A stretch of 9,228 bases of DNA, taken from the IMG/VR virus record IMGVR_UViG_2526164665_000028. The stretch is one strand, 5' to 3'. A model generated the notes under the pieces. The model saw only the letters and a list, made by a program, of their open reading frames with translations, had not been told where the DNA came from and did not search any database. The position numbers and the translations under genes are program-made. How positions within the stretch are numbered: the first letter of the stretch is position 1; the number at the start of each line of letters is the position of its first letter. Source of the DNA: a virus. Lineage: Duplodnaviria; Heunggongvirae; Uroviricota; Caudoviricetes. Positions 1 to 9,228 of this stretch are shown piece after piece.

Positions 1-241
1 AGTGGCCGTAGGCCGGAAAAACTGGATGTTCGCGGGTTCCGACAGCGGTGGTGAACATGCGGCGGTGTTGTACTCGCTGATCGGCACATGCCGTCTGAAC
101 AATGTGGAGCCAGAAAAGTGGCTGCGTTACGTCATTGAACATATCCAGGACTGGCCGGCAAACCGGGTACGCGATCTGTTGCCCTGGAAAGTTGATCTGA
201 GCTCTCAGTAAATATCAATACGGTTCTGACGAGTCGCTTAC
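1..241 (+). mobile_element. IS66-family insertion sequence, right end (partial; continues left of window)
   Basis: Transposase C-terminus in frame 2 followed by a terminal sequence ending ...GAGTCGCTTAC at 231-241, the reverse complement of the GTAAGCG motif typical of IS66-family inverted-repeat termini. Confidence 0.7.
2..211 (+). CDS. IS66-family transposase (TnpC) C-terminal fragment, 5'-truncated by window edge
   Basis: Translation ...RKNWMFAGSDSGGEHAAVLYSLIGTCRLNNVEPEKWLRYV...LLPWKV matches the conserved C-terminal region of IS66 TnpC. Stop TAA at 209-211. Confidence 0.8.
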   Translation: MAVGRKNWMFAGSDSGGEHAAVLYSLIGTCRLNNVEPEKWLRYVIEHIQDWPANRVRDLLPWKVDLSSQ

Positions 242-473
242 TTAAAAGTGAGATGTCAGCGATCATTACTAAAACGGTATACACATTCCTGCGCGCAATG
301 CCCCGCCCGCCTGCCCGCTTCGCTTAACAGACTGGTTTTCATGCACCCCGTAAATCGTCTCAGAAGCCACCACACAAGGGCTTTCGCGTCAAAAATGGCG
401 CATGAGACTCATGCGTTTTCATGCGCCATAGATATGCACTCATACGCTCTCAGGCCAGCCAGGAAAAAGGCGT

Positions 474-498
474 AAAAAATCCCGGTACTGGACCGGGA
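474..498 (-). terminator. Intrinsic terminator of the sid-psu-delta operon
   Basis: Minus-strand hairpin TCCCGGT-CCAGT-ACCGGGA (7-bp stem, 5-nt loop) followed by TTTTTT, 23 bp downstream of the delta stop. Confidence 0.6.
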
Positions 499-520
499 CT
501 TCGTGGTCGTATTTTGCTAA

Positions 521-793
521 TCAGACAGGAATTTGCTGACGGTTTGACAGCTTTGACGCGGAGCCATAGCGATTGAGAGTTTGCTGTTGTTTTTCCGGTA
601 TTTTTGCTTTGTCTGATTCCTGTTCATTGCACCGAGGCTTCATAATTATCGTATCCACGCTTTCCAGTGCGGTAAATGTGCAGGAACATTCCAGATTCTG
701 GCACTGATACCATGAGCGTTTAACCGACGGAGCTTCATAGGCGCTGGTTCTGGCGTGAGCGACCGCGCCACATTCAGGACACTTCAGGGCCAT
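521..793 (-). CDS. delta: Ogr/Delta-family zinc-finger late transcription activator (single-domain)
   Basis: ATG at 793 (the longer ORF to 895 overlaps psu). Product MALKCPECGAVAHARTS...YQCQNLECSCTF has the C-x2-C-x22-C-x4-C Ogr/Delta zinc-finger spacing and the AHARTS motif. Start lies 1 nt after the psu stop. Confidence 0.8.
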   Translation of the reverse strand: MALKCPECGAVAHARTSAYEAPSVKRSWYQCQNLECSCTFTALESVDTIIMKPRCNEQESDKAKIPEKQQQTLNRYGSASKLSNRQQIPV

Positions 794-794
794 A

Positions 795-1349
795 TCAGCA
801 CACTCCTTTTTCATTAAGTCGGTTAAGGCGGGCCAGGAAAACTTTATGTTGTGCCGGGGTGAAACTGGCTGAAGCATCAGCGCGCATTGATGCATCCACC
901 GTTAATCCGGTTTCGTCGATAATGCTCTTATATGCTGCTGAAATTACCGGAGTACGCATTTCCGTTTGTCGGGCTACAGCGGTTCGTAATATTTTCATTG
1001 CCGCCTCAAGCCCGTATGGAGCGCAAAGAAAAGGAGCCAGAGCGTCAGTGAGTGCATCACCATGCTCGCTCATGAAGTTTTCCGTTGCGCTTGTAACACA
1101 ACTCTCCAGCACAATCTGATGAGCATAAAGACCATCCCGTGCAGCACAGTTAATCTGCCATTCGAGGACTGCAAGACGCTCACGAAGATCCTCAAGCTGG
1201 CTGGCATATGCTGCCGGTTTTTCTTCAGTATCCAGCAGAGCCGCCAGACGAAGCTGGTAGGTACTTTGCGTATTACGTAGTGTCAGCCAGCTTTTTATCG
1301 CCGAGCGGTAATCGTTGAGTGCTTCCTGAGTAATGGTTCCGGCATTCAT
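795..1349 (-). CDS. psu: Polarity suppression protein Psu (capsid decoration / Rho antagonist)
   Basis: 184-aa product with blocks resembling P4 Psu as I recall it (...ALTDALAPFL..., ...SFTPAQHKVF...). ATG at 1347-1349 overlaps the sid stop (ATGA). Confidence 0.8.
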   Translation of the reverse strand: MNAGTITQEALNDYRSAIKSWLTLRNTQSTYQLRLAALLDTEEKPAAYASQLEDLRERLAVLEWQINCAARDGLYAHQIVLESCVTSATENFMSEHGDALTDALAPFLCAPYGLEAAMKILRTAVARQTEMRTPVISAAYKSIIDETGLTVDASMRADASASFTPAQHKVFLARLNRLNEKGVC

Positions 1350-2098
1350 TTCTTCTCGCCCCCTTTAACCATGTCACGCTGTTTAAGCATCCGTGAACGC
1401 GCTGCAGGGCTGGGGGATTGTCTGGCATCCTGGATGGCTTTATCGTCCGCATAAATGCTGATCCCCGGCAGGGTAATATCATCGGTTGAAGATACGTTAC
1501 AGGACAGTGCCGGAGTGGTGAGTTGCTCGCTGATAAATTGCTTCAGCACACTTTCGGGGTCGTTTACGGTATGAACTACACCGATAACAGCAGAAGCGCT
1601 TCGGCCCAGAGTCATTTTCAGCAGTCCAAGGATCTGAATAAGTTTCTGACCGTGTTCCTTCATAAACTCATTCCAGAGCCACACTGCATGAGTTTCAATC
1701 AGGCGATTATGTTCGCTGATGTAGTGGTTTGCAGCATCCGCAGTTTTCCAGGGCAGGAATTCATTTTCTGCCGCCTGAGCTGCCAGCAAATCTTCGAACT
1801 CATCCAGTGTTTCGCGTCCGAGGGCGATTTCTGCCCGCAGTTTTTTCATGCGTGGCGTCATATTTCCCTGATTCTCACGAAACAGGTTTCGCCATTCATC
1901 ATTAAGCGCCTGCGTTTCCGTTTTTGTATCTTCCTGACGTTTACGGATAGTTTCAATCATTGCAGCAGCTTCAGTTTGTTTTCGTCGTTCTTCCTGCCAG
2001 ACAGCTTTTGCTGCCTTAACTTTATCCACCGCTTCGCGAATTTTCGGTGGGAGGGAGGGTGTAATGTTTGCATCAGGGATCTGGTTAACAGTAGTCAT
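1346..2098 (-). CDS. sid: Sid-like capsid size-determination (external scaffold) protein
   Basis: 250 aa from ATG at 2098, preceded by GGAG 6 nt upstream. The longer ORF to 2131 starts with TTG and has no SD. Size and position (first gene of the leftward late operon, upstream of psu) match P4 sid; coiled-coil-like composition. Confidence 0.75.
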   Translation of the reverse strand: MTTVNQIPDANITPSLPPKIREAVDKVKAAKAVWQEERRKQTEAAAMIETIRKRQEDTKTETQALNDEWRNLFRENQGNMTPRMKKLRAEIALGRETLDEFEDLLAAQAAENEFLPWKTADAANHYISEHNRLIETHAVWLWNEFMKEHGQKLIQILGLLKMTLGRSASAVIGVVHTVNDPESVLKQFISEQLTTPALSCNVSSTDDITLPGISIYADDKAIQDARQSPSPAARSRMLKQRDMVKGGEKK

Positions 2099-2181
2099 GA
2101 CTGCTCCGGTAGTGTTTTGTTGTTGTGTCAATTGTGCCGGGGTCCATACAAGCGCACTACCGAGGAGGATTGTGTCAGTGA

Positions 2182-2470
2182 CTGAACAATGACCTTGTTC
2201 TGGCTAGCCAGAGAAAGGTGTCATGTCTGATCTACACGCTTCCTTTAATACATACTATTCACTACTGTTCACTTCAATAAAAATATAGTAAATACATGTG
2301 GTTAAGTGGTGTAGTGTTTTAATTAAAGTGATCATCTACTGTTCATGACTGTTCACAGAGATAAAATTAAACATATATTTCTTTTTCATATAAGTCGCGA
2401 TATTTATTTCAGTTTATTACTGGATCTTTTCTCCTCACCAATATTCACCAGTATTCACCAGTATTCAATA
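2182..2470. repeat. Iteron cluster (TGTTCAC / ATTCACC type), putative satellite ori-like region
   Basis: Repeated TGTTCAC-like motifs at 2182-2187 (rc), 2267-2273, 2340-2346, 2350-2356, plus tandem 10-bp repeats GTATTCACCA at 2441-2460 with degenerate flanking copies (2431-2470), in an ORF-free AT-rich region. Confidence 0.5.
2340..2357. promoter_or_regulatory. TGT-N12-ACA dyad (Ogr/Delta-type activator site candidate, or an iteron pair)
   Basis: TGTtcatgactgttcACA matches the TGT-N12-ACA dyad found upstream of P2/P4 late promoters; it is also made of two iteron-like half-sites, so the assignment is ambiguous. Confidence 0.3.
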
Positions 2471-3012
2471 CATATTCTATGTAAAGAATAAAAGATGTCT
2501 TATGTCTGTTTAATAATTAAACATTCAACCTCCCTGCACTCAGTTGCATTTCAGGAAAATATTCATAAAAATGAATTTGTCTGATGTTCATTAAACACAT
2601 CCGGATACATGCGGAAGTAAGATGGTAATTTAATTTCTTTAATCATCGGATTTATTGATACATATGGTGAGCTGTTTATTTTTGGCCGTTTTGGCTCTTT
2701 TATTAATCAGGTGTTGTCTTAGTGCTTATGATGTAACGCCCTGAATGATATGGGCTGGTTCAGATTTGAGCTGTGATCCTGCCTAGTGTAATAGACTTTT
2801 TTATTATTGATGCTCCTTATTATATTCCATAAAGGAATTGTTTGTTTTTGTTCGTTTCATACGGTTTTTAGCTGTTTTATTTTTTGAGAAATCAACATTT
2901 CACACAAAATAAATAAAGCATGCGCGAGCCGCTTATATAAACATAATAAGGAGCTACCTGAATCCGCATGGAATTGCCCGGACTGTTGTAAACATATTAG
3001 AGAGGTAGCCAG

Positions 3013-3273
3013 ATGAATAGTATTTCCGTTTCCACCCCGGCACCAGCTGCTCCGGTGCTCCCGGTTCCGGCTCAGCAGGAGCGCTTCATACGATTACCTG
3101 AAGTGATGCACCTTTGCGGGCTATCCCGTTCAACCATCTACGACCTTATCAGCCGCGATGCCTTCCCGCAGCAGATATCCCTGGGTGGAAAAAATGTGGC
3201 CTGGGTACAGTCGGAGGTCAGTGCATGGATGGCGGCGCGAATTGCTGCCCGCGAGCAAGGAGGCCATGCGTGA
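3013..3273 (+). CDS. alpA: AlpA/Vis-family phage transcriptional regulator (excisionase-like HTH)
   Basis: 86 aa; AGAGG 7 nt upstream of ATG. Product ...[49 protein letters not shown]... is the AlpA/Vis helix-turn-helix signature. Confidence 0.85.
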
Positions 3274-3308
3274 AACTTGCTTTGCAGTCTCATCTTCTTT
3301 TTTCTGGC

Positions 3309-3338
3309 TTGCGTCCTGATATCTTTTCCAGGTATAGT
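3309..3338 (+). promoter_or_regulatory. Candidate sigma70 promoter (PLE-like) for the immunity leader
   Basis: TTGCGT (3309-3314), 18-bp spacer, TATAGT (3333-3338), about 30 bp upstream of the first antisense-RNA target site. Confidence 0.3.
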
Positions 3339-3367
3339 TTTCCCGCTGCCGCAAAATCGGCTGCCGG

Positions 3368-3395
3368 GCGTAGGAACCCGAGTTACTTATTGGCG
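3368..3395 (+). promoter_or_regulatory. seqA-like bipartite target for the CI-like antisense RNA
   Basis: Half-sites GTAGGAAC (3370-3377) and CTTATTGG (3386-3393), complementary to TTCCTAC (3545-3551) and CCAATAAG (3529-3536) on the same strand. Confidence 0.5.
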
Positions 3396-3400
3396 ACACC

Positions 3401-3423
3401 AGACGCGCCGTGCGTCTTTTTTT
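3401..3423 (+). terminator. Intrinsic terminator-like hairpin in the immunity leader
   Basis: AGACGC-GCCGT-GCGTCT perfect 6-bp stem followed by TTTTTT. Confidence 0.5.
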
Positions 3424-3487
3424 ACGTCGTTGCTCAGGCACACCCATTTTTCGGGCTGCGGTGCTTATACCTTAGCCCCTTTCAGAT

Positions 3488-3572
3488 AATGGTGGTCCGG
3501 GCGGGGCAGCCTTCGGGCTGGCCGGTTTCCAATAAGGCCGGTATTCCTACCCCCGTTCGGGTCACCACCCAT
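3488..3572 (+). ncRNA. CI / C4-type antisense immunity RNA (boundaries approximate)
   Basis: GGTGGT (3491-3496) pairs with ACCACC (3564-3569) as a terminal stem; internal UUCG-closed hairpin CAGCC-TTCG-GGCTG (3507-3520); exposed region 3526-3552 carries the two blocks complementary to the upstream and downstream targets. The only ORF here (3571-3813, alternative frame) is likely spurious. Confidence 0.5.
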
Positions 3573-3574
3573 GA

Positions 3575-3618
3575 GCGTAGGAACTCCGGTGGTGGCATTT
3601 ACCGCTACTTATTGGAGG
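3575..3618 (+). promoter_or_regulatory. seqC-like second antisense target overlapping the RBS of the next ORF
   Basis: GTAGGAAC (3577-3584) and ACTTATTGG (3607-3615) repeat the seqA-like half-sites; the second abuts and overlaps the GGAGG SD (3614-3618) of the ORF starting at 3627. Confidence 0.5.
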
Positions 3619-3626
3619 TTGCCCTT

Positions 3627-3818
3627 ATGGCTACGATCCTCGCCCCGTCACATCCTCAATTTATATTTGTTTTTGCCGCCGTTCGTCGTGCAGAACGTAA
3701 ACCACGTATCAGTATGCTGCGTATCATCGCCAGCAATGAGCATCATGCACGTCTTTCACTGGTCCATGAGTATGTGCTTTGTCTTGCTGCTCGCCTGCCT
3801 GTCCGGGAGGTGATCTAA
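3627..3818 (+). CDS. Small protein, kil-like by position (first translated gene downstream of the immunity RNA)
   Basis: 63 aa; GGAGG 8 nt upstream of ATG 3627; stop TAA overlaps the next ATG (TAATG). The long overlapping ORF 3114-3818 is an artifact except for this 3' part. Confidence 0.45.
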
Positions 3819-4042
3819 TGAATCACGCCGCAATCTCTTATGACGATATTCTCCGCCTGAAGCATCTTCGTAACGTGGGAGAGTTTGTCACTGGAATGGC
3901 TGTTCTTCAGGATTGCTACGAAAAACCTGCCAGTGCTCAATGTGAACAACTGGTTTCCCTGATTTATCTGATGACAGAGCAGCTTGATGGCGTGGTACAG
4001 CGTTGCCAGGATGACCTCATGAACATGGAGGTGGTGCAATGA
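3818..4042 (+). CDS. Small hypothetical protein of the satellite left operon (epsilon/derepression-protein position)
   Basis: 74 aa from ATG 3818 with GGGAGG 7 nt upstream (the ORF call from 3779 lacks an RBS); stop overlaps the next start (ATGA at 4039-4042). Confidence 0.6.
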
Positions 4043-4362
4043 AATCACGCACTCTTTCCCTTTCACTTCGGGTAGCGTTGTATCGCCGCGCGGTAGCCTG
4101 CGCCTGGTTGAGTGCCTGCTATCAGCAAAACCGCCATCTGCAGCTCACTCTGGATGAAATTGAAACCGCTATTGCCCGTGAGCTTGAAGGATTTTATCTG
4201 CGACAGCACGGGCAAACAAAAGGCATGGAAATCGCCTGCGCCCTGCTTTCAGACCTGATGGAATACGGCCCTCTAATGTCCTGTCCCGCACTCTCCCAGC
4301 TCGGAATAGCCGTAATGGATGAGTTATGCGTCCGTCACATCAAAAAGCCGGTTTTACACTGA
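4039..4362 (+). CDS. Hypothetical protein of the satellite left operon (immediately upstream of primase)
   Basis: 107 aa; GGAGG at 4027-4031 upstream of ATG 4039; translationally coupled to the preceding ORF. Confidence 0.6.
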
Positions 4363-4376
4363 GGGAGAACTGCGTC

Positions 4377-6710
4377 ATGTCAGGAATGAAAGTCAGTCAG
4401 GCCGTGAAGGCTGCCCGCGGTCACTGGGCTCAGATTCTGCCAGCGCTGGGCGTGAATATATTGAAAAATCGCCATCAGCCTTGCCCGGTCTGTGGCGGTA
4501 AAGATCGTTTTCGCTTCGACGATCAGGAAGGACGCGGAACATGGTTCTGCAATCAGTGCGGAGCCGGGGATGGTTTAGCGCTTGTCACCAGGGCACTGAA
4601 TGTGGATATCAGTGAAGCAGCTGACAGGATACATGGACTGACACATGATCTGTCTGTAGTTAATTCCGAGGTCAGGACGTTAACCGCCGATACCGATAGC
4701 GGGAAAGATGCAGCGGCAGCACTTGCCGCGCGACTGCTGCAAGCCTCGCGTGAATCTGCCGGAAACACTTATCTTACACATAAAGGTTTCCCGGAGCATA
4801 TTTGCCATGAGCTGACTTCAGCTCATAAGGCCGGTGGTATGATGTTCCGCCCCGGTGATTTGATCGTCCCACTCTATAACGCTGACGGGGAGCTGGTGAA
4901 TATTCAGCTCATCAGTGGCAATGGTAGCAAGTGTTTTCTTAAAGGAGGTCAGGTTAAGGAGGCCTATCATCTGATAGAAGGGGGCGGGAGTTCTGTAAGA
5001 AGGATTTGGATTGCGGAAGGTTACGCCACGGCGCTTACCATTCATTATTTGACAGGAGAAGCCGTCATGGTGGCATTTTCGTCGGTCAACTTTCTTTCTC
5101 TGAGCAGCGTTGCCCATAATAAGTATCCGGGATATCAGTTAATTATTGCAGCGGACCGCGATCTGAATGGTTCAGGCCAGAACAGGGCTGAAACTGCTGC
5201 AAAAGCGAGTCAGTGTGACATTGTGCTGCCACCGGTTTTTGGTGACTGGAATGATGCGCTTACCCAATACGGAGAGGAATCCACCCGGAAGGCAATTCTT
5301 GAGGCTTTGAAGCCACATAACGCCAGTCCTTTCGACACAATGAGTGAAGCAGAATTCACAGCGATGAGTGTCAGCGAAAAAGCTCAGAGGGTTCGGGAGC
5401 ATTACAGGGATGCACTGGCGGTTGATCCGAACGGGCAGCTTTTATCCCGCTACGAGTCTGGAGCGTGGAAAGTTATTTCTCAGTCAGATTTTGCCCGAGA
5501 TGTCGCAGCCCTTTTCCAGCGCCTCGGGGCACCGTTTTCCTCAGGAAAAATTGCCTCACTGGTGGAAACATTAAAGTTAATTGTTCCGCAGCAGCAAAAT
5601 CCGTCACGTCATCTGATTGGTTTTCGTAATGGCGTTCTCGATACGCGAACAGGGCTTTTTAGTCCGCACTGTAAAGAGAACTGGCTGCGTACCCTGTGTG
5701 AAGTCGATTTCACGCCACCGGTAAAGGGGGAAACGCTTGAAACTCATGCCCCGGCATTCTGGCGTTGGCTGGACCGGGCCGCCGGACACAAGCCAGCAAA
5801 ACGCGACATTATTCTTGCAGCGTTATTTATGGTGCTGGCGAACCGCTATGACTGGCAGCTCTTTCTGGAAGTGACTGGCCCTGGTGGAAGTGGCAAAAGT
5901 ATTCTGGCTGAAATTGCGACCATGCTTGCTGGAGAGGATAACGCCACCTCTGCGACCATTGAAACGCTGGAGTCCCCGCGAGAACGTGCGGCTCTGATAG
6001 GTTTTTCTCTTATTCGCCTGCCTGATCAGGAGAAGTGGAGCGGCGACGGCGCCGGGCTTAAGGCTATAACTGGTGGCGATGCAGTATCTGTGGACCCCAA
6101 ATATCAGAATGCTTATTCAACACATATTCCGGCGGTTATCTTGGCCGTAAATAATAATCCTATGCGCTTCACTGATCGCAGTGGTGGTGTGTCCCGCAGG
6201 AGAGTTATTCTGCATTTTCCTGAGCAGATAGCACCGGAAGAACGCGATCCGCAGTTGAAAGATAAAATTGCACGAGAACTGGCTGTGATTGTTCGTCAGC
6301 TCATGCAGCGTTTCAGCGATCCGATGAGCGCCAGAACATTGCTTCAGTCGCAGCAGAATTCTGATGAGGCTCTCACCATCAAGCGTGATGCTGATCCAGC
6401 ATTTGATTTTTGTGGCTACCTTGAGGCATTACCTGACACCAACGGTATGTTTATGGGGAACGCCAATATTGTCCCACGCCAGCCACGTACATACCTTTAC
6501 CATGCCTACCTCGTATACATGGAGGCTAATGGCTATAAAAACACCCTGAGTCTTACGATGTTTGGCAAAGGGTTGCCAGTCATGCTGAAGGAGTACGGGC
6601 TACATTATGAGAAACGGCGAACTAATCAGGGAATGCAAACTAACCTCACTTTGAAAGAGGAGAGTAATGCAGACTGGCTGCCCAAGTGTGATGAGCCAAT
6701 ATTAAAATAA
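4377..6710 (+). CDS. P4 alpha-type primase-helicase (zinc-ribbon, TOPRIM primase, SF3/D5-type helicase, C-terminal origin-binding region)
   Basis: ATG 4377 with GGGAG 9 nt upstream, giving 777 aa (the ORF call from 4326 overlaps the previous gene). N-terminal CPVCGGKDRFRFDD...WFCNQCGAGDG zinc-binding motif, TOPRIM-like IAEGYATALT...IIAADRD, Walker A VTGPGGSGKS. Confidence 0.9.
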   Translation: MSGMKVSQAVKAARGHWAQILPALGVNILKNRHQPCPVCGGKDRFRFDDQEGRGTWFCNQCGAGDGLALVTRALNVDISEAADRIHGLTHDLSVVNSEVRTLTADTDSGKDAAAALAARLLQASRESAGNTYLTHKGFPEHICHELTSAHKAGGMMFRPGDLIVPLYNADGELVNIQLISGNGSKCFLKGGQVKEAYHLIEGGGSSVRRIWIAEGYATALTIHYLTGEAVMVAFSSVNFLSLSSVAHNKYPGYQLIIAADRDLNGSGQNRAETAAKASQCDIVLPPVFGDWNDALTQYGEESTRKAILEALKPHNASPFDTMSEAEFTAMSVSEKAQRVREHYRDALAVDPNGQLLSRYESGAWKVISQSDFARDVAALFQRLGAPFSSGKIASLVETLKLIVPQQQNPSRHLIGFRNGVLDTRTGLFSPHCKENWLRTLCEVDFTPPVKGETLETHAPAFWRWLDRAAGHKPAKRDIILAALFMVLANRYDWQLFLEVTGPGGSGKSILAEIATMLAGEDNATSATIETLESPRERAALIGFSLIRLPDQEKWSGDGAGLKAITGGDAVSVDPKYQNAYSTHIPAVILAVNNNPMRFTDRSGGVSRRRVILHFPEQIAPEERDPQLKDKIARELAVIVRQLMQRFSDPMSARTLLQSQQNSDEALTIKRDADPAFDFCGYLEALPDTNGMFMGNANIVPRQPRTYLYHAYLVYMEANGYKNTLSLTMFGKGLPVMLKEYGLHYEKRRTNQGMQTNLTLKEESNADWLPKCDEPILK

Positions 6711-6721
6711 CGATTAACTAA

Positions 6722-6746
6722 CCCGGCTGATGCCGGGCTTCTTATT
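6722..6746 (+). terminator. Intrinsic terminator after the primase gene
   Basis: CCCGGC-TGAT-GCCGGG hairpin followed by CTTCTTATT, 12 bp past the alpha stop. Confidence 0.55.
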
Positions 6747-6771
6747 GGAAACGCACAAATGTAGAGATAGC

Positions 6772-6979
6772 TGTTCACTCTTCACCTCGCTGTTAACACG
6801 TAAACAATTGATATATAAGTTAAAAATGGCAGGGTGAATAGTGTGCATGGTTTTGCGAAAAAAAAGTATTTTTTGTAGAGTCAAGTCCCGGTTTGGATCC
6901 GTTTAACGGAACCTAACTAGATTGACTATTTCTCTGATGATTTTTGGATAAATAATCAACAAAAATCAAAATGTGAACA
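6772..6979. repeat. Second iteron cluster (crr-like), downstream of primase
   Basis: TGTTCACT (6772-6779), TTCACC (6781-6786), TGTTAACA (6791-6798), GGTGAATA (6833-6840, rc TATTCACC), GTGAACA (6973-6979, rc TGTTCAC). Confidence 0.45.
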
Positions 6980-7060
6980 GAGAATGGTGGGGGCACAAAA
7001 AGGGGCATAATTGAATTAATTATAATTAAATTTCAATTTTTACAATAGGTTAAATGTGTG

Positions 7061-7082
7061 TGCGAGTCCGGCCTTCGCACCA
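7061..7082 (+). other. att core: 3'-terminal fragment of a tRNA-Leu (leuX-type) gene, probable attR / right boundary of the satellite
   Basis: TGCGAGTCCGGCCTTCGCACCA matches the T-loop/acceptor 3' end of E. coli tRNA-Leu(CAA) as I recall it (TTCGAGTCCGGCCTTCGGCACCA) with two differences. No 5' half is present, so this is a duplicated integration-site fragment, not a tRNA gene. Confidence 0.55.
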
Positions 7083-7615
7083 AGTTACTAAATTCCTTAC
7101 AATACAGTTAGTTAGACGATTAAATCTGTCTCTTTTGCCTGTAAGAAATGCTCTGTTATGTCCCTTGAAAAAGCCGCTGTGGTTGATAGTGGTAATTGGG
7201 ATGTTAACTCATAGCGGCGTGTCGTTCCAAGCGTCAAACACGTACTGACTCAACTTGAAAGCTATGACGTAGCCACCGTCTCTAAACAATCCCAAAACTT
7301 TTAGTGCAGCGCATTTTAGCCCGATGCCCCCATTCTGTCGCCGTCGCGAGACGCCGCAGGGGATAAACAGGTTTATGGTGGTCACGGTACTTGCAGACCA
7401 TATGCAAGCTCTGCCAGCGGTTCGGCCTCGCTCCCCTTGGGTACATGGTCATCCTGATAAGCCTCACTAACTGACATAACCCTGATGAAGTCGCAAGAGG
7501 CTCCGCTTGTTGTCTTACCACCAACGGGGCTTTATGGATTCTATTGCTTAATATATGATTGTATCAAACTTAGACTGCATAATTTAAACGAACATAACAA
7601 TCAGGCAGGGGAAGA

Positions 7616-8440
7616 ATGATAAAGCCATTTTCTGTGAGGTATGGTCATGTTGACGTTAGAGAGCATGTCCAGCTGAATGATCTTAATTCTGATACACGCA
7701 TGGCATTGTGGAATTGCTTATATCTTTTCCTTTGGACTAACAATCGTCAAACTGCTACAGCAACAAAATGTGCGCAGTCTGTGTGGATATATTATCTAAA
7801 TCAACCTGCGGATAATATTCCTCGTTATGAAAGTGGATACAAAAGTGATAAGACGTTGCTGACTGCTATCCGAGATTATATATATGGGGAAGCATGGTAT
7901 TTGGTATATGATTTAATTGAGTTCATCATTGAGAGAACTAATTCATATATTAATCTATCGAAGCATCTCAATTCCATCTTTAAAAAGCATGGCGTTGGTT
8001 ATACCATAATAAATGGTTGTATTACTCCTATTTCAAATGATAACGAAATTGAAAGTGTTCAGAACGCAGTTGATAATGGCACTGATTCATCGCGTAGCCA
8101 TTTCGAAAGGGCGTTACAACTAATGACGGATAGAGAGCAGCCAGACTACAGAAACTCGATTAAAGAGTCTATCTCTGCAATTGAATCTTTATGCAGGAAA
8201 ATCACGGGCAATGATAAAGGAACCTTGGGGGCTTGTCTTAAAGCTATAGAGGAAAAAGGATATATACACTCTGCAATGAAAGGCGCTTTTAGTCAGCTCT
8301 ATGGTTATACAAGTGATCAGGGTGGAATACGTCATGCGCTAACAGAAGAAGATGTAAATCCTACCTTAGCTGAAGCTAAATTTATGTTAGTCACTTGCAG
8401 TGCGTTCAGTAATTATCTGTTGTCAAAAATAAGTGATTAA
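7616..8440 (+). CDS. Hypothetical protein, tentatively AbiJ-like abortive-infection protein (HEPN/Abi_C-like C-terminal region)
   Basis: 274 aa; GGGGAAG upstream of ATG 7616; stop TAA at 8438-8440. Strongly AT-biased codons. N-terminus MIKPFSVRYGHV...ALWN and C-terminal ...YGYTSDQGGIRHALTEED... recall AbiJ-N/Abi_C proteins, but this is from memory of motif patterns only. Confidence 0.55.
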   Translation: MIKPFSVRYGHVDVREHVQLNDLNSDTRMALWNCLYLFLWTNNRQTATATKCAQSVWIYYLNQPADNIPRYESGYKSDKTLLTAIRDYIYGEAWYLVYDLIEFIIERTNSYINLSKHLNSIFKKHGVGYTIINGCITPISNDNEIESVQNAVDNGTDSSRSHFERALQLMTDREQPDYRNSIKESISAIESLCRKITGNDKGTLGACLKAIEEKGYIHSAMKGAFSQLYGYTSDQGGIRHALTEEDVNPTLAEAKFMLVTCSAFSNYLLSKISD

Positions 8441-8458
8441 TTACAGGTTTATAGTTAC

Positions 8459-8479
8459 GAGTGGGTTAGTTACCCACTC
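8459..8479. terminator. Hairpin between convergent genes (possible bidirectional terminator)
   Basis: GAGTGGGT-TAGTT-ACCCACTC 8-bp stem in the 48-bp gap between the convergent ORFs, with flanking A/T-rich sequence. Confidence 0.45.
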
Positions 8480-8488
8480 CCTTTAAAA

Positions 8489-8964
8489 TTATTCACCAGA
8501 CTCTAATCTTTTTTCTCTTTTCTCATCTCTCCTTTTTATTGCCAAATCGTGTTGCTCTTGCAGATACGTGCGTTCTTCGTTTCTATCGCTTGAAGTATAT
8601 ACGTCTGCTTTTACTTTTTTAGCTCCTTGTGCAATAGGTTTCCAATCCTCTCTTATACCTTTAATTTGTTCTGCAATTTGCGTCAATGGGCTTCTCGCTC
8701 CTAGATAACTTATTCCTTCAAATGTCGCCATGTCATACACATATTCATTTGTTTCTCTATCGTTTGATTTAGGTTTGCTTGCCCAGCTTATATTAATATT
8801 ATAAATTTGATCTTTGATTTGTTCATACTTACAGAGATTGCTGGTAAGTGATTGCCCATTTTTTAACACGCTTACCTTACTAAACGGAATCTCACTTTTT
8901 TCTCTATGCTCCGCATTTACTAGTGGAGGATCAAACACAACCTCAACATTATAGGCAGGTGAGG
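8489..8964 (-). pseudogene. Hypothetical protein, 5'-truncated by IS3-family insertion (remnant ORF; first ~44 codons of the 8489-9097 ORF are IS-derived)
   Basis: The ORF reads in frame across the IS terminus at 8965. Downstream of the junction the first in-frame ATG is far inside the ORF; only a GTG at 8936-8938 with a close GAGG is available. AT-rich composition like the neighbouring gene. Confidence 0.5.
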
Positions 8965-8975
8965 TGTACTGGCAA
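8948..8975 (-). promoter_or_regulatory. Hybrid outward promoter at the IS3 junction
   Basis: On the minus strand, TTGCCA (IS terminal repeat, 8970-8975), 16-bp spacer, TATAAT (flanking DNA, 8948-8953), reading into the truncated gene. Confidence 0.4.
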
Positions 8976-9228
8976 TAGCGGACACTACCATTTGTTCTTT
9001 TTTTAAGCAGCCATCTGATGATATTTTTCCCTGAAGGCTGCCGGGGAGATATTCCCCAGACGAGAGTGACGACGCTGACGATTGTAGAAAATCTCAATGT
9101 ATTCCCGTATTACTGAGATGGCTTCATCCCGGTTATTAAAACGATAGTGGCTCAGGCTCTCATTTTTCAGCGTTCCCCAGAAGCTTTCCATCGGAGCGTT
9201 GTCGTAACAGTTACCTTTACGCGACATT
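8965..9228 (-). mobile_element. IS3-family insertion sequence, terminal part (continues right of window)
   Basis: Terminus TGTACTGGCAATAGCGGACAC at 8965-8985 resembles IS3-family terminal inverted repeats (TG end, CAATAGxGGACAC block); the transposase C-terminus lies just inside it. Confidence 0.7.
9003..9228 (-). CDS. IS3-family transposase OrfB C-terminal fragment (integrase catalytic core end)
   Basis: ...GNCYDNAPMESFWGTLKNE...RDEAISVIREYIEIFYNRQRRHSRLGNISPAAFREKY is the conserved C-terminal region of IS3-family OrfB; stop TAA at 9003-9005; 5' end beyond the window. Confidence 0.8.
   Translation of the reverse strand, partial: MSRKGNCYDNAPMESFWGTLKNESLSHYRFNNRDEAISVIREYIEIFYNRQRRHSRLGNISPAAFREKYHQMAA

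Follow-up and report, generated by a model that had tools for sequence, protein, structure and literature searches.

The window analyzed in this study, i.e., the whole 9,228-nucleotide stretch of the Caudoviricetes record IMGVR_UViG_2526164665_000028, opens with the end of an IS66-family insertion sequence, and the locus raises the question of whether this element disrupted, displaced or delivered neighboring accessory genes or was simply inserted between intact neighbors. In P4-like satellites, the region between psu/cos and int represents a variable defense hotspot (Rousset et al. 2022, PMC9122126). The sequence-only reading of the window had placed the IS66-family element in this hotspot, about 280 bp from the delta stop codon, and had suggested that cargo might have been disrupted or displaced and that a novel system would most likely be located to the left of the window.

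Identity, ends and copy number of the IS66-family element

Over its first 1,400 bases, the window was found to be 100% identical to many EHEC chromosomes, including that of E. coli O26:H11 11368 (NC_013361.1), and 41 kb around the latter match were fetched for analysis of the flanking regions (termed L001; window position = L001 position - 20,000). In the annotation of NC_013361.1, the stretch covers the 3' end of a gene for an 'IS66-like element ISCro1 family transposase', which is preceded by tnpA and tnpB and followed by delta and psu. Window positions 1–241 represent the right end of a complete IS66-family element of 2,699 bp featuring the gene order tnpA-tnpB-tnpC (ISCro1 family according to PGAP). 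The last 69 residues of the IS66-type transposase are encoded at window positions 2–211 in frame +2 (Pfam DDE_Tnp_IS66_C, E 2.7e-17). Complete TnpC harbors the domains DDE_Tnp_IS66 (E 2.5e-103), zf-IS66, LZ_Tnp_IS66 and DDE_Tnp_IS66_C and scored 478 bits against the NCBIfam model transpos_IS66, for which the cut-off is 180. Furthermore, tnpA encodes a protein of 225 aa (HTH_Tnp_1) and tnpB one of 115 aa (TnpB_IS66, E 4.7e-40), and all three open reading frames (ORFs) of the element are intact.

The left end of the element, starting with GTAACCGGCTC, was located at L001 position 17543 and its right end, terminating in GAGTCGCTTAC, at window position 241. Read as the reverse complement, the right end starts with GTAAGCGACTC and pairs with the left one, and the resulting terminal inverted repeats are imperfect, about 24–27 bp long and start with GTAA. 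Moreover, perfect 8-bp direct copies of TTAAAAGT border the element on both sides (L001 17535–17542 and window 242–249); for such a repeat, the chance of occurrence at fixed positions is p about 1.5e-5. Members of the IS66 family are characterized by terminal inverted repeats beginning with GTAA and by an 8-bp target-site duplication (ISfinder), and both traits were reportedly described by Han and colleagues in 2001. A DDE transposase, tnpA and tnpB upstream of tnpC, GTAA ends and the 8-bp duplication were all observed here, and the copy is complete and apparently functional.

A query including the IS end had matches at about 10 sites of the O26 chromosome and in 2,560 of the 5,426 complete E. 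coli genomes, and the junction segment containing the 241-bp IS end was found in 1,716 E. coli records at an identity of at least 99%. The element is an ordinary and common EHEC insertion sequence that is already annotated in RefSeq. Its assignment to the IS66 family in the sequence-only reading was borne out by the agreement of Pfam matches, RefSeq annotation and ends; the distance given to the delta stop codon is exact (241 vs. 521), and the target-site duplication that was to be sought at the other IS end is present there as a perfect copy.

The surrounding P4-like satellite and its boundaries

From left to right, L001 carries tRNA-Leu, int, the genes for a 279-aa 'MltR family regulator' and a 528-aa hypothetical protein (both on the minus strand), tnpA, tnpB, tnpC and the minus-strand genes delta, psu and sid. 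To the right of sid, genes for HTH/vis, Icd/Ash, DUF5375, the alpha primase and an AbiJ-NTD4 protein, a truncated ORF and IS600 follow. Thus, as proposed in the sequence-only reading, the IS lies inside a P4-like satellite on its cos/delta side, within the variable psu/cos-int hotspot, and int and tRNA-Leu are located further to the left. The genes int, psu, delta, sid, alpA/vis, epsilon/ash and alpha are co-localized, and integration occurred at a tRNA gene with att repeats; P4-like elements have been defined by core components of this kind in an approach of the SatelliteFinder type (bioRxiv 10.1101/2021.03.30.437493). A Phage_ASH domain (E 8.8e-33) and a primase domain were also identified. 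Features of the locus are compiled in Table 1.

Table 1. Features of the IS66-bearing satellite, its hotspot cargo and cargo homologues. Positions refer to the window unless a locus record is named.
Feature	Position	Strand	Description
IS66-family (ISCro1-like) right end	1–241	+	tnpC C-terminus, codons 2–208, stop 209–211; right terminal inverted repeat about 215–241, ending in ...GAGTCGCTTAC
Target-site duplication TTAAAAGT, right copy	242–249	.	Left copy at L001 17535–17542, outside the window
Cargo-cassette-specific leader	242–290	.	Common only to elements with the same cargo; homology to other-cargo P4-like elements from about 291
Equivalent of the 55-bp cos core	290–344	.	GCGCGC 291–296 ... 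GGTTTTCATGCA 334–345; predicted by alignment to P4 ends and RE-2010
Terminator-like hairpin CGCATGAGTCTCATGCG, then T-run	399–415	-	Downstream of delta; L003 14466–14450; perfect 11-bp inverted repeat
delta	521–793	-	Ogr/Delta zinc-finger late-gene activator; Pfam Ogr_Delta E 1.3e-16; PHROG 603; 43% identity to P4 delta
psu	795–1349	-	Polarity suppression / capsid decoration; Pfam Psu E 1e-35; PHROG 6366 E 6e-72; 28% identity to P4 Psu
sid-like	1346–2098	-	Capsid size determination; PHROG 6165 E 9.6e-94; weak Pfam Psu match
isrK	3345–3422	+	Rfam, 72 bits; upstream of Ash/Icd-like ORF
C4 antisense RNA (P4 CI-type)	3485–3572	+	Rfam, 83 bits; upstream of Ash/Icd-like ORF
attR core (GCGAGTCCGGCCTTCG-CACCA)	7062–7082	+	Repeat of the tRNA-Leu 3' end with 1-nt deletion; right satellite boundary
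528-aa cargo protein (P0001)	L001 15720–17306	-	Hypothetical protein; predicted N-terminal PD-(D/E)xK (DUF4365/DREN-like) nuclease fold
279-aa cargo protein	L001 14742–15581	-	RefSeq 'MltR family transcriptional regulator'
P2-like-prophage homologues of the 528-aa protein	L007 9001–10602; L011 6001–7578; L013 6001–7587		
Erwinia P4-like element homologue of the 528-aa protein	L006 9001–10587		85% identity

Compared with their P4 counterparts, identities of 95% (Int), 73% (alpha), 64% (vis), 70% (orf106), 43% (delta) and 28% (Psu) were determined. The product of delta has a length of 90 aa in RefSeq, and the mechanically delimited ORF extends to position 895. PHROG 6165 was taken as the P4 sid family because it is a Psu-like family distinct from the one matched by psu. 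The hairpin downstream of delta likely marks the end of the sid-psu-delta late operon, and the predicted isrK and C4 RNAs fit a P4-type RNA immunity region.

The left attachment site, attL, corresponds to the 3' end of tRNA-Leu (L001 13050–13072). Its counterpart attR was found by k-mer matching; a search permitting up to 4 substitutions missed it because of a 1-nt deletion (CTTCG-CACCA in attR vs. CTTCGGCACCA in attL), which is also present in the IS-free relatives described below. Full-length identity to IS-free satellites ends at attR, and the right flank differs in one of them, SJC33. Delimited in this way, the satellite comprises 14,033 bp with and 11,326 bp without the IS; the P4 genome has a size of 11,624 bp.

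The gene for the AbiJ-NTD4 protein (window 7616–8440, plus strand; Pfam E 5.8e-27; PADLOC candidate PDC-S32, E 5.6e-104) was considered as satellite cargo and rejected because it is located outside attR. At the AbiJ position, SJC33 carries an HNH endonuclease gene and part of a gene for phosphorothioate-DNA restriction, so that the DNA immediately beyond attR is a second variable spot. The minus-strand ORF at window 8489–9097 is annotated as partial in O26, where its N-terminus is missing and IS600 is directly adjacent (from about window 9003); in CAU16175, it is intact and encodes 190 aa.

A putative cos site adjoins the hotspot boundary

In P4, the cos sequence at which the DNA is cut measures 55 bp (PMC2231350). 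Alignment of the P4 end sequences to the window revealed no net length change between GCGCGC (291–296) and GGTTTTCATGCA (334–345). The 19-nt P4 cohesive end aligns to window 298–316, where 12 of 19 positions are identical and 7 differ from P4/P2. A short cos-centered query yielded weak matches (78–79%) to P2-family phages in the phage collection, among them the P2-like Salmonella phage RE-2010, in which the match falls into the portal-adjacent region and is separated from the portal gene by an AIPR cargo gene. Window 242–900 searched by BLAST against the same collection in distant mode gave no match. By these alignments, window positions of about 290–344 are clearly homologous in sequence to P4 cos and to the cos-proximal region of RE-2010, and they constitute a putative cos site related to those of P4 and P2-family phages. 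Among the phage-collection matches whose cos-side stretch was aligned, the cohesive-end equivalent resembles that of the Fels-2-like RE-2010. Moreover, a 13-nt direct repeat, GTTTTCATGC(A/G)CC, was noticed at window 335–347 and 415–427.

The low identity of Psu to its P4 counterpart as compared with Int, together with the divergent positions in the cohesive end, indicates that the satellite is a mosaic, and the satellite may depend on a different P2-family helper than P4 does.

A total of 870 genomes matched the stretch queried across the hotspot boundary, and only 4 of these cover at least 80% of it, i.e., the empty site plus the cargo leader. Among the matches listed, those to P4-like elements with other cargo start at query positions 437–453, corresponding to window 285–301 and most often to 291. 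Since the other-cargo matches stop at about 291, the boundary between backbone and hotspot abuts the cos core, and window 242–290 belongs to the cargo cassette. In this respect, the IS is useful in that it places the edge of the hotspot no more than a few bases from the cos core.

Two predicted nuclease genes form the hotspot cargo

GC contents separate three distinct modules lying side by side, namely the cargo (L001 14500–17000; 29–34%), the satellite backbone (45–52%) and the IS (55–58%). For neither of the two cargo proteins was a match obtained with PADLOC.

The 528-aa protein was not assigned significantly to any family in Pfam, PADLOC, PHROGs or NCBIfam, and a sequence profile search of the PDB gave no match. 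Among PDB structures, Foldseek ranked the DREN-APAZ subunit of SPARDA first (E 8.9e-5, with a TM score of only 0.18–0.23). Distant homologues match DUF4365, which is the nuclease domain of SPARDA (DREN), just below the Pfam threshold (24.1 vs. 24.3 bits). Residues D37, E41, Q64 and K66 are invariant. An exhaustive profile search recovered 1,996 cluster representatives at 50% identity, which are mostly 510–540 aa long and were matched end to end, and 10 sampled family members gave no PADLOC match and reached DUF4365 only with sub-threshold scores. According to these profile and structure comparisons, the protein belongs to a large, uncharacterized family with a predicted nuclease fold of the DREN-like type at the N-terminus, followed by approximately 400 C-terminal residues rich in beta structure.

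Homologues featuring 50–75% identity are encoded beside the portal gene, in the cos-adjacent gpA-portal hotspot of P2-like prophages, in Cronobacter and on two metagenomic contigs, and an Erwinia P4-like element carries a further homologue (Table 1). Occurrence in both P2-like and P4-like elements shows that the 528-aa gene is common to the cos-adjacent hotspots of helpers and satellites. In Lonsdalea, the homologue stands alone. No Argonaute gene was detected beside the gene in the E. coli, Erwinia, Cronobacter, Lonsdalea and metagenomic loci examined, which indicates that the cargo is not a SPARDA system; neighborhoods of distant family members lie on contigs too short to be informative.

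The 279-aa protein matched Pfam MtlR (E 6.9e-8) and DUF4145 (E 3e-3) as well as MtlR chains in the PDB, and scored 38 bits against NCBIfam MltR, for which the cut-off is 149. Its motif R93-N94-x-F96-x-H98 (RNKFSH) is invariant in 22 diverse homologues. The HEPN superfamily includes both MtlR and DUF4145, and RNase activity has been predicted for some members of the MtlR family (Anantharaman et al. 2013, PMC3710099). The 279-aa protein is therefore interpreted here as a HEPN RNase candidate and not as a mannitol regulator, and its RefSeq name is probably a misleading over-annotation.

The HEPN gene accompanies only P4-type copies of the 528-aa gene. An obligate partnership of both genes was considered and rejected, as the HEPN gene is absent beside the homologues in P2-like phages and Lonsdalea. 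In Erwinia pyri, a remnant of the HEPN N-terminus (17 aa, 82% identical; L006 10774–10824) was observed just downstream of the 528-aa homologue and beside an integrase fragment; the remnant is a trace of a two-gene arrangement that was broken there.

A literature search retrieved no paper mentioning the cargo or genome accessions. WP_000091133, WP_000356577, NC_013361 and MtlR were not found within the portion of the Rousset et al. 2022 supplementary tables (PMC9122126) covered by the search; the same portion lists IS66 TnpA and TnpB proteins with accessions identical to those of the present element (WP_001339397, WP_000624622) in another hotspot entry, NZ_CP025859. The intact cargo pair, whose larger gene is common to P2 and P4 hotspots, lies outside the window and represents a modest lead and a reasonable candidate for defense-system screening.

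The IS66-family element was inserted cleanly into a non-coding leader

The pre-insertion site was rebuilt from 300 bp of left and 300 bp of right flank with a single copy of TTAAAAGT and searched in 5,426 complete genomes. This 600-bp empty site was found with 100% identity in three genomes (CAU16175, EPSSH018 and PEC240) and with 99.8% identity in SJC33. Two of these IS-free genomes, CAU16175 and SJC33, were inspected and show the order int, MltR-like gene, 528-aa gene and delta, with no other gene. After removal of the IS, the O26 satellite (11,326 bp) is 99.86% identical to that of CAU16175 and 99.78% identical to that of SJC33 over its full length. The IS-free copy of SJC33 resides in another chromosomal context with different neighbors on both sides. 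Conversely, the IS-cos-delta junction is present in 105 genomes, which, among the matches listed, are O26, O103 and O111:H11 strains. A single origin of these 105 IS-bearing alleles was assumed from the identical junction. The distribution of IS-bearing and IS-free copies fits reduced mobility of the satellite.

Between the IS and the cos core lie 49 bp, and the cohesive-end equivalent and the delta stop codon are 56 bp and 280 bp away from the IS, respectively. On the other side of the IS, the start codon of the 528-aa gene follows 236 bp downstream, and the insertion site is thus part of a 507-bp intergenic leader. At these distances from the cos core, the delta stop and the cargo gene, neither an ORF nor the cos core was interrupted, and the IS-bearing genome retains both cargo ORFs in intact form. 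The presence of the same cargo at 99.8–99.9% identity in IS-free relatives implies that the IS neither disrupted, displaced nor brought in the cargo. A simple, clean insertion of the IS66-family element into a non-coding leader, with the consequences considered below, is very probably the best explanation, and no evidence contradicting it was found.

The other readings of the locus were weighed against the same data. IS elements often cause adjacent deletions, and strain War has indeed lost DNA beside this very IS copy, so that truncation, disruption or replacement of hotspot genes next to the element had to be considered. This is very improbable here given the perfect 8-bp duplication, the exact empty site in 4 genomes, the intact cargo ORFs of the IS-bearing genome and the IS-free satellites inspected, which contain the same two cargo genes only and show near-complete identity from end to end. 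The suggestion of the sequence-only reading that cargo was disrupted or displaced is refuted by the duplication, the empty site and the identity of the whole satellite to IS-free relatives. Delivery of the AT-rich cargo genes by the IS itself, through composite or one-ended transposition, could be argued from the foreign composition of the cargo and its direct adjacency to the element; it is scarcely credible in view of identical cargo at the identical place in the inspected IS-free genomes, a duplication that flanks the IS alone, and the occurrence of the 528-aa gene in P2-like and P4-like hotspots devoid of this IS. For a position of the IS outside or at the edge of the satellite, with the satellite ending before position 242 or int following without cargo, no support was found: tRNA-Leu/attL is followed by int, both cargo genes, the IS, cos, delta to alpha and attR, Int is 95% identical to that of P4, and the probability of this reading is practically nil. 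Examination of the upstream sequence as far as int and the tRNA gene, which the sequence-only reading had recommended, established that two cargo genes lie between the IS and int and that the satellite extends between tRNA-Leu and attR (7062–7082). Its expectation of a novel system to the left of the window holds insofar as two intact, unstudied nuclease-type genes are located there; that they form a novel system is plausible and unproven.

An effect on cargo expression deserves more weight than these readings and is nevertheless unlikely. In this case, the insertion would split the cargo promoter or supply a new one and silence or re-wire both nuclease genes. On its minus strand, the leader contains only one sigma-70-like match (-35 CTGACA, L003 14310–14305; -10 CATGAT, 14288–14283), which straddles the target octamer at 14293–14300, and after insertion its -35 hexamer is replaced by IS-end sequence. 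However, this match is weak (9 of 12 hexamer positions) and occurs at chance frequency, two matches having been found vs. 1.1 expected in shuffled sequences, and 236 bp of native upstream DNA remain in front of the cargo. The intactness of the cargo ORFs in IS-bearing genomes speaks neither for nor against an expression effect. If the promoter reading were true, it could explain the tolerance and fixation of a potentially toxic cassette in the lineage.

Proposed course of events and consequences for the satellite

Under the favored explanation of a clean insertion, one copy of the multicopy IS66-family element would have transposed once, by ordinary cut- or copy-and-paste, into the AT-rich octamer TTAAAAGT and generated the 8-bp duplication. 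The target would have been the 507-bp non-coding leader between cos and the defense-type cargo of an 11.3-kb P4-like satellite residing at tRNA-Leu (leuX). Subsequently, the resulting allele would have been inherited within the EHEC O26/O103/O111 group (105 genomes). By parting the leader from its cos-proximal 49 bp, the IS might also alter cargo transcription, a suggestion made with low confidence.

By the insertion, the satellite grew from 11.3 to 14.0 kb, i.e., by 24% relative to the IS-free element and to a size 21% above that of P4. The cos core is intact in the IS-bearing allele. An upper packaging limit for the capsid of this satellite was not found in the literature consulted. Heads of P2 size can also accommodate P4 genomes. 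The median size of P4-like elements is 10 kb, with very few being larger than 15 kb (bioRxiv 10.1101/2021.03.30.437493); furthermore, engineered P4 payloads have been designed up to the native genome size (PMC12239096). The larger satellite would probably be impaired in packaging into the small P4-type capsid, which would favor chromosomal fixation of the satellite together with its cargo.

A later stage may be represented by strain War (NZ_CP074717; L014 4847–16900), in which tRNA-Leu, int, the cargo and the left IS junction are identical. War lacks cos, delta, psu, sid and alpha, and the DNA right of the IS instead holds genes for an inovirus Gp2-family and a zinc-ribbon protein as well as a second IS66-family element. 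As War retains the cargo and has lost all of the backbone right of the IS, this IS copy served as a rearrangement point. The IS could accordingly act as a portable substrate for homology or transposition that erodes the satellite, as in War. The IS-bearing and IS-free alleles, being 99.8–99.9% identical, provide a clean dated marker. The allele pair is suited to the question of whether approximately 2.7 kb beside cos immobilize a satellite and start its decay to a fixed island, with War as the next step.

A more far-reaching reading combines insertion and cargo. In this scenario, the IS landed in the leader of an undescribed two-part anti-phage cassette, consisting of a solo DREN-like nuclease with a beta-rich domain, from a family of about 2,000 clusters outside PADLOC that moves between P2 and P4 hotspots, and, in P4-type copies, of an MtlR-like HEPN RNase with intact active site; oversizing by the IS would then have locked the cassette into the EHEC O26/O103/O111 chromosome. 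As a whole, this combination is tentative and somewhat doubtful. If it were true, the IS insertion would mark one stage on the way from a mobile satellite to a domesticated, fixed defense island.

Comparison with known systems

The cassette occupies the same place as the hotspot described by Rousset et al., which holds gop-beta-cII in P4, namely between the cos site on the late-operon side and int, and its cargo is likewise transcribed away from cos. Here, too, backbone homology with elements carrying other cargo ends at the cos core, and a variable cassette between cos/late operon and int is found in otherwise homologous elements. P4 itself (NC_001609) is arranged in the order sid-delta-psu, 164 bp, cos, gop-beta-cII and int, and its psu gene faces cos. 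In contrast, the satellite analyzed here features the order sid-psu-delta, so that delta faces cos; a swap of the sid-psu-delta type was reported for 20% of P4-like elements (bioRxiv 10.1101/2021.03.30.437493).

With respect to the cargo, the 528-aa protein differs from the DREN-APAZ subunit of SPARDA in that the short prokaryotic Argonaute partner is missing from the neighborhoods examined and a sequence-level PDB match is lacking; any likeness of its C-terminal 400 aa to APAZ would be tentative at TM scores of only 0.18–0.23. The 279-aa protein shares with HEPN proteins the Rx4-6H motif with a polar residue after the arginine. It differs from the MtlR families by its location outside a mannitol operon and by a C-terminal extension of approximately 130 aa.

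The insertion sequence itself corresponds to the IS66 family (ISCro1-like) in its length class of about 2.7 kb, its GTAA repeats and its 8-bp duplication, with nothing notably different. Its sole specific feature at this locus is the target, the leader of a satellite defense cassette 49 bp from cos.

Follow-up and report, generated by a model that had tools for sequence, protein, structure and literature searches.

The intergenic region between sid and alpA in a P4-like satellite prophage contains a module of six iteron positions which is probably the homologue of ori1 of P4, and therefore the candidate replication origin of the satellite. The module is located at positions 2253-2357 of the 9,228-nucleotide stretch of DNA analysed here, hereafter called the window. 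The assignment to ori1 is based on synteny with P4, on positional homology with the P4 repeats, and on the presence of all the partners in the same element. Such a feature is to be expected in a P4-like satellite and does not represent a new kind of element; the layout of its repeats is a lineage-specific variant.

The satellite and its intergenic region

The window was identified as a P4-like satellite prophage located at leuX. Its intergenic segment 2132-3012 shows 100% identity to chromosomes of E. coli O26 (e.g. NZ_CP028116, where a tRNA-Leu and an integrase adjoin the element), and copies of IS66 and IS600 flank the element in the chromosome. In the window, the leuX attachment core is found near 7064-7083, after the crr-like unit described below.

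The gene order (Table 1) is the same as in P4 (GenBank X51522), in which the annotated rep_origin (9086-9809) also lies between ORF88/vis and sid. On the 3' side of alpA there are an Ash/Icd-like gene, a small ORF and a DUF5375 gene, followed by the gene for a 777-aa primase-helicase. AlpA shares 64% identity with P4 ORF88/Vis and Sid only 21% with P4 Sid; among the P4-like satellite prophages, the element belongs to a different lineage from P4.

Table 1. Features of the window, with their positions, strands and, for iteron-like sites, PWM scores.
Feature	Position	Strand	PWM score	Basis or remarks
Ogr/Delta-like gene	521-793	-		Gene order
psu	795-1349	-		Gene order
sid	1346-2098	-		Gene order
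Gap, 914 bp	2099-3012			Between sid and alpA
Psid proximal dyad, TGT-N12-ACA	2133-2150	-		Pattern match; centre 43.5 bp upstream of sid ATG 2098
Psid distal dyad, TGT-N12-ACA	2171-2188	-		Pattern match; overlaps left edge of 2182-2470
Palindrome ACCTTGTTCTGGCT/AGCCAGAGAAAGGT	2192-2219			Inverted repeat
Iteron positions 1 and 2, TATTCACT and TGTTCACT, 10 bp apart	2256-2273	+		P4 9413-9406 and 9403-9396
TATTCACT	2256	+	11.6	Motif search
TGTTCACT	2266	+	13.8	Motif search
AT-rich spacer, GC 0.19	2274-2304			Aligns with AT-rich stretch inside the P4 module
Inverted iteron position	2305-2318	-		Aligns with P4 9353-9360
Iteron positions 4 to 6, TGATCATC, TGTTCATG and TGTTCACA	2329-2357	+	3.6 (at 2329)	P4 triple 9338-9310
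TGTTCATG	2340	+	3.3	Motif search
TGTTCACA	2350	+	10.7	Motif search
Second AT-rich stretch, GC 0.23	2358-2431			The 40-bp windows poorest in GC within the intergenic region fall here
10-bp phased array, TCCTCACC, TATTCACC, TATTCACC, TATTCAAT	2432-2470	+	2.1, 12.6, 12.6, 5.5	Positional homologue of P4 type 2 repeats
TATTCACC	2442 and 2452	+		Motif search
TATTCAAT	2462	+		Motif search
PLL-like core (putative promoter), homologue of P4 PLL core	2543-2570	+		Local alignment to P4 9122-9095
Segment of about 360 bp, missing in P4	2576-2934			Between PLL-like core and alpA leader
alpA/vis leader	2935-3012	+		P4 9106-9033, local alignment score 32
alpA	3013-3273	+		Gene order
DUF5375 gene, P4 ORF106 homologue	4039-4362	+		70% identity to P4 ORF106; Pfam DUF5375
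alpha primase-helicase, 777 aa	4377-6710	+		73% identity to P4 alpha
Terminator-like hairpin after alpha	6722-6737			Terminator scan
Single crr-like unit	6760-6880	+		Aligned to P4 4435-4290

The most likely start of sid is the ATG at 2098, which is also the RefSeq start, so that the intergenic region spans 914 bp (2099-3012) and not about 880 bp, as given in the initial annotation. The same annotation had called this length unusual, and rightly so: the median is 583 bp in the 44 P4-like loci considered below, only five of which reach at least 900 bp, and the P4 region measures 552 bp vs 914 bp in the window. The region is also free of ORFs, as had been stated, in that 2099-3012 contains no ORF longer than 48 aa and RefSeq annotates nothing in the identical O26 sequence. 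The largest ORF in the gap (48 aa, 2345-2491) overlaps the iterons and was rejected as a gene; a 26-aa hydrophobic ORF (2664-2744) was rejected as well, as its frame differs between close relatives and it is missing in the diverged group. The AT-richness originally noticed was confirmed, with a GC content of 0.32 in 2182-2470 and 0.35 in 2099-3012, compared with 0.46 for the whole window.

A blastn search in distant mode with 2100-3050 against 50,697 phage records gave no DNA match, and no Rfam match was found in 2050-3100. It should be noted that the homology of the region to P4 is seen only by short alignments anchored on motifs.

The six-position module and its P4 counterpart

Two sets of ori repeats are annotated in the P4 sequence X51522: the type 1 repeats, six in number, at 9310-9413, and the type 2 repeats, three units of 10 bp, at 9176-9205. 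The P4 segment 9420-9310 aligns position by position with 2253-2357 of the window, including the AT-rich spacer. In both elements the positions follow one another as a direct pair, the AT-rich spacer, an inverted position and a direct triple; the spacings (10, 11 and 10 bp) and the orientation relative to sid are the same, and the distance from the pair to the triple is 73 bp in the window vs 75 bp in P4. Positions 4-6 alone are spaced by 11 and 10 bp. The spacer at 2274-2304 is a candidate melting site, a role assigned to it by analogy.

The module differs from that of P4 in the sequence of its iterons. The annotated type 1 repeats of P4 read TGTTCACC, TGTTCACA, TATTCACC and TCTTCACC, whereas the sites of the window are, in order, TATTCACT, TGTTCACT, a lost position, TGATCATC, TGTTCATG and TGTTCACA; no perfect TGTTCACC is present in the region. 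The PWM used for scoring (Table 1) was derived from 37 canonical loci, with their six positions taken together, and its consensus is T, G (0.80) or A (0.17), T, T, C, A, C (0.94), C (0.65) or T (0.31). The canonical sites score from 5.7 to about 15, with a median of 14.8, and a random 8-mer reaches a score of 9 with a probability of about 5e-5. Sites of canonical quality occupy three of the six positions of the module (2256, 2266 and 2350), and within the triple only the last one. The inverted position is degenerate, reading GGTGTAGT where GGTGAACA is expected, with no site scoring 2 or more.

The likeness to type I iterons suggested in the initial annotation thus stands for the module, whose six positions align with the type 1 repeats of P4, but does not extend in the same way to the tandem GTATTCACCA array, which lies outside it. 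The proposal that the region is ori-like is supported by the synteny with the P4 origin, the positional alignment, and the presence of an alpha protein with an origin-binding domain.

The protein partners and the crr-like unit

In P4, the alpha protein binds the iterons of ori and crr by its C-terminal domain and acts as both helicase and primase, and Cnr limits the copy number. The alpha protein of the window has the primase and SF3 helicase parts expected of such a protein, with the Pfam domains Zn ribbon, Toprim, D5_N and Pox_D5, and its residues 671-770 match the solved structure of the P4 origin-binding domain (PDB 1KA8) with E = 1.7e-48. Alpha, which ends in this winged-helix domain, presumably acts as the initiator at the iterons. 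In the DNA-binding domain there are five fixed lineage-specific differences (651, 667, 687, 699 and 705), all of them outside residues 706-760, which we take to be the recognition core; there is no sign of a shifted specificity of alpha. The homologue of P4 ORF106, which is presumably cnr, the copy-number regulator of the oriI replicon, is encoded on the 5' side of alpha.

The crr region of P4 (X51522, 4291-4590) directly follows alpha and contains ten type 1 repeats, arranged in two 120-bp units of five annotated repeats each. In the window, by comparison, there is one unit, homologous to one of these two, with three to four recognisable sites, among them TGTTCACT at 6772, TCTTCACC at 6779 and an inverted TATTCACC at 6833. 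In both elements, a unit has iteron variants in direct and in inverted orientation, with an A/T run after them, and TATTCACC, TGTTCACA and TCTTCACC are all annotated as type 1 repeats in the crr of P4.

If the analogy with P4 holds, the C-terminal winged-helix domain of alpha would bind the T[G/A]TTCAC sites at 2253-2357, and also the crr-like unit downstream of its own gene. The AT-rich DNA beside the iterons would be opened, alpha would provide the helicase and primase activities for the replication of the excised element, and the cnr homologue would limit its copy number. From the homology, synteny, conservation and protein partners established here we infer binding, melting and firing. The iteron origins of plasmids and of Gram-negative PICIs offer a parallel, in that helically phased direct repeats flank an AT-rich stretch and a primase or replicase gene is nearby, as is the case here. 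Unlike them, however, the putative origin of the window is bipartite, with ori and crr about 4.5 kb apart, its presumed initiator is not a Rep protein but a primase-helicase like alpha of P4, and its sequence is unrelated to theirs.

Distribution of the module among P4-like satellites

A sample of 80 loci encoding alpha relatives was collected, with one genome per species, and the 44 loci with sid, alpA and alpha (the window and P4 counted among them) were analysed. In these, T[GA]TTCAC reaches a density of 9.2 per kb in the gap between sid and alpA, and of 8.0 per kb in the 450 bp that follow alpha; the remaining 547 kb have 0.44 per kb, about 20-fold less. Most of the 44 loci show the layout of two direct, one inverted and three direct iterons at fixed offsets, and this six-iteron ori1 layout is kept across satellites of Enterobacterales with alpha proteins down to 55% identity to that of the window.

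The window shares its degenerate pattern, together with a gap of about 900 bp, with seven relatives, namely three from E. coli (L083, L084 and L085), one each from Enterobacter (L043) and Scandinavium (L066), and two viral contigs (L142 and L187). All eight elements have TGTTCAT at position 5 and no canonical inverted copy. They form two groups, with only about 63-65% identity between the groups across the gap.

Promoters and the right-hand segment

Divergent late promoters had also been expected in this stretch. Elements of both were indeed found in the ORF-free region, in the form of the Psid dyads and of a PLL-like core, but mostly outside 2182-2470. The two TGT-N12-ACA dyads upstream of sid, which we take to be Delta/Ogr sites of the kind present in P2/P4 late promoters, have the same 38-bp spacing and the same distance from sid as those of P4 (9493-9510 and 9531-9548, with the sid ATG at 9583). 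Because this geometry matches P4 exactly, it supports 2098 as the start of sid. The dyad of P2/P4 late promoters is centred near -55, and by analogy Psid would be located at about 2125-2190 on the minus strand, with its start near 2125. Both the TGT and the ACA of the proximal dyad are kept in 8 relatives.

The homologue of the P4 PLL core reads GTTGCATTTCAGGAAAATATTCATAAAA, against GTTGCGTCTGCTGAAAATATTCACAAAA in P4, and can be regarded as a PLL-like core and putative promoter. It was placed by local alignment, with a score of 16 that none of 500 shuffles reached; global alignment with the P4 intergenic region misplaces it. According to a pattern search, neither alpA nor the PLL-like core is preceded by a TGT-N12-ACA dyad. 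The leader of alpA contains a CATAAT box, a hairpin remnant, a Shine-Dalgarno sequence and the conserved block AACATAATAAGG. Since the PLL core and the leader of P4 align at 2543-2570 and 2935-3010, respectively, about 360 bp separate the PLL-like core from the leader in the window. This additional segment is poorly conserved, and has no Rfam match and no convincing ORF; the E. coli genomes with it have a single copy (242 places in 241 genomes).

The 10-bp phased array

The tandem 10-bp repeat described in the initial annotation was recovered by Tandem Repeats Finder at 2435-2467 (period 10, 3.3 copies, 95% matches). Only two units of the array reach scores of canonical iterons on the PWM. In the lineage, the four units read TCCTCACC, T(A/G)TTCAC(C/A), TATTCA(G/A/C)C and TATTCAA(C/T). 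The array has several traits in common with the type 2 repeats of P4: three to four 10-bp direct repeats, an offset of 79-106 bp from the iteron triple, and a place upstream of the PLL or PLL-like core; the unit sequences, in contrast, are unrelated (TATTCACC-type in the window and TTAAAGNCA in P4), those of the window resembling type 1 iterons. An alignment of multiple lineages showed that every satellite has a short array, phased by 10-11 bp, about 80-110 bp after the triple, and that lineages have different units in it even when they agree in their iterons. The array may therefore represent either extra sites for alpha or a sensor for a helper-phage protein, and which protein binds it is uncertain because it sits in the slot of the P4 type 2 repeats and Cox boxes.

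It is conceivable, though somewhat doubtful, that the array at 2432-2470, and only the array, is made of boxes for a Cox/Apl-type excisionase-regulator of a P2-like helper phage and not of alpha iterons, with the six-position module still acting as ori1. The bound array would then switch on the PLL-like promoter at 2543-2570, as P2 Cox does at PLL of P4, and the PLL-like core lies about 75-95 bp from the array, much as in P4. The cox-box consensus is TTAAA(G/C)NC(A/C), with a phasing of 10-11 bp, and a Cox site is located upstream of PLL in P4 (PMC3936717). Two exact matches to this consensus are present in the P4 type 2 repeats (9180-9188 and 9190-9198), which occupy the same offset after the triple as the array; none of the array units of the window matches it. 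The unit in the slot varies among satellites with near-identical iterons, and is of the TTGCCA/GCCAA type in 17 of 43. The two annotated Apl-binding regions of phage 186 read ATTGCCA, TTTGCCA and TTGGCAA. Phased TTGCCA pairs are concentrated in the array zones: across 38 loci, the 140-bp array zones have ten of them (spread over nine loci), vs one in the other 513 kb, and in the 186 locus they occur in the two Apl regions only. Because the units track the recognition sequences of Cox and Apl, the slot looks like a binding place for helper proteins of this type. In addition, units 3 and 4 of the arrays of the relatives (TATTCAGC, TATTCAAC and TATTCGAC) fall outside the variation of canonical iterons, 94% of which have C at position 7.

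Several observations point instead to alpha as the protein bound by the array. Units 2 and 3 are both TATTCACC, a type 1 repeat of P4 crr, with a PWM score of 12.6; one of the relatives (L084) has a perfect TGTTCACC in its array; and the array as a whole is similar to the first half of a crr unit, as well as to the P4 crr string TGTTCACC-CTTCACCC-TATTCACC-TATCAC. Moreover, no phased pairs or triples of T[AG]TTC[AG] were found in 14 sampled switch and attP regions of P2-like phages, although the positive controls of this test worked, both for P2 with P4 and for 186 with the satellites of the TTGCCA type. As these 14 regions, admittedly a small sample, lack phased TATTCA boxes, a sensor for a P2-like helper in the window is without its key support. 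A scan of viral contigs for three TATTCA at 10-11 bp gave at least 120 loci, mostly unrelated; among the matches listed only P4-like satellites stood out, and no P2-like helper was present. A search for loci related to the Cox/Apl alignment retrieved only near-identical P2-Cox phages, and no description of Apl-type boxes in satellites was found in the literature searched.

A more general interpretation, which we put forward only tentatively, is that the slot after the ori1 iterons is a swappable helper sensor, whose boxes match the excisionase-regulator of the helper lineage that is exploited. P4 would then carry P2 Cox boxes in the slot, about 40% of the sampled satellites TTGCCA boxes of the 186 Apl type, and others different units. 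In the lineage of the window, the TATTCA(C/G/A)C units may sense a helper protein, or the sensor may have been replaced by alpha-type iterons; in the latter case, late transcription would be coupled to the satellite's own initiator. The way in which the array varies with the Cox/Apl recognition sequences suggests that helper specificity could be read from the sequence of the satellite, which is testable.

Degeneracy of the module

For the module itself, it appears unlikely that the prophage is cryptic and that its P4-type origin has decayed to a non-functional relic. Decay could account for the three sub-canonical positions out of six and the loss of the inverted copy, for the presence of one crr unit only, and for the IS elements that flank the window; the hairpin of the alpA leader, conserved in the relatives and in P4, likewise carries two disrupting changes here. 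Tocchetti and co-workers reportedly found in 1999 that deletion of a single iteron, or a change in spacing, inactivates oriI of P4, and if P4 oriI is so intolerant of iteron loss, the module might be weak or dead. Nor does the core of the alpha DNA-binding domain have lineage-specific changes that would point to a specificity shifted towards the degenerate sites. The degenerate pattern, however, is common to eight elements from three genera which are about 35-38% different elsewhere in the gap. Of all parts of the intergenic region, the iteron pair is the most similar between the two groups (identity 0.95); the iteron triple reaches 0.80 and the 10-bp array 0.78, compared with 0.43-0.69 in the spacers, 0.46 in 2576-2880 and 0.73 in the alpA coding sequence. 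The strongest constraint thus falls on the iterons, which speaks for a variant maintained by selection and against random decay. Furthermore, intact ORFs are present for alpha, cnr, alpA, sid, psu and delta.

One lineage would thus tolerate three sub-canonical positions, which bears on the strict iteron requirement said to hold for P4. The layout variant marks a sub-lineage that is present in 241 of the 5,426 complete E. coli genomes.

Motif counts and minor features

Over the whole window, 13 copies of the motif T[GA]TTCAC were counted, vs 2.5 expected, and none of 200 shuffles reached 13. TGTTCAC-like motifs are indeed multiple in 2182-2470, as first reported, and all of them are on the plus strand. 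Counted against a shuffled background, T[GA]TTCAC occurs five times in 2182-2470, vs 0.18 expected, a number reached by none of 2000 dinucleotide-preserving shuffles built from 2182-2470 alone; in these motif statistics, tandem copies are non-independent events. Because the local shuffles fail to reach five, AT-richness does not explain the excess. An origin of the cluster by chance in AT-rich, repeat-prone intergenic DNA with no specific function, which might be argued from the GC content of 0.32 and from the fact that tandem duplication alone multiplies a motif, is effectively refuted by these shuffles, by the roughly 20-fold enrichment in the 44 loci, and by the conservation of the iterons, which is the highest in the region, and the positions are, besides, homologous to annotated repeats of P4.

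Locating the putative origin helps annotation, because RefSeq leaves the 914 bp blank, and would be useful for mobilising or replicating the element.

Close to the left edge of the region, the palindrome at 2192-2219 is lineage-restricted, with partial matches in P4 and in one further locus (L020). Its core, CTGGCTAGCCA, is invariant in the lineage, and an invariant block extends over 2200-2210 in 8 relatives.

Elements between sid and alpA

A palindrome upstream of Psid, a P4 late promoter (see table), is kept in all eight members of the lineage, i.e. the window and its seven relatives, which fall into two diverged groups. In P4 (GGCAAGCCAGG) and in L020, another P4-like satellite locus, it is present in part only, and it was not found in most of the other satellites compared. 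We regard the palindrome as a candidate protein-binding site.

Between the core promoter resembling PLL, the other P4 late promoter, and the alpA leader, about 360 bp of the window (2576-2934) have no counterpart in P4. The length of this segment is kept in the eight members of the lineage, while sequence identity between the two groups is only 46%. A P4-like ATATTCAYAAAA box borders it at each edge, one at 2559-2570 and a degenerate one at 2935-2946. The segment contains a small ORF encoding a hydrophobic peptide, whose counterparts in close relatives are also short and hydrophobic (21-23 aa) and start at the same conserved ATACATATG, but are shifted in frame; the ORF is absent from the diverged group of the lineage, and it is probably not a gene. 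As for the alpA leader, both P4 and the relatives keep its CCGGA-N8-TCCGG hairpin, which reads CCGCATGGAATTGCCCGG in the window (2961-2980), with just three base pairs left.

Coordinates of the features in the window and location of the boxes in other satellites
Feature	Position	Strand	Remarks
IS66-family (ISCro1) transposase	1-211	+	left edge
Delta homologue	521-793	-	90 aa, single Ogr-type zinc finger
Sid homologue	1346-2098	-	21% identity to P4 Sid
Palindrome	2192-2219		invariant core CTGGCTAGCCA; ~80 bp upstream of inferred Psid start
Small ORF	2664-2744	+	26 aa, hydrophobic, MVSCLFLAVLALLLIRCCLSAYDVTP
isrK Hfq-binding RNA	3345-3422	+	72 bits
C4 antisense RNA	3485-3572	+	83 bits
Flanking features past attachment core	7616-8440	+	
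	8489-9097	-	
	9003-9227	-	
GTTTGCCA x3	~80-115 bp past iteron triple		L004, L007, L016, L018, L052
GATTGCCAA	~80-115 bp past iteron triple		L005, L010, L019, L022, L024

Boxes beside the iterons in other satellites

Many P4-like satellites carry TTGCCA/GCCAA boxes, phased by 10-11 bp, at the position of the P4 Cox boxes. Phased TTGCCA pairs occurred 10 times in the array zones (140-bp stretches 3' of the iteron triple in 38 loci) and once in the remaining 513 kb of the satellite loci compared. In phage 186, both annotated Apl-binding regions contain sequences matched by these boxes.

RNAs, Delta, Sid and ends of the satellite

Two RNA families, isrK and C4, exceed their Rfam gathering scores, each within an ORF annotated as Icd/Ash-like on the 3' side of alpA. 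C4 is taken here as the family to which the CI immunity RNA of P4 belongs. The Sid homologue scores above the threshold for the Pfam Psu family. While P4 Delta (166 aa) has two Ogr-type domains, its homologue in the window has one; the end of the ISCro1 transposase immediately precedes this delta-like gene, separating it from the cargo region of the satellite.

At the other end, a single unit resembling crr, the cis replication region after alpha, is present (6760-6880), compared with two 120-bp repeats in P4. The attachment core GAGTCCGGCCTTCGCACCA at approximately 7064-7083 marks the right end of the satellite. Past this core come a gene with an AbiJ-NTD4 domain, a truncated hypothetical gene and a copy of IS600.

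Follow-up and report, generated by a model that had tools for sequence, protein, structure and literature searches.

The region between positions 3309 and 3818 of the DNA analysed here raises the question of what it encodes. In this 9,228 nt caudoviral stretch (IMGVR_UViG_2526164665_000028, hereafter the window), two short sequences occur twice on the plus strand and their reverse complements lie in between, at a place where RefSeq shows a single protein coding gene. Such a region may represent an antisense RNA immunity circuit as known from phages P4 and P1, a protein gene with repeats as by-products, or both at the same time.

We first consider the element in which the region resides. The window is found with 100% identity in the chromosome of E. 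coli O26:H11 str. 11368 (L001, NC_013361.1 5528224-5540804) and in many other strains, and related sequence is present in 1181 of 5426 complete E. coli genomes. Annotation together with Pfam matches (Psu, Ogr_Delta, Phage_AlpA and primase domains) yields the gene order Ogr/Delta, Psu, Sid-like, AlpA, RNA region, DUF5375 and alpha primase-helicase. All members of the P4-like core set (psu, delta, sid, alpA, alpha) are present and the P4 order is kept. Judged from gene content and order, the window is part of a P4-like satellite prophage. An integrase was seen neither in the window nor in the annotated flanks of the O26:H11 locus. The O26:H11 element may be a decayed satellite or remnant, in which case the circuit described below would only be left silencing kil and alpha. 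Downstream of alpha an AbiJ-like gene of 274 aa is found (7616-8440, plus strand; AbiJ N-terminal domain 4, 95.5 bits), which by its domain and position is probably anti-phage cargo of the satellite. On its ogr/delta side the O26:H11 element borders an IS66-family element; on the other side, past the AbiJ-like gene, come IS600 and a truncated pseudogene. A TGT-N12-ACA dyad (TGTGTCAGTGACTGAACA, 2171-2188) is located upstream of the sid-like gene, which starts near 2098 on the minus strand, and resembles the binding site of Ogr/Delta-type late activators. This reading is weak, since five TGT-N12-ACA matches are observed in the window and 2.5 are expected.

The whole window was scanned with Rfam at gathering thresholds and exactly two families were found, C4 and isrK. 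These are the Rfam names for the CI RNA and seqA of P4, respectively (PMC3632133; PMC4825925; PMC10111431). A covariance-model search for the C4/CI family and RNA folding of the middle segment had been suggested along with the original prediction of a P4 CI/P1 C4-type circuit, and both turned out in its favour. The C4 match (RF01695) covers the full model (1-87) at 3485-3572 on the plus strand with 83.4 bits at a gathering threshold of 45 (E = 9.6e-16). The minimum-free-energy fold of this antisense RNA gene (-47.2 kcal/mol, z = -3.25) agrees with the Rfam C4 model. It consists of a 17-bp closing stem around a GC hairpin, a second hairpin and a single-stranded linker. The predicted GGTGGT/ACCACC closing stem is present in the fold as well as in the Rfam C4 alignment. 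Module b' (CCAATAAG, 3529-3536) sits in the loop of the second hairpin, and module a' (TTCCTAC) in the single-stranded linker ahead of the 3' arm of the closing stem. Hence both reverse complements are in the middle segment as claimed, only that TTCCTAC is located at 3544-3550 and not at 3545-3551. The combined pattern CCAATAAG-N7-TTCCTAC occurs a single time on the plus strand (3529-3550), while dinucleotide-preserving shuffles expect 0.00 occurrences.

For comparison we sampled 80 loci encoding alpha relatives, one genome per species. In 74 of them, alpha is preceded on its own strand by a CI homologue, and these 74 loci (Enterobacterales) were aligned. The internal structure of CI is 96.8% paired in the alignment, with compensatory changes in hairpin 1 and in the closing stem.

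The second Rfam match is a seqA/IsrK-type leader RNA. The isrK model (RF01394), the equivalent of P4 seqA, matches at 3345-3422 on the plus strand with 72.1 bits at a gathering threshold of 50. The leader starts with a hairpin, followed by a second hairpin with a1 in its loop, a single-stranded b1 and an intrinsic terminator. The terminator scan locates the latter as a stem at 3401-3417 followed by a U run, and it is nearly invariant in the 74 loci. The idea that b1 could act as an anti-terminator against this structure was dropped, because the fold of the free leader already keeps the terminator intact.

Upstream of the leader a candidate promoter is located at 3309-3338 (plus strand), with a -35 box TTGCGT (3309-3314), an 18-nt spacer and a -10 box TATAGT (3333-3338). 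The annotated -10 box of P4 (X02534) falls on this TATAGT, by alignment as well as by the offset between two P4 loci. Moreover, CTGGCTTGC and TATAGT/TACAGT are conserved in the promoter region among the loci. A sigma-70 consensus scan of 3200-3900 called no promoter; it missed the candidate because the -35 box matches the consensus at only three of six positions. Based on the P4 alignment and the conservation, 3309-3338 is a putative constitutive promoter like PLE of P4.

The targets of the antisense RNA are found on both sides of it. Upstream, seqA (3370-3393, plus strand) is made up of a1 (GTAGGAA, 3370-3376) and b1 (CTTATTGG, 3386-3393). Downstream, seqC (3577-3618, plus strand) contains a2 (GTAGGAA, 3577-3583) and b2 (CTTATTGG, 3608-3615). 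GTAGGAA(C) and CTTATTGG are thereby each present upstream and downstream of the CI RNA. The pattern GTAGGAAC...CTTATTGG occurs exactly twice on the plus strand, at 3370-3393 and 3577-3615, precisely where the half-site pair had been predicted. Chance repeats were rejected as an explanation, as the dinucleotide-preserving shuffles expect such half-site patterns 0.00 times. The b2 module overlaps a Shine-Dalgarno sequence GGAGG (3614-3618), which is followed after 8 nt by the ATG (3627) of a small gene, and the pairing of b2 with CI can be extended over GGAGG by one U-A and two U-G pairs.

This small gene (3627-3818, plus strand) encodes a kil/icd-like product of 63 aa (NCBIfam phage_ICD_like, 70.4 bits), which corresponds in alignment to Kil, the last 65 aa of P4 Eta. 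It would be the first gene to be translated off a PLE-like transcript. In the 74 loci, both its start codon and GGAG are conserved. The gene is nested, in frame, at the 3' end of a larger Eta-like ORF of 182 aa (GTG 3270 to TAA 3818, plus strand), which also holds the promoter and both RNA genes. The Eta-like ORF is 53% identical to P4 Eta over the full length (E = 4e-57). It corresponds to the RefSeq CDS WP_000761643.1 ('Icd-like', 182 aa), which spans 3270-3818, and RefSeq has no RNA genes there. Directly upstream lies the alpA/vis-like gene (3013-3273, plus strand; Pfam Phage_AlpA, 71.8 bits), equivalent to P4 orf88 by its position. At GTGA (3270-3273), the end of this gene (TGA) overlaps the beginning of the Eta-like ORF (GTG). 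An even longer open reading frame (3114-3818) crosses the RNA region, too. The claim of an ORF-poor segment at 3488-3572 therefore did not hold: the longer ORF passes through it, as does the RefSeq CDS, whose frame is conserved. Counting back from the kil ATG, 66 of the 74 loci have no stop codon in the kil frame for 333 nt or more, as compared to 0 and 8 loci for the other two frames. We rejected the view that the RefSeq CDS merely has an over-extended start, given the open frame in these 66 loci and the homology to P4 Eta. Conserved frame and homology make the RefSeq CDS defensible, though it hides two RNA genes.

Seven of the eight loci with another open frame, six from Pectobacterium and one from Dickeya, have a 1-nt deletion just before the kil ATG (L061, L062, L065, L066, L067, L069 and L072). 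The deletion moves their upstream Eta-like ORF out of the kil frame and into that other one, where it is open for ~360 nt. Translation of the RNA region is seemingly kept in these loci even with the in-frame nesting lost.

The same nested organization is described for P4. There, the constitutive promoter, seqA and CI all lie within eta. Translation of eta occurs only on transcripts of a late promoter further upstream, is coupled to that of the alpA homologue, and prevents termination (PMC10111431). Kil is the short form translated off the PLE transcript (PMC10111431).

Whether the half-sites are selected as base pairing partners can be seen from their variation. They vary widely among the 74 loci, but always in step at seqA, CI and seqC. 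Of 1095 alignment cells in the seqA-CI duplex, 99.5% are paired, and 12 of the 15 pairs of this duplex are changed on both sides (304 double-change cells). When the partners were shifted by 1-3 columns as a slid control, pairing dropped to 36-49%. The CI-seqC duplex is 95.9% paired, with 100% in the a helix and 99-100% in the eight b-core pairs; here 12 pairs have both sides changed (309 double-change cells).

Pairing is moreover specific to the own targets. CI pairs with its own seqA at 15 of 15 positions in 71 of the 74 loci, and likewise with its own seqC, whereas non-self combinations of CI and target reach a mean of 10.2 out of 15. Predicted duplex energies point in the same direction. 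For the CI of the window they sum up to -44.6 kcal/mol with its own targets vs -20.4 kcal/mol with those of P4, and for the CI of P4 to -48.6 kcal/mol with its own vs -19.6 kcal/mol with those of the window. The covariation, the difference between self and non-self pairing and the duplex energies thus strongly argue for selection on the pairings and for the half-sites as determinants of specificity. Hence the claim that the half-sites define immunity specificity gains strong evidence from the covariation at three sites, as far as sequence comparison can tell. The further claim that they are specific to this element had to be given up. The same a+b combination is found in eight other loci from other genera (Enterobacter, Cedecea, Serratia, Dryocola, Superficieibacter, Edwardsiella, Ewingella and Kluyvera), and each half-site singly is even commoner among the loci than the pair.

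In total, 32 specificity types (combinations of a and b) are present in the 74 loci. On the a side 7 alleles were counted; on the b side there are 15 eight-base variants, which amount to about a dozen alleles, a few of the variants being a single base away from another. Eight b alleles are found together with one and the same a allele, and six a alleles with one and the same b allele. Every allele change is mirrored in three separated copies. The recognition code of P4-like satellites could, as a tentative and rather doubtful reading, be modular and reassorting. Due to the order a1-b1...b'-a'...a2-b2, one module can be swapped only by two or more separate exchanges. This points either to patchy recombination, occurring often between co-resident satellites, or to copy-correction between the three sites, and selection for escape from the immunity of a resident satellite suggests itself as the driver of either process.

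One locus in the alignment shows a mismatch of its own. In L057 (L057:41-336), unlike in all other loci, seqA (GTAGGAA/CTCAATGG) and CI (GTGGAAA/TCTAACGG) do not fit together; this seqA fits the CI of L055 (L055:41-342) instead. Both loci are from Mangrovibacter yixingensis SaN21-3. They both begin at contig ends with a common, identical 119-nt prefix, which makes an assembly artefact as likely a source of this mismatch as recombination between co-resident satellites.

The transcript may also adopt other structures before processing. In the CI closing stem, the 3' arm (3561-3569) can pair with 3588-3596, a downstream copy of the 5' arm, and the resulting hairpin (3561-3596, plus strand) puts a2 in its loop. 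It is 98.5% paired in the 74 loci with three compensatory pairs, and it is also predicted by RNAalifold. The 5' arm (3490-3501) can in turn pair with 3433-3445 on the leader side according to RNAalifold. With outside partners for both arms, the models suggest an alternative fold of the unprocessed transcript, which is perhaps tied to processing or to showing a2 in a loop. A further hairpin (3455-3463/3468-3476) lies in the spacer that separates CI from the terminator of the leader. Its pairing is kept in the 74 loci despite numerous double changes; three of the pairs, for instance, have them in 38, 26 and 26 sequences.

Compared to P4, the window shows the same two Rfam matches (C4 and isrK) in identical order, and all parts are present in the same order and spacing, including the nested eta/kil frame. 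The flanks are the same, with alpA/orf88 upstream and DUF5375 and alpha downstream. Sequence identity is 74.6% by blastn and ~80% by alignment columns over 3270-3660. P4 has 45 extra bases between terminator and CI. The recognition sequences in contrast differ in all three copies (GTAGGAA/CTTATTGG in the window, GTGAGAA/TTCACAGG in P4). Together with the duplex energies given above, this predicts heteroimmunity between the two elements. Another difference is found after kil, where P4 has epsilon. The epsilon position is occupied in the window by a 74-aa ORF (3818-4042, plus strand) whose ATG overlaps the kil stop (TAATG). It has no similarity to P4 epsilon and no Pfam or NCBIfam match, so that the downstream outputs would be partly unlike those of P4.

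Related segments are also found outside of satellites. A segment of phiKO2 is 80% identical to 3331-3594 of the window (leader and CI), and N15-like Klebsiella phages (phiKO2 and relatives) have a segment of 76-80% identity to leader and CI (~3331-3597). The anti-immunity small RNA of N15/phiKO2 differs in its host, a linear plasmid-prophage instead of a satellite. Many Stx1/Stx2-converting phages have a segment 69% identical to CI, seqC and the start of kil (3474-3656), and most of those records leave it without annotation.

Other readings of the region have to be weighed against a P4-type switch. C4 of P1/P7 shares with the window the family RF01695, the two-module a/b recognition in the layout a1b1 / b'a' / a2b2 and a target over the ribosome-binding site of an Icd-like first gene. 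In P1/P7 the antirepressor gene ant lies downstream of icd (c4-icd-ant operon). If the window worked this way, its C4 RNA would block translation of icd, thereby keep a downstream ant off and protect a protein repressor. However, no antirepressor gene was found downstream of the kil/icd-like gene, where the ORFs are the 74-aa ORF, the DUF5375 gene and the alpha primase-helicase, and the neighbourhood is that of P4. In contrast to icd-ant of P1/P7, the operon of the window is a satellite replication operon. We thus consider a P1/P7-type circuit extremely unlikely. Of the P4 CI/P1 C4 architecture originally proposed, the P4 side stands (alpA, eta/kil, primase operon) and the P1 side does not, because no antirepressor gene follows. 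Equally hard to believe is that the region is nothing but the 5' part of the annotated 182-aa 'Icd-like' gene, with repeats and stems as by-products of coding. The single RefSeq CDS, the frame open in 66 of 74 loci and the 53% identity to P4 Eta fit such a view. On the other hand, two covariance models match far over threshold, and the double changes in 304 and 309 cells preserve base pairs at three separated sites. Such changes would not be expected from coding constraint, and they contradict protein coding as the exclusive explanation. Moreover, P4 has the same ORF and the same RNAs together (PMC10111431), so that both are layers of one system.

The Salmonella IsrK locus offers a further view. 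Here, too, an isrK-type leader with terminator is followed by a C4-like RNA (STnc1160) and a small ORF, as in the window. The isrK-orf45-anrP-isrJ locus in Gifsy-1 controls the anti-repressor-like AnrP and the Q-like antiterminator AntQ, and IsrK, which has short and long isoforms, is reported to be an activator (PMC4825925). Transferred to the window, the leader (3345-3422) would be the main regulator and the C4-like RNA secondary: acting in trans, the leader would open the ribosome-binding site of the downstream small ORF on the read-through mRNA and switch expression on. The isrK match of the leader (72.1 bits), the activation of downstream translation by the short isoform in Salmonella (PMC4825925) and the near invariance of the terminator which produces the short form in the 74 loci are consistent with this. 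Nevertheless, a1/b1 covary with the loop and linker of CI and not with the kil leader. The synteny is that of P4, whereas the Salmonella isrK locus resides in the Gifsy-1 prophage and not in a P4-like satellite. In addition, the Salmonella authors themselves describe IsrK as structurally homologous to P4 seqA and suggest that a CI-like RNA is at work in Salmonella as well (PMC4825925). Activation by the leader is for these reasons improbable.

We conclude that the region is very probably a P4-type antisense RNA immunity switch, which is expected to operate as in phage P4. The family membership of both RNAs, their anatomy, the three-way covariation and the conserved eta frame are observed here. 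For processing, Rho-dependent termination, the immunity phenotype and the late-promoter bypass we rely on the P4 and P1 literature. Transcription would start at the constitutive promoter inside the eta-like ORF and produce a leader with seqA and the intrinsic terminator. Most transcripts would end there as a short IsrK-like RNA of ~78 nt. Read-through transcripts would include the CI/C4 RNA (3485-3572), which would be excised as a stable small RNA. P4 CI is a stable RNA of ~80 nt whose processing involves RNase P and PNPase. On nascent transcripts with the same specificity, the b' loop (CCAAUAAG) and the a' linker (UUCCUAC) of CI would pair with both targets, seqA and seqC. Once seqC is paired, the kil/icd-like gene (63 aa) would have its ribosome-binding site hidden, the RNA left untranslated would be terminated early, and the DUF5375 gene and the alpha primase-helicase would stay off. 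This shut-off would act on the resident element as well as on any newcomer of the same type. Transcripts that start at a late promoter further upstream would escape control, since on these the whole eta would be translated, coupled to alpA. The short seqA/IsrK-like RNA might in addition act in trans, e.g. as a sponge titrating CI.

The switch of the window is therewith an ordinary member of a known, already well described family with recognition sequences of its own, and brings no new mechanism. Mildly new is only how diverse the modular alleles are, with 7 for a, about a dozen for b and 32 combinations in the 74 loci. For the annotation, the protein-only reading of RefSeq is to be corrected, as the 182-aa ORF embeds two regulatory RNAs and their targets. 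For the biology of P4-like satellites, the half-sites provide a simple sequence key predicting which of them exclude each other. This bears on the competition between satellites and on the spread of the defence genes they carry, here the AbiJ-like gene.

Follow-up and report, generated by a model that had tools for sequence, protein, structure and literature searches.

In satellite phage P4, the antisense RNA CI pairs with two targets, seqA and seqC, and this pairing leads to premature termination of transcription (PMC4825925; PMC3632133; PMC10111431). Translation of Kil in P4 is confined to read-through, and termination is averted when eta is translated from the upstream late promoter (PMC10111431). 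The coupling of kil translation to downstream transcription in P4 was summarized in the same paper (PMC10111431), and the P4 Rho-dependent terminator fragment, timm, corresponds to positions 8365–8209 of record X51522 (PMC3177188). In a 2025 review of c4 RNAs, binding around the ribosome-binding site (RBS) was described as blocking translation (PMC12197685). A similar effect is annotated in the record of phage P1, where the segment b2 (48452–48459) is labeled "repression of icd ant translation" and icd starts at 48470. With regard to termination, Briani et al. are said to have reported in 2000 that t1, the P4 terminator after seqA, serves CI autoregulation, that timm is dispensable for P4 lysogeny, and that termination in lysogens relies mainly on t4, a Rho-independent and translation-independent terminator located between cI and timm.

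Here we analyzed a 9,228-nucleotide stretch of viral DNA (the window) and found in it an immunity region whose design is already known from P4 (CI/kil) and P1 (c4/icd), now in an uncharacterised P4-like prophage. The features of the C4/CI module that were present are a cloverleaf-like RNA of ~80 nt that combines two hairpins with a long closing stem, a bipartite a2/b2 target, an upstream a1/b1 target followed by an intrinsic terminator, and an overlap of the downstream target with an RBS.

The prophage and its kil gene

Judged by its gene content, the window represents a P4-like satellite prophage of E. coli: with Pfam, the P4 record and RefSeq, we recovered the core genes psu, sid, delta, alpA/vis, eta/kil, cnr and alpha primase in the order that they have in P4. 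The protein-coding features are as follows.

521–895, minus strand: Ogr/Delta (Pfam)
795–1349, minus strand: Psu (Pfam)
1346–2131, minus strand: Psu-related sid-like protein (Pfam)
3013–3273, plus strand: HTH gene (RefSeq), its stop overlapped by 4 nt by the eta-like ORF
3114–3818, plus strand: Ash-family ORF (Phage_ASH, Pfam)
3270–3818, plus strand: eta-like ORF, "Icd-like protein" in RefSeq; mechanical ORF start at 3114
3627–3818, plus strand: kil/icd-like ORF of 63 codons, in frame inside the eta ORF
3818–4042, plus strand: orf74, 74 codons, with a TAATG overlap with kil
4039–4362, plus strand: DUF5375, cnr-like and at the cnr position (Pfam), with an ATGA overlap with orf74
4326–6710, plus strand: alpha-type primase-helicase (Pfam, RefSeq); RefSeq start at 4377
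7616–8440: AbiJ-like protein (Pfam)

The operon at 3818–6710, which comprises orf74, the cnr-like gene and the primase-helicase gene, is presumed to be under CI/seqC control. Its first ORF, at the epsilon position (3818–4042), had no Pfam or NCBIfam match; an integrase gene and a cos site, further features of P4-like satellites, would be expected beyond the window. Region 3300–4100 showed 74.5% identity to P4 over 57% of the query in a blastn search; megablast against phage records returned nothing relevant, and P4 was recovered by blastn only. Also, the 491 bases at 3340–3830 occurred with 100% identity in the chromosomes of STEC strains of E. coli, among them O26 and O103. In 158 complete-genome records, the identity over these 491 bp was 99% or higher, and sequence related to them turned up in 1172 of 5426 genomes. 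For the E. coli locus that is identical, the RefSeq annotation holds CDSs only, namely an HTH protein, a "host cell division inhibitor Icd-like protein", a hypothetical protein, DUF5375 and a primase, and includes no RNA genes.

For comparative analyses, we used 44 related loci from Enterobacteriaceae, obtained by a scan with an Eta alignment in which each species was represented by one genome. The region equivalent to 3340–3635 was aligned in these loci with MAFFT.

The initial annotation had described the ORF starting at 3627 as kil-like, and the protein evidence bears this out. Its product matched NCBIfam NF033153 (phage_ICD_like) over the whole model with 70.4 bits (cut-off, 25), was 71% identical to P4 Kil, which makes up the C-terminal 65 residues of the P4 ORF (1426–2070 in the P4 locus, L001), and was 43–49% identical to Icd of N15, phiKO2 and PY54. 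The ORF was intact at 63–65 codons in 42 of the 44 loci, its pairwise diversity was 0.076, 0.062 and 0.310 at the first, second and third codon positions, respectively, and pN/pS was 0.19 in the kil frame versus approximately 2 in the other two frames. Taken together, the Kil/Icd matches, the intactness, the diversity by codon position and the low pN/pS identify kil as a genuine Icd-like gene under purifying selection. An alternative ORF that begins at ATG 3571 (80 aa) was rejected; its pN/pS was about 1.9 and it was not preceded by a Shine-Dalgarno sequence (SD).

A different pattern was seen upstream of kil, where the eta-like ORF reads through seqA, CI and seqC. In each of the 44 loci, the eta frame was open for 83–175 codons before the start of kil, and indels in this part were multiples of three, but neither codon-position periodicity nor a third-position excess was detected in the eta frame across seqA-CI-seqC. 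Thus, conservation upstream of 3627 seems to concern the RNA and an open frame rather than the protein sequence.

Pairing of CI RNA with the kil ribosome-binding site

The RNA elements and signals between the start of eta and the start of kil are listed below.

3309–3338, plus strand: candidate promoter like P4 PLE, with −35 TTGCGT (3309–3314) and −10 TATAGT (3333–3338), assigned by homology
3345–3422, plus strand: isrK/seqA-type leader RNA (Rfam RF01394, 72.1 bits; gathering score, 50)
3370–3376 (extendable to 3365–3376), plus strand: a1, first target, in seqA RNA
3386–3393, plus strand: b1, first target, in seqA RNA
3485–3572, plus strand: CI/C4 antisense immunity RNA (Rfam RF01695, 83.4 bits; gathering score, 45)
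3577–3583, plus strand: a2 half-site of seqC, GTAGGAA, complementary to the CI junction TTCCTAC at 3544–3550
3608–3616, plus strand: b2 half-site of seqC, CTTATTGGA, complementary to the CI loop TCCAATAAG at 3528–3536
3614–3618, plus strand: SD of kil, GGAGG, found as GGAGG in 41 of 44 loci; 8-nt spacer to ATG

The candidate promoter sits inside the eta frame and shows conservation with the P4 sequence that precedes seqA. The isrK match begins at 3345, 7 nt past its −10 element. It was not flagged by a strict consensus scan, and it is from the likeness to P4 that we infer a PLE-like promoter at 3309–3338. The seqA RNA closes with an intrinsic terminator (stem 3401–3417 followed by a T run, 3401–3422 in the terminator scan). 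The RF01695 match spans the full-length model (1–87), and the predicted CI fold is cloverleaf-like (−47.2 kcal/mol, z = −3.25). In 43 distinct sequences, its internal helices were 100% paired, and 6 of the pairs covaried. Within this fold, the loop of hairpin 2 (3528–3536) corresponds to b′, and a single-stranded junction (3544–3550) to a′. The end of the CI closing stem carries CCA (3565–3567), and the mature CI RNA probably extends from about 3490 to 3567, with CCA as its 3′ end. Forti et al. are said to have reported in 2002 that the RNA is processed from the leader by RNase P at its 5′ end and that the 3′ CCA is required.

Based on complementarity and on the covariation described below, segment 3575–3618 is the downstream target of the CI/C4 antisense immunity RNA, named seqC in P4 and a2 plus b2 in P1. 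A repeat finder detected the direct repeats GCGTAGGAAC (3368–3377 and 3575–3584), whose core is complementary to TTCCTAC at 3544–3550, and TACTTATTGG (3384–3393 and 3606–3615), whose core is complementary to TCCAATAAG at 3528–3536. Four copies of CTTATTGG were present in the window versus 0.32 expected, a number reached in none of 200 shuffles, and three of the copies lie within 230 nt in the orientation required by the antisense model. Besides, GTAGGAA occurred in three copies versus 0.65 expected.

The initial annotation had placed the half-site ACTTATTGG at 3607–3615, running into GGAGG (3614–3618) with 8 nt (3619–3626) left before the ATG (3627–3629). All of these positions are exact, but the register of pairing that they implied was off by one base. 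The b2:b′ complementarity is 9 nt long and 100% complementary at 3608–3616, whereas A3607 stands opposite G3537, is not complementary to it and stays unpaired. The last three nucleotides of b2 are the first three of the SD, and with G3614, G3615 and A3616 all in Watson-Crick pairs, the pairing in this register reaches the SD by three Watson-Crick pairs. RNAduplex adds a G·U pair at G3617, which gives 10 bp and −12.7 kcal/mol. That the SD is covered by just three Watson-Crick pairs and one or two G·U pairs, and that b2 of some relatives, such as phiKO2 and N15, lies beside the SD without entering it, speaks against occlusion of the RBS. The duplex energies were −12.7 kcal/mol for b and −9.3 kcal/mol for a (−17.3 kcal/mol for the extended a pairing), and the opening cost was 2.4 kcal/mol for b′ plus a′ of CI and 9.5–13.3 kcal/mol for the target. 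We used duplex and opening energies for CI:target instead of RNAcofold, which is uninformative here because, once the two RNAs are concatenated, pairing of the target with a loop inside the closed stem of CI counts as a pseudoknot.

The strongest evidence for this target came from the 44 loci. We found that 96.4% of cells in the 16 CI:seqC pairs were paired, compared with 69.4% in column shuffles and 38–48% when the partner was slid by 1–3 columns. Both sides had changed in 13 of the 16 pairs (174 cells), and the covariation score was reached in none of 500 shuffles. The a′:a2 helix was 100% paired in 43 sequences, with up to three pair types in six of its seven pairs, and both sides had changed in seven of the nine b′:b2 pairs. 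Most of the unpaired CI:seqC cells came from five P4-clade sequences that are one column out of register in the MAFFT alignment; in a register-free count, b′:b2 showed 8 of 8 pairs in all 44 loci. Similarly, CI:seqA was 93.7% paired, with both sides changed in 12 of 20 pairs and a score again reached in 0 of 500 shuffles. In both sets, CI:seqC and CI:seqA, G·U pairs were tolerated on the plus strand only, which argues for RNA pairing and not for a DNA operator. The claim that this site is an antisense target is strengthened by a Rfam C4 RNA lying 5′ of it and by compensatory covariation with both half-sites. The companion claim, that the target overlaps the SD of the first small ORF, extends to every related locus: the exact Watson-Crick b2 match (7–11 nt) overlapped the SD by 1–5 nt in 44 of 44. 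The kil start codon was invariant in these loci, and its spacer from the SD was 8 nt, except for 7 nt in the five P4-clade loci.

The half-sites occur in many versions. The b′ alleles included CCAATAAG, CCATTGAG, CCTTGAAG, CCATAGTT, TCGATGGA and CCTGTGAA (the last in P4), among others, and the a′ alleles included TTCCTAC, ACGCCAA, TTCTCAC, CTGCAAA and TTTCCAC, among others. The complement of every allele was present in seqC and, with one exception, also in seqA. The 44 loci carried 21 different (a′, b′) combinations, and the a and b half-sites therefore reassort. This implies that the two are independent modules, which would open a large combinatorial space of immunity specificities in P4-like satellites. 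In the locus from Mangrovibacter (L028), the seqA type differs from that of its own CI and seqC, which identifies this locus as a recombinant.

We consider it likely that CI pairing at seqC blocks the kil RBS and that the resulting premature termination keeps the primase operon off. The RNAs, the bipartite complementarity with its covariation, the SD overlap and the status of kil as a selected gene are established. The remaining steps would proceed as follows. A constitutive PLE-like promoter at about 3309–3338 would drive transcription of seqA with its intrinsic terminator, CI, seqC and kil-orf74-cnr-alpha. CI would be excised from the leader and build up, and its junction (3544–3550) and loop (3528–3536) would pair with a2 and b2 of new transcripts. 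As b2 extends into GGAGG, the CI:b2 duplex would cover the kil RBS and hide it from ribosomes, so that kil would not be translated. The untranslated RNA would then be terminated early, as in P4 at the Rho-dependent timm inside kil. In this way, pairing at 3577–3583 and 3608–3616 would block kil initiation and keep the cnr-primase operon off. Transcripts from the upstream late promoter would escape, with eta being translated across the region. For the window, we infer CI processing, the translational block and Rho-dependent polarity from P4 and P1, and kil translation may be coupled to downstream transcription as in the published P4 model.

With respect to the termination step, timm occupies 1873–2029 in the P4 locus and begins exactly at the P4 kil ATG; its window counterpart is 3627–3783, the first ~157 nt of kil. 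At about 3599–3700, C makes up 28–29% and G 17–18%. This excess of C over G is a weak compositional hint of Rho dependence, since coding constraints confound the composition of this segment.

Helix W and other readings of the leader

We also detected a conserved alternative pairing in the same leader, in which the 3′ strand of the CI closing stem pairs with the spacer between a2 and b2. It spans 3561–3596 on the plus strand and is listed below, followed by its counterparts in other phages.

3561–3569 with 3588–3596, plus strand: helix W, CI closing-stem 3′ strand GTCACCACC paired with a2-b2 spacer GGTGGTGGC
3573–3575 with 3584–3586, plus strand: mini-helix X, 3 bp
Helix W in P4: CI 3′ strand GCTATCGCC, spacer GGCGATAGC
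Helix W in N15: CI 3′ strand GCTACCACC, spacer GGTGGTAGC
Helix W in Stx2a phage: CI 3′ strand CTCACCACC, spacer GGTGGTGAG
Helix W in phiKO2: CI 3′ strand GGGTCACCACC, spacer GGTGGTGATCT
Helix W in P1: CI 3′ strand CCTGCCACC, spacer GGTAGCAGG, with one mismatch

Mini-helix X closes a2 into an 8-nt loop, like that of a1 in the seqA hairpin. Helix W is mutually exclusive with the lower CI stem and with the spacer hairpin. It was 99.3% paired in 49 sequences (46 distinct), including P1, N15, PY54, phiKO2 and Stx2a phage, and both sides had changed in six of its nine pairs. In the covariation test of helix W, 7 pairs had changed on both sides versus 3.6 ± 1.1 in shuffles, a count reached in 0 of 500. 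The region alone folds at −18.4 kcal/mol (z = −2.2). In the predicted folds of transcripts ending at 3597–3618, helix W replaces the lower CI stem, and the full CI stem is back at 3630. Because helix W can form only before CI is excised, it would compete with CI maturation. No description of helix W was found in the searchable literature, whose reach does not include the primary P1 and P4 papers. Tentatively, seqC may do more than bind CI and belong, as one of its arms, to a conserved RNA switch that acts in cis and commits a transcript to become either repressor or mRNA, with CI acting in trans to tip the choice.

Fold switching of this kind is what an attenuator-type switch requires, and it bears on a rival to translational occlusion, namely that CI:seqC pairing remodels the nascent RNA and causes factor-independent termination just 5′ of kil, as at t4, the SD overlap being incidental or a back-up. 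Helix W has been kept from P4-like elements to P1 and cannot coexist with either the lower CI stem or the spacer hairpin, and the predicted co-transcriptional fold of the window toggles between the helix W and CI-stem states. Moreover, the terminator scan returned a terminator-like hairpin at 3587–3604 with the U-rich tail CTACTTATTG. However, this spacer hairpin is short (5–6 bp), and the U-rich tail is limited to the b2 allele of the window, other alleles such as CTCAATGG and TTCACAGG having no U tract. Besides, b2 overlaps or abuts the SD in every lineage examined, which is hard to square with translation being irrelevant, and the annotated effect in P1 is translational repression. On balance, direct termination is a possible but rather unlikely account of the main effect. 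If t4 of P4 is, as reported, Rho-independent and the main terminator in lysogens, RBS occlusion may be not the sole or the main route to termination but perhaps a secondary layer.

A second rival is that closure of the kil RBS occurs mainly in cis, through pairing of CUCC (3584–3587) with GGAG (3614–3617) together with the spacer hairpin, and that CI merely stabilizes or exchanges this structure. In the minimum free energy fold, most of the 44 leaders indeed have the SD paired with CUCC or UUCC, the median cost of opening the SD is 6.2 kcal/mol, and CUCC:GGAG was 95% paired. But this pairing shows no covariation; its columns are nearly invariant, and 237 of 500 shuffles did as well. The opening energy of 6.2 kcal/mol compares with 4.74 ± 1.71 kcal/mol when the upstream sequence was shuffled, 16% of shuffles being at least as closed, and the leader fold had a z of only −1.5. 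The cis hairpin is therefore not supported as a significant feature, given that it lacks covariation and that its SD opening is indistinguishable from that of shuffled leaders, and we regard closure mainly in cis as improbable.

Finally, the notion that the repeated 7–9-mers arose by chance, or are DNA operators for a protein repressor or repeated Eta peptide motifs, could draw on the facts that Eta reads through all three sites and that the old P4 annotation of the ORF was "cI gene product / transcriptional repressor", but it is effectively refuted by the repeat count (4 versus 0.32 expected), by sites that covary with an RNA loop to which they are complementary and that tolerate G·U (A·C on the other strand), by the lack of codon-position periodicity in the eta frame across seqA-CI-seqC, and by Rfam covariance model scores far above their gathering scores.

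Comparison with known immunity systems

Among the known systems, P4 (seqC/kil) rather than P1 is the one closest to the window. The window shares with P4 the order delta-psu-sid / vis/alpA-eta[seqA-CI-seqC-kil]-...-cnr-alpha and the positions of all RNA elements. The arrangement GGAGG-N8-ATGGCTAC is also the same in both, and the 3 nt that b2 shares with the SD are identical (TTCACAGGA in P4). In contrast, nucleotide identity is about 74%, a 45-nt insertion found between t1 and CI in P4 is absent from the window, an unrelated 74-codon ORF takes the place of epsilon and orf151, and Kil has 63 aa in the window versus 65 in P4. The alleles differ as well, a′ being TTCCTAC in the window and TTCTCAC in P4, and b′ being CCAATAAG and CCTGTGAA, respectively. 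As the a alleles of the two elements differ at 2 positions and the b alleles at 4, the window element is predicted to be heteroimmune to P4.

The immI region of P1 and P7 resembles the window in its Rfam C4 family RNA, the loop-and-junction design of a′ and b′, helix W and an Icd-family first ORF. The view that the equivalent P1 site overlaps the icd RBS agrees both with the annotation of b2 quoted above and with the sequence, in which P1 b2 (GTTAGTGA) overlaps the icd SD (GAGG) by 2 nt, with an 8-nt spacer. On the other hand, P1 is a plasmid prophage and not a satellite, its cargo is the antirepressor ant1/2 whereas that of the window is a primase, and its promoter is C1-controlled. A tblastn comparison of window Kil with P1 gave no match at E<1e-3.

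Similar arrangements were observed in the secondary immunity regions of N15, phiKO2 and PY54, which contain an isrK and C4 pair with b2 beside the icd SD. More specifically, b2 abuts the SD in phiKO2 and N15 and overlaps it in P1, Stx2a phage and PY54. N15, phiKO2 and PY54 differ from the window in being linear plasmid prophages with antirepressor cargo (antA/B). In Salmonella Gifsy-1, the IsrK/STnc1160/orf45-anrP region likewise encodes an RNA of the isrK family that has a terminator of its own, and downstream of it come a processed stable RNA and an RBS controlled by alternative RNA structures (PMC4825925). The cargo of Gifsy-1, in contrast, is an antiterminator cascade. We also considered HnrS (PMC13502914) as a possible isrK relative and found no link.

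In summary, a textbook antisense-RNA immunity design was re-identified in a P4-like prophage that is common in E. coli, including O26 and O103 STEC, and its RNAs and targets are absent from the RefSeq annotation of the locus. The target map, backed by covariation, could be used to engineer or type P4-like elements. Further work may be worthwhile on helix W and on the modular alleles. Helix W is possibly a new element and, if functional, would give a 30-year-old model a further layer that acts in cis. At the level of the family, the a′/b′ allele pair carried by each element predicts mutual exclusion among P4-like satellites.

Pairing around the CI stem and seqC

The antisense immunity RNA (CI/C4, 3485-3572) lies just upstream of seqC, its downstream target formed by half-sites a2 (3577-3583) and b2 (3608-3616), and two structures were predicted here:

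3561-3569 with 3588-3596, plus 3573-3575 with 3584-3586: helix W, also present in L001 (P4), L002 and L048-L051
3587-3613: terminator-like hairpin CGGTGGTGGCATTTACCG followed by CTACTTATTG, within seqC (terminator scan)

In helix W the closing stem of CI/C4 contributes its 3' strand, which pairs with the a2-b2 spacer and places a2 in a hairpin loop; this helix and the lower CI stem are mutually exclusive. Helix W is kept, with compensatory changes, across P4-like elements, P1, N15, PY54, phiKO2 and a Stx2a phage. The hairpin at 3587-3613 possibly corresponds to t4 of P4, a Rho-independent terminator; its U-rich tail is limited to the b2 allele of the window. Besides, a fourth copy of CTTATTGG was found on the + strand at 6741-6748, shortly past the primase stop codon (6710), and one such extra copy is compatible with chance.

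Coding content and annotation

Upstream of kil, the Icd-like ORF, the eta frame (3270-3626) was open in all 44 loci with indels in multiples of 3, and codon-position periodicity was absent from this stretch. The Pfam Phage_ASH match (aa 74-183 of the 234-aa ORF, approximately 3333-3663) sits on the RNA-conserved region, so what this “protein family” captures could be mostly conserved RNA. Other genes lie downstream of kil or 3' of the primase:

3818-4042: 74-codon ORF, translationally coupled to kil via TAATG
7616-8440: AbiJ-NTD4 domain protein, 3' of primase
8489-9097, - strand: unassigned 202-codon ORF, 3' of primase

The 74-codon ORF had no Pfam or NCBIfam profile match and occupies the position held in P4 by epsilon and orf151. 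The last two genes are located where P4 has its known anti-phage defence hotspot. In the identical locus of E. coli O26 RM8426 (NZ_CP028116.1, 5497523-5506013), both C4 and isrK RNAs scored above Rfam gathering scores, yet no RefSeq ncRNA feature was found for either. An ISCro1 transposase adjoins the delta gene at this locus.

Specificity alleles and immunity types

In Mangrovibacter yixingensis (L028, 36-331), the upstream target seqA (GTAGGAA / CTCAATGG) was mismatched to its own CI RNA (TTTCCAC / CCGTTAGA), whereas its seqC does match. The locus looks like a recombinant that has acquired its seqA module from elsewhere, and this suggests that seqC is the less dispensable target. Among the 44 loci, equivalents of 3528-3550 comprised approximately 6 alleles of a' (CI junction) and approximately 9 of b' (hairpin loop), which reassort freely (21 combinations). 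This implies that P4-like satellites have many immunity types.

Follow-up and report, generated by a model that had tools for sequence, protein, structure and literature searches.

The window analysed in this work is the whole 9,228-nt stretch of DNA, and three small open reading frames (ORF1, ORF2, and ORF3) are located at 3627-4362 of the window. The region is very probably the left (early) operon of a P4-like phage satellite that has integrated into Escherichia coli, where kil, orfX, and cnr lie behind an RNA-immunity gate. The gene order of the operon is alpA, eta/Ash (with kil at its end), orfX, cnr, and alpha, and the coupled series starts with alpA. The features of the operon are as follows.

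3013..3273, + strand: alpA, AlpA-family HTH regulator/excisionase-like (PF05930, 4e-20), in the same place as ORF88 of P4
3270..3818, + strand: eta/Ash-like long frame, 182 aa (PF10554 Phage_ASH, 4.7e-33; labelled 'Icd-like protein' by PGAP)
3345..3422, + strand: isrK-like leader RNA (Rfam RF01394, 72 bits, full-length)
3485..3572, + strand: C4/CI-type immunity antisense RNA (Rfam RF01695, 83.4 bits, full length)
3577..3619, + strand: a2 and b2 target sites of the immunity RNA (exact complements in the window)
3627..3818, + strand: ORF1, Kil/Icd-like, 63 aa, pI 11.2 (NF033153; identity to P4 Kil)
3818..4042, + strand: ORF2, orfX, acidic satellite-specific protein with two predicted helices, 74 aa, pI 4.5 (phrog_10110)
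4039..4362, + strand: ORF3, orthologue of Cnr (P4 ORF106, DUF5375), 107 aa (PF17345; identity to P4 ORF106)
4377..6710, + strand: alpha-type primase-helicase, 777 aa, last gene of the operon (domains; phrog_2249, 1e-221)

The Pfam domains identified in alpha are Zn_Ribbon_Prim, Toprim_3, D5_N, DUF5906, and Pox_D5. Chromosomal P4-like elements of STEC strains match the window at 100% identity, and their PGAP labels are ogr/Delta, Psu, AlpA-type HTH, Icd-like, hypothetical, DUF5375, and primase. The same block can be aligned to the P4 genome. No integrase was found within the 9,228-nt window, which is flanked by IS elements, so this copy may have lost its mobility or be in decay.

Overlapping genes and their P4 counterparts

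ORF1 starts with ATG and ends with TAA at 3816-3818, where the A that closes this stop codon is also the first base of the ORF2 ATG (TAATG). ORF2 and ORF3 share an ATGA overlap at 4039-4042. GGAGG-type Shine-Dalgarno (SD) sites are located 7-8 nt ahead of the three starts (ttGGAGGttgcccttATG, cGGGAGGtgatctaATG, and atGGAGGtggtgcaATG). ORF3 is directly upstream of the alpha primase-helicase gene, with 14 nt between its end and the primase start at 4377 and GAGGGAG ahead of that start.

The junctions were surveyed in 86 related loci that contain 61 unique ORF2 DNA sequences. The IMG/VR relatives were identified by alignment query and the sample consists of the best 80 of 312 by similarity, hence it is biased. 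Kil and ORF2 overlap by 4 nt in 56 loci and by 1 nt in 24, one locus has a 5-nt gap between them, and the distance is about 800 nt in 5 of the 86 loci, where eps and orf151 are inserted in between. ORF2 and Cnr overlap by 4 nt in 77 of the 86 loci and by 1 nt in 9. The gap between Cnr and alpha is 10-14 nt (88 loci). The lengths range from 63 to 66 aa for Kil, from 73 to 86 aa for ORF2, and from 106 to 107 aa for Cnr. The median pairwise dN/dS values (0.165 for ORF1, 0.275 for ORF2, and 0.091 for ORF3) denote purifying selection on all three proteins. The conserved junction pattern of this chain is far beyond chance. An earlier note on this DNA had described a chain of ORFs of 63, 74, and 107 aa that lies after the immunity RNA and ahead of the primase, with translational coupling through TAATG and ATGA overlaps and a separate SD for each ORF. 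That description is borne out: the ORFs are present as described, and the chain is kept across the 86 related loci under purifying selection, i.e. it is conserved among related satellites.

ORF1 matches the Icd-like family NF033153 of NCBIfam (9.2e-20; 70.4 bits against a cutoff of 25). P4 Kil corresponds to the 65 C-terminal residues of the P4 'cI ORF', and ORF1 shares 71% identity with this part over 62 aa. Judged by these matches, ORF1 is assigned as the orthologue of P4 Kil, an Icd-like basic peptide. By transfer from P4 at about 70% identity, it would be a cell-killing protein, and it is the only one of the three ORFs that fits a role in host takeover. ORF1 is not free-standing and forms the 3' part of the open frame at 3270-3818. 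The GTG of this eta/Ash frame overlaps the alpA stop (GTGA) and the frame reads through the RNA genes, where the PF10554 match covers residues 22-131 (nt 3333-3662). In 67 of 71 distinct loci, this frame overlaps the end of alpA by 4 nt or 1 nt and is open from there on. The 'epsilon' core marker of comparative genomics (PF10554) is this Ash/eta frame over the RNA genes and not the derepressor.

ORF3 matches PF17345 (DUF5375) at 2.4e-48 (162.9 bits; gathering score 30) and is 70% identical to P4 ORF106 over 98 aa. Its AF2 model is a four-helix bundle (pLDDT 85, pTM 0.80). No mention of DUF5375 was found in the literature searched. In P4, Cnr is a negative regulator of alpha-dependent replication that lowers the copy number, and it stimulates the binding of alpha to ori/crr. 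The cnr gene was reportedly identified as orf106 of P4 by Terzano in 1994, and we take the two to be the same gene. This agrees with the published account of cnr as a copy-number gene (PMC8628076). By orthology, ORF3 would be the replication copy-number regulator of the satellite itself.

The closest known system is the left operon of P4 (orf88/alpA, eta/kil with CI RNA, eps, orf151, cnr, and alpha), with matching gene order, strand, and frame nesting. Kil shares 71% and Cnr 70% sequence identity with the P4 proteins, and the alpha primase domains are the same. A C4/CI-type RNA lies upstream with flanking targets, one of which is on the kil SD. However, eps and orf151 are absent from the element of the window, and an intact 74-aa orfX is found where P4 has a 21-codon relic. 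The immunity RNA loop and targets of the window also represent one of many specificity types. The type-1 iteron of P4 (TGTTCACC) is not repeated in the window, where T(A/G)TTCAC repeats are found instead.

The immunity RNA and the proposed relay

The leader RNA has an intrinsic terminator at 3401-3417 followed by a T run (terminator scan). The upstream target copies a1 and b1 are located in this isrK-like leader at 3370-3376 and 3386-3393, and the corresponding Rfam family RF03163 (c4-a1b1) scores 43.8 bits, just below its gathering score of 46.7. The score of the immunity RNA itself can be compared with the gathering score of 45 for RF01695, a family of Rfam clan CL00128. The pairing segments of the immunity RNA are b' (3528-3536) and a' (3544-3550), and their downstream targets are a2 (3577-3583) and b2 (3608-3616). 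The loop UCCAAUAAG has its 9-nt complement, CUUAUUGGA, at 3608-3616, and b2 overlaps the SD of ORF1 (GGAGG, 3615-3619).

The co-variation of the pairs b'/b2 and a'/a2 was counted on a MAFFT alignment of 64 distinct sequences. The b'/b2 pair is fully paired in 58 of the 64 sequences, which represent 18 sequence types, and a'/a2 is fully paired in all 64 (6 types). Full pairing between mismatched partners of different types amounts to 1.9%. This co-variation of loop and target over 64 sequences places the whole chain behind RNA immunity. It also supplies a catalogue, ready for use, of the RNA-immunity specificity types of P4-like elements. Pairing and co-variation with the kil SD are observed features of this chain, as are its gene identities, its overlaps, and the purifying selection on it.

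We propose that the chain acts as a translational relay with RNA immunity as its gate. The first translatable gene on a transcript from a constitutive promoter near 3345 would be kil. The C4/CI RNA from the leader would pair with a2 and b2, where b2 covers the kil SD. With kil left untranslated, the overlapping orfX and cnr cistrons would receive no ribosomes, and the naked RNA would be terminated prematurely. In P4, a Rho-dependent termination site lies inside kil. Because untranslated naked RNA would terminate early, cnr and alpha would be off in the immune state. Once immunity is overcome, ribosomes would run through and the whole chain and alpha would be expressed. The same full expression would follow from transcription that starts upstream of alpA, where alpA and eta would be translated across the RNA region. 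Rho-dependent termination, the toxicity of Kil, and the activity of Cnr would apply here by analogy with P4, P1, and N15. The roles of P4 kil, eta, CI, and seqA have been described (PMC10111431).

Similar gates are found in other phages. In immI of P1/P7 (c4 antisense RNA, icd, and ant) and immA of N15/phiKO2 (CA RNA, icd, antA, and antB), a processed C4-family RNA masks the ribosome-binding region of the icd-like first cistron, as is predicted here, and 4-nt overlaps couple the genes that follow. The Icd-like ORFs of the N15, phiKO2, and PY54 group share 41-50% identity with ORF1. However, the downstream genes in the window are orfX, cnr, and the primase gene, not an antirepressor of the Bro/Ant type. 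The isrK-orf45-anrP region of Gifsy-1 (Salmonella) is also similar: the window has an isrK-family match of 72 bits upstream of the C4 RNA, and in both cases a leader is followed by a small ORF with its stop overlapping the next start (AUGA). This AUGA coupling has been demonstrated experimentally in Gifsy-1 (PMC4825925). In Gifsy-1, the sRNA activates orf45 translation and an antirepressor gene is coupled to orf45, whereas repression of kil is predicted for the RNA in the window, and the genes coupled there are different ones.

The chain, with two P4 counterparts and one satellite-specific protein, is largely explained. It represents the kil-to-cnr segment of an early operon of the P4 type that is gated by a C4/CI RNA, so no new biology is required.

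The orfX family and its relic in P4

ORF2 matches phrog_10110 over its full length (8.5e-41) and has no match in Pfam or NCBIfam. ORF1, ORF2, and ORF3 have no match to the PADLOC defence models at E <= 1. The ORF2 family is a small one, which forms 18 clusters at 90% identity and about 15 at 50%, and it is acidic throughout (pI 4.1-6.2), with the conserved motifs HLRNVG and QLDGVVxRC. ORF2 is the most divergent and fastest-evolving protein of the block. It sits between the Ash/kil ORF and DUF5375 in all 86 loci, and it is intact in 77 of 77 IMG/VR loci without eps (among the best 80 of 312). No member of the family was found in 50,697 phage records, and plasmids gave four matches, three of which are Mb-sized records. 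The family is almost confined to P4-like satellites.

Moura de Sousa & Rocha (2021) reported a 75-aa family that has no P4 member and is present in 61% of P4-like elements (PMC8628076). ORF2 has the same position (from the Ash ORF to alpha), size, and absence from P4, and we equate the two by this description. No assigned function for phrog_10110 or the 75-aa family was found in the literature and resources searched.

The AF2 model of ORF2 has two helices (8-35 and 39-70; pLDDT 72), and this two-helix prediction extends over sequences of 30-97% identity. The structure prediction suggested by the earlier note gave models for both ORF2 and ORF3, but the fold search that was to follow returned nothing specific for ORF2. 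A sequence search of ORF2 against PDB also gave nothing specific. A Rop/Rom-like copy-number hairpin was considered for ORF2 and rejected, as the Foldseek matches in PDB were all designed or generic hairpins at E > 5, with no Rop among them. Taken with its conservation, ORF2 appears to be a real protein under selection, a conserved acidic helical hairpin specific to satellites.

ORF2 shows no detectable similarity to epsilon. No BLASTP alignment was obtained between ORF2 and P4 Eps, hhalign of the family alignments gave a probability of 0.5%, and ORF2 has no match to PF25738, which P4 Eps itself matches at 9e-51 in a Pfam scan. ORF2 has no detectable similarity to P4 ORF151 either. N15-like phages have a 76-aa ORF between icd and a large antirepressor-type gene, and no similarity between this ORF and ORF2 was detected (hhalign probability 0.4%).

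In P4, about 195 nt of the orfX body were deleted in frame, which left a relic of 21 codons. The SD, the start codon (ATG), and the ATGA junction with cnr are all retained in this relic, and its stop overlaps the cnr ATG. The same relic is found in about 987 E. coli genomes. The model satellite P4 has lost a gene that most of its relatives retain, and since P4 has only the relic, decades of P4 genetics are silent on the role of orfX. The IMG/VR sample had suggested that Eps is rare, and this was overturned by the presence of eps and orf151 DNA in 1005 of 5426 E. coli genomes, compared with 549 that have the window-type ORF2. Some elements have both ORF2 and eps.

Candidate roles of ORF2

We take ORF2 to be a protein-binding modulator. 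Epsilon is absent here, and 77 of the 80 IMG/VR relatives in the sample (the best 80 of 312 by similarity) also lack it. ORF2 is the obvious candidate for handling a repressed helper in such satellites. Our leading guess, offered tentatively, is that ORF2 fills the 'antirepressor slot' after the icd-like gene of C4-RNA operons and targets a DNA-binding protein of the helper or the host. The co-occurrence of ORF2 and eps in some elements argues against simple equivalence to Eps, and P4 functions without ORF2. It is possible, although doubtful, that orfX was the ancestral effector of this slot that inactivates such a protein, and that epsilon was a later gain of the P4 lineage in which orfX was then lost. 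If so, the textbook P4 model would be atypical of how most satellites of the family deal with their helper.

The close second reading, also a doubtful one, is that ORF2 is an accessory of replication control, a small acidic partner that tunes the interaction of Cnr with alpha or the binding of alpha to the origin. In function, it would then be part of the cnr-alpha module instead of the immunity/hijack module. ORF2 overlaps cnr in 86 of 86 loci and stays with cnr where eps and orf151 are inserted upstream, and the Ash-ORF2-DUF5375 order is also found in a distant metagenomic element. The pairwise distances of ORF2 correlate more closely with those of alpha residues 1-500 (r = 0.88-0.89) and those of Cnr (0.80) than with those of its immediate upstream neighbour Kil (0.65), but shared ancestry dominates such correlations. 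Overlaps between neighbours are general across the operon, so adjacency discriminates only weakly between the readings of ORF2. Moreover, P4 replicates and uses Cnr without ORF2, and its Cnr shares about 90% identity with that of ORF2-bearing elements, so orfX was lost without an obvious need for compensation.

The earlier note had proposed that the three ORFs are most likely fast-diverging factors for helper manipulation or host takeover, located where P4 has kil and epsilon, and that none is recognisable by sequence. As a description of all three ORFs, with ORF2 or ORF3 in place of epsilon, this is improbable. ORF1 and ORF3 are recognisable as NF033153/Kil and DUF5375/Cnr, and at about 70% identity to their P4 counterparts (71% and 70%) they are not divergent; rapid divergence applies to ORF2 only. 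ORF1 does occupy the kil site that the note named for P4 and is plausible as a host-directed toxin of the Icd family. Antirepressors occupy the slot after icd in P4 (eps), N15-like phages, and Gifsy-1, and ORF2 evolves fastest in the block, so ORF2 is still a candidate for such a factor. However, epsilon itself is absent, ORF2 in the slot after kil has no detectable similarity to Eps, and ORF3, the Cnr orthologue under strong constraint (dN/dS 0.09), would regulate the satellite's own replication.

It is similarly unlikely that ORF2 is mainly a translated spacer or leader cistron which delivers ribosomes to cnr, with a protein of little function of its own. The in-frame loss in P4, which spared the SD, the ATG, and the ATGA and is seen again in the relics of E. 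coli genomes, would be expected of such a cistron. The dN/dS value (0.275), the invariant motifs, the conserved length, and the confident two-helix prediction point instead to selection on the protein, as does the intact ORF2 in every eps-less locus (77 of 77, among the best 80 of 312).

The opposite charges of Kil (pI 11.2) and ORF2 (pI 4.5) and their translational coupling would suit an acidic antidote in the manner of a toxin-antitoxin pair, but this role is very improbable, given that Kil has the weakest co-inheritance with ORF2 among the neighbours (r = 0.65), that P4 and about 1,000 E. coli elements retain kil without ORF2, and that about 800 nt separate ORF2 from kil in eps-carrying elements.

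Gene chain upstream of the primase-helicase gene

The earlier note had placed three consecutive ORFs between the immunity RNA and the primase, and both the ORF list and the sequence agree with their presence and coordinates:

3627-3818, + strand: ORF1, 63 aa, stop TAA at 3816-3818
3818-4042, + strand: ORF2 (orfX), 74 aa, TAATG junction with ORF1 (A in common)
4039-4362, + strand: ORF3, 107 aa, ATGA junction with ORF2

A GGAGG-type SD is located 7-8 nt before each start, and the primase-helicase gene (alpha) starts at 4377, 14 nt beyond ORF3. ORF1 also forms the 3' end of a longer, previously overlooked open frame of 182 aa (3270-3818). The GTG of this frame overlaps the alpA stop, and the frame is labelled 'Icd-like protein' by PGAP.

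None of the three ORFs had been considered recognisable by sequence, but ORF1 and ORF3 are orthologues of characterised P4 genes. ORF1 scores 70 bits (cutoff 25) with NCBIfam NF033153, 'host cell division inhibitor Icd-like', and aligns at 71% identity with residues 74-135 of the old P4 'cI ORF', which correspond to the 65-aa Kil peptide. ORF3 matches Pfam DUF5375 (163 bits) and is 70% identical to P4 ORF106, which we take to be cnr, the P4 copy-number regulator; the source of this identification is reportedly Terzano et al. 1994. It is consistent with PMC8628076, where 90% of P4-like elements have the cnr family in the interval from the Ash ORF to alpha.

The comparative survey covered the best 80 of 312 IMG/VR loci from a Cnr alignment, plus others, with genes placed by tblastn. 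The Kil-ORF2 overlap is 4 nt long in 56 loci and 1 nt long in 24, and the ORF2-Cnr overlap measures 4 nt in 77 loci and 1 nt in 9. All three ORFs are protein-coding and constrained, as shown by median dN/dS values of 0.165 (Kil), 0.275 (ORF2), and 0.091 (Cnr). Both the overlapping junctions and the proteins are conserved among related satellites.

Probable RNA immunity at the entry to the chain

Two RNA features were identified in the window:

3345-3422: isrK-family leader and its terminator, upstream of the C4 RNA
3485-3572: C4 antisense RNA, full-length Rfam match, 83 bits

Two segments of the C4 RNA have complements in the window. The loop (3528-3536) has exact complements at 3386-3393 and at 3608-3616, the latter overlapping the ORF1 SD, and the other segment (3544-3550) is complementary to 3577-3583 and 3370-3376. 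This is the a1/b1 plus a2/b2 arrangement of target sites that is exhibited by P1 c4 and by P4 CI with seqA and seqC. The loop and its SD-proximal target (b'/b2) co-vary, with full 9-nt pairing in 58 of 64 distinct sequences (18 sequence types), and the 7-nt pair (a'/a2) is paired in 64/64 distinct sequences of 6 types. Full pairing drops to 1.9% among mismatched loop/target partners. The pair of one locus (L010) is mismatched (6/9). The co-varying types, at least 18 for b'/b2 and 6 for a'/a2, imply many hetero-immune specificity classes among these satellites. The loop/SD-target pairing and its co-variation are strong evidence that RNA immunity gates the entry point of the chain.

If the chain works as in P4, P1, and N15, ribosomes would be kept out of the coupled cistrons once the kil SD is masked, and Rho-dependent termination would then silence cnr and alpha during immunity. 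Kil would be toxic or division-blocking and Cnr would restrain alpha-dependent replication. Such a relay is supported by the AUGA coupling that has been experimentally proven in the related isrK-orf45-anrP locus. The primary source for the P4 kil/eta termination logic is said to be Forti et al. 1999. In P4, premature termination is possible when kil is untranslated and is prevented when eta, transcribed from the late promoter upstream, is translated (PMC10111431).

In 67/71 loci, no stop codon interrupts the eta-like frame between the alpA stop and the kil stop. Pfam Phage_ASH (PF10554) covers nt 3333-3662 of the window, over the RNA genes, so that it falls on the translated isrK/C4 region of this frame. 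In the comparative-genomics papers, PF10554 goes under the name 'Ash (also called epsilon)'. PF25738 is the family of the true epsilon derepressor (P4 eps, L001 3063-3350), and the 'epsilon' core marker of those papers is therefore not the derepressor gene.

ORF2 family, its relic in P4, and its candidate roles

The sole family match of ORF2 is phrog_10110, which has no assigned function; there is no Pfam, NCBIfam, or PADLOC match. The earlier note had likened this location to that of kil and epsilon in P4. The kil part holds through ORF1 and the epsilon part does not, as P4 eps and orf151 (the gene between eps and cnr) are both absent from the window element and ORF2 is unlike Eps (BLASTP links ORF2 to neither P4 Eps nor ORF151; hhalign probability 0.5% against the Eps profile).

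A word-indexed search of 5.8 billion proteins identified 18 ORF2 clusters, all at least 74% identical, and a complete HMM search across 1.84 billion representatives contributed ~15 further small family proteins (56-86 aa) and no domain fusions. The family is essentially absent from true plasmids and was not found among 50,697 phage records. All members are acidic (pI 4.1-6.2), with conserved motifs HLRNVG and QLDGVVxRC. ORF2 is always directly upstream of the DUF5375 gene, overlapping its start, and diverges more than any other protein in the block (mean distance 0.355 versus ~0.2 for its neighbours). Structure prediction and fold search, as the earlier note had proposed, gave an AlphaFold model with two long helices (8-35 and 39-70; pLDDT 72) and, as fold matches, generic hairpins only. 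A 75-aa protein of unassigned function has been reported in 61% of P4-like elements and is absent from P4 (PMC8628076); ORF2 matches it in size and position. The family was noticed earlier and never characterised. The interpretation in the earlier note is supported in part, with two of the ORFs being orthologues of characterised P4 genes and the third belonging to this previously noticed family.

Kil, ORF2, Cnr, and alpha occur without Eps or ORF151 in 77 of the best 80 of 312 IMG/VR loci, and ORF2 is intact in 77/77 of these. Eps, ORF151, and an 86-aa ORF2 occur together in two IMG/VR loci, three NCBI loci, and E. coli 99-3165. P4 and one near-identical contig have Eps and ORF151 without ORF2. 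The balance is different in complete E. coli genomes, where P4-type eps+orf151 DNA occurs in 1005 and window-type ORF2 in 549.

The P4 orf151-cnr gap was aligned with elements that have both eps and ORF2. P4 still has the upstream hairpin, SD, and ATGCCT start of the ORF2 family and has lost ~195 nt of the gene body in frame. The remnant is a 21-codon ORF, MPYQLMQPARNAVICHREKSK, whose stop overlaps the cnr ATG (ATGA):

L001 3872-3937 (P4 NC_001609 7366-7301), complement: ORF2-family relic, from this alignment

This in-frame loss indicates that P4, the model satellite, is a deletion derivative. The relic recurs in about 987 E. coli genomes, which match the first ~77 nt only, and the full 86-aa gene with eps is found in 16. 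The retained relic-cnr junction suggests that translation into cnr matters. The conserved hairpin TGTGCGTAT..GCGCAGGGATACGCAC (L001 about 3826-3853, with equivalents in eps-bearing L006 and L067) sits between orf151 and the SD of the ORF2-family gene or relic, and could be a terminator or processing site.

Two roles of ORF2 are about equally supported. The first is that of an antirepressor-slot protein, as the gene coupled after the icd-like cistron is an antirepressor in P4, N15-like phages, and Gifsy-1, and likewise in P1. Every sampled eps-less element keeps ORF2, the sole lineage without ORF2 has eps, and the protein is acidic and fast-evolving. However, Eps and ORF2 co-occur in some elements, which argues against simple equivalence. 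The N15-like telomere phages have a 76-aa ORF between the Icd-like gene and a large antirepressor-type gene, with 4-nt overlaps:

L090 2921-3151: 76-aa ORF of Klebsiella phage KpLi5
L091 2168-2398: 76-aa ORF of N15 (gp31)

This ORF is a positional analogue only, since profile comparison with ORF2 detected no similarity (hhalign probability 0.4%).

The second role is within the replication module. The ORF2-cnr coupling is invariable, even where ORF2 is displaced from kil, and co-inheritance is stronger with alpha residues 1-500 (r = 0.88-0.89) than with Kil (0.65). An obligate partnership with Cnr is disfavoured, as P4 manages without ORF2 and has a Cnr that shares ~90% identity with the Cnr of elements carrying ORF2. 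A pure leader cistron is unlikely given the constraint on the ORF2 protein, and so is a Kil antidote, as kil often occurs without ORF2. The role of orfX is the one testable question, together with whether P4 is unrepresentative of its family in helper handling.

Surroundings of the element

Many STEC strains have chromosomal islands with 100% identity to the block, which is present in 1181/5426 complete E. coli genomes. Phage P4 aligns across the same region. The annotated order (ogr/Delta, Psu, the Sid-position gene, an AlpA-type regulator, Icd-like, hypothetical, DUF5375, primase, and an AbiJ-NTD4 gene) is that of a P4-like satellite.

The element is flanked by an IS66-family transposase C-terminus (2-211, + strand) and an IS3-family transposase fragment (9003-9227, - strand), and neither the window nor the 19-kb annotated context shows an integrase. 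The window copy may therefore be immobilised or decaying. The 274-aa AbiJ-NTD4 protein (7616-8440, + strand) matches PADLOC candidate defence family PDC-S32 (5.6e-104), and the adjacent 202-aa ORF (8489-9097, - strand) has no PADLOC match. Both are probably defence cargo of the satellite, as they lie just downstream of alpha.

The sid-alpA intergenic region (2256-2468) exhibits T(A/G)TTCAC repeats, and the P4 ori is at the same place. The P4 type-1 iteron TGTTCACC is not repeated there in its exact form; three TCACCA(A/G)TAT units with 10-nt spacing are located at 2435-2464 within the repeats.

Follow-up and report, generated by a model that had tools for sequence, protein, structure and literature searches.

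The cluster of short repeats directly downstream of the primase-helicase gene of a P4-like satellite in Escherichia coli O26:H11 is this satellite's copy of the known crr element (cis replication region) of phage P4, a correct but ordinary identification. It occupies positions 6752-6877 (plus strand) of the window, by which we mean the whole stretch of 9,228 nt of DNA that was analyzed, and alignments together with nhmmer define it as a single crr unit that is orthologous, in position as well as in sequence, to one 120-bp crr repeat of P4. That a second, crr-like iteron cluster follows the primase had been proposed in an earlier note made from the sequence alone, and in this respect the note was right. 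The interval that it assigned to the cluster, 6772-6979, was right only in part: the crr unit is found at 6752-6877, and the remainder, ~6885-6985, belongs instead to the attachment-site arm of a P4-type integrase. A bipartite P4-type origin had been correctly recognized; the exact limits of crr are now fixed, and the replication module (6752-6877) can be told apart from the integrase att-arm module (6885-7082). Probably the unit acts as crr does in P4, with alpha binding to it, bridging of ori and crr, and a requirement in cis. The view of how P4-like satellites replicate is unchanged.

E. coli O26:H11 str. 11368 carries the DNA of the window in its chromosome as an identical stretch, which is also present in ~100 other Shiga-toxin-type strains. 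Judged by its core genes, primase homology, Rfam RNAs, cos homologue and integration at leuX, it can be identified as a P4-like satellite prophage that occupies the leuX locus in E. coli O26:H11. The order in the chromosome record (NC_013361) is tRNA-Leu, a tyrosine integrase, two cargo genes and an IS66-family element; next come ogr/delta, psu, a sid-like gene and a 0.9-kb AT-rich intergenic region; then an AlpA-type regulator, an Icd/Ash-like gene, a small ORF, DUF5375 and the 777-aa primase-helicase; and at the right end a 0.9-kb non-coding stretch, an AbiJ-NTD4 gene, IS elements and the fec operon. In the RefSeq annotation, with which Pfam agrees for each gene, delta, psu, sid, alpA/vis, ash, cnr (DUF5375) and alpha stand in P4 order. 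The core set of P4-like satellites has been described as int, psu, delta, sid, alpA, ash, along with alpha (PMC13586616), and the O26 element has this set together with the CI RNA and cos, int being located outside the window at the attL end, beside the intact tRNA-Leu. The cos homologue (290-326) matches the P4 cos region. Rfam matches place isrK at 3345-3422 (72 bits) and the C4/CI antisense RNA at 3485-3572 (83 bits), both inside the RefSeq Icd/Ash-like coding sequence at 3270-3818, which is the P4 immunity RNA locus. These two (3345-3572) are the window's only Rfam matches, with no structured RNA detected in 6700-7100, and no tRNA genes were found. The end of the IS66-family element (ISCro1) fills window positions 1-241, ~50 bp from the cos homologue; its insertion splits the int/cargo part from the remainder, and the packaged genome would grow by ~2.7 kb. 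Because of this insertion near cos, this particular prophage may not be mobile. At the opposite end, the AbiJ-NTD4 protein (7616-8440) matches the PADLOC candidate defence family PDC-S32 (E=6e-104), and its gene lies beyond the satellite's attR, within a remnant island (IS600, IS3, fec operon) after leuX.

The alpha gene (4377-6710, plus strand) encodes an intact primase-helicase of 777 aa with a C-terminal origin-binding domain, and the full-length protein shares 73% identity with P4 alpha. Its Pfam domains are Zn_Ribbon_Prim, Toprim_3, D5_N and Pox_D5, and a C-terminal stretch of 100 residues, 671-770, matches the structure of the P4 origin-binding domain, 1KA8 (E=1.7e-48). Alpha is the presumed trans-acting partner of crr. 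The alpha operon ends at an intrinsic terminator (6722-6747, plus strand) made of a stem-loop at 6722-6737 and a T-rich tail; the stem, CCCGGC-TGAT-GCCGGG, is equivalent in position to P4 t-alpha (4604-4628). The attR core is found at 7064-7082, and the cluster does sit between the primase terminator and the att core, where the earlier note had put it.

In the P4 GenBank record (X51522), crr extends over 4291-4590, directly after t-alpha, and consists of two 120-bp direct repeats, each annotated with five "ori type 1" repeats in both orientations, in the variants TGTTCACC, TGTTCACA, TATTCACC and TCTTCACC; crr is followed by the attP arm repeats (GGGGGCA.) and then by the att core. Window positions 6771-7090 are collinear with P4 4391..4060 (reverse strand) through one crr repeat, the arm repeats and the att core. 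The aligned blocks are, in the window and in P4 respectively, CTGTTCACTCTTCACC and TGTTCACCCTTCACC, GGTGAATAGTGTGCATGG and GGTGAACAGTGTGAACAG, and CGAAAAAAAAGTATTTTTT and CGAAAAAAAATTTTTT; beyond them, a palindrome GGTTTGGATCC-N7-GGAACCTAAC corresponds to GGTTTGGATCC-N7-GGATCCAAAC of P4, GTGGGGGCACAAAAAGGGGCATAA corresponds to the two P4 arm repeats, and GAGTCCGGCCTTCG-CACCA to the P4 att core. From the alpha stop codon to the att core the distance is ~190 bp less than in P4, a shortfall equal to one 120-bp unit plus a 60-bp spacer, which indicates that the window has one crr unit. Neither the crr profile nor a repeat search found a second crr unit or a long direct repeat in the window.

The nhmmer profile, constructed from the crr units of ~40 other P4-like elements with the window excluded, has its sole match in the window at 6758-6865 (E=4.3e-14, 53 bits). 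Six iteron positions can be followed through the unit. Site s1 (6758-6767, minus strand) is inverted and eroded, reading AATGTAGAGA where the family has GGTGAACA(A/G)T, and it is not recognizable as an iteron in the weight-matrix scoring. Site s2 (6771-6779, plus) is canonical, CTGTTCACT, with 14.8 bits, the joint best matrix score in the window, and aligns with the annotated P4 type 1 repeat 4384-4391. Overlapping it is s3 (6778-6786, plus; CTCTTCACC, 11.6 bits), whose CTTCACC is kept family-wide. Site s4 (6790-6798, plus; CTGTTAACA) is weak or eroded, the family form being (T)ATTCACC. An AT-rich spacer (6799-6830, GC 0.29-0.36) with conserved TTGAT/ATGAA and AAAAA blocks separates these four sites from s5 (6833-6841, minus), a canonical inverted site, CTATTCACC, of 13.3 bits that aligns with the P4 type 1 repeat 4323-4330. 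Site s6 (6842-6851, minus) is eroded, with TGTGCATGG in place of the family's TGTGAACAG, and, like s1, it is not recognizable as an iteron. The unit is closed by an A8-GTA-T6 tract (6858-6874), corresponding to the high-information family block AAAAAAA(C/G)TTTTTT, a closing tract that is found in every crr unit of the family. Iterons in both orientations therefore surround an AT-rich spacer as in P4, in smaller number: canonical iterons occupy three of the six positions (s2, s3 and s5). At the iteron columns the window is 68% identical to the family consensus, the lowest value of 41 units, the other 40 having a minimum of 77% and a median of 89%.

The likeness to P4 crr comprises the homology to its 120-bp repeat; the place immediately 3' of the alpha terminator, with the Int arm sites and then the att core following; the iteron word, order and orientation, (-)(+)(+)(+)-AT-rich-(-)(-), with the closing A/T tract; a cognate alpha with a 1KA8-type domain; and a partner ori1 homologue that shares these iterons, is part of the same molecule and lies upstream of the alpha operon. 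The differences are that P4 has two direct 120-bp units ~60 bp apart and ten canonical iterons, whereas the window has one 120-bp unit and three canonical iterons; that s1, s4 and s6 of the window hold non-canonical but lineage-conserved sequence; and that an extra, isolated iteron-like site is present 130 bp further on, at 6972-6980.

The partner cluster, the homologue of P4 ori1, is at 2255-2357 (plus strand), where an alignment with P4 and 13 other elements identifies iterons at 2255, 2265 and 2349 (CTATTCACT, CTGTTCACT and CTGTTCACA) with eroded positions, i3-i5, between them. Three strong sites are thus present at the window's ori compared with the usual 5-6. Among 40 elements, those with more strong sites at ori tend to have more at crr as well (Spearman 0.66, p=4e-6, without phylogenetic correction), which is expected if one protein reads both. 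The crr profile also matches ori1 weakly (20-35 bits), on the opposite strand, in many related loci, for example at 6239-6338 in L004, at 6228-6327 in L024 and at 9328-9429 in P4, with the window's ori below threshold. These weak matches point to a shared architecture of ori1 and crr, and as sequences the two may be old duplicates of one another. From the ori iterons (2255-2357) to the crr iterons (6771-6841) the distance is 4.5 kb, compared with 4.7-5.1 kb in P4. The earlier note had seen in this the P4 geometry of two sites some 4.5 kb apart; the distance stands, but a functional constraint on it is not supported, since crr shifts with cargo. The spacing follows from synteny, the alpha operon lying between ori and crr, and a strict 4.5-kb requirement finds no support, relatives having crr anywhere from ~10 nt to 3.1 kb beyond alpha.

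In P4, alpha is reported to bind the type I iterons of ori as well as those of crr, bridging the two, and crr is said to be needed in cis for initiation at ori1; specific binding of alpha to P4 crr in vitro has also been reported. By homology, we infer alpha binding, looping and the cis requirement for the O26 element as well. The C-terminal winged-helix domain of the element's own alpha would bind the iterons of crr and ori, and alpha held at crr and at the ori ~4.5 kb upstream would bridge both into a loop. This loop would be needed in cis for alpha-driven initiation at ori, and such replication would proceed as an episome, after excision.

Two known systems offer a comparison. In plasmid R6K, whose gamma ori works with the alpha and beta origins, distant iteron sites cooperate by initiator-mediated looping. 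The presumed logic is alike in that one initiator bridges repeated words at two loci kilobases apart; the protein family is unrelated, however, the words are different, and the P4-type initiator is the primase-helicase itself. The replication origins of SaPI/PICI satellites are located 3' of the pri-rep gene and in SaPIs this site is the origin itself. There, too, iterons flank an AT-rich stretch directly after the satellite's replication-protein gene, whereas the P4 downstream site is an auxiliary cis element and initiation takes place at ori1, upstream of the operon. No sequence relationship of SaPI/PICI origins to the window was seen.

All five motif copies listed in the earlier note are present at their places, namely TGTTCACT at 6772-6779 (plus), TTCACC at 6781-6786 within TCTTCACC at 6779-6786 (plus), the weak TGTTAACA at 6791-6798 (plus), TATTCACC at 6833-6840 (minus) and TGTTCAC at 6973-6979 (minus). 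As iterons they did not all hold up: TGTTAACA, which is part of s4, was rejected as a good iteron because its 5.5 bits fall below the family 5th percentile of 7.6 bits, and the copy at 6973 lies outside the crr unit. The note's reading would have failed had the motif not been enriched over background, and the count does exceed that of shuffled sequence. Allowing at most one mismatch, TGTTCACC occurs 4 times in 6772-6979, compared with 0.22 expected from dinucleotide-preserving shuffles of that same interval, and 4 was reached in 0/3000 shuffles; as a scan statistic, 4 matches within 208 bp were reached in 1/300 shuffles of the whole window. Exactly 4 copies of the 8-mer CTGTTCAC are present in the 9228 bp (0.27 expected; 0/200 shuffles), at 2265, 2349, 6771 and 6973, that is, two per intergenic cluster and none elsewhere. 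With a weight matrix built from the iterons of other P4-like elements, the five best scores in the window are all within the two intergenic clusters.

To the right of the crr unit is a separate module. An imperfect palindrome, at 6890-6917, is the counterpart of a perfect palindrome at 4243-4270 of P4, and was rejected as a part of crr because it tracks the GGGGCA arm sites and not the crr unit. Among 52 loci examined, 11 of the 12 that have the palindrome also have a pair of GGGGCA arm sites ~100 nt further on, a co-occurrence that assigns this stretch to the P4-type integrase attachment site. The palindrome is invariant at 25 of 29 columns within the lineage of the O26 element; its consensus is GGTT(T/A)GGATCC-N7-GGA(T/A)CC(T/A)AACC. 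P4-like elements whose att ends are of another type lack it, and it may be the binding site of an accessory factor at P4-type att sites. The isolated iteron-like site CTGTTCACA (6972-6980, minus strand, 14.1 bits) is shared only with close E. coli relatives, namely SCU-105 and D1; E. coli 1368KP, Kluyvera L053 and P4 lack it, and none of its 9 columns is invariant in the lineage. As a conserved component of crr the 6973 copy was therefore rejected; it was either gained recently or matches by chance. Two integrase arm-type sites, GTGGGGGCACAA and AAGGGGCATAA (6987-7010, plus strand), match the P4 attP arm repeats at 4151-4174, and copies of the arm-type sites are also found beside int at the attL end. 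The attR core at 7064-7082 (plus strand) is a copy of the leuX tRNA-Leu 3' end and forms the right end of the element; read directly from the sequence and compared with P4 and leuX, it has a one-base deletion relative to GAGTCCGGCCTTCGGCACCA of the P4 core and leuX.

The proximity of the att site raises the question of whether the whole cluster could be part of the attP arm, a set of recombination signals read by integrase or accessory factors and not by the replication protein. The cluster is within 300 bp of the att core, the stretch 6885-6985 does belong to an att-linked module with the palindrome and GGGGCA sites at fixed spacing, and the copy at 6972-6980 abuts the arm sites. The arm-type motif is a different one, however, GGGGGCA(C/T)A, and the motif of crr is the one repeated at ori. 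Moreover, crr units stand beside alpha in elements of other att types that lack the palindrome and arm motif, and they shift with cargo insertions independently of the distance to att, so that this explanation is highly improbable. A still more sceptical view is that short AT-rich words cluster here by chance, or that the stretch is an unannotated minus-strand ORF of 56 aa at 6714-6884. The region is indeed AT-rich, and a 56-codon ORF can be listed mechanically; yet the motif count exceeds that of every composition-matched shuffle, homology to P4 crr is recovered at E=4e-14, and conservation is blockwise at the iterons with indels between them, which is not codon-like. The ORF was rejected as a gene, also for its lack of RefSeq annotation, and the shuffles and the crr homology effectively refute both forms of this view.

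More serious is the proposal that crr and ori are vestigial, having decayed below the threshold for alpha-dependent replication in a domesticated or defective remnant, and have no present function. The facts that count against a functional crr are three of six canonical sites, 68% consensus identity, an eroded ori and an IS66 element beside cos. The lowest iteron-column identity of all units compared, the three strong sites each at crr and ori as against 5-6 typically, a further substitution in s2 of E. coli D1 (CAGTTCACT) and the IS66 insertion would all fit decay. Loss of a single ori1 iteron reportedly inactivated the P4 oriI, which likewise counts against function of an eroded ori and crr. 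According to a recent survey, no core gene of inactive elements occurs as a pseudogene more often than the P4 primase (PMC13586616), which would also fit decay. In the O26 element, however, every core gene is intact, alpha included. The unit keeps its architecture, its spacer length and its A/T tract, and the reduced site set persists in elements of three other genera. Among the closest alpha relatives, Enterobacter L043 (96%) and Scandinavium L066 (82%) keep the same three-site crr; Kluyvera L053 (88%) has a similar two-site form. Among five lineage members the invariant columns are 9/10 at s1 (90%), 10/12 at s6 (83%) and 80% at s2, compared with 5/10 at s4 and 17-41% in the spacers. Greater invariance of s1 and s6 than of the spacers argues, in this small sample, for constraint rather than drift or free decay, and we regard loss of function as quite unlikely.

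A functional crr that acts as in P4 is therefore our preferred reading, and within it the coordinated reduction and replacement of alpha sites at ori and crr is the sole mildly novel angle. This lineage (the O26-type element, L043, L066 and L053) might work its bipartite P4 origin with roughly half as many canonical alpha sites as usual, with s1, s6 and i3-i5 swapped for conserved non-canonical sequence and new iteron-like sites elsewhere. The new sites are a 10-bp tandem array of TATTCACCA at 2431-2470 and the isolated site at 6972-6980. Such a pattern would represent coordinated site turnover at two distant loci, or a shifted or relaxed specificity of alpha, and not decay; we put this forward tentatively, as a rather unlikely proposition. 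The O26 element shows that nature maintains a lone 120-bp unit even when no more than three of its iterons are canonical.

The family background was obtained from 80 loci encoding alpha relatives, one genome per species. In almost all of them the layout after alpha is stereotyped: s1 is inverted, s2 and s3 are overlapping direct sites, s4 is direct, and a ~35-nt AT-rich spacer is followed by overlapping inverted sites s5 and s6 and an A7-8/T5-6 tract. In ~40 elements from many enterobacterial genera the iteron positions are the best-conserved blocks, with 1.63 vs 1.03 bits per column. The crr profile matches 54 of the 62 loci that have a full-length alpha, and crr usually starts 42-51 nt past the alpha stop codon; in the loci without a crr match (8/62), alpha is at most 58% identical to the query. 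In the locus of Enterobacter sp. BIGb0383 (L003), alpha is full-length (77% identical) and an ori1-type cluster is present, but no crr could be detected in the 8 kb downstream; this element may naturally lack crr or may have been rearranged. Of 40 elements scored for unit number, 30 have a single and 10 a double crr unit, so that the duplication characterizes P4 rather than the family. Compared with the crr of Enterobacterales P4-like elements (L004-L066), the window fits in register the commonest layout, a single unit ~45-50 nt past the alpha stop codon; it differs in having 3 strong sites where typical units have 4-6, and in having crr adjacent to alpha where ~12 elements have cargo between the two. 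In two loci of Rosenbergiella nectarea (L037 and L038), s1 and s6 both carry the non-canonical GTGTAGGAT; such a concerted change at sites ~85 nt apart hints that one factor reads both.

The cargo in about a dozen elements is inserted between the alpha terminator and crr and pushes crr 0.7-3.1 kb away. The loci with cargo before crr are L005, L018, L032, L039, L042, L043, L044, L045, L046, L049, L066 and L080, so that the arrangement is also seen in L043 and L066, among the closest alpha relatives. Examples of cargo are a SIR2-like gene in L043 and a weakly matching PD-T7-1-like gene in L004. Two crr units flank ~1.8 kb of cargo in L004, L027 and L054, which suggests that crr units may serve as recombination anchors for cargo exchange. 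A minor "primase-to-att" defence hotspot has been described (PMC13586616), and the position of cargo between alpha and crr refines it. The survey, with its six-site unit, its predominance of single over double units and its cargo insertions, could help to annotate P4-like satellites, and, as a modest practical use, the limits found here mark the cis elements for mini-replicons or delivery phasmids derived from the O26 element.

Some further variation was seen at both ends of the replication module. The array at 2431-2470 consists of the tandem 10-bp units CTCCTCACCA ATATTCACCA GTATTCACCA GTATTCAATA and lies ~75 nt past the ori1-type iterons, at about the place taken in P4 by the unrelated "type 2" repeats (CTTTAAGTGG, three times). 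Its units are similar to the type I variant TATTCACC; the array of E. coli D1 is one unit shorter, and other lineage members have diverged versions. The attR core of the window lacks one G, reading CCTTCGCACCA where the leuX 3' end and the P4 core have CCTTCGGCACCA, and this deletion is common to SCU-105, D1 and Kluyvera. In E. coli 1368KP (L085), at ~6360-6400, the motif CCTTCGCA is expanded into a short tandem array.

Follow-up and report, generated by a model that had tools for sequence, protein, structure and literature searches.

A leuX 3'-end fragment as the attR core of a P4-like satellite prophage in Escherichia coli O26:H11, with a core one G shorter than that of P4

The short tRNA-like fragment at positions 7061-7082 of the window—the whole stretch of 9,228 nucleotides analysed in this work—is very probably the attR core, that is, the int-distal junction, of a P4-like satellite prophage integrated in the leuX gene of E. 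coli. The feature is of a known kind and had been correctly identified in the preliminary description made from the sequence, and no evidence against the assignment was found. The fragment lacks one G that is present in leuX; this single-G state is the usual one of element-side cores in P4-like satellites and other leuX islands, the tRNA-side cores keeping GG.

The fragment, its genomic setting and the boundary of the satellite

The fragment, TGCGAGTCCGGCCTTCGCACCA, was described as the 3' end of a tRNA-Leu(CAA), in agreement with the leuX of the same genome, which ends ...GGTTCGAGTCCGGCCTTCGGCACCA. The alignment of both reveals one mismatch at 7062, where the fragment has G and leuX has T, and the lack of a G from CTTCGGCACCA—exactly the two differences that had been described—with the exactly matching blocks CGAGTCCGGCCTTCG (7063-7077) and GCACCA (7077-7082); on the left, the G at 7060 can be included in the similarity as well. 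The match of 21 nt reported originally is right as the count of matching bases, the fragment itself being 22 nt long. It should be pointed out that the mismatch at 7062 falls within the P arm of the element, outside the 20-bp core annotated in P4, and that the missing G is a common feature, not a private one of this copy. ARAGORN recognised no tRNA gene in the window, i.e. no complete cloverleaf as expected for a functional tRNA gene, and Rfam returned no matches over 6700-7650 even at E ≤ 1, so the fragment has no tRNA body on its 5' side, as had been stated.

The whole window is 100% identical to the genome of E. coli O26:H11 str. 11368 (NC_013361.1), in which the intact tRNA-Leu(CAA) gene and int, both expected to the left of the window, were indeed found, the former 14 kb upstream of the fragment and on the same strand, the latter starting 164 nt past leuX and encoding a tyrosine integrase of 420 amino acids. 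The insertion, counted from the first base past the leuX CCA through the final A of the fragment, covers 14,010 bp, of which ~11.4 kb represent the satellite and the remainder an ISCro1 (IS66-family) insertion; its content is a cargo region, ISCro1, delta, psu, a sid-like gene, the AlpA/Vis gene, Ash/Icd, DUF5375 and alpha. The direct-repeat partner is thus the 3' end of the intact leuX at the int-proximal end, adjoined by the P4-family integrase gene, and the P4 core genes (delta, psu, sid-like, vis, alpha and the C4 RNA) lie between both repeats, with alpha read towards attR. Together with the exact breakpoint described below, this arrangement bears out the original reading as the int-distal att core. 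The coordinates of all the features are summarised in Table 1.

Table 1. Features of the satellite, its right-hand junction and the adjacent DNA (window coordinates unless the locus L001 is indicated)
Feature	Position	Strand	Basis or remark
Vis/AlpA-type excisionase-regulator gene	3013..3273	+	64% identical to P4 ORF88 ('excisionase and transcriptional regulator')
isrK Hfq-binding RNA match	3345-3422	+	Rfam, 72 bits, above gathering score
C4 antisense RNA (P4 immunity RNA)	3485-3572	+	Rfam, 83 bits, above gathering score
alpha primase-helicase, last satellite gene, towards attR as in P4	4377..6710	+	Pfam, P4 alignment, RefSeq annotation
Tandem pair of arm-type Int-binding repeats in the P arm, GTGGGGGCACAA + AAAGGGGCATAA	6987..7010	+	P4 annotation/alignment; Int binding predicted
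Remainder of the satellite P arm	6711..7063	+	Alignment to P4 4050-4635
attR core, GAGTCCGGCCTTCG-CACCA	7064..7082	+	P4 20-bp att core (3'-terminal 20 nt of leuX) with one G absent
Right flank B', outside the satellite	7083..7615	+	Directly 3' of intact leuX in satellite-free E. coli
AbiJ-NTD4 domain gene, flanking island/backbone DNA	7616..8440	+	Pfam PF18863, E = 5.8e-27; beside leuX without the satellite
Gene downstream of AbiJ and IS600	8489-9097 and 9003-9228	-	Window right end
Intact leuX, tRNA-Leu(CAA)	L001 6689-6773	+	O26:H11 11368 locus, outside the window
Fragment in the genome	L001 20762-20783	+	Same strand as leuX

Concerning the boundary, the segment 6300-7700 of the window was compared with 5,426 complete E. 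coli genomes, 745 of which matched it, 108 of them carrying the whole junction. Among these 745 genomes, the partial matches of the satellite side end at window positions 7081-7083 and those of the flank side begin at 7059-7063; the boundary of the insertion between occupied and empty sites (breakpoint 7059-7083) therefore coincides with the repeat, and the fragment marks the satellite boundary, as had been claimed. In the satellite-free WG5::PA2 (L002), the intact leuX continues directly with AGTTACTAAATTCC..., corresponding to the window from 7083 onward, and then with the AbiJ-NTD4 gene. The same empty arrangement, leuX followed by the AbiJ flank, is present in ~220 E. coli genomes, including E. 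coli C; the flank continues straight from the CCA end of leuX there, and it is leuX, not another tRNA gene, that the fragment matches. The related satellites of ij001 (L003) and XDL (L177) share the core end, beyond which they have another right arm and an additional integrase. Based on these occupied and empty sites, the satellite ends at 7082, and the AbiJ module as well as the IS3-family element at the right end of the window, here recognised as IS600, lie outside of it, as first proposed. In annotation, 7082 is thus the right-hand limit of the satellite, and the AbiJ module with IS600 should be regarded as flanking DNA of the leuX hotspot, not counted as satellite cargo.

Two other explanations of the fragment were considered. 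A chance match, or a decayed pseudo-tRNA without a link to any mobile element, has in its favour only the short length of the match, and was rejected as practically negligible: the 22-mer, allowing three mismatches at most, has a single occurrence in the 41-kb genomic locus and none in 100 dinucleotide-preserving shuffles, the junction is exact in the population comparisons, and the P4 arm sites are correctly spaced from the core. The fragment might also be a remnant of attL, forming the left end of a separate AbiJ/IS island situated to the right and not belonging to the satellite. The AbiJ flank begins immediately past the CCA, like the P' arms of islands, and the ~380-nt block of this flank is conserved 3' of leuX-type cores in other genera. 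Such an origin appears, however, very improbable, since the single-G core and the P arm move with the satellite (in L003, L177 and the IMG/VR loci having many right flanks), the AbiJ flank without the satellite follows an intact GG leuX, and no integrase is present in the AbiJ flank in the stretches examined.

With the fragment taken as the attR core, the satellite would have been inserted through site-specific recombination catalysed by Int, with its attP and the leuX 3' end as partners. The products would be an attL, in which the intact leuX is joined to the int-proximal P' arm outside the window, and an attR, in which the alpha-proximal P arm is joined to the former downstream flank of leuX. 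Both sites, together with Int and the Vis/AlpA-type protein—judging from its similarity, likely the directionality factor for attL × attR—would then lead to excision.

The right flank exhibits a few further features. The ~380-nt block between the core and AbiJ (7167-7546) shares 75-81% identity with sequences located 3' of leuX-type cores elsewhere—in Pantoea eucrina (L113), Dryocola (L097) and the locus L149—with indels disrupting all its reading frames, and its minus strand resembles a degraded P-loop gene (SPVGGKTTS). The segment 7083-7300 has no unusual fold (z = -0.33) and no Rfam match at a permissive threshold. The hypothetical gene 3' of AbiJ, which is complete with 573 nt in the satellite-free WG5::PA2, has its N-terminus cut off by IS600 here.

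Comparison of the satellite with P4

The att system of the window element resembles that of P4 in the tRNA target, in the gene order with alpha running into att, and in the arm-type repeats and their spacing. The P4 record gives a 20-bp attP core, GAGTCCGGCCTTCGGCACCA, with 12-bp arm repeats on both sides, and the core sequence is quoted identically elsewhere (PMC6177240). In P4, the arm repeats at 4151-4174 and the core at 4078-4097 are separated by 53 nt, the same distance as in the window element, where the repeats precede the core on its 5' side; the P4-type GGGGGCAT repeats are present also in the int-side P' arm of the O26 genome. The proteins are 95% (Int), 64% (Vis) and 73% (alpha) identical to their P4 counterparts, alpha exhibiting the Pfam domains Zn_Ribbon_Prim, Toprim_3, D5_N and Pox_D5. 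The P arm contains an alpha-terminator-like hairpin, one crr-like unit with the P4 type-1 ori repeats, an inverted repeat GGTTTGGATCC...GGAACC and an AT-rich spacer.

The core is, on the other hand, not identical to that of P4, agreeing with it in 19 of 20 bases with one G absent, and the base 5' of GAGTCC is C in the window element, whereas it is T in P4. Further differences are the single crr-like unit versus two 120-bp units in P4, the ISCro1 insertion and a different cargo region beside int. Thousands of P4-like satellites of Enterobacterales have been delimited by their att sites (PMC13586616); with respect to these there is no categorical difference, the window element being one more member. 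That tRNA fragments mark the ends of islands belongs to textbook knowledge (Islander; PMC4383910).

With regard to the remaining parts of the satellite, the isrK and C4 matches form a P4-type immunity region within the area of the Ash/Icd-like ORF. The segment 289-330 of the window, TGCGCGCAATGCCCCGCCCGCCTGCCCGCTTCGC, is similar to the cos of P4, whose cos junction it resembles in reverse complement, and is located ~80 nt to the right of the end of the ISCro1/IS66 transposase (window 1-211); ISCro1 adjoins the packaging site, on the cargo side.

State of the missing G at element-side and tRNA-side cores

The position CTTCG[G]CACCA was used as a marker and scored by what adjoins its left side. 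Exact copies of the single-G core were retrieved from IMG/VR at 37 loci, all but one (36/37) with P4-type arm repeats ~55 nt upstream and with very diverse right flanks. An unbiased sample of IMG/VR P4-type P arms, drawn via the arm repeat, comprised 24 cores with a single G, two with GG and eight others, besides three further cores cut by contig ends; of the eight others, three carry CCTTCGCA repeated 2-4 times in tandem, a further three end CGCAC before another flank, one reads CTTCACCA, and the last has no core. Since the same deviation is thus the majority state (24/34) of natural P4-like elements, the absent G is no argument against placing the window element in the wider P4-like family. 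The cores having TTT as their left flank comprise 29 with a single G versus one with GG, and those with TGC two with a single G and one with GG. When each species was represented by one genome, at least 120 single-G loci were obtained; among the loci listed, ~100 are situated on AT-rich arms of elements, the tandem arm repeats belonging to at least six families, across Enterobacterales, the genera including Erwinia, Serratia, Yersinia, Pectobacterium, Proteus, Photorhabdus, Xenorhabdus and Salmonella.

The tRNA-side cores present the other state: all 13 cores preceding a P4-type P' arm in IMG/VR have GG, mostly in an intact leuX, that scan for the core with the P4 P' arm retrieving only attL-type sites and no attP. 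Junctions of the type P arm-core-P' arm (alpha, core, int), found in metagenomes with a search pattern open to either state, carry the single G in four of four cases, although these may be mid-sites of tandem arrays, one being on a 349-kb contig; two further such junctions (L063 and L148) with a single G come from a scan restricted to single-G cores. No excised attP circle was seen, and no excised form of the window element was found.

Three types of right arm—the P4 P' arm, the intB-type arm and the AbiJ flank—switch the marker with the left arm, having GG after a tRNA body and a single G after a satellite P arm. The AbiJ flank has GG after leuX in ~220 genomes, in contrast to the single G after the satellite in the window, L012 and L040, and a single-G leuX joined to this flank was encountered in none of the 5,426 E. 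coli genomes. Similarly, the intB-type arm, AAAGTATG..., has GG in K-12 and a single G after the satellites in L003, L177 and eight IMG/VR loci. The missing G as a private inactivating mutation of this copy was therefore rejected, the state being common among element-side cores. The literature searched, coverage of which was incomplete, contained no mention of this regularity at attR, which may be undescribed.

Apart from the single-G and GG cores, the three IMG/VR loci with tandem copies (L186, L187 and L188) have P4-identical P arms followed by four, three and two tandem CCTTCGCA, respectively, before the CCA and the same right flank, corresponding to an expansion of the 8-nt unit at the presumed zone of exchange.

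Position of strand exchange and other leuX islands

The difference between the single G of the element side and the GG of the tRNA side offers a natural genetic marker for the position of strand exchange by the P4-family integrases. Because the marker is linked to the left arm, the sequence comparisons suggest, with moderate confidence, that attP carries the single G and that the strands would be exchanged within the last ~6 bp (GCACCA) of leuX, that is, 3' of the marker and not in the GAGTCCGGCC block. The host would in this way keep GG and a functional tRNA, and the element would keep its single G through the cycles of integration and excision. An exchange region of 6 bp abutting unconserved flank DNA would be unusual, which counts against this position. 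The proposal can tentatively be widened to the leuX-targeting elements as a whole—the P4-like satellites and at least six other island families across Enterobacterales—for which it is possible that the attP core is 1 G shorter, that exchange is confined to GCACCA, and that the 20-bp core of laboratory P4 represents an atypical GG variant from a rare left-block exchange. If true, the same rare left-block exchange would explain tRNA-damaging excisions, such as the loss of PAI II536. The exceptions to the single-G rule form a complementary set, as expected from such an exchange.

These exceptions count against exchange in the right block. They are the GG of the P4 reference attP, GG on the element side in L042, L178 (alpha 99% identical to the window's) and the island of Nissle 1917, and a full Pantoea eucrina tRNA-Leu body with a single G. 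The PAI II536 attR, whose run identical to leuX is the left block, counts against it as well. Concerning the Pantoea locus (L113 2010-2093), the full-length tRNA-Leu(CAA) body has the single-G core as its 3' end, its acceptor stem is mismatched (5' GCCGGAG versus 3' CTTCGC), and no integrase was found in the 8-kb locus; judging from the sequence, it resembles a scar left by exchange on the left side of the marker.

The main rival of the right-block proposal assumes exchange in the left block (GAGTCCGGCCTTCG) and an attP with GG as in P4, the missing G coming from the displaced host copy, which would have lost it before or after integration; excision would then leave a damaged leuX, and the element would 'rescue' the tRNA and become stabilised. 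The GG of the P4 reference attP fits this assumption, as do the attR of PAI II536, where the 18-nt leuX-matching run is the left block with the damage just to its right, the reported restoration of a complete leuX upon re-integration into a deletion mutant (PMC3202238; PMC9686529), and the Pantoea eucrina locus, resembling such a scar. Left-block exchange as the rule appears nevertheless unlikely, as the same 1-nt deletion would be needed independently on dozens of unrelated right arms. Moreover, it predicts GG at the P arm-core-P' arm junctions, where a single G was seen in 4/4 and in the two from the single-G-only scan, and a marker following the right arm, whereas the three right-arm types switch it with the left arm; a single-G leuX preceding the AbiJ flank is likewise absent against ~220 with GG in the 5,426 E. 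coli genomes. A heteroduplex model that places the marker within the overlap and assumes selection for a functional leuX was rejected, since it predicts a takeover of attP by GG and an attR ratio of ~50:50, the observed one being 24:2.

PAI II536, the leuX island of the uropathogenic E. coli 536, is described as flanked by an 18-bp direct repeat (PMC9686529), and the tRNA gene of the deletion mutant 536-21 is reported to become complete again when the island re-integrates (PMC3202238), implying that this P4-like Int exchanges strands within the left block. The attR of this strain, ...ATGTTC/GAGTCCGGCCTTCG-ACCA, is found at the right end of the island (L180 47396; NC_008253.1 ~4,837,395), reading TTGGTATCTGTGTTGGTATA...CGCATGTTC/GAGTCCGGCCTTCG-ACCA/CACCGTATGC. 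In comparison with leuX it has a 2-nt deletion, and the run identical to leuX together with the left flank, GTTCGAGTCCGGCCTTCG, has 18 nt, so this left-block run explains the published repeat. PAI II536 and other leuX islands with P4-like integrases share with the window element the core, an element-side copy imperfect just past CTTCG—two bases being lost in 536 (CTTCG-ACCA) versus one in the window element—and tandem arm-type repeats, located ~55-75 nt upstream of the core. They differ from the satellite in the sequence of the arm repeats (e.g. TTGGTATCTGTGTTGGTATA) and in being islands of ~100 kb, not helper-dependent satellites. In view of the single-G regularity, an imperfect right-hand repeat at leuX islands is no evidence of decay or immobility, as which it is sometimes read (PMC9686529).

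As regards further leuX-type sites, a different leuX island of E. coli Nissle 1917 (L176 3005) ends ...GACTTAGGTTC/GAGTCCGGCCTTCGGCACCA/AGTTACT, with GG on the element side, and the same island family has a single G in Pantoea dispersa (L064) and in a Pectobacterium strain (L098). At several loci (L014, ~120-212; L051, ~1720-1808; L161, L046 and L048), GG or single-G cores come after only the last ~12-50 nt of leuX-like sequence, preceded by unrelated DNA, e.g. ...GTTGAAGCAAGCTAAGCCGCCTAAACCCGTGCCGGTTC/GAG..., and ARAGORN called no tRNA at the three of them inspected in this way (L014, L051 and L161). These short-remnant cores may be attachment sites of a secondary kind or carried by an element; the P4-like satellite of L051, whose attR ends CGCAC, is apparently integrated at one of them.

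Follow-up and report, generated by a model that had tools for sequence, protein, structure and literature searches.

The window, a stretch of 9,228 nucleotides, carries beside a remnant of the tRNA gene leuX an intact gene for a 274-aa AbiJ-NTD4/HEPN protein, which is a widespread, catalogued candidate phage-defence protein and not a new kind of system. Probably the gene acts on its own, its single protein being a candidate for abortive-infection defence in the AbiJ-NTD4/HEPN class (PADLOC PDC-S32), and the truncated gene that converges on it is, by the same reading, unrelated cargo. Taken as a whole, the locus is an unremarkable candidate for single-gene defence, known from existing catalogues, that sits in a cargo-swapping slot next to leuX (Table 1). 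Its domain architecture, HEPN fold, strongly conserved polar and charged HEPN residues, and solitary carriage on mobile elements are observed; dimerisation, sensing by the N-terminal domain, RNase activity, and defence activity are inferred.

A sequence-only reading of this DNA had described the locus as uncharacterised. This description fails if it is taken to mean unrecognised, as the family was described in 2013 (Anantharaman et al., PMC3710099) and possesses a Pfam profile, a PADLOC entry (PDC-S32), and a RefSeq name; it stands with respect to bench work, as the literature searched yielded no experiment on PDC-S32 or on any other AbiJ-NTD4 protein. The same search returned no paper containing the term “PDC-S32” or “P2-EC53”; S32 was not among the candidates included in a published test of PDC systems, and AbiJ, tRNA-Leu, and the flanking genes go unmentioned in a survey of E. 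coli defence islands.

Table 1. Features of the leuX-linked segment of the window, with positions counted from its first nucleotide
Feature	Position	Strand	Basis or remark
leuX (tRNA-Leu), degenerate 3′ end	7058-7082	+	Sequence GTGCGAGTCCGGCCTTC-GCACCA; coordinates approximate
ORF-free arm, 478 bp, ~50% GC	7083-7560		After leuX, before the variable cargo slot
Shine-Dalgarno-like AGGGGAAG	7607-7614	+	Read from the sequence; ATG at 7616
AbiJ-NTD4 + HEPN-fold gene, intact, 274 aa	7616-8440	+	ORF; WP_000594911.1; PADLOC PDC-S32
AbiJ-NTD4 domain, residues 4-153, alpha+beta	7625-8074	+	Pfam PF18863; secondary structure from AF2 model
HEPN-fold domain, residues 155-274	8078-8437	+	Non-canonical RNSIKE (179-184) and DQGGIRH (234-240)
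Hairpin GAGTGGGT-TAGTT-ACCCACTC, 8-bp GC-rich stem	8459-8479		Fold -14 kcal/mol, z -2.41
phrog_11802 gene remnant, C-terminal 156 codons + stop	8489-8959	-	Alignment to relatives of 228-234 aa
Hybrid promoter-like site: -35 TTGCCA in IS600 end, 16-nt spacer, -10 TATAAT in remnant	8948-8975	-	Consensus match only
IS600 end (IS3 family), including transposase C-terminus 9003-9227	8960-9228	-	rve_2/rve_3, RefSeq, breakpoint alignment

Domain architecture and the HEPN signature

The reading frame is genuine, as had been supposed, being preceded by a Shine-Dalgarno-like sequence and having 4,437 database homologues; RefSeq names the protein and attaches no pseudogene flag. A simple consensus scan detected no sigma-70-like promoter on the plus strand just upstream of the gene. 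The proposed AbiJ-type assignment was borne out by the Pfam search of the N-terminal domain, which returned AbiJ_NTD4 (PF18863; E 5.8e-27, 95.5 bits against a gathering cutoff of 34) with residues 4-153 placed on profile positions 2-151 of 152; all 43 of the 43 aligned relatives match this profile. Two PADLOC models of PDC-S32 were likewise matched, PDLC04997 (E 5.6e-104, residues 3-272 on profile positions 8-281 of 285) and PDLC04996 (E 1e-86), and no other PADLOC family was matched at E<=1. The terminal motifs on which the sequence-only reading had rested its assignment proved meaningful, falling on the invariant positions F5, S6, R8, G10, and W32 and on D234, G237, R239, and H240. In the AF2 model (pLDDT 81.4, pTM 0.72) the C-terminal domain adopts the four-helix up-and-down fold of HEPN proteins, and the loop bearing R239-H240 is the least confident part (pLDDT <50 for residues 230-240). 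A profile search of the PDB found no relative with a solved structure, its ribosomal-protein match (E 0.26) being due to chance.

The protein is a member of the AbiJ-NTD4/PDC-S32 family, which is defined only computationally, and nothing sets it apart from that family: it shares with AbiJ-NTD4 and AbiJ-type HEPN proteins the architecture (an alpha+beta NTD4 of ~150 aa followed by HEPN), the length class of 270-300 aa, and the occurrence as a solitary gene on mobile elements. The NCBIfam model STM4504/CBY_0614, the prototype of 2013, gives a sub-threshold match only (15.8 bits, cutoff 150), which places the protein on another branch than the prototype. Lactococcus lactis AbiJ (Abi-859), a validated abortive-infection gene, and S. 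aureus SadR are likewise single-protein systems with a C-terminal HEPN domain, and the N-terminal domain of the lactococcal protein is unlike that of the 274-aa protein. [quoted passage not shown] The closest known proteins also include the minimal HEPNs TT1696 (1ufb), AF0298 (2hsb), and ST0689 (1wol), the sacsin HEPN domain (3o10), and the HEPN toxins of HEPN-MNT (5yep/7ae2), AbiV (9bj5), and LsoA/RnlA.

The N-terminal AbiJ-NTD4 domain is presumed to be the sensor or regulatory part. Under the hypothesis of an AbiJ-NTD sensor joined to a HEPN toxin, put forward in the 2013 HEPN analysis (PMC3710099), this domain would sense a phage component and would keep the C-terminal HEPN domain inactive; infection would free the HEPN domain, which would probably be dimeric and would then damage RNA and halt growth before phage progeny are formed. 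This mechanism is modelled on the 2013 analysis together with related HEPN defences.

The 274-aa protein retains all residues that are invariant in the family, which in the HEPN domain are H162, R173, D177, R179-N180-S-I-K183-E184, E190, H218, D234, G237, and R239-H240, and of 150 diverse representatives about 130 share the two family signatures, D-x2-G-x-R-H and RNS[IVM]KE. The canonical Rx4-6H motif, with which the last core helix of HEPN proteins opens, is absent, its expected place being occupied by R239-H240 followed by acidic residues, and a His 5-7 residues after the Arg at the R239 position is found in only one of the 130 motif-bearing representatives. RNSIKE (179-184) resembles RNxxxH with Glu in place of His. 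RNase activity is thus not assured, because Rx4-6H is missing and Glu stands at the His position of RNSIKE. Membership in Abi_C, which had been suggested for checking by profile search, is not supported by Pfam: the 274-aa protein has no match at E<=1, and 2 of its 43 relatives match with a best E of 0.24. The Abi_C motif R-polar-X-H (PMC13590631) differs from the arrangement seen here, namely R239-H240 without a downstream His, together with RNS[IVM]KE.

Among the alternatives, the one that best withstands these data, although it is still unlikely, is that the HEPN-fold domain is a non-nuclease module that binds a ligand or a protein and serves another role, such as addiction or stabilisation, regulation, or anti-defence. 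The lack of Rx4-6H in all but one of the motif-bearing representatives and the failure to match Abi_C speak for this alternative, and the homologues in phage genomes, which include a 165-aa version spanning query residues 113-269 in Rhizobium phage RHEph01 (Autographiviridae), fit a role that benefits the phage as well as they fit defence. However, invariant R, H, N, K, D, and E residues in such a constellation are what an active site typically shows, and a DUF4145 alignment would put R239 roughly at the position of the canonical R. Moreover, the HEPN Abi proteins that come closest among those characterised act as RNases or in defence, and the family stands among the phage defence candidates of PADLOC. 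A further proposal, tentative and rather unlikely, is that the NTD4-linked HEPN clade (about 4,000 clusters at 50% identity), with its two signatures in place of Rx4-6H, constitutes a catalytically distinct branch of the superfamily, whose members would be either RNases with a new active site or non-nuclease effectors or sensors, and which would act in a single-gene defence either way. The non-canonical signature would, if the protein does defend against phages, provide a useful test of how far the HEPN active site can vary.

Distribution of the gene and its convergent neighbour

Of complete E. coli genomes, 8.6% carry the AbiJ-NTD4 gene intact, those of Nissle 1917 and ATCC 25922 among them, and the gene is at least 99% identical in 468 of 469 E. 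coli genomes. If the protein defends against phages, it represents a compact single-gene system, and its carriage by Nissle 1917, ATCC 25922, and O26 STEC means that it could affect the outcome of phage therapy and phage typing. In Klebsiella and Enterobacter islands an AbiJ-NTD4 gene lies 38 bp after the integrase; in Pantoea it forms a three-gene int-AbiJ-resolvase mini-island; in Pectobacterium it is a moron within a contractile-tail gene cluster; and in the temperate Curtobacterium phage Barebow it adjoins the integrase. The homologues are accessory cargo of mobile elements; a housekeeping role, which would have told against the original proposal, is not what they show. As expected of a single-gene PDC-S32 system, the gene thus occurs alone beside integrases, in a tail cluster, and in a three-gene mini-island, and it lacks the convergent partner in Klebsiella, Enterobacter, Pantoea, Pectobacterium, and Xanthomonas.

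Another alternative is that the module is decaying island debris and the AbiJ-like gene a non-functional hitch-hiker, kept by linkage only. The surroundings are rich in insertion sequences (IS600, ISEc52/IS911-like ends, IS30, and IS66), the neighbouring gene is a pseudogene, and in a few genomes the AbiJ gene is itself truncated or split by IS1. We regard this explanation as improbable, given that the reading frame is of full length, the same as that of its relatives, and is not flagged as a pseudogene, that its identity is so high in all but one of the E. coli genomes, and that the complete set of family-invariant residues is preserved.

The convergent ORF (8489-9097, minus strand) is a chimera of a gene remnant and an IS600 end. 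Homology to the uninterrupted E. coli gene ends at 8961, and from 8960 the sequence is that of the IS600 end (TGAGGTGTACTGGCAATAGC...). RefSeq annotates an “IS3-like element IS600 family transposase” and marks the remnant as a partial pseudogene, so that the suspected loss of the 5′ end to an IS3-family element is upheld by annotation and breakpoint alignment. The partner is not, as had been stated, without a recognisable family. The remnant is 78% identical to a full-length relative (P0160) that matches phrog_11802, a family of phage membrane proteins, with E 1.3e-115, and at 79% identity the partner resembles both ORF1 of the P2-EC53 Z region and gp24 of phage R18C. A structure model depicts the full-length partner as a single-pass membrane protein of ~230 aa with a transmembrane helix and an Ig-like beta-sandwich; in the remnant about 78 codons are missing from the N-terminal end, and with them the transmembrane helix and the first two strands of the sandwich. 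Comparison with an IS-free partner, which had been recommended, is misleading in E. coli, where the 190-aa form had already lost its helix to an older IS3-family insertion before IS600 arrived; every E. coli copy seen is without it.

The partner family is the sole ORF of the P2-EC53 Z region, and in phage R18C its homologue lies between the tail-fibre-assembly and tail-sheath genes. The 79% identity to the Z-region ORF1 relates it to the P2 Z/fun lysogenic-conversion genes and to P2/P4 hotspot cargo. The P2 Z/fun genes act in superinfection exclusion. Judged from its sequence relationships, the remnant is a decayed phage “lysogenic conversion” membrane-protein gene that an IS3-family element truncated first and IS600 truncated again, and it is almost certainly non-functional here. 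The hybrid promoter-like site formed across the IS600 junction aims into the remnant; with 11 of 12 consensus matches it is the top site in 7000-9000.

The sequence-only reading had treated the two genes as one module, and a two-gene defence system, for instance a sensor and effector pair, might indeed have been inactivated here by IS600. Several points lend themselves to such a view: E. roggenkampii has the same convergent pair at the same spacing of 48 bp with the partner intact at 234 aa, about 436-469 E. coli genomes have inherited the two genes together, and membrane proteins serve as effectors in several defence systems (PMC9122126). We nevertheless consider it very improbable. Convergent genes cannot form an operon, and neither a second gene on the AbiJ strand nor tandem repeats were found. 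The partner is missing at all 14 of the other loci that were inspected (L010-L019 and L024-L027), whose AbiJ-NTD4 relatives are 41-61% identical, and its family is far smaller (91 matches versus 4,437 for AbiJ-NTD4). Conversely, it occurs without AbiJ-NTD4 in islands of K. michiganensis, in the P2-EC53 Z region, and in phage R18C, and in Klebsiella the two genes are alternative cargo of the same integrase-adjacent slot. In E. coli, furthermore, the AbiJ gene has stayed intact and nearly invariant despite the lack of a transmembrane helix in its neighbour. PADLOC, finally, places PDC-S32 in its “S” series of candidates, the letter presumably standing for single-gene. The pairing itself is confined to E. 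coli and E. roggenkampii, and the module is best resolved into two genes each known without the other; a loose functional link between them is conceivable because the same convergent adjacency is found in both species. The outcome is that a catalogued candidate was confirmed, the two-gene idea corrected, and the supposedly intact E. coli partner shown to be already wrecked. The hairpin in the intergenic gap may serve as a shared terminator of the convergent genes; it has no T-run, and a simple terminator scan called no intrinsic terminator, this hairpin included.

The conserved arm and the cargo slot beside leuX

The succession of tRNA remnant, ORF-free stretch, and sharp fall in GC content that had been noted in the sequence is supported by the composition, which drops from a GC fraction of 0.52 at 7201-7500 to 0.35-0.40 across 7501-9000 (~36% GC downstream of the ~50% GC arm). 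ARAGORN detected no intact tRNA in the window. The degenerate segment 7058-7082 aligns to GGTTCGAGTCCGGCCTTCGGCACCA of the intact leuX 3′ end in Enterobacter roggenkampii (locus L003), and the alignment shows the same remnant in E. coli WCHEC020031. E. coli O26:H11 11368 (100% identical) has intact leuX upstream of the satellite integrase and the order leuX, P4-like int, cargo, IS66, delta, psu, sid-like, alpha, att remnant, module. The degenerate leuX segment is thus the att remnant that bounds the P4-like satellite on the right, and it also marks where the older island was first joined; the foreign composition and the position just outside a satellite at a tRNA-linked hotspot are thereby corroborated.

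The arm at 7083-7560 is found in 630 of 5,426 E. coli genomes and is annotated in none of them. Its identity to E. roggenkampii (96-100%) exceeds that of the genes downstream, and in RS571, C6, and E. roggenkampii it directly follows intact leuX, with differing genes behind it. It contains no credible ORF, its short ORFs of 58-80 aa having no Pfam match, which together with tblastn searches using three island integrases (E >= 0.23) disposes of the idea of an integrase pseudogene. An ncRNA is likewise rejected: no Rfam match was obtained at E<=1, the sole Rfam matches of the window being the P4 immunity RNAs elsewhere, and folding was not in excess of that of shuffled sequences on either strand (z +0.67 and -0.16).

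AbiV, a HEPN toxin, is paired with an RNA antitoxin (PMC13064643), and an arm that is more conserved between E. coli and E. roggenkampii than the coding sequence and carries neither ORF nor annotation could bring to mind a type III toxin-antitoxin-like arrangement (AbiV, AbiF, ToxIN), in which it would encode an RNA antitoxin or regulator of the HEPN protein; we attach hardly any weight to this, since the same arm precedes unrelated cargo in RS571 and C6 and therefore belongs to the island and not to AbiJ, since the AbiJ-NTD4 genes of Klebsiella, Enterobacter, and Pantoea lie 38-45 bp after an integrase without any arm, and since the arm has no tandem repeats, no Rfam match, and no better folding than shuffled sequence, and comparison of the loci already largely refutes the arrangement.

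The AbiJ gene and the partner remnant lie in a variable cargo slot behind the 478-bp arm, which probably once abutted leuX; when the P4-like satellite later integrated into leuX, the module was probably displaced from the tRNA gene by the length of one element. The arm beside leuX may mark a cargo-swapping slot in a family of resolvase/helicase islands, among whose exchanged cargo may be AbiJ-NTD4, the phrog_11802 protein, a DUF3800 set, and other genes.

The AbiJ-NTD4 protein and its C-terminal domain

The 274-aa protein, whose ORF is preceded by a good Shine-Dalgarno sequence (AGGGGAAG), matches Pfam AbiJ_NTD4 over residues 4-153 (95.5 bits, where the gathering cutoff is 34) and, along its whole length, the PADLOC candidate system PDC-S32 (E 5.6e-104); the exact sequence is held in RefSeq as WP_000594911.1, "AbiJ-NTD4 domain-containing protein". 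The sequence-only reading had suggested an Abi/HEPN protein: the AbiJ-type N-terminus stands, but Abi_C gives no match, even at E<=1. The terminal motifs quoted in that reading fall on invariant positions (F5, S6, R8, G10 and W32; D234, G237, R239 and H240). Its description of the locus as uncharacterised does not hold; the locus is an already known candidate and not a new one, because the protein's family was described in 2013, is present in Pfam and PADLOC, and is named in RefSeq. Added here are structural confirmation of the HEPN fold, a non-canonical motif shared across the clade, the architecture of a cargo slot by leuX and, for the neighboring gene, its identity and its two truncations.

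At 90% clustering, 4,437 homologues were found, nearly all of 270-300 aa. Rare architectures include a ~260-aa C-terminal extension that ends in a Cys-rich C-x6-C-x2-C-x5-C segment (P0289, 539 aa), a long N-terminal extension (P0334, 529 aa), and a partial tandem duplication of the HEPN region (P0235, 219 aa). Gp38 of the Rhizobium phage RHEph01 (Autographiviridae; locus L028, 454-951), at 165 aa, matches only query residues 113-269; it retains the HEPN domain together with the end of the N-terminal domain, most of which is missing.

Pfam assigns no family to the last 120 residues of the 274-aa protein. Among 43 relatives, two match Abi_C (best E 0.24) and nine match the HEPN family DUF4145 (best E 0.009, over residues 180-230), and the predicted structure confirms a HEPN fold. 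The hallmark of HEPN domains, Rx4-6H, is absent from that of the 274-aa protein. Going by the DUF4145 alignment and by location within the domain, one would expect the canonical Arg near residue 239, where an invariant G-G-I-R239-H240 stands in the family, with acidic residues after it; the other invariant block, R179-N180-S-I-K183-E184, has the RNxxxH spacing with Glu in place of His. The R239-H240 loop is the lowest-confidence part of the predicted structure. With the C-terminal domain alone as query against 1.84 billion cluster representatives (E<=0.001), 4,046 representatives were recovered, almost all of the same architecture; among the best 150 of these, 130 carry D..G.RH and 128 carry RN[ST].KE, and a His 5-7 residues past the Arg is present in only one. 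Judged by this shared architecture and these recurrent motifs, the AbiJ-NTD4-linked HEPN domains therefore make up one large, coherent clade that has a signature of its own. The dense invariant set of R, H, N, K, D and E residues resembles an active site, and the domain is a putative RNase.

After the model for AbiJ-NTD proteins (PMC3710099), the gene would encode a single-protein defense of the abortive-infection type, in which the N-terminal domain would sense a phage component and restrain the HEPN domain, which, once released, would damage RNA. Related HEPN Abi proteins support this general scheme: AbiV degrades rRNA; lactococcal AbiJ is a true Abi gene, with escape mutants in phage ssDNA-annealing proteins (PMC13064643); and SadR, an Abi_C protein, reportedly defends against plasmid transformation and phage infection, Abi_C being described as a probable non-specific RNase (PMC13590631). 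The literature searched yielded no experiment on the NTD4 clade. With the motif non-canonical as well, defense through the HEPN domain is favored only moderately; the main alternative is a HEPN fold with a non-catalytic or otherwise different role.

The convergent neighbor

The sequence-only reading was mistaken in joining the AbiJ-NTD4 gene to its neighbor as a two-gene module. The two are not one system, because they are convergent (48 bp separate the stop codon of the 274-aa ORF from the neighboring ORF), each occurs alone, they alternate in a Klebsiella slot, and their pairing is confined to E. coli and E. roggenkampii. Relatives of the AbiJ-NTD4 gene stand without the partner 38 bp downstream of the integrase in Klebsiella and Enterobacter islands, in a three-gene int-AbiJ-resolvase element in Pantoea, in a contractile-tail cluster (prophage or tailocin) of Pectobacterium brasiliense, flanked by the baseplate genes Phage_base_V and GPW_gp25 (L024, 8001-8855), within a variable region in Xanthomonas, and beside the integrase of the temperate Curtobacterium phage Barebow. 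K. michiganensis islands and P2-like phages have the partner but not AbiJ. Within one Klebsiella island family at one chromosomal site, by usp and lysR-type genes, the AbiJ-NTD4 gene lies directly past the integrase in K. pneumoniae (L010, 3679-5831), and the same slot in K. michiganensis (L006, 6001-9143) holds a phrog_11802 protein and two small ORFs, of 84 and 108 aa; the AbiJ-NTD4 and phrog_11802 genes are alternative cargo of a single slot. The same arrangement of both in E. coli and E. roggenkampii is best explained by co-inheritance of one DNA segment.

The partner had been described as of no recognizable family: it has none in Pfam, PADLOC or NCBIfam, yet it belongs to a small one (phrog_11802, 91 matches). 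Members of full length (228-234 aa) open with a hydrophobic helix (…ISAFAALLTAVATFFLWRV…); in a model of the full-length protein (pLDDT 81.5), a long transmembrane helix at the N-terminus is followed by an Ig-like beta-sandwich (residues 54-154) and two C-terminal helices. In phage P2-EC53, the Z region has a single ORF, a "putative lysogenic conversion protein" by annotation, which is 79% identical to the partner, and another such copy lies between the tail-fiber-assembly and tail-sheath genes in phage R18C; in P2-like phages, this is a classic site of moron or exclusion genes.

The copy in the window is twice truncated. The 190-aa E. coli form (WP_000227281.1, "complete" in RefSeq) lacks the first ~40 codons, which are replaced by an IS3-family (ISEc52/IS911-like) end in all ~436 genomes with this form. 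In O26, IS600 took more, leaving the last 156 codons (residue 79 onward); the 5' loss to an IS3-family insertion had been recognized correctly, as homology to an uninterrupted E. coli copy ends at 8961 and the IS600 end starts at 8960. A -35 element in the IS600 end (TTGCCA) and TATAAT in the remnant make an 11/12 promoter-like site directed into the truncated gene, which could be an IS-created hybrid promoter.

The satellite and the cargo slot by leuX

Coordinates of the features (in the window unless another locus is named)
Feature	Position	Strand	Remark
delta	521-895	-	satellite gene
psu	795-1349	-	satellite gene
sid-like gene	1346-2131	-	satellite gene
HTH gene	3013-3273	+	satellite gene
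P4-type immunity RNAs	3332-3572	+	Rfam: C4 antisense RNA 83 bits, isrK 72 bits
alpha	4326-6710	+	satellite gene; primase/helicase domains
att remnant	~7058-7082		degenerate tRNA-Leu 3' end
arm	7083-7560		478 bp
Shine-Dalgarno sequence	7607-7614	+	
AbiJ-NTD4 gene	7616-8440	+	274 aa
partner ORF	8489-9097	-	
promoter-like site	8948-8975	-	
arm, other copy	L020 6001-6466		
arm, other copy	L021 6001-6476		
arm, other copy	L003 ~7600-8130	-	E. roggenkampii
int-psu hotspot	L023 20717-23281		NC_013361.1 5525716-5528280; outside window

The window is 100% identical to E. coli O26:H11 chromosomes, such as that of strain 11368, where the order is core yjgR and ahr, leuX (tRNA-Leu), the P4-like integrase, satellite cargo, an IS66 element, delta/ogr, psu, a sid-like gene, the immunity region, the alpha primase, the studied segment, IS600, more IS3-family debris and the fec operon. 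The cargo, at the int-psu hotspot, is an MltR-family regulator and a 528-aa hypothetical protein, followed by the IS66 insertion; a 2013 survey counted MtlR among the HEPN families (PMC3710099). The RNAs in the table, with a c4-a1b1 target element slightly below its Rfam cutoff (43.8 bits, + strand), constitute the satellite's P4-type RNA immunity region. Between the sid-like and HTH genes, ~800 bp (2190-3010) of 29-35% GC hold no ORF of at least 50 aa, and the right end of the satellite, from the alpha gene to the att remnant (6750-7050), is AT-rich (33-35% GC) and ORF-poor.

The boundary beyond was read correctly from the sequence. The tRNA-derived att core aligns to the 3' end of the real leuX of E. 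roggenkampii (ARAGORN found no whole tRNA in the window); the arm is about 50% GC and lacks any credible ORF, and past it GC drops to 0.35-0.40, up to 9000. Between E. coli and E. roggenkampii, the arm is 96-100% identical, above AbiJ (87-96%) and the partner (73-91%). Of 5,426 complete E. coli genomes, 630 carry the arm, never as an annotated feature, and 469 carry AbiJ. No sign of an RNA gene (Rfam; RNA folding) or of a dead integrase (integrase similarity; Pfam on its short ORFs) was seen in the arm.

The arm directly follows an intact leuX in E. roggenkampii and in strains RS571 and C6, with unlike genes beyond: one of the two strains carries a 915-bp hypothetical gene, and the other a 190-aa protein, a DUF3800 protein and another hypothetical. 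A resolvase-type recombinase gene lies beyond the cargo, with a DEAD-box helicase gene also in C6 and E. roggenkampii. The P4-like satellite later integrated into leuX in O26, as did another integrase island in ATCC 25922 and WCHEC020031, and in all three the old tRNA end is the att remnant ahead of the arm.

Follow-up and report, generated by a model that had tools for sequence, protein, structure and literature searches.

An IS600 insertion in an Escherichia coli O26:H11 lineage yields a candidate hybrid sigma-70 promoter facing a gene remnant

Introduction

IS3-family insertion sequences transpose via minicircles. In IS911 and IS2, the joined ends of the element assemble a strong junction promoter, for which the right end provides the -35 element and the left end the -10 element (PMC9330008, PMC3299598, PMC12095673). 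The same outward-facing -35 can instead combine with a -10 of the genome into a hybrid promoter (PMC12095673, PMC9330008, PMC3299598). The IS2 junction promoter has been reported to require a spacer of exactly 17 (PMC3299598). Some elements need no partner: complete outward-directed promoters were estimated to be present in ~26% of 706 IS3 elements (PMC12095673). The documented IS hybrid promoters (IS1, IS2, IS257/tetA(K), IS256/llm, ISKpn8 in Tn4401) share an outward -35-like hexamer in the terminal inverted repeat, a -10 that pre-exists in the target at a distance of 16-18 bp, and a target that has no usable -35 before insertion. IS600 was not found among these cases in the literature searched, nor was any report of an IS600 outward promoter, an IS600 junction promoter or IS600 minicircles.

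Here we analyze an insertion at one edge of a 9,228-nt stretch of DNA, referred to throughout as the window. The initial annotation of this stretch had proposed that an IS3-family insertion created a near-consensus outward promoter driving a 5'-truncated gene, and had premised this on outward -35 elements in IS3-family ends, which are established for right ends (PMC12095673, PMC9330008, PMC3299598). We describe the element, the promoter-like site and the interrupted gene, and weigh what the site may do. The locus carries every sequence-level hallmark of an IS/target hybrid sigma-70 promoter, namely a -35 borne by the IS, a -10 in the flanking DNA and no such promoter beforehand.

Results

The last 269 bp of the window (8960-9228) are 100% identical to thousands of annotated IS600 copies in complete E. 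coli genomes. The IS3-family identity given earlier is thereby confirmed and narrowed to IS600. The complete element is available in the locus of E. coli O26:H11 str. 11368 (L003), whose coordinates equal those of the window plus 241. The features of the element are as follows.

8960-9228, minus strand: right end of IS600 (IS3 family), with its inverted repeat beginning at 8960 and the stop codon of orfB at 9003-9005; the window ends within orfB.
8957-8959, unstranded: AGG, one of the two copies of the 3-bp target-site duplication; its counterpart lies outside the window, beyond the far end of IS600 (L003 10465-10467).
L003 9201-9240 and 10425-10464: the ends of IS600, comprising its left and right repeats.

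In str. 11368, IS600 measures 1264 bp and has TG...CA ends. Its terminal repeats are imperfect, the left one beginning TGAGGTAGCC... and the right one TGAGGTGTAC..., and its transposase is annotated by RefSeq as intact with a programmed frameshift (WP_085948186.1). AGG is found at both ends of the element and occurs once in the IS-free alleles of ATCC 11775 (L001) and E2865 (L002), which read GGCAGGTGCGTT; the event was therefore a simple insertion that duplicated 3 bp of the target. Since the transposase is encoded on the minus strand, the window holds the right inverted repeat, and IS600 and the interrupted gene have the same orientation. A consensus scan found no complete outward promoter of at least 9/12 within 8960-9228.

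The promoter-like site spans the tip of the element and consists of the following parts.

8970-8975, minus strand: -35-like hexamer TTGCCA, a 5/6 match to TTGACA, facing outward at nucleotides 11-16 of the IS600 right inverted repeat, counted from its tip.
8954-8969, minus strand: spacer of 16 nt, made up of 10 nt of IS600 tip (GTACACCTCA) and 6 nt of target DNA (CCTGCC).
8948-8953, minus strand: -10 hexamer TATAAT, a 6/6 match, formed by two adjacent in-frame codons of the interrupted gene (TAT-AAT, Tyr-Asn).
8940-8943, minus strand: predicted transcription start, placed from the geometry 5-8 nt downstream of the -10.

Read along the minus strand, the junction is ...GCTA TTGCCA GTACACCTCA/CCTGCC TATAAT GTTGAGG..., with the slash at the IS600 tip. 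The hexamers, their strand and the 16-nt spacing had been reported exactly (TTGCCA at 8975-8970, TATAAT at 8953-8948). With the IS boundary at 8960, TTGCCA must fall within the IS600 right inverted repeat, which agrees with the earlier placement of an outward-facing -35 in the terminal repeat. The TATAAT belongs to flanking DNA, 6 nt past the tip, and the CCTGCC between them takes in the duplicated AGG/CCT. In a scan against the TTGACA/TATAAT consensus, the pair matches at 11/12 positions and is the top sigma-70-like site of the window. The spacer is 1 nt under the optimum, a TG extended -10 is absent and no clear UP element is seen at the site. TTGCCA itself is invariant in 48/48 other IS600 right ends examined.

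Comparison with the IS-free alleles defines what the insertion changed. In these alleles the best -35 at spacers of 15-19 scores 3/6, against 5/6 with IS600 in place, and the -35/-10 pair rises from at most 9/12 to 11/12. The insertion therefore creates a promoter-like site, and to say that it "creates a promoter" is fair as a sequence description. The gene does not begin downstream of 8964: the IS-free alleles extend 102 nt further upstream, to the start codon of a 190-amino-acid hypothetical protein (WP_000227281.1). The earlier description of a 5'-truncated gene stands; the missing part is interrupted rather than deleted, as the first 102 nt of the gene lie across IS600, after the AGG duplication.

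L001 5560-5700 and L003 10468-10600: equivalent, in IS-free alleles, of window positions 8960-9061, the location of the earlier 5' truncation described below.

The TATAAT had also been suggested to be the native -10 of the disrupted gene. It encodes the Tyr-Asn pair of NAPAYN[VI]E, a conserved motif in Enterobacter, Klebsiella, Yersinia, Citrobacter and others, and the Enterobacter gene has TATGAT at the matching codons. In frame within a conserved motif, TATAAT is thus part of the coding sequence rather than a -10 belonging to the gene, and this suggestion is not supported.

The interrupted gene belongs to the PHROG 11802 family. The remnant and its in-frame start codons are listed here.

8489-8959, minus strand: 3' remnant of a PHROG 11802-family gene, with 156 codons and a stop, corresponding to residues ~79-234 of full-length relatives.
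8938, minus strand: in-frame GTG, ~5 nt from the predicted transcription start.
8869, minus strand: in-frame GTG with a weak AAGG Shine-Dalgarno (SD) sequence (-3.9 kcal/mol).
8731, minus strand: in-frame ATG without an SD sequence.
8686, minus strand: in-frame TTG with an AGGAG SD sequence; only 65 amino acids are left.

Relatives outside E. coli are 228-234 amino acids long and have ~44 extra N-terminal residues that include a hydrophobic helix (ISAFAALLTAVATFFLWRV). The PHROG 11802 profile has 230 positions, and an Enterobacter relative (79% identical) matches positions 1-228 of these (E 1e-115); it is preceded by a proper SD sequence (GAGGGAG) and its start codon lies far upstream. In a structure model (mean pLDDT 79), a helix at residues 2-49 is followed by seven strands at 54-154 and by C-terminal helices. 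On the basis of this model, the family is predicted to combine a membrane-anchor helix with an Ig-like beta-sandwich and C-terminal helices in ~230 amino acids. The IS600 junction falls at residue ~79, so that the N-terminal membrane helix and beta-strands one and two are missing from the remnant. With residues ~79-234 alone retained, the window copy is no intact member of PHROG 11802 but a remnant of one.

The E. coli allele had been damaged earlier. Its "start" methionine corresponds to the internal methionine of KRMVDAS in the relatives, and the frame upstream of the annotated methionine still encodes ..ADETKR before it abuts the left end of an IS911. About 37-44 N-terminal codons and the promoter had been lost to IS911. 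Given the longer N-terminus of the relatives and the IS911 end upstream, the "intact" E. coli allele is therefore already 5'-truncated, and the sequence indicates that the target was hit twice, by IS911 and then by IS600 in the O26:H11 lineage. WP_000227281.1 is annotated by RefSeq as a normal hypothetical protein of 190 amino acids, its 5' truncation notwithstanding.

No convincing translation start or ribosome-binding site was found in the remnant downstream of the predicted transcription start, and from its sequence a functional protein product appears unlikely. A separate open frame of 202 codons (8489-9097, minus strand) opens at a TTG within IS600, crosses the inverted repeat and continues into the remnant. 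It overlaps the 3' end of orfB in another frame, and its IS-derived part has no ATG. Read-through transcripts from IS600 could in principle encode an IS-gene fusion peptide by way of this frame.

Beyond the remnant, the predicted transcript would face a candidate defence gene.

7616-8440, plus strand: AbiJ-NTD4 gene, convergent with the remnant; PADLOC candidate defence gene PDC-S32 (E 6e-104), Pfam PF18863.
8459-8479, unstranded: 8-bp GC-rich perfect hairpin (GAGTGGGT/ACCCACTC) between the convergent genes; fold z ~ -3 on both strands.

The stop codons of the two genes are 48 bp apart, and the hairpin is the sole structure ahead of AbiJ-NTD4 on the minus-strand path. It is followed by a weak U-run on the plus strand and by none on the minus strand; hence it resembles a terminator of AbiJ rather than one of the opposing transcript. 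The remnant RNA has more G than C, with C-over-G stretches found only inside the AbiJ antisense region, so that Rho-type termination before AbiJ is not obviously favored. Given the U-less hairpin and the G-over-C composition, a minus-strand transcript could possibly pass the hairpin and read AbiJ-NTD4 in antisense. We also considered whether AbiJ-NTD4 and the 230-amino-acid gene form an obligate pair. They are convergent in Enterobacter roggenkampii and are not so arranged in Klebsiella michiganensis, and a two-gene rule is therefore not supported.

A P4-like satellite occupies much of the window, and its boundary bears on where these genes belong.

~520-6710: P4-like satellite with ogr/delta-like, psu, Icd-like and primase-helicase genes.
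~7061-7082: 3' fragment of tRNA-Leu (leuX), which marks the satellite attR; it carries a 1-nt deletion and is missed by ARAGORN.

From ~7061-7082 onward, the window is collinear with the DNA directly after the intact leuX of satellite-free ATCC 11775. AbiJ-NTD4 and the remnant are therefore part of an older leuX island outside the satellite; satellite cargo, an origin we had considered for both, is ruled out by the attR and this collinearity. A scan against Rfam yielded no credible RNA family in 6700-9228. Other, independent insertions were seen nearby: in strain 07_3636 (L083, NZ_CP074928.1; region 2692-3848) a further IS600 separates AbiJ-NTD4 from the primase gene and points its left end at the start of AbiJ, and IS1A lies in the same 1.5 kb in three other strains (G1/2, G6/7, G8). 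The AT-rich stretch next to leuX is a recurrent IS target.

We assessed how readily such a site arises by chance. As a statistic of the whole window it is not remarkable: 12 promoter-like sites were observed against 13.7 expected, and at least one site of 11/12 occurs in 13% of dinucleotide shuffles of the window. When IS600 was inserted in silico at each position in both orientations, a perfect TATAAT at a spacer of 16-18 resulted in 0.07-0.09% of positions, rising to 0.34% in the AT-rich segment 7000-8959; a -10 of at least 5/6 was obtained in ~1% and of at least 4/6 in ~5%. Among real right-end flanks, 0/48 distinct ones reach 5/6 at the right spacing and two reach 4/6, in a control that was drawn from species-representative genomes by scanning for exact matches to the IS600 tip and that comes mostly from two Shigella-type genomes and otherwise from a few short contigs that are probably contaminant. 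A good -10 at an IS600 end is rare, yet within what chance allows.

Some short contigs with exact matches to the IS600 right end carry the labels Streptomyces sp., Bacteroidetes MAG, Proteobacteria MAG and Lachnospiraceae MAG (L032, L035, L048, L060). The presence of these matches most likely stems from contamination of those assemblies by E. coli/Shigella DNA or from mis-binning. BLAST matches that run a few bases past the IS600 tip suggested a shared TGCC..TAAT target motif; these matches were dropped as a control because BLAST had picked their flanks for likeness to the present one.

IS600 is found at 6577 places in the complete-genome set, not all of them independent sites; with thousands of copies in E. 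coli and Shigella, a few coincidences of this kind are expected without selection. The exact junction between IS600 and this flank occurs in 21/5426 complete genomes, in each of them with 100% identity across the 401-nt query. Among the carriers listed are O26 and O26:H11 strains; one of these is str. 11368, where the junction lies at 5,539,93x of NC_013361.1. Over 1560 bp the flank matches IS-free alleles at 100% identity. This is a single recent insertion, with no sign of selection.

Discussion

In its architecture, the junction resembles the documented IS hybrid promoters in all three respects: the outward -35-like hexamer is part of the terminal inverted repeat, the -10 was present in the target at a distance of 16-18 bp, and the target had no usable -35 beforehand. 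It differs from them in that its -10 is a coding-sequence accident inside a gene and in that the DNA downstream is a doubly truncated pseudogene rather than an intact silent gene. The junction promoters of IS911, IS2, IS3 and IS150 likewise take their -35 from the right end; here, unlike there, the partner -10 is chromosomal and not the left end of the IS. In IS3-family elements with complete outward promoters, the promoter signatures cluster at the ends, and neighboring DNA can be transcribed from them (PMC12095673); here, too, the signature is at an end, whereas this IS600 end supplies half a promoter only.

IS600 may encode a junction promoter of its own. Joining its ends in silico gives TTGCCA and TAGCCT at a spacing of 17 (2-bp junction) or 18 (3-bp junction), an 8/12 match with a TAnnnT core. 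The chromosomal hybrid, at 11/12, is nearer consensus than this presumptive junction promoter. Between the left and right repeats, differences fall at exactly the positions that form the two half-sites. The normal role of TTGCCA would presumably be to pair with the left-end TAGCCT on circularisation, as in the IS911 and IS2 junction promoters, and such a role is a plausible account of its position in the repeat.

In our reading, a complete IS600 made a simple insertion, oriented like its target, into a gene remnant that lies just downstream of leuX in an E. coli O26:H11 lineage. By chance, the insertion point put TTGCCA 16 bp upstream of a TATAAT contributed by the Tyr-Asn codons of the target, and the outcome would be a classical IS/target hybrid sigma-70 promoter that RNA polymerase can presumably use. 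Transcription would most likely start at ~8941 on the minus strand, to give an RNA that covers the ~450-nt remnant and possibly continues into the 3' end of the convergent AbiJ-NTD4 gene. In view of two disruptions, no anchor, two of seven strands gone and a poor start, such a transcript is most likely a non-functional by-product and not a selected feature. That a hybrid promoter arose here by chance and mostly transcribes a non-functional remnant is, in our judgment, probably the correct account of the site.

Several considerations qualify how active the site may be. The strength of the promoter is not readable from the hexamers alone, given that the IS2 junction promoter needs a spacer of exactly 17 and the present one is 16. 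The region is AT-rich and horizontally acquired and may be silenced; by analogy with IS2 footprints (PMC3299598), transposase bound at the inverted repeat could occlude the -35 box; and read-through from the promoter of IS600 itself could transcribe the remnant without the hybrid site. Taken to their end, these points lead to the reading that the site is a sequence coincidence, transcriptionally silent or negligible through its suboptimal 16-nt spacer, silencing of AT-rich foreign DNA by nucleoid proteins or occupancy by transposase, and that any remnant RNA stems from IS600 read-through. An 11/12 site in 13% of shuffled windows, the lack of a TG extended -10 and the strict spacer-length dependence of the IS2 junction promoter (PMC3299598) all fit a silent site, as do the shared orientation of IS600 and the gene and the failure to find a terminator-like site from the orfB stop to the IS tip. 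Against this, natural E. coli promoters hardly come nearer to consensus than a perfect -10 paired with a 5/6 -35 at 16-18 nt, and hybrid promoters of exactly such architecture have repeatedly been documented as active (PMC9330008, PMC12095673). We regard silence as a tenable but rather unlikely explanation.

The remaining readings are much less probable than silence. One holds that the hybrid promoter is adaptive and has been retained in the O26:H11 clade because convergent or antisense transcription tunes AbiJ-NTD4 (PDC-S32). The convergent arrangement with 48 bp between stops, the hairpin without a minus-strand U-run and an RNA that does not obviously favor Rho-type termination before AbiJ are consistent with it, as are the independent hits on the same 1.5 kb by IS600 upstream of AbiJ and by IS1A elsewhere. 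It is countered by the evidence for one recent event, with 21 identical copies and a flank 100% identical to IS-free alleles, which leaves persistence explained by descent; moreover, a coincidence of ~0.1-0.3% per insertion fits chance given thousands of IS600 copies. We consider adaptive retention very doubtful. Comparably improbable is the idea that IS600 made a strong promoter whose read-through lowers expression of AbiJ-NTD4, a potentially toxic abortive-infection gene, by transcriptional interference or antisense RNA; if true, an insertion sequence would be the regulator of an anti-phage defence gene in the O26:H11 clade. There is likewise little to recommend a functional, N-terminally truncated protein made from an internal start: the frame is open from the junction to 8489, and GTG 8869 and TTG 8686 have AAGG (weak) and AGGAG SD sequences, respectively, but these start signals are weak, the product would lack the membrane helix and at least 3/7 of the beta-sandwich strands, and the E. 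coli allele had been truncated by IS911 beforehand. Least credible of all is that IS600 merely landed in the promoter of the gene, with TATAAT as its native -10. The perfect hexamer itself speaks for this; it lies, however, 102 nt downstream of the annotated E. coli start and ~230 nt past the true family start, encodes Tyr-Asn in a motif shared across genera and has no usable -35 without the IS, and full-length relatives carry their start codon and GAGGGAG SD sequence far upstream.

Judged from its sequence, then, the chance hybrid promoter at the IS600 junction in O26:H11 would be a new instance of a well-known mechanism. If active, the site would add a further natural case of an insertion sequence making a promoter from half-sites, here with IS600, and would place a candidate defence gene of a pathogenic E. 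coli lineage under antisense transcription. The main value of the analysis is corrective: the "truncated gene" is a twice-disrupted pseudogene, the TATAAT is coding sequence, and the coincidence that joined it to an IS600 end is within chance.
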